The notes below the pieces were generated by a model. The model worked only from the letters and a program-made list of their open reading frames with translations, made no database searches and had not been told where the DNA came from. Shown here piece after piece: positions 1 through 64,000 of a stretch of 64,000 bases of DNA (position 1 is its first letter; each line of letters starts with the position of its first letter). This stretch comes from the human T2T-CHM13v2.0 reference genome, Homo sapiens, in NCBI RefSeq assembly GCF_009914755.1, contig NC_060943.1, one strand, 5' to 3'. Both the position numbers and the translations under genes were made by a program.

Positions 1-482
1 AAGTTCAAGTGATTCTCCCACCTCAGCCTCCTGAGTAGCTGGGATTACAGGTGCCCACCACCATGCCCAGCTAATGTTTGTATTTTTAGTAGAGATGGGG
101 TTTCACTGTGTTGTCCAGGCTAGTCTCAAACTCCTGACCTCAAATGATCTGGCCGCCTCGGCCTCTCAAAGTGCTGGGATTACAGATGTGAGCTACTGCG
201 TCCAGCCTAAGCCACATTTTTGATGAGTTTGTCCAGAGAAAGTGCGTGAGTGAGGAGGGCTGAGGATGGAGACGTCACATCACCACAGCTACTTACAGGG
301 GAACATAAAGACGGAGAACGACAGGTCCAGGAAGGTGGGAAGTGAAACCAGCAAGGGGGCTGTGCTGAGGTGCAGGGGCAAGACGAGGCCTGGGCAGGGC
401 TGGGGCCGTGGGGATGGTAAGGAGGGTGTAGGAGGGCAGGGCTGTGGCCTGAGGGGTCCTGTGGACAAGGGGAAGTAGGGGA

Positions 483-1498
<1,016 letters not shown>

Positions 1499-1869
1499 GG
1501 CCGAGGATGGTGCCCGGGGGTCTGGTCTGGAGACCTGGGGGGATGTGGGGCCAACCAGAGGTGGGGACCTGGAGGAAGAGAAGCAGGACGGTGGGTGAAC
1601 TGAGCTCGGCGTGGGGTGGATGTGAGGGGTGGGAGGTGGGGAGGGCTATGCCTGGAGGCAGGAAGGTGGGCAAGTGCAGGATCTCGGAGACACACTAGGG
1701 GACAGCGTTTATATGCTCTGGGGAGAAGATGCCGAGGTCAGATTGGGACCTGTTGATTGGGAACATGTCCGGGAGGCGCTTGGAGCCTGAGATTCTGGAC
1801 TGGGCGTTCCAGTGTGGAGCCTGAAGTCCGGGGACAGGGAGGTCACCATGTGTGGAAGGGAAAGCGTTA

Positions 1870-1995
<126 letters not shown>

Positions 1996-2016
1996 CTACT
2001 AAAAATACAAAAATTA

Positions 2017-2232
<216 letters not shown>

Positions 2233-3222
2233 TCACATTTTACAGGACAGGCCAAGGGACTTGGGCCCTCCTGGCTGCTGGGACTCCAGGCAGAAAGAGA
2301 GGAAGGGAGAGGCCCCCAGAAAGAGAGGAAGGGAGAGGCCAGGCGTGAGGGACCAGTGAGAGGAGCACAGAGGCCCCCAGATGGCAGGGGATGGACATGA
2401 ATGAGAAGAGGGTGCCAGGAGGCATCAGAGAGAGGGCTGGGGGCATCAGAGAGGGTGCCGGGGGCATCAGGCCTCCCCCGGGGGAGGGCAGAGGGAGGGG
2501 CCTCACCCAGGGAGAGAAGGTTCCAGTAGTTCTCCAGCATCACGTCTCCAGCAAACTTTCACCACATCACCAGATTTAGTCTGGCCCTGCTGTGGGCTTT
2601 TTTCCAGTGATCATGAGGGACCCAACAGCTGGGCACAGAACTCAGATTTGAGATTGGAAAAGACGGGGACTCTACTAAGGTGGATAGGATGGAGGCTACT
2701 CCCTCCTCCTGTCATTCACTCATTTATCCATTCATTAATTCATCCCACCAACCTTCCCAGGAGTTTCTGGTGAGCCACTGCCCATGTTGGGCAACGCTGG
2801 CGGCACAGAGTCTAGGCCGAGTCCTGACACTGCCCATGAATTTCAGCCCCTCATGCTCCCTGTGGCCCCAGAAGATCCTTCTACACCCAGAGCTTCCCCT
2901 CCCCTTCCTTGCTCACAGCCCTCCCGTGGCTCCCCAGTGGCCCCAGGACAGAGTCTCAGCCCCTCTGATACCATGCAGGACTTGCCCCACTCATCCCTAC
3001 AGCCTCATCTCTCCTCGCATTTGCAGAGACTCCTCTTTTTTGTGCCTCCATTTCCCCATCTGTAGAATGGAATTGTAATACCATCTGTCCGTCACTTCAG
3101 GGCCAAGTGAGAAAGCGCATCCTAAATAATGAAACAGGATTGACGTCTTCTCCTGTTGATGATTAGCATCTGTTTCAACTCTCTGTCTCTCACTCCCGAA
3201 CCTTCTGCACTTTCTCCTTTAG

Positions 3223-3288
3223 GAAAAGACTGTGACCAGCTTCACAAAAGGCAGCAAAGGACTATCAGAGAAAGAGAACTCCGAGTGA
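3223..3288 (+). CDS. SYT3: Last coding exon of synaptotagmin-3 (or a duplicated 3' fragment of it), encoding EKTVTSFTKGSKGLSEKENSE*
   Basis: Polypyrimidine tract and AG acceptor end at 3222. The 69-bp exon 3223-3291 is followed by a GTAAGC donor. The phase-0 translation matches my recollection of the human SYT3 C-terminus. No upstream C2B exon was found in 1-3222. Confidence 0.75.
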   Translation, partial: EKTVTSFTKGSKGLSEKENSE

Positions 3289-3309
3289 GGGGTAAGCAGC
3301 CTGGCCACA

Positions 3310-3415
3310 GGGAAGGGGCTGGGGGTGGAGATGCCTGCATCTGAGGGAGGAGGGGCTGGGGGCCTGGACTCCTGGGTCTGAGGGAGGAGGGGCTGGGCCT
3401 GGGACTCCTGGGTCT
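3310..3415 (+). repeat. MSR1-type ~37-bp minisatellite (about 2-3 copies) in the last intron
   Basis: Repeated ctgagggaggaggggctgggggcctggactcctgggt, the chr19q-enriched MSR1 unit. Confidence 0.8.
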
Positions 3416-3496
3416 CTGGGTGGTGATGGAGCTACAGGAGGTCGTGGTGCAGTTCTCTGCCATTGCTGACCCCTCCTTTCCTGCTCCATCGTGCAG

Positions 3497-3995
3497 GTCT
3501 GGCCTAGGCCCGGGATCGGACCAGGCTCCCTCAGGACCCCATCCTTTCCTGCCCGGACCGTGAATTCATCTCCTTGAAGCCATAACGTCCGAGCTGCTGG
3601 TGCGGGGCAGCCCTGGCCCTAGGCTTCCTACCCCTGGAAGCGAGAGGATGAGAGGAGGCCGGCCCAGCTCCTTCTTTCAGGGTGGGGGGCATTCAGCCTC
3701 CACTGTGTCTGTCTTTTCTTCCCTGGGGCTCCCCCTCGAGGCGAGGGGCCATGCATGTCTGGGGGACCCCTGCCCCCCAAAACCCTCTGTCTGTCTCTGT
3801 CTCTTTGCTGTTTGTCCAAGACTCAGTGTCCCGACCCTTGTTCTCGCCGTGAATGTCAATGGGCCAATCCTCTCTGTCCTTTCAGACACACACACACCTG
3901 TGTCCACCCCTTCTGTTCGCCACACCCTGCGTCTGGCCGGTCCCCCCACTGCTGCTGCTATCAACGCCAGAATAAACACACTCCGTGGGTCTCAC
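3497..3995 (+). other. SYT3: Non-coding terminal (3' UTR) exon of the SYT3-type transcript
   Basis: Acceptor cctcctttcctgctccatcgtgcag ends at 3496. AATAAA at 3971-3976 is followed by GU/U-rich sequence. The end coordinate is approximate. Confidence 0.65.
3971..3976 (+). terminator. Polyadenylation signal AATAAA
   Basis: Canonical hexamer ~475 bp after the last splice acceptor. Confidence 0.65.
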
Positions 3996-4196
3996 TCCAA
4001 CTGGGCCTCCTGTCCTCTCTGAGACTGGGAAACCGGATTGGAACATGCTGGCTCTGCAAGCAGACAAATTTGTGTTTCTTTCAATGACTGGGCAACTTAA
4101 TGATCTCTCTGAGCCTCAGTTTATAAAAATGGTGTTAGTCAGGATCATTGTGAGTACAGAACACAAAATTCAACCCAAAGCCATAAACAGAATTGA

Positions 4197-4465
<269 letters not shown>

Positions 4466-6429
4466 TAGTAGAGACGGGGTTTCACCATGTTGGCAGGCTG
4501 GTCTCGAGCTCCTGACCTCCTGTGATCTGCCCGCCTTGGCCTCCCAAAGCGCTGGGTTTACAGGCATGAGCCACCGCGCCTAGCTATTGGCTTCTCTCTC
4601 AGGTAGGTGTTTGCAGTGGCAATGAGATGGTCACTTGGAGCTCCAGGTGTATAATGCTGTATCTGTTATGATACCTTCGGCTGAAAAAAAAAAAAAACCT
4701 TCCCAACTGAAAGAGAAAGATTTTTTTGCATGTTTGCATATCAAATTTTTCAAAGACAGTCCCAGGGTTGGTTCAGCTGCTCAACAACATTAGGCTCTGG
4801 TTGGCATCTCTGAGACTGGTGTTCGTTCCCCTCCTGAGTACAAACTGTCTATAGCAGCATCATGTTCTCACACACTGGCATCTAAATCAGGCAGTGTAGA
4901 CCGGGGCCTCCCCTTCTGTGTTCCCCTTTTTTCCTCCTCAGAATAATTCTCCTTATTTCTCTCTTGCCAGAACCCGGCTGTGTGGCTACCCCGAGTTGCA
5001 AAGCGGTCTGGGTAGTGAACATCTGTCATTTCCAGTTCCCATGGTGGGGTGCAGCTTTGCCTAGAGGAAGCACGGGGAGGGGAACTATTGTTGGGTAGGA
5101 AATTAACAGGATCTGCTGCCATTGCAAGAAATTAACAGGACTTGTAATTGCCTTCAGAGCAGATAACTTCAGAGGAAACAATGTGAGAATCAGCTGGCTC
5201 CCAGCTGCTGCGTCATTCAGGAACAGGATTCTGATTGGTCCAGCGCAGACCTTGGAGACACCCCGGGCCAATCATTGGGTCCAGTTTGGAGCCTACTCTT
5301 GGGCCCGCCTCCTGCCTTTGCTGACTCCTCCTCCTCCTCCCCTGCCCATCTTGCCCAGGATTGGTCCAAAGCCCCTCTGGACCTCATCCCTTTTTGCTGG
5401 AAGGATGAATTCATCTCCTGGAAGCCATATATGTAGGGGTCCCTTGACTGACAGTTCCAAATGAATCACACGGCAATGGGCAAGGGACAGTCCCTCAAAG
5501 CAGTAGGTGTCCACTACATTCTACCCTCAGCTACTTCACACTAATTCACATCTACATTCCGGGACACAACATTTCAAAAACTCCCACTGCAAAAATTGGT
5601 CCAATCACTGTGTCAGTTTGCTAGGACTGATGTAACAGGTTACAATAACCTAGCTGAAAACAACAGAAATTTATTCTCTCACAGCTCTGGAGGCCAGAAG
5701 TCTGAAGTCAATGTGGTAGTAACCACCAGGCACAGTGGCTCATGCCTGTAAATCCCAGCACTTTGGGAGGCTGAGGCAGGAGGATTGCTCAAGCCCAGGA
5801 GTTTGAGACCAGGTAATATGGTGAGATTCTCTTAAAAAAAAAAAAAAAAAATTGGCCGGGCATGGTGATGTTCACTTGTAGTTCCAGCTACTTTGGAGGT
5901 CGAGGTGGGAGTATTGCTCGAGCTCAGGAGTTCGAGACCAGCCTGGGCAGCATAGCAAGACCCTGTCTCTACAACTAATAGTAGTAATAATAATAATAGT
6001 AAAATTATCCAGGCATGATGGTGCTCACCTGTAGTCCCAGCTACTCTGGTGGCTGAGGCAGGAGGATCACTTGAGCCCAGGAGTTTGAGGCTGCAGTGAG
6101 CTGTGATGGCACTGCTGCCCTGCATCTCAAAAACATGATGCCGTGTGATACAGCCAGATACAAGGGTATATGCTGTAGGATTCCACTTTTGTGAAATTGT
6201 AGAAAGAAAACACTAATATGGGCGGGGCATGGTGGCTCACGCCTGTAATCCTAGCACTTTGGGAGGCTGAGGCAGGCGGATTACTTGAGATCAGGAGTTC
6301 AAAAGCAGCCTGGCACCTGTAATCCCAGCTACCTGGGAGGCTGAGTAGGAGAATCGGGAGGCGGAGGTTGCAGTGGGCCGATCATGCCACTGCACTCCAG
6401 CCTGGGCAACAGAGTGAGACTCCAACTCA

Positions 6430-6441
6430 AAAAAGAAAGAG

Positions 6442-6472
<31 letters not shown>

Positions 6473-6496
6473 AGGAAGGAAGGAGAGAGAGACACA

Positions 6497-6562
<66 letters not shown>
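6430..6562 (+). repeat. (GA)n/(GAAA)n microsatellite grown from an Alu tail
   Basis: About 16 perfect aaga units at 6498-6562, preceded by GA repeats. Confidence 0.95.
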
Positions 6563-6563
<1 letters not shown>

Positions 6564-6649
6564 GGGCCAGAGGCCAGGCACGGTGGCTCACCCTGTAATC
6601 CCAGCACTTTGGGAGGCCGAGGCAGGTGGATCACGAGGTCAGGAGTTCA

Positions 6650-6883
<234 letters not shown>

Positions 6884-7082
6884 CTAATACGCAGGGGCAG
6901 AAAATGGATTAGTGGTTGACTGGGGGCAGTGGCAGTGGTTATGGAGAGACTGATTACTAGTGGACACAGGAAAACTTTCCGGATGATGGAAGTGATCACA
7001 CAACCGAATACATTTGTCAAAATTCATTGCGTTTAAAATTGGTTCATTTAAATTCTTGTACATTGTTGCAAAATACACATAA

Positions 7083-7268
<186 letters not shown>

Positions 7269-7656
7269 TAGCCAATTTTAAGTGTACAGTTGCATTGTTG
7301 TGCAATCATCACCCCTACTCATCTCCACTCTTTCCTCTTGTAGAATTGAAACTGTTCCCATCAAGCAACTCCCACTGCCTTCCCTTCCCAGCCCCTGGGA
7401 AGCACGTTCTACTCTCTGGGAAATTCCCTATGAATTTGACTACTCTAGGTACCTCATGTAAGTGGAATCATACAGCATCTGTCTTTTTGTGATGGGATTG
7501 TTTCACTTAGCATGAATGTCCTCAGGCTTCACCCATGTTGTAGCATGTGTTAGCATTTCCTTCCTTTTTAAGGTTAAATAATTTTCCATTATGGGCCTGG
7601 TGCAGTGGCTCACACCTGTAATCCCAGCACTTTGGGAGGAAGAGGCAGGCGGATCA

Positions 7657-7887
<231 letters not shown>

Positions 7888-8240
7888 TTATGTGTATATA
7901 CCACATTTTGTCGAACCATTTATTTGTTGATGAACAGCTGGGTTGCCTCCTTTACCTTTTGGGTATTGTAAATAATGCTGCTATGAAAGTGGGTTGCAAA
8001 TATCTTTTTGAAATATTGATCCATTTTCTTGTACACAAATTATATTTTGATAAAGTTGGCTAAAACTAATACTCCCACCTAACATAACTATCTCTAGTGC
8101 AACTGCAGAAGCTTTCACCCCTTCTGCAAAGGGAGGGATCCCAAAGCCACATCCAATCCTCAGACCAAGATTTCTGGATATTGGCTATTCCTTTCATCAA
8201 GGGCACATGGAGTCTCTCTTGATCCTGAAAATTAATGTTA

Positions 8241-8519
<279 letters not shown>

Positions 8520-8845
8520 CTAAAAAAAAAATTAATGTTAAATGAAATTGTAGCCCCCTCAGCAACCCACCCCTGTGTATAACAGTGGAGGAAAAACAAG
8601 AAAACAATCACAATTCTCACTTGAAAGGGGAGGGAAGAGAAACAAAATAGTATATGCCATTTGCTAGACTTGCCAAGACTCCTGCACTTTCAAGAGACAA
8701 AAAACCGGCCTTTTAAAAAATTATTGCCAAGCTCGGTGGCTCATGCCTGTAATTCCAGCACTTTGAGAGGCTAAGATTGGAGGATCACTAGAGCCCAGGA
8801 GTTCGAGACCCAGCCTTGGCAACATAGCAAGACTCCATCTCTTTA

Positions 8846-8885
<40 letters not shown>

Positions 8886-9039
8886 TAGCCAAGTGCCATG
8901 GTGTGCACCTGTAGTCCCAGCTACTCAAGAGGCTAAGGTGGGAGGATCGCTTGAGCCCAGGAGGTCAAGGCTGCAGTGAGCCATGGTTGAGCCACTGCAG
9001 TCCAGTCTGGACGACAGAGACCCAGTTTCAAAAAAAAAA

Positions 9040-11950
<2,911 letters not shown>

Positions 11951-12315
11951 ACTCTGGCTTTTTTTGTTTTTGACAAAGGGAATTTGTTGACTTATAGAAC
12001 CGAGCTATATAACTAGCTTCAGGCATAACTGGATCCAGGCACTAAAATGAATCTTTAGCAATACCGCTCATTTCCCATCTGGGCTTTACTTTTCTGTATC
12101 TTGACTTCCCTCTCAGGCAGAATCTCTTCCCTCACGGTGACAAACAGGGCCCACAGCAGCTCGAAGCTTCCATACTATCATTTTAACAACCTAGCTTATC
12201 ATTTTAACAACCTAGCAGAAAAGGGGTACTGCCTTCCTGAATGGTGATACCAAAGTCTCAAGGTTAGCTCTCATTGGCCCAACTTGGGTCACATGTCCAT
12301 TTCTATAGTAACCAT

Positions 12316-13200
<885 letters not shown>

Positions 13201-13329
13201 ACATCATAACCAAGGTCATGAAGTACTCAGGTTGGCCAGGTCTGACTCTTGTTCTCACTCTGAGATCCCTGGCAAGATCCAGTCAAAAAATGTATATTTT
13301 GCATGGAGAGGAGTGATAGGAAAATCAGA

Positions 13330-17830
<4,501 letters not shown>

Positions 17831-18823
17831 ATTAATGAAGAAGAAAATCAGAGATAACAGATGTCACTCAGGCAAAAATATCAGGTGTCCATTATAAGGA
17901 TCCAAGTTGCCCCTAGGTATTCACTCTAATAACAGTTTGCAACTTGGGGTATGCAGTATAGAAGGGATAAAGAGGCTGGCGCAGTGGTTCACGCCTGTAA
18001 GCCCAGCAGTCTGGAAAGCGGAGGCGGGCGGATCACCTGAGGTCAGGAGTTGAAGACCAGCCTGGCCAAAATGGGGAAACCTCGTCTCTATTAAAAATAC
18101 ACAAAATTGCCAGACATGGTGGCACGCGCCTGTAATCCCAGCTACTGGGTCGCTGAGGCAAAGGAATTGCTTGAACCTGGGAGGCGGGGGTTGCAGTGAG
18201 CCAAAATTGCGCCACTGCACTCCAGCCTGGGCAACAGAGTAAGACTCCACCTCAAAATAAAAATAAATAAATAAATAAATAATTAAATTTAAAAAAAGGC
18301 CAGGTAGCGGTGGCTCACACCTGTAATCCCACCACTTTGGGAGGCTGAGGCGGGCAGATCACAAGGTCAGGAGATAGAGACCATCCTAACACAGTGAAAC
18401 CCTTTCTCTACTAAAAATACAAAGAATTAGCTAGGCGTGGTGGCACGTGCCTGTAGTCCCAGCTACTCGGGAGGCTGAGGCAGATGAATCACTTGAACCC
18501 GGAAGGCAGAGGTTGCAGTCAGCCAAGATCGCACCACTGCCCTTGAGCCTCAGCGACGGAGCAAGACTCCATCTCAAAAAGAAGCCAAAAATACAAAAAT
18601 TAGCCAAGTGTGGTAGTGTGCGCCTGTAACCTCAGGGTGAGAGAGGAGACTCTCTTCAACCCAGAAGGCAGAGGTTACAGTGAGACGAGATCATAAGACT
18701 GCACTCCACCCTAGGCAACAGAGCAAGACTCCATCTCAAAAGATATATTGCAGTAATTTAAAAACAATTCTATTGGAAACGCAATTTCTTCCTGTCGAGA
18801 CCTCCCTTTATGACGGAACAATG

Positions 18824-18921
18824 AAAAAACAATTTTTTTCAATTTTGTCCAGGTTAGCTTCAAACACATAGCATCGCCAGCTTGTGCGCCAGGACAACCT
18901 GACGGAGCCACCGAAGCTGGT
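18824..18921 (-). ncRNA. Diverged snaR-related Pol III gene or pseudogene (~98 nt; probable CAS-type element)
   Basis: Minus strand reads CCAGCTTCGGTGGCTCCGTCAGGTTG...GTTTGAAGCTAACCTGGACAAAATTGAAAAAAATTGTTTTTT. It has an A-box-like motif, a degenerate B-box, an A-tract and a T6 terminator. Both flanks are homologous to the snaR-A flanks. Confidence 0.7.
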
Positions 18922-18968
18922 GGGAAAGTGCTCTCAATTTTTCCATTTGACCTTCTGGGGAGCGATGT

Positions 18969-19054
18969 AGCCAATCACGAGAGGCTCACCCCTGACATCA
19001 CCCAGTCCCCAGGGACAGAGAGGGCCCTGCGTTCCATGGCGCCCCCTGGAGGGA
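18969..19054 (-). promoter_or_regulatory. Upstream cassette of the snaR-like gene: CCAAT box (18971), TGACATCA and CTCF-like motif (19037-19054)
   Basis: agccaatcac; cctgacatcac; tggcgccccctggaggga (reverse complement TCCCTCCAGGGGGCGCCA). Confidence 0.6.
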
Positions 19055-19302
19055 GGAAGGGGAACTGTATCTGAGAGTTCAGTATCTGACAATAAGGAAA
19101 AGGCATAGTAGATCAGATGGTGCCTACTGTTCTGGAGAGAAGAAACAACGGGGTTGGGGAATGCGGAGTTGCAGTTTATAATACAGGCCTCATGTATAAG
19201 GCAGACCTCATGGGGAAGGTAACATCTGTGCAGAGAAATGGAGATGAGGGCTAGGAGCCATGCAAATACTGGAACATGCTTGCCAGCAGAAGTCGAGAAA
19301 CA

Positions 19303-19641
<339 letters not shown>

Positions 19642-20327
19642 TTACCGAAGCCTCAGTGCACAGCCACAGCAGAGGGACACACACCTGTATCTTTTCTAAG
19701 ACTGGGAGAATTTTACAATTGCTTGACTAATTGAACAGTGCCTCGAGGATGTTACACTAGGTTATAAATAAATTCCTGCCGTGTTTAGCTGAGGCACGAA
19801 CACAATGCCCACTGACAATTCCACTTTCCTCGAGGGCCATTCTTTATGAAAGGCTGTAGGAGTTCCACGACATTGTTGATTCCTGGATTCTCCAAGTCTC
19901 TAGAACTTGAGAACTACTTTTGTGTATTTTTTTAACCTTTAAGTTCAGAGTTTCTAATGTCCGTTTTATACTACTATAAAATGGTACTATGTATTCTTTA
20001 TTGATGGTACTATTTACACTTTATTTTATACAGACTCTGGCTCCACAAAAAGGTTAAAAATTAGCCAGGTGCAGTGGTGCACATCTGCGGCCGCAGCTAC
20101 TCAGGAGGCTGAGGCAGAAGGATTGCTTGAGCTCGGATGGTCAGGGCTGCAATGAGCTATGATCACACATCACATCAATGCACTCCAGCCTGGGCAACGG
20201 AGTGAGACCCTGTCTCTAAAAGAATAGAAGAGGCTGGGCGCGGTGGCTCACGCCTGTCATCCTACCACTTTGGGAGACCAAGGCGAGTGGATCATTTGAG
20301 GCCAGGTGTTCAAGACCAGCCTGGTCA

Positions 20328-20570
<243 letters not shown>

Positions 20571-20599
20571 TTATGTTTTGTCGTTATATTGGGAACGAT

Positions 20600-20720
20600 A
20601 AAAAAAATCCTTTTTTCCGACCCATGTGGACCAGGCTGGCCTCGAACTCGTGCCCTGGAACCCCCGCCTCCGTGAGGGCCCGACGGCAGGCGCAACCGGC
20701 CTGAGCCACAATGGCTCCGG
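20600..20720 (-). ncRNA. SNAR-A: snaR-A small NF90-associated RNA, copy 1 (G37 variant)
   Basis: Reverse complement is CCGGAGCCATTGTGGCTCAGGCCGGTTGCGCCTGCCGTCGGGCCCTCACGGAGGCGGGGGTTCCAGGGCACGAGTTCGAGGCCAGCCTGGTCCACATGGGTCGGAAAAAAGGATTTTTTTT. A box at 20696-20708, B box GTTCGAGGC at 20639-20647, T8 terminator. Confidence 0.95.
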
Positions 20721-20767
20721 GTGTCGGGGCTGTCCTTTAGTCCCTTTGATCTTACGCAGGGTGAGGG

Positions 20768-20853
20768 AGCCAATCACCAGAGGCTCCCCCCTGTCGTCAC
20801 CCAGTCCCCAGGGCCAGTGAGGGCCCTGCGTTCCATGGCGCCCCCTGGAGGGA
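20768..20853 (-). promoter_or_regulatory. snaR upstream cassette: NF-Y CCAAT box (20770), CGTCA half-CRE, CTCF-like motif (20836-20853); repeated before all 11 genes
   Basis: agccaatcac at about -50; gtcgtcac; TCCCTCCAGGGGGCGCCA on the minus strand at about -116 to -133. Confidence 0.65.
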
Positions 20854-21794
20854 GGAAGGGGAACTGTATCTGAGAGTTCAGTATCTGACAATAAGGAAAA
20901 GGCATAGTAGATCAGATGGTGCCTAGTGTTCTGGGGAGAAGAAACAACGGGGTTGGGGAATGCGGAGTTGCAGTTTATAATACAGGCCTCATGTATAAGG
21001 CAGACCTCATGGGGAAGGTAACATCTGTGCAGAGAAATGGAGATGAGGGCTAGGAGCCATGCAAATACTGGAACATGCTTGCCAGCAGAAGTCGAGAAAC
21101 ATGGCCGGCGCAGTGGCCCACACCTGTAATCCCAGGACTTTGGGAGGCCGAGGCAGGTAGATCACGAGGTCAGCAGTTCGAGACCAGCCCGGCCAACATG
21201 GTGAAACCCTGTCTCTACTAAAAATACAAAAATTAGCTGGGTGTGGTGGCACACGCCTGTAATCCCAGCCACTTGGGAGGGTGAGGTAGGAGAATCGCTT
21301 GAACCTGGGAGGTAGAGGTTGCAGTGATGCAGTGAGCCGAGACCACGCCATTGTACTCTCGCCTGGGCGACAGAGCGAGACTCCATCTGAAAAAAAAAAA
21401 AAAAAAAAAAAAAAAGCAAAAACAAACAGGTGAGATTCATTTTGATAAAATAGCTGATTTAACCTAATATACCTAAAACATCATAATTTTAACATAATCA
21501 ATAGAAACATTTTTGCAAGATTTTATGTTATTTTTTACCATACGACGTCTTGGAAATCTTGGTTTGGACCAGCCATGTTCAACTGCTCAGTAGCCATGTG
21601 TGGCCAGAGGCGGCCGTATTGGACAGTGCAGATGGTGCATGAGGGTGTTCGGGCAGTGGGAACAGCCAGTACAGAGGCCCTGTGGGGGCACATGCCTGCT
21701 GCTACGGGAACAGTGAGGAGCCCCGTGTGGCTGCAGTGGAGTGAGAGGGAGAAGGTGGGAGATGTAACCAACAGTCTCATCATTCATTCATTAA

Positions 21795-22115
<321 letters not shown>

Positions 22116-22319
22116 TAGTTGAATAAAGAAGACACCGGAGTTTGTTCTGTATCTTCTCCTTTCAAATTCTGTGCCATTTGAATTTTTTCCTATTCCTTTT
22201 ATATATTTTTAATTGACAAATTGTACATATTTATCATGTACATATTGTTTTGAAATATGTATATACCGTAGAATGGCTAAATCAAGATCATTAACATATG
22301 TATTACTTTACCTATTTTC

Positions 22320-23507
22320 CTTTTTTCGTTGTGTCTCTGCCAGGTTTCGGTATCAGAATGACTCTGACCTCATAGAATGAGTTAGAGAGCAGTTGCTCCT
22401 CCTCAATTGTGTGGAATAATTTCAGTAGGATTGGTGCCGGCTTTTCTTTACACATCTGGTAGGATTCGACTGTGAATCCGTCTAGTCTAAGGTTTTTTGT
22501 GCTGGTTGGTAGGTTTTGTATGACTAACTCAATTTTGGAACTCATCGTTGGTTTGTTCAGGGTTTCCATTTCTTCCTGGTTCAATCTTGAGAGGTTTTAT
22601 GTTTCCAGGAATTTCTCTATTTCTTCTAGTTTTCTAGTTTGTGTGCATAGACGCATGTGGAATAGTCTCAGGGTTTCTTGTATATCTCTGGGTCAGTGGA
22701 AATGTCACCTTTGTCATTTCTGATTGTGTTTATTTGGATCTTGTCTTTTTTTCTTTATTAATCTAGCTAGTGGTCTTCCCATGTTATTTATGCTTTCAAA
22801 AATATCAACTTTGTATGAATTAACAGCATTTGCCGTGACCTGGATGAGACCGGAGACTGTTATTCTAAGTGAAGTAAGTCAGGAATGGAAAACCAAACAT
22901 CGTATGTTCTCACTGATATGTGGGAGCTAAGCTATGAGGACGCAAAGGCGTAAGAATGATACAATGGACTTTGGGGACTTAGGGGGACGAGTTGGCGGGG
23001 GCGAGGGATAAAATACAACAAGTAGGGTGTAGTGTATACTGCTCAGGTGATGGGTGCACCAAAATCACAAATCACCACTAAAGAGCTTATGTAACCACAC
23101 ACCACCTGTACCCCAATAATTTATGGAATAAATAATAAATAAATAATTTTTTTAAAAAATCAACTTTGGGTTTCATTGATCTTTTGTATGGTTTTTTACG
23201 TCTCCATTTCATTCAGGTCAGCTCCGATGTTGGTTTTTTTTTTTCTTCTGCTAGCTTTGGGGTTGATTTGCTCTTGTTTTTCTAATTCCTCTAGGTGTGA
23301 TGTTAGGCGGTTCATTTGAGATCTTTCTAGCTTCTTAGTGTAGCCCTTTAGCACTAGAAACTTCCTTTGAGCACTGTTCTAGCTGTGTCCCAGAGATTCT
23401 GGGATGTTGTATGTTTGTTTTCATTAGTTTCAGATAATTTTTTTATTTCTGCCTTAATTTCAGTCTTTACCCAAAAGTCATTTGGAAGCAGGTTGTTTAA
23501 TTTCCAT
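22320..23507 (-). mobile_element. L1 ORF2 fragment (antisense), interrupted by a younger L1 3' end
   Basis: ORF 22312-22584 translates to [11 protein letters not shown]...DGFTVESYQ...PILLKLF...NSFYE...[12 protein letters not shown], a degenerate L1 ORF2p segment upstream of the RT domain. Confidence 0.9.
22814..23153 (+). mobile_element. 5'-truncated L1PB-like 3' end inserted into the antisense L1
   Basis: 'ctaagtgaagtaagtcaggaatggaaaaccaaacatcgtatgttctcactgatatgtgggagctaagc'. A-rich tail and flanking duplication aaa(t)atcaactttg at ~22800-22813 and ~23155-23168. Confidence 0.8.
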
Positions 23508-23517
23508 GCCGACTCTA

Positions 23518-23697
<180 letters not shown>

Positions 23698-24303
23698 TTA
23701 AGTTTGCATTTAGATCTCTTCTCCTTTGACCACTTTTAATTTATCTTCACTTCTGATATGACATTTAATTTTTCATTCATTTTCTGTCTATTATTGTTCC
23801 TTTTTTAACTTAAAAAAAATTCTGTACTTTATGAATTTCTGTTTCAAGGTGTTTTTCCCATCTCCAAATGCTTATTTGAAAATGTTTCCTTTCCTCTTGG
23901 TTCATTTCTTCTGGTGTGTGTGTGCGCGCGCCCGCGTGCATGTGTGTACTCGGGTCTCATTTTCTGCTTTCTTCCTGCAGTACTTCGTTTATGGGAGATG
24001 CACTTCGCTTTTCTTATTTTTTTAGTAGAGAGGGGGTTTCACTGGTTTAGCCAGAACAGTCTCGATCTCCTGACCTCGTGATCCGCCCACCTCGGGCTCC
24101 CAAAGTGCTGGGATTCCAGGAGTGAGCCACCGCGCCCGGCCGTCCACTTTGCTTCTTGCAGAGGCTGATGGTTTGAGTAATTTCCGAGATTCATAGCTCG
24201 AGCGCGCCCTGTTCTGTCTATGCAGTGAAGGGCAGCTTTTTGCATCCACGGCTTTTTGTTGGCAAGGAGGAATGTGCAGTGGCCAGATTTGTTTCTTCCC
24301 CTT

Positions 24304-24351
24304 TTGTTGCTGTTGTTGTTGTTGCTGCTGCTGTTATTGTTGTTGTTGTTG
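24304..24351 (+). repeat. Interrupted (TTG/CTG)n trinucleotide tract, one per unit
   Basis: tgttgctgttgttgttgttgctgctgctgttattgttgttgttgttg, with the same length in each unit. Confidence 0.9.
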
Positions 24352-24577
24352 TATTTTATTTTGTAGCATCCTAAAGTGTCCCCTCCTTCTATTTCTTATC
24401 CTTATCCAGGTAGGGTTTAGAAAAGCTAACTTCAGGGGCAGGGGAGAGAGAGAAAGAGAGGAGGAGAAAATGAGAATGAATGACAATACATGAACCCATG
24501 GGTCAACCTTTATTTCAAGGCAGCCCAAAAGGACGGCTCTCCCTTCTCTTTCACTCTCTTCTCTAGGTGTGAAGCTG

Positions 24578-25020
<443 letters not shown>

Positions 25021-25672
25021 GACACACACCTGTATCTTTTCTAAGACTGGGAGAATTTTACAATTGCTTGACTAATTGAACAGTGCCTCGAGGATGTTAC
25101 ACTAGGTTATAAATAAATTCCTGCCGTGTTTAGCTGAGGCACGAACACAATGCCCACTGACAATTCCACTTTCCTCGAGGGCCATTCTTTATGAAAGGCT
25201 GTAGGAGTTCCACGACATTGTTGATTCCTGGATTCTCCAAGTCTCTAGAACTTGAGAACTACTTTTGTGTATTTTTTTAACCTTTAAGTTCAGAGTTTCT
25301 AATGTCCGTTTTATACTACTATAAAATGGTACTATGTATTCTTTATTGATGGTACTATTTACACTTTATTTTATACAGACTCTGGCTCCACAAAAAGGTT
25401 AAAAATTAGCCAGGTGCAGTGGTGCACATCTGCGGCCCCAGCTACTCAGGAGGCTGAGGCAGAAGGATTGCTTGAGCTCGGATGGTCAGGGCTGCAATGA
25501 GCTATGATCACACATCACATCAATGCACTCCAGCCTGGGCAACAGAGTGAGACCCTGTCTCTAAAAGAATAGAAGAGGCTGGGCGCGGTGGCTCACGCCT
25601 GTCATCCTACCACTTTGGGAGACCAAGGCGAGTGGATCATTTGAGGCCAGGTGTTCAAGACCAGCCTGGTCA

Positions 25673-25915
<243 letters not shown>

Positions 25916-25944
25916 TTATGTTTTGTCGTTATATTGGGAACGAT

Positions 25945-26065
25945 AAAAAAAATCCTTTTTTCCGACCCATGTGGACCAGGCTGGCCTCGAACTCGTGCCC
26001 TGGAACCCCCGCCTCCGTGAGGGCCCGACGGCAGGCGCAACCGGCCTGAGCCACAATGGCTCCGG
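25945..26065 (-). ncRNA. SNAR-A: snaR-A copy 2 (G37)
   Basis: Identical to copy 1. Confidence 0.95.
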
Positions 26066-26354
26066 GTGTCGGGGCTGTCCTTTAGTCCCTTTGATCTTAC
26101 GCAGGGTGAGGGAGCCAATCACCAGAGGCTCCCCCCTGTCGTCACCCAGTCCCCAGGGCCAGTGAGGGCCCTGCGTTCCATGGCGCCCCCTGGAGGGAGG
26201 AAGGGGAACTGTATCTGAGAGTTCAGTATCTGACAATAAGGAAAAGGCATGGTAGATCAGATGGTGCCTAGTGTTCTGGGGAGAAGAAACAACGGGGTTG
26301 GGGAATGCGGAGTTGCAGTTTATAATACAGGCCTCATGTATAAGGCAGACCTCA

Positions 26355-26759
<405 letters not shown>

Positions 26760-27891
26760 TTAAGTTTGCATTTAGATCTCTTCTCCTTTGACCACTTTTA
26801 ATTTATCTTCACTTCTGATATGACATTTAATTTTTCATTCATTTTCTGTCTATTATTGTTCGTTTTTTAACTTAAAAAAAATTCTGTACTTTATGAATTT
26901 CTGTTTCAAGGTGTTTTTCCCATCTCCAAATGCTTATTTGGAAATGTTTCCTTTCCTCTTGGTTCATTTCTTCTGGTGTGTGTGTGCGCGCGCCCGCGTG
27001 CATGTGTGTACTCGGGTCTCATTTTCTGCTTTCTTCCTGCAGTACCTCGTTTATGGGAGATGCACTTCGCTTTTCTTATTTTTTTAGTAGAGAGGGGGTT
27101 TCACTGGTTTAGCCAGAACAGTCTCGATCTCCTGACCTTGTGATCCGCCCACCTCGGGCTCCCAAAGTGCTGGGATTCCAGGAGTGAGCCACCGTGCCCG
27201 GCCGTCCACTTTGCTTCTTGCAGAGGCTGATGGTTTGAGTAATTTCCGAGATTCATAGCTCGAGCGCGCCCTGTTCTGTCTATGCAGTGAAGGGCAGCTT
27301 TTTGCATCCACGGCTTTTTGTTGGCAAGGAGGAATGTGCAGTGGCCAGATTTGTTTCTTCCCCTTTTGTTGCTGTTGTTGTTGTTGCTGCTGCTGTTATT
27401 GTTGTTGTTGTTGTATTTTATTTTGTAGCATCCTAAAGTGTCCCCTCCTTCTATTTCTTATCCTTATCCAGGTAGGGTTTAGAAAAGCTAACTTCAGGGG
27501 CAGGGGAGAGAGAGAAAGAGAGGAGGAGAAAATGAGAATGAATGACAATACATGAACCCATGGGTCAACCTTTATTTCAAGGCAGCCCAAAAGGACGGCT
27601 CTCCCTTCTCTTTCACTCTCTTCTCTAGGTGTGAAGCTGATGCAGCACAGGCGAGCCCCAAAATTGAGGCTTAGCCCGGGGGGGTTCTTGGCTTCTCCTA
27701 GAAACTAATTCAAGAAGCCGGGCGCAGTGGCTCACGCCTGTAATCCCAGCACTTTGGGAGGCTGAGGCGGATGGATCACTTGAGGTAAGGAGTTCGAGAC
27801 CAGCCTGGCCAACATGGTGAAACCCCATCTCTACTAAATATACAAAAATTACCCGGGCATGGGGACGGGTGCCTGTAATCCCAGCTGTTCA

Positions 27892-28014
<123 letters not shown>

Positions 28015-28734
28015 TCAAGGGCAGGCCGGTGGTTTTAGACGGCAACCTTTACCGAAGCCTCAGTGCACAGCCACAGCAGAGGGACACACACCTGTATCTT
28101 TTCTAAGACTGGGAGAATTTTACAATTGCTTGACTAATTGAACAGTGCCTCGAGGATGTTACACTAGGTTATAAATAAATTCCTGCCGTGTTTAGCTGAG
28201 GCACGAACACAATGCCCACTGACAATTCCACTTTCCTCGAGGGCCATTCTTTATGAAAGGCTGTAGGAGTTCCACGACATTGTTGATTCCTGGATTCTCC
28301 AAGTCTCTAGAACTTGAGAACTACTTTTGTGTATTTTTTTAACCTTTAAGTTCAGAGTTTCTAATGTCCGTTTTATACTACTATAAAATGGTACTATGTA
28401 TTCTTTATTGATGGTACTATTTACACTTTATTTTATACAGACTCTGGCTCCACAAAAAGGTTAAAAATTAGCCAGGTGCAGTGGTGCACATCTGCGGCCC
28501 CAGCTACTCAGGAGGCTGAGGCAGAAGGATTGCTTGAGCTCGGATGGTCAGGGCTGCAATGAGCTATGATCACACATCACATCAATGCACTCCAGCCTGG
28601 GCAACGGAGTGAGACCCTGTCTCTAAAAGAATAGAAGAGGCTGGGCGCGGTGGCTCACGCCTGTCATCCTACCACTTTGGGAGACCAAGGCGAGTGGATC
28701 ATTTGAGGCCAGGTGTTCAAGACCAGCCTGGTCA

Positions 28735-28938
<204 letters not shown>

Positions 28939-29007
28939 TTAGGAAGATGTCATTTCTTCCTATCAAGGCGTCCTCCCTTTATGTTTTGTCGTTATATTGG
29001 GAACGAT

Positions 29008-29128
29008 AAAAAAAATCCTTTTTTCCGACCCATGTGGACCAGGCTGGCCTCGAACTCGTGCCCTGGAACCCCCGCCTCCGTGAGGGCCCGAGGGCAGGCG
29101 CAACCGGCCTGAGCCACAATGGCTCCGG
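29008..29128 (-). ncRNA. SNAR-A: snaR-A copy 3 (C37)
   Basis: As copy 1 but reads CCTGCCCTCGGG. Confidence 0.95.
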
Positions 29129-29417
29129 GTGTCGGGGCTGTCCTTTAGTCCCTTTGATCTTACGCAGGGTGAGGGAGCCAATCACCAGAGGCTCCCCCCT
29201 GTCGTCACCCAGTCCCCAGGGCCAGTGAGGGCCCTGCGTTCCATGGCGCCCCCTGGAGGGAGGAAGGGGAACTGTATCTGAGAGTTCAGTATCTGACAAT
29301 AAGGAAAAGGCATGGTAGATCAGATGGTGCCTAGTGTTCTGGGGAGAAGAAACAACGGGGTTGGGGAATGCGGAGTTGCAGTTTATAATACAGGCCTCAT
29401 GTATAAGGCAGACCTCA

Positions 29418-29867
<450 letters not shown>

Positions 29868-30957
29868 TTATCTTCACTTCTGATATGACATTTAATTTTT
29901 CATTCATTTTCTGTCTATTATTGTTCGTTTTTTAACTTAAAAAAAAATTCTGTACTTTATGAATTTCTGTTTCAAGGTGTTTTTCCCATCTCCAAATGCT
30001 TATTTGGAAATGTTTCCTTTCCTCTTGGTTCATTTCTTCTGGTGTGTGTGTGCGCGCGCCCGCGTGCATGTGTGTACTCGGGTCTCATTTTCTGCTTTCT
30101 TCCTGCAGTACCTCGTTTATGGGAGATGCACTTCGCTTTTCTTATTTTTTTAGTAGAGAGGGGGTTTCACTGGTTTAGCCAGAACAGTCTCGATCTCCTG
30201 ACCTCGTGATCCGCCCACCTCGGGCTCCCAAAGTGCTGGGATTCCAGGAGTGAGCCACCGTGCCCGGCCGTCCACTTTGCTTCTTGCAGAGGCTGATGGT
30301 TTGAGTAATTTCCGAGATTCATAGCTCGAGCGCGCCCTGTTCTGTCTATGCAGTGAAGGGCAGCTTTTTGCATCCGCGGCTTTTTGTTGGCAAGGAGGAA
30401 TGTGCAGTGGCCAGATTTGTTTCTTCCCCTTTTGTTGCTGTTGTTGTTGTTGCTGCTGCTGTTATTGTTGTTGTTGTTGTATTTTATTTTGTAGCATCCT
30501 AAAGTGTCCCCTCCTTCTATTTCTTATCCTTATCCAGGTAGGGTTTAGAAAAGCTAACTTCAGGGGCAGGGGAGAGAGAGAAAGAGAGGAAGAGAAAATG
30601 AGAATGAATGACAATACATGAACCCATGGGTCAACCTTTATTTCAAGGCAGCCCAAAAGGACGGCTCTCCCTTCTCTTTCACTCTCTTCTCTAGGTGTGA
30701 AGCTGATGCAGCACAGGCGAGCCCCAAAATTGAGGCTTAGCCCGGGGGGGTTCTTGGCTTCTCCTAGAAACTAATTCAAGAAGCCGGGCGCAGTGGCTCA
30801 CGCCTGTAATCCCAGCACTTTGGGAGGCTGAGGCGGATGGATCACTTGAGGTAAGGAGTTCGAGACCAGCCTGGCCAACATGGTGAAACCCCATCTCTAC
30901 TAAATATACAAAAATTACCCGGGCATGGGGACGGGTGCCTGTAATCCCAGCTGTTCA

Positions 30958-31080
<123 letters not shown>

Positions 31081-31800
31081 TCAAGGGCAGGCCGGTGGTT
31101 TTAGACGGCAACCTTTACCGAAGCCTCAGTGCACAGCCACAGCAGAGGGACACACACCTGTATCTTTTCTAAGACTGGGAGAATTTTACAATTGCTTGAC
31201 TAATTGAACAGTGCCTCGAGGATGTTACACTAGGTTATAAATAAATTCCTGCCGTGTTTAGCTGAGGCACGAACACAATGCCCACTGACAATTCCACTTT
31301 CCTCGAGGGCCATTCTTTATGAAAGGCTGTAGGAGTTCCACGACATTGTTGATTCCTGGATTCTCCAAGTCTCTAGAACTTGAGAACTACTTTTGTGTAT
31401 TTTTTTAACCTTTAAGTTCAGAGTTTCTAATGTCCGTTTTATACTACTATAAAATGGTACTATGTATTCTTTATTGATGGTACTATTTACACTTTATTTT
31501 ATACAGACTCTGGCTCCACAAAAAGGTTAAAAATTAGCCAGGTGCAGTGGTGCACATCTGCGGCCGCAGCTACTCAGGAGGCTGAGGCAGAAGGATTGCT
31601 TGAGCTCGGATGGTCAGGGCTGCAATGAGCTATGATCACACATCACATCAATGCACTCCAGCCTGGGCAACGGAGTGAGACCCTGTCTCTAAAAGAATAG
31701 AAGAGGCTGGGCGCGGTGGCTCACGCCTGTCATCCTACCACTTTGGGAGACCAAGGCGAGTGGATCATTTGAGGCCAGGTGTTCAAGACCAGCCTGGTCA

Positions 31801-32043
<243 letters not shown>

Positions 32044-32072
32044 TTATGTTTTGTCGTTATATTGGGAACGAT

Positions 32073-32193
32073 AAAAAAAATCCTTTTTTCCGACCCATGT
32101 GGACCAGGCTGGCCTCGAACTCGTGCCCTGGAACCCCCGCCTCCGTGAGGGCCCGAGGGCAGGCGCAACCGGCCTGAGCCACAATGGCTCCGG
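32073..32193 (-). ncRNA. SNAR-A: snaR-A copy 4 (C37)
   Basis: Same as copy 3. Confidence 0.95.
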
Positions 32194-33267
32194 GTGTCGG
32201 GGCTGTCCTTTAGTCCCTTTGATCTTACGCAGGGTGAGGGAGCCAATCACCAGAGGCTCCCCCCTGTCGTCACCCAGTCCCCAGGGCCAGTGAGGGCCCT
32301 GCGTTCCATGGCGCCCCCTGGAGGGAGGAAGGGGAACTGTATCTGAGAGTTCAGTATCTGACAATAAGGAAAAGGCATAGTAGATCAGATGGTGCCTAGT
32401 GTTCTGGGGAGAAGAAACAACGGGGTTGGGGAATGCGGAGTTGCAGTTTATAATACAGGCCTCATGTATAAGGCAGACCTCATGGGGAAGGTAACATCTG
32501 TGCAGAGAAATGGAGATGAGGGCTAGGAGCCATGCAAATACTGGAACATGCTTGCCAGCAGAAGTCGAGAAACATGGCCGGCGCAGTGGCCCACACCTGT
32601 AATCCCAGGACTTTGGGAGGCCGAGGCAGGTAGATCACGAGGTCAGCAGTTCGAGACCAGCCCGGCCAACATGGTGAAACCCTGTCTCTACTAAAAATAC
32701 AAAAATTAGCTGGGTGTGGTGGCACACGCCTGTAATCCCAGCCACTTGGGAGGGTGAGGTAGGAGAATCGCTTGAACCTGGGAGGTAGAGGTTGCAGTGA
32801 TGCAGTGAGCCGAGACCACGCCATTGTACTCTCGCCTGGGCGACAGAGCGAGACTCCATCTGAAAAAAAAAAAAAAAAAAAAAAAAAAGCAAAAACAAAC
32901 AGGTGAGATTCATTTTGATAAAATAGCTGATTTAACCTAATATACCTAAAACATCATAATTTTAACATAATCAATAGAAACATTTTTGCAAGATTTTATG
33001 TTATTTTTTACCATACGACGTCTTGGAAATCTTGGTTTGGACCAGCCATGTTCAACTGCTCAGTAGCCATGTGTGGCCAGAGGCGGCCGTATTGGACAGT
33101 GCAGATGGTGCATGAGGGTGTTCGGGCAGTGGGAACAGCCAGTACAGAGGCCCTGTGGGGGCACATGCCTGCTGCTACGGGAACAGTGAGGAGCCCCGTG
33201 TGGCTGCAGTGGAGTGAGAGGGAGAAGGTGGGAGATGTAACCAACAGTCTCATCATTCATTCATTAA

Positions 33268-33588
<321 letters not shown>

Positions 33589-34990
33589 TAGTTGAATAAA
33601 GAAGACACCGGAGTTTGTTCTGTATCTTCTCCTTTCAAATTCTGTGCCATTTGAATTTTTTCCTATTCCTTTTATATATTTTTAATTGACAAATTGTACA
33701 TATTTATCATGTACATATTGTTTTGAAATATGTATATACCGTAGAATGGCTAAATCAAGATCATTAACATATGTATTACTTTACCTATTTTCCTTTTTTC
33801 GTTGTGTCTCTGCCAGGTTTCGGTATCAGAATGACTCTGACCTCATAGAATGAGTTAGAGAGCAGTTGCTCCTCCTCAATTGTGTGGAATAATTTCAGTA
33901 GGATTGGTGCCGGCTTTTCTTTACACATCTGGTAGGATTCGACTGTGAATCCGTCTAGTCTAAGGTTTTTTGTGCTGGTTGGTAGGTTTTGTATGACTAA
34001 CTCAATTTTGGAACTCATCGTTGGTTTGTTCAGGGTTTCCATTTCTTCCTGGTTCAATCTTGAGAGGTTTTATGTTTCCAGGAATTTCTCTATTTCTTCT
34101 AGTTTTCTAGTTTGTGTGCATAGACGCATGTGGAATAGTCTCAGGGTTTCTTGTATATCTCTGGGTCAGTGGAAATGTCACCTTTGTCATTTCTGATTGT
34201 GTTTATTTGGATCTTGTCTTTTTTTCTTTATTAATCTAGCTAGTGGTCTTCCCATGTTATTTATGCTTTCAAAAATATCAACTTTGTATGAATTAACAGC
34301 ATTTGCCGTGACCTGGATGAGACCGGAGACTGTTATTCTAAGTGAAGTAAGTCAGGAATGGAAAACCAAACATCGTATGTTCTCACTGATATGTGGGAGC
34401 TAAGCTATGAGGACGCAAAGGCGTAAGAATGATACAATGGACTTTGGGGACTTAGGGGGACGAGTTGGCGGGGGCGAGGGATAAAATACAACAAGTAGGG
34501 TGTAGTGTATACTGCTCAGGTGATGGGTGCACCAAAATCACAAATCACCACTAAAGAGCTTATGTAACCACACACCACCTGTACCCCAATAATTTATGGA
34601 ATAAATAATAAATAAATAATTTTTTTAAAAAATCAACTTTGGGTTTCATTGATCTTTTGTATGGTTTTTTACGTCTCCATTTCATTCAGGTCAGCTCCGA
34701 TGTTGGTTTTTTTTTTTCTTCTGCTAGCTTTGGGGTTGATTTGCTCTTGTTTTTCTAATTCCTCTAGGTGTGATGTTAGGCGGTTCATTTGAGATCTTTC
34801 TAGCTTCTTAGTGTAGCCCTTTAGCACTAGAAACTTCCTTTGAGCACTGTTCTAGCTGTGTCCCAGAGATTCTGGGATGTTGTATGTTTGTTTTCATTAG
34901 TTTCAGATAATTTTTTTATTTCTGCCTTAATTTCAGTCTTTACCCAAAAGTCATTTGGAAGCAGGTTGTTTAATTTCCATGCCGACTCTA

Positions 34991-35170
<180 letters not shown>

Positions 35171-36303
35171 TTAAGTTTGCATTTAGATCTCTTCTCCTTT
35201 GACCACTTTTAATTTATCTTCACTTCTGATATGACATTTAATTTTTCATTCATTTTCTGTCTATTATTGTTCCTTTTTTAACTTAAAAAAAAATTCTGTA
35301 CTTTATGAATTTCTGTTTCAAGGTGTTTTTCCCATCTCCAAATGCTTATTTGAAAATGTTTCCTTTCCTCTTGGTTCATTTCTTCTGGTGTGTGTGTGCG
35401 CGCGCCGGCGTGCATGTGTGTACTCGGGTCTCATTTTCTGCTTTCTTCCTGCAGTACCTCGTTTATGGGAGATGCACTTCGCTTTTCTTATTTTTTTAGT
35501 AGAGAGGGGGTTTCACTGGTTTAGCCAGAACAGTCTCGATCTCCTGACCTCGTGATCCGCCCACCTCGGGCTCCCAAAGTGCTGGGATTCCAGGAGTGAG
35601 CCACCGCGCCCGGCCGTCCACTTTGCTTCTTGCAGAGGCTGATGGTTTGAGTAATTTCCGAGATTCATAGCTCGAGCGCGCCCTGTTCTGTCTATGCAGT
35701 GAAGGGCAGCTTTTTGCATCCACGGCTTTTTGTTGGCAAGGAGGAATGTGCAGTGGCCAGATTTGTTTCTTCCCCTTTTGTTGCTGTTGTTGTTGTTGCT
35801 GCTGCTGTTATTGTTGTTGTTGTTGTATTTTATTTTGTAGCATCCTAAAGTGTCCCCTCCTTCTATTTCTTATCCTTATCCAGGTAGGGTGTAGAAAAGC
35901 TAACTTCAGGGGCAGGGGAGAGAGAGAAAGAGAGGAGGAGAAAATGAGAATGAATGACAATACATGAACCCATGGGTCAACCTTTATTTCAAGGCAGCCC
36001 AAAAGGACGGCTCTCCCTTCTCTTTCACTCTCTTCTCTAGGTGTGAAGCTGATGCAGCACAGGCGAGCCCCAAAATTGAGGCTTAGCCCGGGGGGGTTCT
36101 TGGCTTCTCCTAGAAACTAATTCAAGAAGCCGGGCGCAGTGGCTCACGCCTGTAATCCCAGCACTTTGGGAGGCTGAGGCGGATGGATCACTTGAGGTAA
36201 GGAGTTCGAGACCAGCCTGGCCAACATGGTGAAACCCCATCTCTACTAAATATACAAAAATTACCCGGGCATGGGGACGGGTGCCTGTAATCCCAGCTGT
36301 TCA

Positions 36304-36426
<123 letters not shown>

Positions 36427-37146
36427 TCAAGGGCAGGCCGGTGGTTTTAGACGGCAACCTTTACCGAAGCCTCAGTGCACAGCCACAGCAGAGGGACACA
36501 CACCTGTATCTTTTCTAAGACTGGGAGAATTTTACAATTGCTTGACTAATTGAACAGTGCCTCGAGGATGTTACACTAGGTTATAAATAAATTCCTGCCG
36601 TGTTTAGCTGAGGCACGAACACAATGCCCACTGACAATTCCACTTTCCTCGAGGGCCATTCTTTATGAAAGGCTGTAGGAGTTCCACGACATTGTTGATT
36701 CCTGGATTCTCCAAGTCTCTAGAACTTGAGAACTACTTTTGTGTATTTTTTTAACCTTTAAGTTCAGAGTTTCTAATGTCCGTTTTATACTACTATAAAA
36801 TGGTACTATGTATTCTTTATTGATGGTACTATTTACACTTTATTTTATACAGACTCTGGCTCCACAAAAAGGTTAAAAATTAGCCAGGTGCAGTGGTGCA
36901 CATCTGCGGCCCCAGCTACTCAGGAGGCTGAGGCAGAAGGATTGCTTGAGCTCGGATGGTCAGGGCTGCAATGAGCTATGATCACACATCACATCAATGC
37001 ACTCCAGCCTGGGCAACAGAGTGAGACCCTGTCTCTAAAAGAATAGAAGAGGCTGGGCGCGGTGGCTCACGCCTGTCATCCTACCACTTTGGGAGACCAA
37101 GGCGAGTGGATCATTTGAGGCCAGGTGTTCAAGACCAGCCTGGTCA

Positions 37147-37389
<243 letters not shown>

Positions 37390-37418
37390 TTATGTTTTGT
37401 CGTTATATTGGGAACGAT

Positions 37419-37539
37419 AAAAAAAATCCTTTTTTCCGACCCATGTGGACCAGGCTGGCCTCGAACTCGTGCCCTGGAACCCCCGCCTCCGTGAGGGCCC
37501 GACGGCAGGCGCAACCGGCCTGAGCCACAATGGCTCCGG
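37419..37539 (-). ncRNA. SNAR-A: snaR-A copy 5 (G37)
   Basis: Same as copy 1. Confidence 0.95.
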
Positions 37540-38614
37540 GTGTCGGGGCTGTCCTTTAGTCCCTTTGATCTTACGCAGGGTGAGGGAGCCAATCACCAGA
37601 GGCTCCCCCCTGTCGTCACCCAGTCCCCAGGGCCAGTGAGGGCCCTGCGTTCCATGGCGCCCCCTGGAGGGAGGAAGGGGAACTGTATCTGAGAGTTCAG
37701 TATCTGACAATAAGGAAAAGGCATAGTAGATCAGATGGTGCCTAGTGTTCTGGGGAGAAGAAACAACGGGGTTGGGGAATGCGGAGTTGCAGTTTATAAT
37801 ACAGGCCTCATGTATAAGGCAGACCTCATGGGGAAGGTAACATCTGTGCAGAGAAATGGAGATGAGGGCTAGGAGCCATGCAAATACTGGAACATGCTTG
37901 CCAGCAGAAGTCGAGAAACATGGCCGGCGCAGTGGCCCACACCTGTAATCCCAGGACTTTGGGAGGCCGAGGCAGGTAGATCACGAGGTCAGCAGTTCGA
38001 GACCAGCCCGGCCAACATGGTGAAACCCTGTCTCTACTAAAAATACAAAAATTAGCTGGGTGTGGTGGCACACGCCTGTAATCCCAGCCACTTGGGAGGG
38101 TGAGGTAGGAGAATCGCTTGAACCTGGGAGGTAGAGGTTGCAGTGATGCAGTGAGCCGAGACCACGCCATTGTACTCTCGCCTGGGCGACAGAGCGAGAC
38201 TCCATCTGAAAAAAAAAAAAAAAAAAAAAAAAAAAGCAAAAACAAACAGGTGAGATTCATTTTGATAAAATAGCTGATTTAACCTAATATACCTAAAACA
38301 TCATAATTTTAACATAATCAATAGAAACATTTTTGCAAGATTTTATGTTATTTTTTACCATACGACGTCTTGGAAATCTTGGTTTGGACCAGCCATGTTC
38401 AACTGCTCAGTAGCCATGTGTGGCCAGAGGCGGCCGTATTGGACAGTGCAGATGGTGCATGAGGGTGTTCGGGCAGTGGGAACAGCCAGTACAGAGGCCC
38501 TGTGGGGGCACATGCCTGCTGCTACGGGAACAGTGAGGAGCCCCGTGTGGCTGCAGTGGAGTGAGAGGGAGAAGGTGGGAGATGTAACCAACAGTCTCAT
38601 CATTCATTCATTAA

Positions 38615-38935
<321 letters not shown>

Positions 38936-40337
38936 TAGTTGAATAAAGAAGACACCGGAGTTTGTTCTGTATCTTCTCCTTTCAAATTCTGTGCCATTTG
39001 AATTTTTTCCTATTCCTTTTATATATTTTTAATTGACAAATTGTACATATTTATCATGTACATATTGTTTTGAAATATGTATATACCGTAGAATGGCTAA
39101 ATCAAGATCATTAACATATGTATTACTTTACCTATTTTCCTTTTTTCGTTGTGTCTCTGCCAGGTTTCGGTATCAGAATGACTCTGACCTCATAGAATGA
39201 GTTAGAGAGCAGTTGCTCCTCCTCAATTGTGTGGAATAATTTCAGTAGGATTGGTGCCGGCTTTTCTTTACACATCTGGTAGGATTCGACTGTGAATCCG
39301 TCTAGTCTAAGGTTTTTTGTGCTGGTTGGTAGGTTTTGTATGACTAACTCAATTTTGGAACTCATCGTTGGTTTGTTCAGGGTTTCCATTTCTTCCTGGT
39401 TCAATCTTGAGAGGTTTTATGTTTCCAGGAATTTCTCTATTTCTTCTAGTTTTCTAGTTTGTGTGCATAGACGCATGTGGAATAGTCTCAGGGTTTCTTG
39501 TATATCTCTGGGTCAGTGGAAATGTCACCTTTGTCATTTCTGATTGTGTTTATTTGGATCTTGTCTTTTTTTCTTTATTAATCTAGCTAGTGGTCTTCCC
39601 ATGTTATTTATGCTTTCAAAAATATCAACTTTGTATGAATTAACAGCATTTGCCGTGACCTGGATGAGACCGGAGACTGTTATTCTAAGTGAAGTAAGTC
39701 AGGAATGGAAAACCAAACATCGTATGTTCTCACTGATATGTGGGAGCTAAGCTATGAGGACGCAAAGGCGTAAGAATGATACAATGGACTTTGGGGACTT
39801 AGGGGGACGAGTTGGCGGGGGCGAGGGATAAAATACAACAAGTAGGGTGTAGTGTATACTGCTCAGGTGATGGGTGCACCAAAATCACAAATCACCACTA
39901 AAGAGCTTATGTAACCACACACCACCTGTACCCCAATAATTTATGGAATAAATAATAAATAAATAATTTTTTTAAAAAATCAACTTTGGGTTTCATTGAT
40001 CTTTTGTATGGTTTTTTACGTCTCCATTTCATTCAGGTCAGCTCCGATGTTGGTTTTTTTTTTTCTTCTGCTAGCTTTGGGGTTGATTTGCTCTTGTTTT
40101 TCTAATTCCTCTAGGTGTGATGTTAGGCGGTTCATTTGAGATCTTTCTAGCTTCTTAGTGTAGCCCTTTAGCACTAGAAACTTCCTTTGAGCACTGTTCT
40201 AGCTGTGTCCCAGAGATTCTGGGATGTTGTATGTTTGTTTTCATTAGTTTCAGATAATTTTTTTATTTCTGCCTTAATTTCAGTCTTTACCCAAAAGTCA
40301 TTTGGAAGCAGGTTGTTTAATTTCCATGCCGACTCTA

Positions 40338-40517
<180 letters not shown>

Positions 40518-41649
40518 TTAAGTTTGCATTTAGATCTCTTCTCCTTTGACCACTTTTAATTTATCTTCACTTCTGATATGACATTTAATTTTTCATTCAT
40601 TTTCTGTCTATTATTGTTCCTTTTTTAACTTAAAAAAAATTCTGTACTTTATGAATTTCTGTTTCAAGGTGTTTTTCCCATCTCCAAATGCTTATTTGAA
40701 AATGTTTCCTTTCCTCTTGGTTCATTTCTTCTGGTGTGTGTGTGCGCGCGCCCGCGTGCATGTGTGTACTCGGGTCTCATTTTCTGCTTTCTTCCTGCAG
40801 TACTTCGTTTATGGGAGATGCACTTCGCTTTTCTTATTTTTTTAGTAGAGAGGGGGTTTCACTGGTTTAGCCAGAACAGTCTCGATCTCCTGACCTCGTG
40901 ATCCGCCCACCTCGGGCTCCCAAAGTGCTGGGATTCCAGGAGTGAGCCACCGCGCCCGGCCGTCCACTTTGCTTCTTGCAGAGGCTGATGGTTTGAGTAA
41001 TTTCCGAGATTCATAGCTCGAGCGCGCCCTGTTCTGTCTATGCAGTGAAGGGCAGCTTTTTGCATCCACGGCTTTTTGTTGGCAAGGAGGAATGTGCAGT
41101 GGCCAGATTTGTTTCTTCCCCTTTTGTTGCTGTTGTTGTTGTTGCTGCTGCTGTTATTGTTGTTGTTGTTGTATTTTATTTTGTAGCATCCTAAAGTGTC
41201 CCCTCCTTCTATTTCTTATCCTTATCCAGGTAGGGTGTAGAAAAGCTAACTTCAGGGGCAGGGGAGAGAGAGAAAGAGAGGAGGAGAAAATGAGAATGAA
41301 TGACAATACATGAACCCATGGGTCAACCTTTATTTCAAGGCAGCCCAAAAGGACGGCTCTCCCTTCTCTTTCACTCTCTTCTCTAGGTGTGAAGCTGATG
41401 CAGCACAGGCGAGCCCCAAAATTGAGGCTTAGCCCGGGGGGGTTCTTGGCTTCTCCTAGAAACTAATTCAAGAAGCCGGGCGCAGTGGCTCACGCCTGTA
41501 ATCCCAGCACTTTGGGAGGCTGAGGCGGATGGATCACTTGAGGTAAGGAGTTCGAGACCAGCCTGGCCAACATGGTGAAACCCCATCTCTACTAAATATA
41601 CAAAAATTACCCGGGCATGGGGACGGGTGCCTGTAATCCCAGCTGTTCA

Positions 41650-41772
<123 letters not shown>

Positions 41773-42492
41773 TCAAGGGCAGGCCGGTGGTTTTAGACGG
41801 CAACCTTTACCGAAGCCTCAGTGCACAGCCACAGCAGAGGGACACACACCTGTATCTTTTCTAAGACTGGGAGAATTTTACAATTGCTTGACTAATTGAA
41901 CAGTGCCTCGAGGATGTTACACTAGGTTATAAATAAATTCCTGCCGTGTTTAGCTGAGGCACGAACACAATGCCCACTGACAATTCCACTTTCCTCGAGG
42001 GCCATTCTTTATGAAAGGCTGTAGGAGTTCCACGACATTGTTGATTCCTGGATTCTCCAAGTCTCTAGAACTTGAGAACTACTTTTGTGTATTTTTTTAA
42101 CCTTTAAGTTCAGAGTTTCTAATGTCCGTTTTATACTACTATAAAATGGTACTATGTATTCTTTATTGATGGTACTATTTACACTTTATTTTATACAGAC
42201 TCTGGCTCCACAAAAAGGTTAAAAATTAGCCAGGTGCAGTGGTGCACATCTGCGGCCCCAGCTACTCAGGAGGCTGAGGCAGAAGGATTGCTTGAGCTCG
42301 GATGGTCAGGGCTGCAATGAGCTATGATCACACATCACATCAATGCACTCCAGCCTGGGCAACAGAGTGAGACCCTGTCTCTAAAAGAATAGAAGAGGCT
42401 GGGCGCGGTGGCTCACGCCTGTCATCCTACCACTTTGGGAGACCAAGGCGAGTGGATCATTTGAGGCCAGGTGTTCAAGACCAGCCTGGTCA

Positions 42493-42735
<243 letters not shown>

Positions 42736-42764
42736 TTATGTTTTGTCGTTATATTGGGAACGAT

Positions 42765-42885
42765 AAAAAAAATCCTTTTTTCCGACCCATGTGGACCAGG
42801 CTGGCCTCGAACTCGTGCCCTGGAACCCCCGCCTCCGTGAGGGCCCGACGGCAGGCGCAACCGGCCTGAGCCACAATGGCTCCGG
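42765..42885 (-). ncRNA. SNAR-A: snaR-A copy 6 (G37)
   Basis: Same as copy 1. Confidence 0.95.
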
Positions 42886-43174
42886 GTGTCGGGGCTGTCC
42901 TTTAGTCCCTTTGATCTTACGCAGGGTGAGGGAGCCAATCACCAGAGGCTCCCCCCTGTCGTCACCCAGTCCCCAGGGCCAGTGAGGGCCCTGCGTTCCA
43001 TGGCGCCCCCTGGAGGGAGGAAGGGGAACTGTATCTGAGAGTTCAGTATCTGACAATAAGGAAAAGGCATGGTAGATCAGATGGTGCCTAGTGTTCTGGG
43101 GAGAAGAAACAACGGGGTTGGGGAATGCGGAGTTGCAGTTTATAATACAGGCCTCATGTATAAGGCAGACCTCA

Positions 43175-43579
<405 letters not shown>

Positions 43580-44712
43580 TTAAGTTTGCATTTAGATCTC
43601 TTCTCCTTTGACCACTTTTAATTTATCTTCACTTCTGATATGACATTTAATTTTTCATTCATTTTCTGTCTATTATTGTTCGTTTTTTAACTTAAAAAAA
43701 AATTCTGTACTTTATGAATTTCTGTTTCAAGGTGTTTTTCCCATCTCCAAATGCTTATTTGGAAATGTTTCCTTTCCTCTTGGTTCATTTCTTCTGGTGT
43801 GTGTGTGCGCGCGCCCGCGTGCATGTGTGTACTCGGGTCTCATTTTCTGCTTTCTTCCTGCAGTACCTCGTTTATGGGAGATGCACTTCGCTTTTCTTAT
43901 TTTTTTAGTAGAGAGGGGGTTTCACTGGTTTAGCCAGAACAGTCTCGATCTCCTGACCTTGTGATCCGCCCACCTCGGGCTCCCAAAGTGCTGGGATTCC
44001 AGGAGTAAGCCACCGTGCCCGGCCGTCCACTTTGCTTCTTGCAGAGGCTGATGGTTTGAGTAATTTCCGAGATTCATAGCTCGAGCGCGCCCTGTTCTGT
44101 CTATGCAGTGAAGGGCAGCTTTTTGCATCCACGGCTTTTTGTTGGCAAGGAGGAATGTGCAGTGGCCAGATTTGTTTCTTCCCCTTTTGTTGCTGTTGTT
44201 GTTGTTGCTGCTGCTGTTATTGTTGTTGTTGTTGTATTTTATTTTGTAGCATCCTAAAGTGTCCCCTCCTTCTATTTCTTATCCTTATCCAGGTAGGGTT
44301 TAGAAAAGCTAACTTCAGGGGCAGGGGAGAGAGAGAAAGAGAGGAGGAGAAAATGAGAATGAATGACAATACATGAACCCATGGGTCAACCTTTATTTCA
44401 AGGCAGCCCAAAAGGACGGCTCTCCCTTCTCTTTCACTCTCTTCTCTAGGTGTGAAGCTGATGCAGCACAGGCGAGCCCCAAAATTGAGGCTTAGCCCGG
44501 GGGGGTTCTTGGCTTCTCCTAGAAACTAATTCAAGAAGCCGGGCGCAGTGGCTCACGCCTGTAATCCCAGCACTTTGGGAGGCTGAGGCGGATGGATCAC
44601 TTGAGGTAAGGAGTTCGAGACCAGCCTGGCCAACATGGTGAAACCCCATCTCTACTAAATATACAAAAATTACCCGGGCATGGGGACGGGTGCCTGTAAT
44701 CCCAGCTGTTCA

Positions 44713-44835
<123 letters not shown>

Positions 44836-45555
44836 TCAAGGGCAGGCCGGTGGTTTTAGACGGCAACCTTTACCGAAGCCTCAGTGCACAGCCACAGCAG
44901 AGGGACACACACCTGTATCTTTTCTAAGACTGGGAGAATTTTACAATTGCTTGACTAATTGAACAGTGCCTCGAGGATGTTACACTAGGTTATAAATAAA
45001 TTCCTGCCGTGTTTAGCTGAGGCACGAACACAATGCCCACTGACAATTCCACTTTCCTCGAGGGCCATTCTTTATGAAAGGCTGTAGGAGTTCCACGACA
45101 TTGTTGATTCCTGGATTCTCCAAGTCTCTAGAACTTGAGAACTACTTTTGTGTATTTTTTTAACCTTTAAGTTCAGAGTTTCTAATGTCCGTTTTATACT
45201 ACTATAAAATGGTACTATGTATTCTTTATTGATGGTACTATTTACACTTTATTTTATACAGACTCTGGCTCCACAAAAAGGTTAAAAATTAGCCAGGTGC
45301 AGTGGTGCACATCTGCGGCCCCAGCTACTCAGGAGGCTGAGGCAGAAGGATTGCTTGAGCTCGGATGGTCAGGGCTGCAATGAGCTATGATCACACATCA
45401 CATCAATGCACTCCAGCCTGGGCAACGGAGTGAGACCCTGTCTCTAAAAGAATAGAAGAGGCTGGGCGCGGTGGCTCACGCCTGTCATCCTACCACTTTG
45501 GGAGACCAAGGCGAGTGGATCATTTGAGGCCAGGTGTTCAAGACCAGCCTGGTCA

Positions 45556-45759
<204 letters not shown>

Positions 45760-45828
45760 TTAGGAAGATGTCATTTCTTCCTATCAAGGCGTCCTCCCTT
45801 TATGTTTTGTCGTTATATTGGGAACGAT

Positions 45829-45949
45829 AAAAAAAATCCTTTTTTCCGACCCATGTGGACCAGGCTGGCCTCGAACTCGTGCCCTGGAACCCCCGCCTCC
45901 GTGAGGGCCCGAGGGCAGGCGCAACCGGCCTGAGCCACAATGGCTCCGG
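45829..45949 (-). ncRNA. SNAR-A: snaR-A copy 7 (C37)
   Basis: Same as copy 3. Confidence 0.95.
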
Positions 45950-46238
45950 GTGTCGGGGCTGTCCTTTAGTCCCTTTGATCTTACGCAGGGTGAGGGAGCC
46001 AATCACCAGAGGCTCCCCCCTGTCGTCACCCAGTCCCCAGGGCCAGTGAGGGCCCTGCGTTCCATGGCGCCCCCTGGAGGGAGGAAGGGGAACTGTATCT
46101 GAGAGTTCAGTATCTGACAATAAGGAAAAGGCATGGTAGATCAGATGGTGCCTAGTGTTCTGGGGAGAAGAAACAACGGGGTTGGGGAATGCGGAGTTGC
46201 AGTTTATAATACAGGCCTCATGTATAAGGCAGACCTCA

Positions 46239-46646
<408 letters not shown>

Positions 46647-47779
46647 TTAAGTTTGCATTTAGATCTCTTCTCCTTTGACCACTTTTAATTTATCTTCACT
46701 TCTGATATGACATTTAATTTTTCATTCATTTTCTGTCTATTATTGTTCGTTTTTTAACTTAAAAAAAAATTCTGTACTTTATGAATTTCTGTTTCAAGGT
46801 GTTTTTCCCATCTCCAAATGCTTATTTGGAAATGTTTCCTTTCCTCTTGGTTCATTTCTTCTGGTGTGTGTGTGCGCGCGCCCGCGTGCATGTGTGTACT
46901 CGGGTCTCATTTTCTGCTTTCTTCCTGCAGTACCTCGTTTATGGGAGATGCACTTCGCTTTTCTTATTTTTTTAGTAGAGAGGGGGTTTCACTGGTTTAG
47001 CCAGAACAGTCTCGATCTCCTGACCTCGTGATCCGCCCACCTCGGGCTCCCAAAGTGCTGGGATTCCAGGAGTGAGCCACCGTGCCCGGCCGTCCACTTT
47101 GCTTCTTGCAGAGGCTGATGGTTTGAGTAATTTCCGAGATTCATAGCTCGAGCGCGCCCTGTTCTGTCTATGCAGTGAAGGGCAGCTTTTTGCATCCGCG
47201 GCTTTTTGTTGGCAAGGAGGAATGTGCAGTGGCCAGATTTGTTTCTTCCCCTTTTGTTGCTGTTGTTGTTGTTGCTGCTGCTGTTATTGTTGTTGTTGTT
47301 GTATTTTATTTTGTAGCATCCTAAAGTGTCCCCTCCTTCTATTTCTTATCCTTATCCAGGTAGGGTTTAGAAAAGCTAACTTCAGGGGCAGGGGAGAGAG
47401 AGAAAGAGAGGAAGAGAAAATGAGAATGAATGACAATACATGAACCCATGGGTCAACCTTTATTTCAAGGCAGCCCAAAAGGACGGCTCTCCCTTCTCTT
47501 TCACTCTCTTCTCTAGGTGTGAAGCTGATGCAGCACAGGCGAGCCCCAAAATTGAGGCTTAGCCCGGGGGGGTTCTTGGCTTCTCCTAGAAACTAATTCA
47601 AGAAGCCGGGCGCAGTGGCTCACGCCTGTAATCCCAGCACTTTGGGAGGCTGAGGCGGATGGATCACTTGAGGTAAGGAGTTCGAGACCAGCCTGGCCAA
47701 CATGGTGAAACCCCATCTCTACTAAATATACAAAAATTACCCGGGCATGGGGACGGGTGCCTGTAATCCCAGCTGTTCA

Positions 47780-47902
<123 letters not shown>

Positions 47903-48622
47903 TCAAGGGCAGGCCGGTGGTTTTAGACGGCAACCTTTACCGAAGCCTCAGTGCACAGCCACAGCAGAGGGACACACACCTGTATCTTTTCTAAGACTGG
48001 GAGAATTTTACAATTGCTTGACTAATTGAACAGTGCCTCGAGGATGTTACACTAGGTTATAAATAAATTCCTGCCGTGTTTAGCTGAGGCACGAACACAA
48101 TGCCCACTGACAATTCCACTTTCCTCGAGGGCCATTCTTTATGAAAGGCTGTAGGAGTTCCACGACATTGTTGATTCCTGGATTCTCCAAGTCTCTAGAA
48201 CTTGAGAACTACTTTTGTGTATTTTTTTAACCTTTAAGTTCAGAGTTTCTAATGTCCGTTTTATACTACTATAAAATGGTACTATGTATTCTTTATTGAT
48301 GGTACTATTTACACTTTATTTTATACAGACTCTGGCTCCACAAAAAGGTTAAAAATTAGCCAGGTGCAGTGGTGCACATCTGCGGCCGCAGCTACTCAGG
48401 AGGCTGAGGCAGAAGGATTGCTTGAGCTCGGATGGTCAGGGCTGCAATGAGCTATGATCACACATCACATCAATGCACTCCAGCCTGGGCAACGGAGTGA
48501 GACCCTGTCTCTAAAAGAATAGAAGAGGCTGGGCGCGGTGGCTCACGCCTGTCATCCTACCACTTTGGGAGACCAAGGCGAGTGGATCATTTGAGGCCAG
48601 GTGTTCAAGACCAGCCTGGTCA

Positions 48623-48865
<243 letters not shown>

Positions 48866-48894
48866 TTATGTTTTGTCGTTATATTGGGAACGAT

Positions 48895-49015
48895 AAAAAA
48901 AATCCTTTTTTCCGACCCATGTGGACCAGGCTGGCCTCGAACTCGTGCCCTGGAACCCCCGCCTCCGTGAGGGCCCGAGGGCAGGCGCAACCGGCCTGAG
49001 CCACAATGGCTCCGG
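48895..49015 (-). ncRNA. SNAR-A: snaR-A copy 8 (C37)
   Basis: Same as copy 3. Confidence 0.95.
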
Positions 49016-50090
49016 GTGTCGGGGCTGTCCTTTAGTCCCTTTGATCTTACGCAGGGTGAGGGAGCCAATCACCAGAGGCTCCCCCCTGTCGTCACCCAGT
49101 CCCCAGGGCCAGTGAGGGCCCTGCGTTCCATGGCGCCCCCTGGAGGGAGGAAGGGGAACTGTATCTGAGAGTTCAGTATCTGACAATAAGGAAAAGGCAT
49201 AGTAGATCAGATGGTGCCTAGTGTTCTGGGGAGAAGAAACAACGGGGTTGGGGAATGCGGAGTTGCAGTTTATAATACAGGCCTCATGTATAAGGCAGAC
49301 CTCATGGGGAAGGTAACATCTGTGCAGAGAAATGGAGATGAGGGCTAGGAGCCATGCAAATACTGGAACATGCTTGCCAGCAGAAGTCGAGAAACATGGC
49401 CGGCGCAGTGGCCCACACCTGTAATCCCAGGACTTTGGGAGGCCGAGGCAGGTAGATCACGAGGTCAGCAGTTCGAGACCAGCCCGGCCAACATGGTGAA
49501 ACCCTGTCTCTACTAAAAATACAAAAATTAGCTGGGTGTGGTGGCACACGCCTGTAATCCCAGCCACTTGGGAGGGTGAGGTAGGAGAATCGCTTGAACC
49601 TGGGAGGTAGAGGTTGCAGTGATGCAGTGAGCCGAGACCACGCCATTGTACTCTCGCCTGGGCGACAGAGCGAGACTCCATCTGAAAAAAAAAAAAAAAA
49701 AAAAAAAAAAAGCAAAAACAAACAGGTGAGATTCATTTTGATAAAATAGCTGATTTAACCTAATATACCTAAAACATCATAATTTTAACATAATCAATAG
49801 AAACATTTTTGCAAGATTTTATGTTATTTTTTACCATACGACGTCTTGGAAATCTTGGTTTGGACCAGCCATGTTCAACTGCTCAGTAGCCATGTGTGGC
49901 CAGAGGCGGCCGTATTGGACAGTGCAGATGGTGCATGAGGGTGTTCGGGCAGTGGGAACAGCCAGTACAGAGGCCCTGTGGGGGCACATGCCTGCTGCTA
50001 CGGGAACAGTGAGGAGCCCCGTGTGGCTGCAGTGGAGTGAGAGGGAGAAGGTGGGAGATGTAACCAACAGTCTCATCATTCATTCATTAA

Positions 50091-50411
<321 letters not shown>

Positions 50412-51813
50412 TAGTTGAATAAAGAAGACACCGGAGTTTGTTCTGTATCTTCTCCTTTCAAATTCTGTGCCATTTGAATTTTTTCCTATTCCTTTTATAT
50501 ATTTTTAATTGACAAATTGTACATATTTATCATGTACATATTGTTTTGAAATATGTATATACCGTAGAATGGCTAAATCAAGATCATTAACATATGTATT
50601 ACTTTACCTATTTTCCTTTTTTCGTTGTGTCTCTGCCAGGTTTCGGTATCAGAATGACTCTGACCTCATAGAATGAGTTAGAGAGCAGTTGCTCCTCCTC
50701 AATTGTGTGGAATAATTTCAGTAGGATTGGTGCCGGCTTTTCTTTACACATCTGGTAGGATTCGACTGTGAATCCGTCTAGTCTAAGGTTTTTTGTGCTG
50801 GTTGGTAGGTTTTGTATGACTAACTCAATTTTGGAACTCATCGTTGGTTTGTTCAGGGTTTCCATTTCTTCCTGGTTCAATCTTGAGAGGTTTTATGTTT
50901 CCAGGAATTTCTCTATTTCTTCTAGTTTTCTAGTTTGTGTGCATAGACGCATGTGGAATAGTCTCAGGGTTTCTTGTATATCTCTGGGTCAGTGGAAATG
51001 TCACCTTTGTCATTTCTGATTGTGTTTATTTGGATCTTGTCTTTTTTTCTTTATTAATCTAGCTAGTGGTCTTCCCATGTTATTTATGCTTTCAAAAATA
51101 TCAACTTTGTATGAATTAACAGCATTTGCCGTGACCTGGATGAGACCGGAGACTGTTATTCTAAGTGAAGTAAGTCAGGAATGGAAAACCAAACATCGTA
51201 TGTTCTCACTGATATGTGGGAGCTAAGCTATGAGGACGCAAAGGCGTAAGAATGATACAATGGACTTTGGGGACTTAGGGGGACGAGTTGGCGGGGGCGA
51301 GGGATAAAATACAACAAGTAGGGTGTAGTGTATACTGCTCAGGTGATGGGTGCACCAAAATCACAAATCACCACTAAAGAGCTTATGTAACCACACACCA
51401 CCTGTACCCCAATAATTTATGGAATAAATAATAAATAAATAATTTTTTTAAAAAATCAACTTTGGGTTTCATTGATCTTTTGTATGGTTTTTTACGTCTC
51501 CATTTCATTCAGGTCAGCTCCGATGTTGGTTTTTTTTTTTCTTCTGCTAGCTTTGGGGTTGATTTGCTCTTGTTTTTCTAATTCCTCTAGGTGTGATGTT
51601 AGGCGGTTCATTTGAGATCTTTCTAGCTTCTTAGTGTAGCCCTTTAGCACTAGAAACTTCCTTTGAGCACTGTTCTAGCTGTGTCCCAGAGATTCTGGGA
51701 TGTTGTATGTTTGTTTTCATTAGTTTCAGATAATTTTTTTATTTCTGCCTTAATTTCAGTCTTTACCCAAAAGTCATTTGGAAGCAGGTTGTTTAATTTC
51801 CATGCCGACTCTA

Positions 51814-52035
<222 letters not shown>

Positions 52036-53125
52036 TTATCTTCACTTCTGATATGACATTTAATTTTTCATTCATTTTCTGTCTATTATTGTTCCTTTTT
52101 TAACTTAAAAAAAAATTCTGTACTTTATGAATTTCTGTTTCAAGGTGTTTTTCCCATCTCCAAATGCTTATTTGAAAATGTTTCCTTTCCTCTTGGTTCA
52201 TTTCTTCTGGTGTGTGTGTGCGCGCGCCGGCGTGCATGTGTGTACTCGGGTCTCATTTTCTGCTTTCTTCCTGCAGTACCTCGTTTATGGGAGATGCACT
52301 TCGCTTTTCTTATTTTTTTAGTAGAGAGGGGGTTTCACTGGTTTAGCCAGAACAGTCTCGATCTCCTGACCTCGTGATCCGCCCACCTCGGGCTCCCAAA
52401 GTGCTGGGATTCCAGGAGTGAGCCACCGCGCCCGGCCGTCCACTTTGCTTCTTGCAGAGGCTGATGGTTTGAGTAATTTCCGAGATTCATAGCTCGAGCG
52501 CGCCCTGTTCTGTCTATGCAGTGAAGGGCAGCTTTTTGCATCCACGGCTTTTTGTTGGCAAGGAGGAATGTGCAGTGGCCAGATTTGTTTCTTCCCCTTT
52601 TGTTGCTGTTGTTGTTGTTGCTGCTGCTGTTATTGTTGTTGTTGTTGTATTTTATTTTGTAGCATCCTAAAGTGTCCCCTCCTTCTATTTCTTATCCTTA
52701 TCCAGGTAGGGTTTAGAAAAGCTAACTTCAGGGGCAGGGGAGAGAGAGAAAGAGAGGAGGAGAAAATGAGAATGAATGACAATACATGAACCCATGGGTC
52801 AACCTTTATTTCAAGGCAGCCCAAAAGGACGGCTCTCCCTTCTCTTTCACTCTCTTCTCTAGGTGTGAAGCTGATGCAGCACAGGCGAGCCCCAAAATTG
52901 AGGCTTAGCCCGGGGGGGTTCTTGGCTTCTCCTAGAAACTAATTCAAGAAGCCGGGCGCAGTGGCTCACGCCTGTAATCCCAGCACTTTGGGAGGCTGAG
53001 GCGGATGGATCACTTGAGGTAAGGAGTTCGAGACCAGCCTGGCCAACATGGTGAAACCCCATCTCTACTAAATATACAAAAATTACCCGGGCATGGGGAC
53101 GGGTGCCTGTAATCCCAGCTGTTCA

Positions 53126-53248
<123 letters not shown>

Positions 53249-53968
53249 TCAAGGGCAGGCCGGTGGTTTTAGACGGCAACCTTTACCGAAGCCTCAGTGC
53301 ACAGCCACAGCAGAGGGACACACACCTGTATCTTTTCTAAGACTGGGAGAATTTTACAATTGCTTGACTAATTGAACAGTGCCTCGAGGATGTTACACTA
53401 GGTTATAAATAAATTCCTGCCGTGTTTAGCTGAGGCACGAACACAATGCCCACTGACAATTCCACTTTCCTCGAGGGCCATTCTTTATGAAAGGCTGTAG
53501 GAGTTCCACGACATTGTTGATTCCTGGATTCTCCAAGTCTCTAGAACTTGAGAACTACTTTTGTGTATTTTTTTAACCTTTAAGTTCAGAGTTTCTAATG
53601 TCCGTTTTATACTACTATAAAATGGTACTATGTATTCTTTATTGATGGTACTATTTACACTTTATTTTATACAGACTCTGGCTCCACAAAAAGGTTAAAA
53701 ATTAGCCAGGTGCAGTGGTGCACATCTGCGGCCCCAGCTACTCAGGAGGCTGAGGCAGAAGGATTGCTTGAGCTCGGATGGTCAGGGCTGCAATGAGCTA
53801 TGATCACACATCACATCAATGCACTCCAGCCTGGGCAACAGAGTGAGACCCTGTCTCTAAAAGAATAGAAGAGGCTGGGCGCGGTGGCTCACGCCTGTCA
53901 TCCTACCACTTTGGGAGACCAAGGCGAGTGGATCATTTGAGGCCAGGTGTTCAAGACCAGCCTGGTCA

Positions 53969-54211
<243 letters not shown>

Positions 54212-54240
54212 TTATGTTTTGTCGTTATATTGGGAACGAT

Positions 54241-54361
54241 AAAAAAAATCCTTTTTTCCGACCCATGTGGACCAGGCTGGCCTCGAACTCGTGCCCTGGA
54301 ACCCCCGCCTCCGTGAGGGCCCGAGGGCAGGCGCAACCGGCCTGAGCCACAATGGCTCCGG
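54241..54361 (-). ncRNA. SNAR-A: snaR-A copy 9 (C37)
   Basis: Same as copy 3. Confidence 0.95.
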
Positions 54362-55435
54362 GTGTCGGGGCTGTCCTTTAGTCCCTTTGATCTTACGCAG
54401 GGTGAGGGAGCCAATCACCAGAGGCTCCCCCCTGTCGTCACCCAGTCCCCAGGGCCAGTGAGGGCCCTGCGTTCCATGGCGCCCCCTGGAGGGAGGAAGG
54501 GGAACTGTATCTGAGAGTTCAGTATCTGACAATAAGGAAAAGGCATAGTAGATCAGATGGTGCCTAGTGTTCTGGGGAGAAGAAACAACGGGGTTGGGGA
54601 ATGCGGAGTTGCAGTTTATAATACAGGCCTCATGTATAAGGCAGACCTCATGGGGAAGGTAACATCTGTGCAGAGAAATGGAGATGAGGGCTAGGAGCCA
54701 TGCAAATACTGGAACATGCTTGCCAGCAGAAGTCGAGAAACATGGCCGGCGCAGTGGCCCACACCTGTAATCCCAGGACTTTGGGAGGCCGAGGCAGGTA
54801 GATCACGAGGTCAGCAGTTCGAGACCAGCCCGGCCAACATGGTGAAACCCTGTCTCTACTAAAAATACAAAAATTAGCTGGGTGTGGTGGCACACGCCTG
54901 TAATCCCAGCCACTTGGGAGGGTGAGGTAGGAGAATCGCTTGAACCTGGGAGGTAGAGGTTGCAGTGATGCAGTGAGCCGAGACCACGCCATTGTACTCT
55001 CGCCTGGGCGACAGAGCGAGACTCCATCTGAAAAAAAAAAAAAAAAAAAAAAAAAAGCAAAAACAAACAGGTGAGATTCATTTTGATAAAATAGCTGATT
55101 TAACCTAATATACCTAAAACATCATAATTTTAACATAATCAATAGAAACATTTTTGCAAGATTTTATGTTATTTTTTACCATACGACGTCTTGGAAATCT
55201 TGGTTTGGACCAGCCATGTTCAACTGCTCAGTAGCCATGTGTGGCCAGAGGCGGCCGTATTGGACAGTGCAGATGGTGCATGAGGGTGTTCGGGCAGTGG
55301 GAACAGCCAGTACAGAGGCCCTGTGGGGGCACATGCCTGCTGCTACGGGAACAGTGAGGAGCCCCGTGTGGCTGCAGTGGAGTGAGAGGGAGAAGGTGGG
55401 AGATGTAACCAACAGTCTCATCATTCATTCATTAA

Positions 55436-55756
<321 letters not shown>

Positions 55757-57158
55757 TAGTTGAATAAAGAAGACACCGGAGTTTGTTCTGTATCTTCTCC
55801 TTTCAAATTCTGTGCCATTTGAATTTTTTCCTATTCCTTTTATATATTTTTAATTGACAAATTGTACATATTTATCATGTACATATTGTTTTGAAATATG
55901 TATATACCGTAGAATGGCTAAATCAAGATCATTAACATATGTATTACTTTACCTATTTTCCTTTTTTCGTTGTGTCTCTGCCAGGTTTCGGTATCAGAAT
56001 GACTCTGACCTCATAGAATGAGTTAGAGAGCAGTTGCTCCTCCTCAATTGTGTGGAATAATTTCAGTAGGATTGGTGCCGGCTTTTCTTTACACATCTGG
56101 TAGGATTCGACTGTGAATCCGTCTAGTCTAAGGTTTTTTGTGCTGGTTGGTAGGTTTTGTATGACTAACTCAATTTTGGAACTCATCGTTGGTTTGTTCA
56201 GGGTTTCCATTTCTTCCTGGTTCAATCTTGAGAGGTTTTATGTTTCCAGGAATTTCTCTATTTCTTCTAGTTTTCTAGTTTGTGTGCATAGACGCATGTG
56301 GAATAGTCTCAGGGTTTCTTGTATATCTCTGGGTCAGTGGAAATGTCACCTTTGTCATTTCTGATTGTGTTTATTTGGATCTTGTCTTTTTTTCTTTATT
56401 AATCTAGCTAGTGGTCTTCCCATGTTATTTATGCTTTCAAAAATATCAACTTTGTATGAATTAACAGCATTTGCCGTGACCTGGATGAGACCGGAGACTG
56501 TTATTCTAAGTGAAGTAAGTCAGGAATGGAAAACCAAACATCGTATGTTCTCACTGATATGTGGGAGCTAAGCTATGAGGACGCAAAGGCGTAAGAATGA
56601 TACAATGGACTTTGGGGACTTAGGGGGACGAGTTGGCGGGGGCGAGGGATAAAATACAACAAGTAGGGTGTAGTGTATACTGCTCAGGTGATGGGTGCAC
56701 CAAAATCACAAATCACCACTAAAGAGCTTATGTAACCACACACCACCTGTACCCCAATAATTTATGGAATAAATAATAAATAAATAATTTTTTTAAAAAA
56801 TCAACTTTGGGTTTCATTGATCTTTTGTATGGTTTTTTACGTCTCCATTTCATTCAGGTCAGCTCCGATGTTGGTTTTTTTTTTTCTTCTGCTAGCTTTG
56901 GGGTTGATTTGCTCTTGTTTTTCTAATTCCTCTAGGTGTGATGTTAGGCGGTTCATTTGAGATCTTTCTAGCTTCTTAGTGTAGCCCTTTAGCACTAGAA
57001 ACTTCCTTTGAGCACTGTTCTAGCTGTGTCCCAGAGATTCTGGGATGTTGTATGTTTGTTTTCATTAGTTTCAGATAATTTTTTTATTTCTGCCTTAATT
57101 TCAGTCTTTACCCAAAAGTCATTTGGAAGCAGGTTGTTTAATTTCCATGCCGACTCTA

Positions 57159-57380
<222 letters not shown>

Positions 57381-58470
57381 TTATCTTCACTTCTGATATG
57401 ACATTTAATTTTTCATTCATTTTCTGTCTATTATTGTTCCTTTTTTAACTTAAAAAAAAATTCTGTACTTTATGAATTTCTGTTTCAAGGTGTTTTTCCC
57501 ATCTCCAAATGCTTATTTGAAAATGTTTCCTTTCCTCTTGGTTCATTTCTTCTGGTGTGTGTGTGCGCGCGCCGGCGTGCATGTGTGTACTCGGGTCTCA
57601 TTTTCTGCTTTCTTCCTGCAGTACCTCGTTTATGGGAGATGCACTTCGCTTTTCTTATTTTTTTAGTAGAGAGGGGGTTTCACTGGTTTAGCCAGAACAG
57701 TCTCGATCTCCTGACCTCGTGATCCGCCCACCTCGGGCTCCCAAAGTGCTGGGATTCCAGGAGTGAGCCACCGCGCCCGGCCGTCCACTTTGCTTCTTGC
57801 AGAGGCTGATGGTTTGAGTAATTTCCGAGATTCATAGCTCGAGCGCGCCCTGTTCTGTCTATGCAGTGAAGGGCAGCTTTTTGCATCCACGGCTTTTTGT
57901 TGGCAAGGAGGAATGTGCAGTGGCCAGATTTGTTTCTTCCCCTTTTGTTGCTGTTGTTGTTGTTGCTGCTGCTGTTATTGTTGTTGTTGTTGTATTTTAT
58001 TTTGTAGCATCCTAAAGTGTCCCCTCCTTCTATTTCTTATCCTTATCCAGGTAGGGTTTAGAAAAGCTAACTTCAGGGGCAGGGGAGAGAGAGAAAGAGA
58101 GGAGGAGAAAATGAGAATGAATGACAATACATGAACCCATGGGTCAACCTTTATTTCAAGGCAGCCCAAAAGGACGGCTCTCCCTTCTCTTTCACTCTCT
58201 TCTCTAGGTGTGAAGCTGATGCAGCACAGGCGAGCCCCAAAATTGAGGCTTAGCCCGGGGGGGTTCTTGGCTTCTCCTAGAAACTAATTCAAGAAGCCGG
58301 GCGCAGTGGCTCACGCCTGTAATCCCAGCACTTTGGGAGGCTGAGGCGGATGGATCACTTGAGGTAAGGAGTTCGAGACCAGCCTGGCCAACATGGTGAA
58401 ACCCCATCTCTACTAAATATACAAAAATTACCCGGGCATGGGGACGGGTGCCTGTAATCCCAGCTGTTCA

Positions 58471-58593
<123 letters not shown>

Positions 58594-59313
58594 TCAAGGG
58601 CAGGCCGGTGGTTTTAGACGGCAACCTTTACCGAAGCCTCAGTGCACAGCCACAGCAGAGGGACACACACCTGTATCTTTTCTAAGACTGGGAGAATTTT
58701 ACAATTGCTTGACTAATTGAACAGTGCCTCGAGGATGTTACACTAGGTTATAAATAAATTCCTGCCGTGTTTAGCTGAGGCACGAACACAATGCCCACTG
58801 ACAATTCCACTTTCCTCGAGGGCCATTCTTTATGAAAGGCTGTAGGAGTTCCACGACATTGTTGATTCCTGGATTCTCCAAGTCTCTAGAACTTGAGAAC
58901 TACTTTTGTGTATTTTTTTAACCTTTAAGTTCAGAGTTTCTAATGTCCGTTTTATACTACCATAAAATGGTACTATGTATTCTTTATTGATGGTACTATT
59001 TACACTTTATTTTATACAGACTCTGGCTCCACAAAAAGGTTAAAAATTAGCCAGGTGCAGTGGTGCACATCTGCGGCCCCAGCTACTCAGGAGGCTGAGG
59101 CAGAAGGATTGCTTGAGCTCGGATGGTCAGGGCTGCAATGAGCTATGATCACACATCACATCAATGCACTCCAGCCTGGGCAACAGAGTGAGACCCTGTC
59201 TCTAAAAGAATAGAAGAGGCTGGGCGCGGTGGCTCACGCCTGTCATCCTACCACTTTGGGAGACCAAGGCGAGTGGATCATTTGAGGCCAGGTGTTCAAG
59301 ACCAGCCTGGTCA

Positions 59314-59508
<195 letters not shown>

Positions 59509-59587
59509 TTAAAAACACTTAGGAAGATGTCATTTCTTCCTATCAAGGCGTCCTCCCTTTATGTTTTGTCGTTATATTGGGAACGAT

Positions 59588-59708
59588 AAAAAAAATCCTT
59601 TTTTCCGACCCATGTGGACCAGGCTGGCCTCGAACTCGTGCCCTGGAACCCCCGCCTCCGTGAGGGCCCGAGGGCAGGCGCAACCGGCCTGAGCCACAAT
59701 GGCTCCGG
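59588..59708 (-). ncRNA. SNAR-A: snaR-A copy 10 (C37)
   Basis: Same as copy 3. Confidence 0.95.
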
Positions 59709-59997
59709 GTGTCGGGGCTGTCCTTTAGTCCCTTTGATCTTACGCAGGGTGAGGGAGCCAATCACCAGAGGCTCCCCCCTGTCGTCACCCAGTCCCCAGG
59801 GCCAGTGAGGGCCCTGCGTTCCATGGCGCCCCCTGGAGGGAGGAAGGGGAACTGTATCTGAGAGTTCAGTATCTGACAATAAGGAAAAGGCATGGTAGAT
59901 CAGATGGTGCCTAGTGTTCTGGGGAGAAGAAACAACGGGGTTGGGGAATGCGGAGTTGCAGTTTATAATACAGGCCTCATGTATAAGGCAGACCTCA

Positions 59998-60441
<444 letters not shown>

Positions 60442-61536
60442 TTAATTTATCTTCACTTCTGATATGACATTTAATTTTTCATTCATTTTCTGTCTATTAT
60501 TGTTCGTTTTTTAACTTAAAAAAAAATTCTGTACTTTATGAATTTCTGTTTCAAGGTGTTTTTCCCATCTCCAAATGCTTATTTGGAAATGTTTCCTTTC
60601 CTCTTGGTTCATTTCTTCTGGTGTGTGTGTGCACGCGCCCGCGTGCATGTGTGTACTCGGGTCTCATTTTCTGCTTTCTTCCTGCAGTACCTCGTTTATG
60701 GGAGATGCACTTCGCTTTTCTTATTTTTTTAGTAGAGAGGGGGTTTCACTGGTTTAGCCAGAACAGTCTCGATCTCCTGACCTCGTGATCCGCCCACCTC
60801 GGGCTCCCAAAGTGCTGGGATTCCAGGAGTGAGCCACCGTGCCCGGCCGTCCACTTTGCTTCTTGCAGAGGCTGATGGTTTGAGTAATTTCCGAGATTCA
60901 TAGCTCGAGCGCGCCCTGTTCTGTCTATGCAGTGAAGGGCAGCTTTTTGCATCCACGGCTTTTTGTTGGCAAGGAGGAATGTGCAGTGGCCAGATTTGTT
61001 TCTTCCCCTTTTGTTGCTGTTGTTGTTGTTGCTGCTGCTGTTATTGTTGTTGTTGTTGTATTTTATTTTGTAGCATCCTAAAGTGTCCCCTCCTTCTATT
61101 TCTTATCCTTATCCAGGTAGGGTTTAGAAAAGCTAACTTCAGGGGCAGGGGAGAGAGAGAAAGAGAGGAGGAGAAAATGAGAATGAATGACAATACATGA
61201 ACCCATGGGTCAACCTTTATTTCAAGGCAGCCCAAAAGGACGGCTCTCCCTTCTCTTTCACTCTCTTCTCTAGGTGTGAAGCTGATGCAGCACAGGCGAG
61301 CCCCAAAATTGAGGCTTAGCCCGGGGGGGTTCTTGGCTTCTCCTAGAAACTAATTCAAGAAGCCGGGCGCAGTGGCTCACGCCTGTAATCCCAGCACTTT
61401 GGGAGGCTGAGGCGGATGGATCACTTGAGGTAAGGAGTTCGAGACCAGCCTGGCCAACATGGTGAAACCCCATCTCTACTAAATATACAAAAATTACCCG
61501 GGCATGGGGACGGGTGCCTGTAATCCCAGCTATTCA

Positions 61537-61659
<123 letters not shown>

Positions 61660-62379
61660 TCAAGGGCAGGCCGGTGGTTTTAGACGGCAACCTTTACCGA
61701 AGCCTCAGTGCACAGCCACAGCAGAGGGACACACACCTGTATCTTTTCTAAGACTGGGAGAATTTTACAATTGCTTGACTAATTGAACAGTGCCTCGAGG
61801 ATGTTACACTAGGTTATAAATAAATTCCTGCCGTGTTTAGCTGAGGCACGAACACAATGCCCACTGACAATTCCACTTTCCTCGAGGGCCATTCTTTATG
61901 AAAGGCTGTAGGAGTTCCACGACATTGTTGATTCCTGGATTCTCCAAGTCTCTAGAACTTGAGAACTACTTTTGTGTATTTTTTTAACCTTTAAGTTCAG
62001 AGTTTCTAATGTCCGTTTTATACTACTATAAAATGGTACTATGTATTCTTTATTGATGGTACTATTTACACTTTATTTTATACAGACTCTGGCTCCACAA
62101 AAAGGTTAAAAATTAGCCAGGTGCAGTGGTGCACATCTGCGGCCGCAGCTACTCAGGAGGCTGAGGCAGAAGGATTGCTTGAGCTCGGATGGTCAGGGCT
62201 GCAATGAGCTATGATCACACATCACATCAATGCACTCCAGCCTGGGCAACAGAGTGAGACCCTGTCTCTAAAAGAATAGAAGAGGCTGGGCGCGGTGGCT
62301 CACGCCTGTCATCCTACCACTTTGGGAGACCAAGGCGAGTGGATCATTTGAGGCCAGGTGTTCAAGACCAGCCTGGTCA

Positions 62380-62574
<195 letters not shown>

Positions 62575-62653
62575 TTAAAAACACTTAGGAAGATGTCATT
62601 TCTTCCTATCAAGGCGTCCTCCCTTTATGTTTTGTCGTTATATTGGGAACGAT

Positions 62654-62774
62654 AAAAAAAATCCTTTTTTCCGACCCATGTGGACCAGGCTGGCCTCGAA
62701 CTCGTGCCCTGGAACCCCCGCCTCCGTGAGGGCCCGACGGCAGGCGCAACCGGCCTGAGCCACAATGGCTCCGG
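62654..62774 (-). ncRNA. SNAR-A: snaR-A copy 11 (G37)
   Basis: Same as copy 1. Confidence 0.95.
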
Positions 62775-63063
62775 GTGTCGGGGCTGTCCTTTAGTCCCTT
62801 TGATCTTACGCAGGGTGAGGGAGCCAATCACCAGAGGCTCCCCCCTGTCGTCACCCAGTCCCCAGGGCCAGTGAGGGCCCTGCGTTCCATGGCGCCCCCT
62901 GGAGGGAGGAAGGGGAACTGTATCTGAGAGTTCAGTATCTGACAATAAGGAAAAGGCATGGTAGATCAGATGGTGCCTAGTGTTCTGGGGAGAAGAAACA
63001 ACGGGGTTGGGGAATGCGGAGTTGCAGTTTATAATACAGGCCTCATGTATAAGGCAGACCTCA

Positions 63064-63507
<444 letters not shown>

Positions 63508-64000
63508 TTAATTTATCTTCACTTCTGATATGACATTTAATTTTTCATTCATTTTCTGTCTATTATTGTTCGTTTTTTAACTTAAAAAAAAATTCTGTAC
63601 TTTATGAATTTCTGTTTCAAGGTGTTTTTCCCATCTCCAAATGCTTATTTGGAAATGTTTCCTTTCCTCTTGGTTCATTTCTTCTGGTGTGTGTGTGCAC
63701 GCGCCCGCGTGCATGTGTGTACTCGGGTCTCATTTTCTGCTTTCTTCCTGCAGTACCTCGTTTATGGGAGATGCACTTCGCTTTTCTTATTTTTTTAGTA
63801 GAGAGGGGGTTTCACTGGTTTAGCCAGAACAGTCTCGATCTCCTGACCTTGTGATCCGCCCACCTCGGGCTCCCAAAGTGCTGGGATTCCAGGAGTGAGC
63901 CACCGTGCCCGGCCGTCCACTTTGCTTCTTGCAGAGGCTGATGGTTTGAGTAATTTCCGAGATTCATAGCTCGAGCGCGCCCTGTTCTGTCTATGCAGTG

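What the first reader, a model, noticed from the sequence alone, without database searches (positions are those of the whole stretch)
18740..18980. Hidden twelfth gene: a highly diverged snaR-like Pol III unit (probable CAS ancestor) at the array edge
Seen: the minus strand of 18824-18921 has A-box-like TGGCTCCGTCAGG (snaR: TGGCTCAGGCCGG), B-box-like GTTTGAAGC (snaR: GTTCGAGGC), CCTGG, an A7 tract and a T6 terminator. It sits the same ~50 bp from a CCAAT box as snaR-A. The 3' flank is also homologous (agtaatttaaaaaca...atttcttcct...cctccctttatg). It is ~23 nt shorter and lacks the GC-rich central expansion. Established: snaR descends from the Alu left monomer via ASR and CAS elements. Inference: a relic of the progenitor is preserved 1.8 kb from its amplified descendant. 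The C>T change in the B box predicts weak or no transcription.
Basis: partly seen in the sequence, partly recalled or inferred. Interest (0 to 1): 0.8.

Follow-up and report, generated by a model that had tools for sequence, protein, structure and literature searches.

The report
Decayed CAS relic beside snaR-A array
The snaR-like unit at the edge of the human snaR-A gene array is real, but it is a decayed copy of an older relative of snaR (a CAS element) that arrived inside a large duplicated block from the snaR-F/SYT3 region, and it is probably silent.

Summary
Window 18824-18921 (minus strand) holds a 98-nt snaR-like unit with A-box-like and B-box-like motifs, an A7 tract, a T6 run and homologous flanks.

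It is not a snaR. The Rfam snaR-A model finds all 11 array genes but not this unit. Its architecture is that of a CAS element (catarrhine ancestor of snaR; Parrott et al. 2011). It has the delta1 and delta2 deletions and lacks the epsilon1 and epsilon2 expansions. The body is 82 nt, with the boxes at the published positions.

It is not an in-situ progenitor either. Window 2553-19019 is an inverted duplicate, 98.1% identical over 14,664 aligned bases, of chr19:53,697,392-53,712,177. That is the third ~1.9-kb repeat of the snaR-F parental locus plus sequence running towards a C2-domain gene. It matches the published "~14.9 kb SYT3-homologous flank" of the A/B/D cluster.

About 100 nt upstream of the unit, at 19020-19028, the sequence switches to array type (99.3% to snaR-A4), so the unit is a hybrid.

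The B box has lost its invariant C, a change shared with the parental copy. The two copies differ at about the neutral rate, and the predicted fold is unremarkable. The unit is most likely a silent relic.

Interest is low. The family and the duplication are in print, but this copy carries no RefSeq annotation in the table supplied with the finding.

The parts
18824..18921 (-). CAS-type element. The body is 82 nt (18840-18921), followed by A7 (18833-18839), TTG and T6 (18824-18829).
   Evidence: Sequence read. It is colinear with dispersed CAS copies and lacks epsilon1, epsilon2 and the delta2 segment. It shares the 17-nt delta1 gap against Alu left monomers. It is 95 of 98 identical to the parental repeat-3 element and 58 of 98 to snaR-A4.
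18900..18910 (-). A-box-like TGGCTCCGTCA.
   Evidence: It lies within the +11 to +22 span that PMC3045588 gives for the CAS A box. It matches 4 of the 6 specified positions of TRGYnnAnnnG (consensus quoted in PMC4333407); snaR-A4 matches 5 of 6.
18857..18865 (-). Decayed B box GTTTGAAGC at +57 to +65. The invariant C is replaced by T at window 18862.
   Evidence: The position equals the CAS B-box position in PMC3045588. It matches 6 of 7 specified positions of GWTCRAnnC, and the miss is in the 'invariant TC'. The parental repeat-3 copy has the same 12-mer GTGTTTGAAGCT.
18922..19019 (-). Proximal upstream region of repeat-3 type. It includes ATTGG (CCAAT box) at 18971-18975 and TGATGTCA at 18993-19000.
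   Evidence: 86 of 87 aligned bases identical to parental repeat 3, against 73 of 98 to snaR-A4. It keeps 11 nt (18979-18989) that today's parental repeat 3 has lost.
19020..19028 (.). Junction interval between the duplicated parental block and array-type sequence. The conservative interval is 19020-19045.
   Evidence: Informative-site scan. Every site from 19029 upwards is snaR-A type. From 19019 down to the 3' flank sites are repeat-3 type, apart from 18949 and a few scattered sites, the 11-nt block deleted in today's repeat 3, and the alignment's ragged end.
19029..19320 (-). Distal upstream region of array type. 19029-19077 is parent-derived Core of the repeat-1/snaR-A kind. Beyond 19077 the sequence is not homologous to the parental repeats.
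   Evidence: 289 of 291 identical to snaR-A4 upstream and about 49% to the parental repeats. 39 of 39 non-self scored matches to window 19300-18942 are snaR upstream regions at 94-95%.
2553..19019 (.). Inverted segmental duplicate of chr19:53,697,392-53,712,177 (CHM13). This span covers repeat 3 of the snaR-F parental locus and runs towards a C2-domain gene.
   Evidence: Three megablast blocks at 96.5-98.0%. Global alignment gives 14,664 aligned positions, 278 mismatches, 98.10% identity and K2P 0.0192. The window has an extra 1,677 bases after 13768.
18745..18823 (-). 3' flank of repeat-3 type. The Alu-derived stretch begins at about 18741.
   Evidence: 78 of 79 identical to parental repeat 3, against 58 of 76 to snaR-A4.

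Best explanation
Window 18824-18921 (minus strand) is a CAS element (catarrhine ancestor of snaR), an Alu-left-monomer-derived type-2 Pol III unit of the grade that preceded snaR. It did not arise or stay here. It is the copy of the CAS element of the third ~1.9-kb repeat of the snaR-F parental locus. It came to the edge of the snaR A/B/D cluster inside a ~14.7-kb inverted segmental duplication that also carries sequence from the 3' side of a C2-domain gene, SYT3 according to the paper. The duplicated block meets the array inside the short stretch of homology that the parental repeats share with the snaR-A Core, about 100 nt upstream of the element. The terminal array unit is therefore a hybrid: a snaR-A-type distal upstream region joined to a repeat-3-type proximal promoter, body and 3' flank. 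Shown: identity, origin, hybrid structure, CAS architecture and decayed B box. Inferred: the junction was made by homology-guided recombination or template switching; the duplication is roughly 10 million years old; the element is transcriptionally silent or very weak because TFIIIC cannot bind a B box lacking its invariant C; and it has drifted neutrally since the duplication.
For: (1) Origin. The body plus 3' flank has exactly one near-identical paralogue in the genome, chr19:53,697,510-53,697,714, at 98% (10 of 10 candidates scored). Window 2553-19077 aligns in inverted orientation to chr19:53,697,392-53,712,177 at 96.5-98%. The global alignment shows 98.10% over 14,664 positions.
(2) Position in the parental locus. 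Rfam finds snaR-F at chr19:53,693,790-53,693,905 (83 bits). Three repeats start at 53,693,634, 53,695,523 and 53,697,392, and the candidate matches the third at 94.6%, against 71% and 69% for the first and second.
(3) Agreement with print. PMC3045588 describes a triple ~1.9-kb repeat with snaR-F in the first repeat, and a ~14.9-kb flank of the A/B/D cluster homologous to neighbouring chr19 sequence including the last two SYT3 exons (sections 15 and 19). C2-domain exons lie on the minus strand 2-6 kb beyond the parental end (3 of 75 ORFs).
(4) Hybrid structure. 289 of 291 bases match snaR-A4 at 19030-19320. Then 86 of 87, 95 of 98 and 78 of 79 match repeat 3 in the proximal upstream, body and 3' flank. 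The switch between 19029 and 19019 is clean.
(5) CAS architecture. The delta1 gap of 17 nt is shared with CAS and ASR copies. There is no delta2 segment and no epsilon1 or epsilon2. A dispersed CAS used as query finds the candidate (81%) and repeat 3 (82%) among 31 places and no snaR.
(6) Tree. In the 32-row, 86-column tree the candidate and repeat 3 are sisters (100/100) inside a clade of six dispersed CAS (96/92). snaR-F and snaR-A4 lie in another clade (99/92).
(7) Silence. There is no Rfam snaR-A hit even at E<=10, while 11 of 11 array genes score 138.6-143 bits. The B box has T for the invariant C. Mutating the invariant TC dinucleotide sharply reduces Alu transcription (PMC4333407 passages). 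snaR-A relies on an intragenic promoter (PMC2094060 passages). The fold is -28 kcal/mol with z -1.39, and 20 of 200 shuffles fold as well. The body differs from repeat 3 at 3 of 98 aligned positions plus 1 gap, which is not lower than the 1.9% of the whole block.
Against: No expression or occupancy data could be consulted, so silence is inferred from sequence alone. 7SL genes are transcribed with a non-consensus B box when upstream elements help (PMC4333407 discussion). This unit keeps a conserved upstream block with a CCAAT box and sits beside a very active Pol III array. The A-box-like motif and a T6 terminator are intact.

I could not confirm SYT3 exons inside the window copy: 0 of 9 plus-strand ORFs at 2405-4087 hit a C2 domain.

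The breakpoint interval depends on three sites private to today's repeat 3 (19029, 19041, 19055) that could have changed after the duplication. Without them the interval widens to 19020-19045.

The tree rests on 86 columns, and the candidate/repeat-3 stem is long (0.21).

No other primate genome could be searched, so the direction and date of the duplication rest on the paper's statement that the triple repeat is syntenic in macaque.
Confidence: 0.85

Rival explanations
1. One reading: the unit is the progenitor, or a relic of it, preserved in place. The neighbouring snaR-A array was amplified from it.
For: It is CAS-grade and lies 1.8 kb from snaR-A4. Its distal upstream region is 99.3% identical to snaR-A4 upstream. 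Its flanks are homologous to snaR-A flanks.
Against: From 19019 leftwards for 14.7 kb the sequence is a 98.1% copy of the snaR-F-side locus. The snaR-A Core is closer to repeat 1 (92.1%) than the candidate is. The candidate groups with a different CAS subclade from the snaRs. The paper places assembly of the A/B/C/D duplicon at the A/C cluster site. The 99% upstream identity stops abruptly at 19029.
Confidence: 0.04
2. It is a live, unannotated Pol III gene that gives a ~90-nt CAS-like RNA. Transcription would be helped by the conserved upstream block and by the high local concentration of Pol III factors at the array.
For: The A-box-like motif, T6 terminator and CCAAT-containing upstream block are kept. 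7SL shows that a poor B box can be offset by upstream elements (PMC4333407). The paper regards parental-locus CAS elements such as Mm19 and Pa19 as transcriptionally viable.
Against: The B box lacks the invariant C and differs from the dispersed CAS majority sequence (GCGTTCGAGGCC) at 4 of 12 positions, counted by eye from the rows listed. snaR-A transcription is intragenic. There is no sign of constraint since the duplication (3 of 98 aligned positions differ, against 1.9% block-wide). The fold is not better than shuffles. There is no Rfam hit.
Confidence: 0.1
3. The hybrid junction is secondary. The duplicated block originally reached further into the parental repeats, and gene conversion from the neighbouring snaR-A unit later overwrote its distal upstream part. 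This differs from the best explanation only in how the junction arose.
For: The array is homogenised: snaR-A4 and snaR-A5 upstream regions are 99.0% identical. The candidate's distal upstream region is as close to snaR-A4 (99.3%) as array units are to each other, much closer than the 98.1% of the duplicated block.
Against: Beyond 19077 the sequence is non-homologous to the parental repeats (about 49%). Conversion would therefore have had to run across a homology boundary. A simple junction between two blocks explains this without extra steps.
Confidence: 0.2
4. It is an independent retrotransposed CAS copy that landed by chance beside the array.
For: Most CAS copies are dispersed retrocopies with A-tails (PMC3045588 section 18).
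Against: Both flanks are homologous to all three parental repeats. The element ends in A7-TTG-T6 like the parental-locus elements, not in a long A-tail. It is embedded in a 14.7-kb duplication.
Confidence: 0.01

Closest known systems
CAS elements of the snaR parental locus (Mm19, Mm19i, Pa19 in Parrott et al. 2011, PMC3045588), and here the human repeat-3 element at chr19:53,697,540-53,697,626
   Same: Same architecture: about 85 nt, delta1 and delta2 deletions, no epsilon expansions. A and B boxes lie at +11-22 and +57-65. The 3' end has an oligo(A) then oligo(T) tract. The flanks are parental-locus sequence rather than target-site duplications. The candidate is 95 of 98 identical to the human repeat-3 element.
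   Different: This copy lies 606 kb away in inverted orientation inside a segmental duplication. Its distal upstream region has been replaced by snaR-A-array sequence. Its B box is decayed, whereas the paper describes Mm19 and Pa19 as having a B box. Macaque and orangutan sequences could not be compared here.
Dispersed CAS retrocopies
   Same: 76-81% identity over 75-86 nt. The candidate is colinear with them without indels in the body. It falls in a supported clade with six of them.
   Different: The dispersed copies end in long A-tails and have unrelated flanks. The candidate/repeat-3 lineage has a long private stem (0.21 changes per site).
snaR-A and snaR-F (Rfam RF02556)
   Same: Common descent, homologous flanks, the same CCAAT spacing, and the same A-tract then T-tract 3' end.
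   Different: No epsilon1 or epsilon2. The candidate is 23 nt shorter. Body identity is 59-63%. There is no covariance-model hit. The predicted fold is -28 against -53.9 kcal/mol.
snaR-21 and snaR-12 (intermediates or pseudogenes in PMC3045588)
   Same: snaR-21 is said to lack both expansions, as this unit does.
   Different: According to the paper those have snaR-like substitutions and target-site duplications. This unit has CAS-like substitutions and parental flanks. Their sequences were not fetched here.
ASR elements and the Alu left monomer (FLAM C)
   Same: They share the A-box region and B-box region. ASR also shares delta1.
   Different: ASR-like copies carry an extra 13-16 nt before the A-tail (16 of 28 dispersed copies). 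Alu left monomers carry the 17 nt that delta1 removed.

Membership tests
snaR / snaR-A (Rfam RF02556) | Scores against the snaR-A covariance model (gathering score 98 bits). | tested here: not met
   No hit at E<=10 in a 4-kb search or a 171-base search. 11 of 11 array genes score 138.6-143 bits and snaR-F scores 83 bits.
snaR / snaR-A (Rfam RF02556) | Two 8-nt internal expansions, epsilon1 and epsilon2, between the A and B boxes (PMC3045588). | tested here: not met
   Both blocks are gaps in the candidate and in repeat 3, as in all 28 dispersed CAS/ASR copies. Both are present in snaR-F and snaR-A4.
snaR / snaR-A (Rfam RF02556) | RNA of about 117-121 nt folding into a long, very stable hairpin. 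| tested here: not met
   98 nt, -28 kcal/mol, z -1.39, and 20 of 200 shuffles fold as well. snaR-A4 folds at -53.9 kcal/mol.
snaR / snaR-A (Rfam RF02556) | Binds NF90 and is Pol III transcribed. | not testable with these tools
CAS (catarrhine ancestor of snaR) | About 85 nt, excluding the 3' oligo(A/T) tract. | tested here: met
   82 nt from 18921 to 18840, then A7-TTG-T6.
CAS (catarrhine ancestor of snaR) | delta1: a 17-19-nt internal deletion relative to FLAM C / the Alu left monomer. | tested here: met
   A 17-column gap against two Alu left monomers of the window, shared with an ASR-like and a CAS copy.
CAS (catarrhine ancestor of snaR) | delta2: lacks the ~13-nt 3' segment that ASR keeps. 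| tested here: met
   The candidate and repeat 3 align with the 12 CAS-like copies and lack the 13-16 nt present in the 16 ASR-like copies.
CAS (catarrhine ancestor of snaR) | Type-2 Pol III boxes: A box at +11-22 and B box at +57-65. The paper says 'most' CAS contain them. | tested here: inconclusive
   Both motifs sit at exactly these positions when +1 is 18921, but the B box reads GTTTGAAGC and has lost the invariant C. Only 9 of 28 dispersed copies keep the TTCGA core, so loss does not exclude membership.
CAS (catarrhine ancestor of snaR) | Reciprocal sequence similarity to other CAS copies. | tested here: met
   The candidate finds 8 dispersed copies. A dispersed chr11 copy finds the candidate at 81% among 31 places. 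A tree clade with six CAS copies has 96/92 support.
CAS (catarrhine ancestor of snaR) | [quoted passage not shown] | not testable with these tools
   No primate genome other than the window's own assembly is held.
Active type-2 Pol III gene | B box matching GWTCRAnnC with the invariant TC. | tested here: not met
   GTTTGAAGC matches 6 of 7 specified positions, and the miss is the invariant C (consensus from PMC4333407). snaR-A4 GTTCGAGGC matches 7 of 7.
Active type-2 Pol III gene | Terminator of four or more T. | tested here: met
   T6 at 18824-18829.
Active type-2 Pol III gene | Pol III/TFIIIC/BRF1 occupancy and a transcript. | not testable with these tools
   No ChIP or RNA-seq data are available.

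The most novel reading that the evidence does not exclude
The hybrid unit joins a snaR-A-type distal upstream region to a CAS-grade proximal promoter and body. It may be weakly transcribed by Pol III in cells where the neighbouring array is highly active. That would give humans a living CAS-grade RNA that can be told from its parental copy by three differences. Separately, the junction lies inside 9-26 nt of shared sequence within the Core, which would record the template-switch or recombination event that attached the SYT3-side block to the A/B/D cluster.
Probability: 0.1. Interest if true: 0.4.

Novelty: new member of a known kind. Interest (0 to 1): 0.2.

Why it matters
It matters mainly as a correction and an annotation. 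The unannotated snaR-like unit at the array edge is a CAS-grade element, and its history can be read exactly. It is a copy of repeat 3 of the snaR-F parental locus, moved in a ~14.7-kb inverted duplication and fused to the terminal snaR-A unit within shared Core sequence.

For people working on snaR evolution this adds three things:
- a base-level junction for a duplication that the literature describes only in outline;
- a second human copy of the repeat-3 CAS that keeps 11 nt and a CpG lost from the parental copy;
- a warning that reads from either copy can mis-map to the other.

It does not change the published model, in which snaR arose in the first repeat, and it does not add a functional gene.

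Tried and rejected
Rfam searches of the unit gave only chance-level hits: CRISPR-DR2, ceN33 and mir-1814 at E 4.5-9.4.

The bacterial promoter/terminator scan does not apply to a human Pol III unit and is disregarded.

Pfam scans for SYT3 exons inside the window copy found no C2 domain: 0 of 9 ORFs, with one chance TMEM51 hit at E 0.24. None of the 15 minus-strand ORFs of L034 at the parental end hit C2 either. C2 exons were found only further on, in L065 (3 of 60 ORFs there). I therefore could not confirm from sequence the paper's statement that the last two SYT3 exons lie inside the block.

The supplement of PMC3045588 (lists of CAS loci; Figures S9 and S10C) is held only as .doc and .pdf and could not be read. 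I cannot say whether this exact copy is already listed.

Literature searches gave the following. 'catarrhine ancestor of snaR' found 2 papers, both by the same group. 'snaR-A' with 'T2T' found 0 papers. PMC9151912 was searched for B box, upstream, methylation, CAS and snaR-B and holds nothing on CAS.

The hypotheses of a retrocopy and of an in-situ progenitor were considered and rejected on flank homology (see the rival explanations).
Full report
**What is there.** Read on the minus strand, window 18921-18824 is a 98-nt unit. It starts with ACCAGCTTCGG and has an A-box-like TGGCTCCGTCA at 18900-18910 and a B-box-like GTTTGAAGC at 18857-18865. CCTGG follows, then an A7 tract (18833-18839), TTG and a T6 run (18824-18829). 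ATTGG, a CCAAT box on the other strand, lies at 18971-18975, 50 nt before 18921. In snaR-A4 the same motif lies at 20770-20774, 50 nt before the gene start at 20720. A pairwise alignment with the snaR-A4 unit shows near-identity far upstream, a strongly diverged body that lacks the GC-rich centre, and a homologous 3' flank. The window holds 11 snaR-A genes that pass Rfam's gathering score (BLAST agrees). This unit would be a twelfth snaR-related unit.

**It is not a snaR.** The Rfam snaR-A model (RF02556) scores snaR-A4 at 138.6 bits. It gives no match to the unit at E<=10, either in a 4-kb search or in a 171-base search with the laxest filters. The same model detects the divergent snaR-F at 83 bits. 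The predicted fold is -28 kcal/mol with z -1.39, and 20 of 200 shuffles fold at least as well. snaR-A4 folds at -53.9 kcal/mol.

**Where it comes from.** The distal upstream part, window 19300 down to 18942, matches the upstream regions of snaR genes at 94-95% in 39 of 39 non-self scored matches; 87 first-look candidates were found and 40 scored. The body plus 3' flank (18950-18745) behaves differently. It has one near-identical paralogue in the whole assembly, chr19:53,697,510-53,697,714, on the plus strand at 98%. It also has eight dispersed hits of 75-110 nt on chromosomes 11, 6, 10, 13 and 7 at 71-81%; all 10 candidates were scored.

Megablast of window 1-22000 against 40 kb around that paralogue gives three inverted blocks: 2553-6008, 5976-13784 and 15447-19077, at 98.0, 96.8 and 96.5%. 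A global alignment gives 14,664 aligned positions, 278 mismatches (98.10%) and K2P 0.0192. The window has one extra 1,677 bases after 13768.

Rfam places snaR-F at chr19:53,693,790-53,693,905. The candidate region matches three tandem places that start at 53,693,634, 53,695,523 and 53,697,392, with spacings of 1,889 and 1,869 bases. The match to the third is by far the best: 94.6% against 71% and 69%.

This agrees with Parrott et al. 2011 (PMC3045588). I read sections 15, 18 and 19 and passages elsewhere. The paper describes a triple ~1.9-kb tandem repeat at the snaR parental locus, with snaR-F in the first repeat. [quoted passage not shown] The parental span found here is 14,786 bases. C2-domain exons lie on the minus strand 2-6 kb beyond its far end (3 of 75 ORFs scanned), consistent with a synaptotagmin gene. 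I could not detect C2-coding exons inside the window copy itself (0 of 9 ORFs).

**The unit is a hybrid.** I aligned the candidate with the 11 array units and the three parental repeats and scored every column where the array consensus differs from repeat 3. The switch is clean. All informative sites from 19029 upwards follow the array. From 19019 down to the 3' flank they follow repeat 3, apart from 18949 and a few scattered sites.

| Segment (window) | Identity to snaR-A4 | Identity to parental repeat 3 |
|---|---|---|
| 19030-19320, distal upstream | 289/291 (99.3%) | about 49% |
| 18922-19019, proximal upstream | 73/98 (74.5%) | 86/87 (98.9%) |
| 18824-18921, body | 58/98 (59.2%) | 95/98 (96.9%) |
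| 18745-18823, 3' flank | 58/76 (76.3%) | 78/79 (98.7%) |

An 11-nt stretch (18979-18989) is absent from today's parental repeat 3 but present in repeats 1 and 2. Its two variable positions match those repeats rather than snaR-A, so the window copy keeps an older state of repeat 3 there.

Beyond 19077 the sequence is unrelated to the parental repeats but shared with the array. The junction at 19020-19028 therefore lies about 50 nt inside the parent-derived Core of the array unit. Three of the seven array-type sites in 19029-19077 (19029, 19041, 19055) are private to today's repeat 3 and might postdate the duplication. The conservative interval is therefore 19020-19045.

I infer that the block was joined to the terminal array unit by homology-guided recombination or template switching. 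Later gene conversion from the array is a possible alternative.

The 1.8 kb between this unit and snaR-A4 is array sequence. For example, 19308-20000 matches 11 other array units at 96.7-96.8%. It is not a parental 1.9-kb repeat.

**What kind of element it is.** Aligned with the dispersed hits, the unit is colinear with them and lacks both 8-nt blocks that snaR-F and snaR-A4 carry.

A dispersed chr11 copy used as query finds 31 places. These include the parental repeat-3 element (82%) and the candidate (81%), but no snaR. Thirty of the 31 became loci. The chr1 hit got no locus and was left out. L050 and L052 are repeat 3 and the candidate themselves and were replaced by my own extractions.

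Of the 28 dispersed copies, 16 carry an extra 13-16 nt before the A-tail, which is the ASR state. The other 12 do not, which is the CAS state. The candidate and repeat 3 lack it.

Against two Alu left monomers of the window, the candidate, repeat 3, one CAS copy and one ASR-like copy share a 17-nt gap, which is delta1.

With +1 at 18921, the A-box-like motif falls in +11-22 and the B-box-like motif at +57-65. These are the positions the paper gives for CAS. The body is 82 nt, against the paper's ~85 nt. The unit therefore meets the structural definition of CAS.

In an IQ-TREE tree of 32 rows and 86 kept columns, the candidate and repeat 3 are sisters (100/100) on a long stem (0.21). They sit inside a clade with six dispersed CAS copies (96/92). 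snaR-F and snaR-A4 sit in another clade with four other CAS-like copies (99/92). With so few columns this is suggestive only. It does agree with the flank evidence that the repeat-3 lineage is a sibling of the snaR progenitor, not the progenitor itself.

**Likely activity.** snaR-A is transcribed from an intragenic promoter, and constructs without upstream sequence still work (PMC2094060 passages). The B-box consensus is GWTCRAnnC. Replacing its invariant TC dinucleotide sharply reduces Alu transcription in vitro (PMC4333407 passages). The unit reads GTTTGAAGC, so it has lost the invariant C (window 18862) at a CpG.

Over the 12-mer it differs from the dispersed CAS majority sequence (GCGTTCGAGGCC) at 4 positions, all transitions, counted by eye from the rows listed. 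The parental copy has the identical 12-mer, so the decay predates the duplication. Among the 28 dispersed copies only 9 keep the TTCGA core, which is the usual fate of unconstrained copies.

Since the duplication the two bodies differ at 3 of 98 aligned positions plus one gap. Read from the sequences, these are two substitutions, at 18903 and 18848, and A7 against A8. This is no lower than the 1.9% of the block as a whole, so there is no sign of constraint.

I conclude that the unit is most likely silent or nearly so. This is inference from sequence, since no ChIP or RNA data could be consulted. The same paper notes that 7SL genes work with a poor B box thanks to upstream elements, so a low level of transcription is not excluded.

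**Age (inference).** K2P 0.0192 between the two copies suggests about 10 million years. This assumes roughly 1e-9 changes per site per year per lineage, a rate I recall rather than one computed here. [quoted passage not shown] Gene conversion would make it an underestimate.

**Novelty.** The CAS family, the parental triple repeat and the ~14.9-kb flanking duplication are all in print. The main text of PMC3045588 and the first of three parts of PMC3337139 do not mention a CAS element at the edge of the A/B/D cluster. The supplement that lists CAS loci and draws the duplication could not be read. Only two papers in the library use the name of the family, and none pairs snaR-A with T2T. The unit carries no annotation in the RefSeq table supplied with the finding. 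I file it as a new, or at least unannotated, member of a known kind. The only detail that may be new is the base-level hybrid junction.

Noticed in passing
window 42765-42885, 45829-45949, 59588-59708, 62654-62774 (minus strand): Four snaR-A genes pass Rfam's gathering score (138.6-143 bits) and are 99-100% identical to snaR-A4. None is in the RefSeq table supplied with the finding, which lists 7 of the 11 in the window.
   Followed up: partly
window 13768-15445: A stretch of 1,677 bases is present in the window copy of the duplication but absent from the parental locus. It lies in repeat-masked sequence. It is either an insertion here or a deletion there after the duplication.
   Followed up: no
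L033 about 2650-2770 (chr19:53,695,650-53,695,770): The second parental repeat holds a CAS/snaR-related remnant with an internal deletion of about 46 nt that removes the region between the A and B boxes.
   Followed up: partly
window 18979-18989, and the equivalent gap in L033 near 4480: Today's parental repeat 3 has lost 11 nt of the conserved upstream block. The window copy and repeats 1 and 2 keep them, so the duplicate preserves the older state.
   Followed up: yes
window 18993-19000; snaR-F upstream in L033 about 690-700: The conserved block upstream of all these units contains a perfect CRE-like palindrome, TGACGTCA, only upstream of snaR-F. The candidate and repeats 2 and 3 read TGATGTCA, and snaR-A units read TGACGACA. 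The CCAAT box is kept in all of them. The CRE assignment is from memory and was not tested.
   Followed up: no
window 3223-3291 and 3497-3681 (plus strand): The last two annotated exons of the lncRNA ZNF473CR lie inside the duplicated SYT3-side block. They may therefore derive from duplicated sequence. No C2-domain coding potential was found around them.
   Followed up: partly
window 18824-18921 against its flanks: Between the repeat-3 lineage and the repeat-1/snaR-A lineage the element body is more diverged (59-63% identity) than its flanks (74-79%). [quoted passage not shown]
   Followed up: partly
L045 (chr11:508,843-508,935), L054 (chr13), L055 (chr4), L064 (chr2): Four dispersed CAS-like copies share snaR-like substitutions (for example CACTCGGGGAGGCG and GGTCAACATTGA). 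They group with snaR-F and snaR-A4 at 99/92 support. They may be retrocopies made from the first parental repeat shortly before the epsilon expansions.
   Followed up: partly
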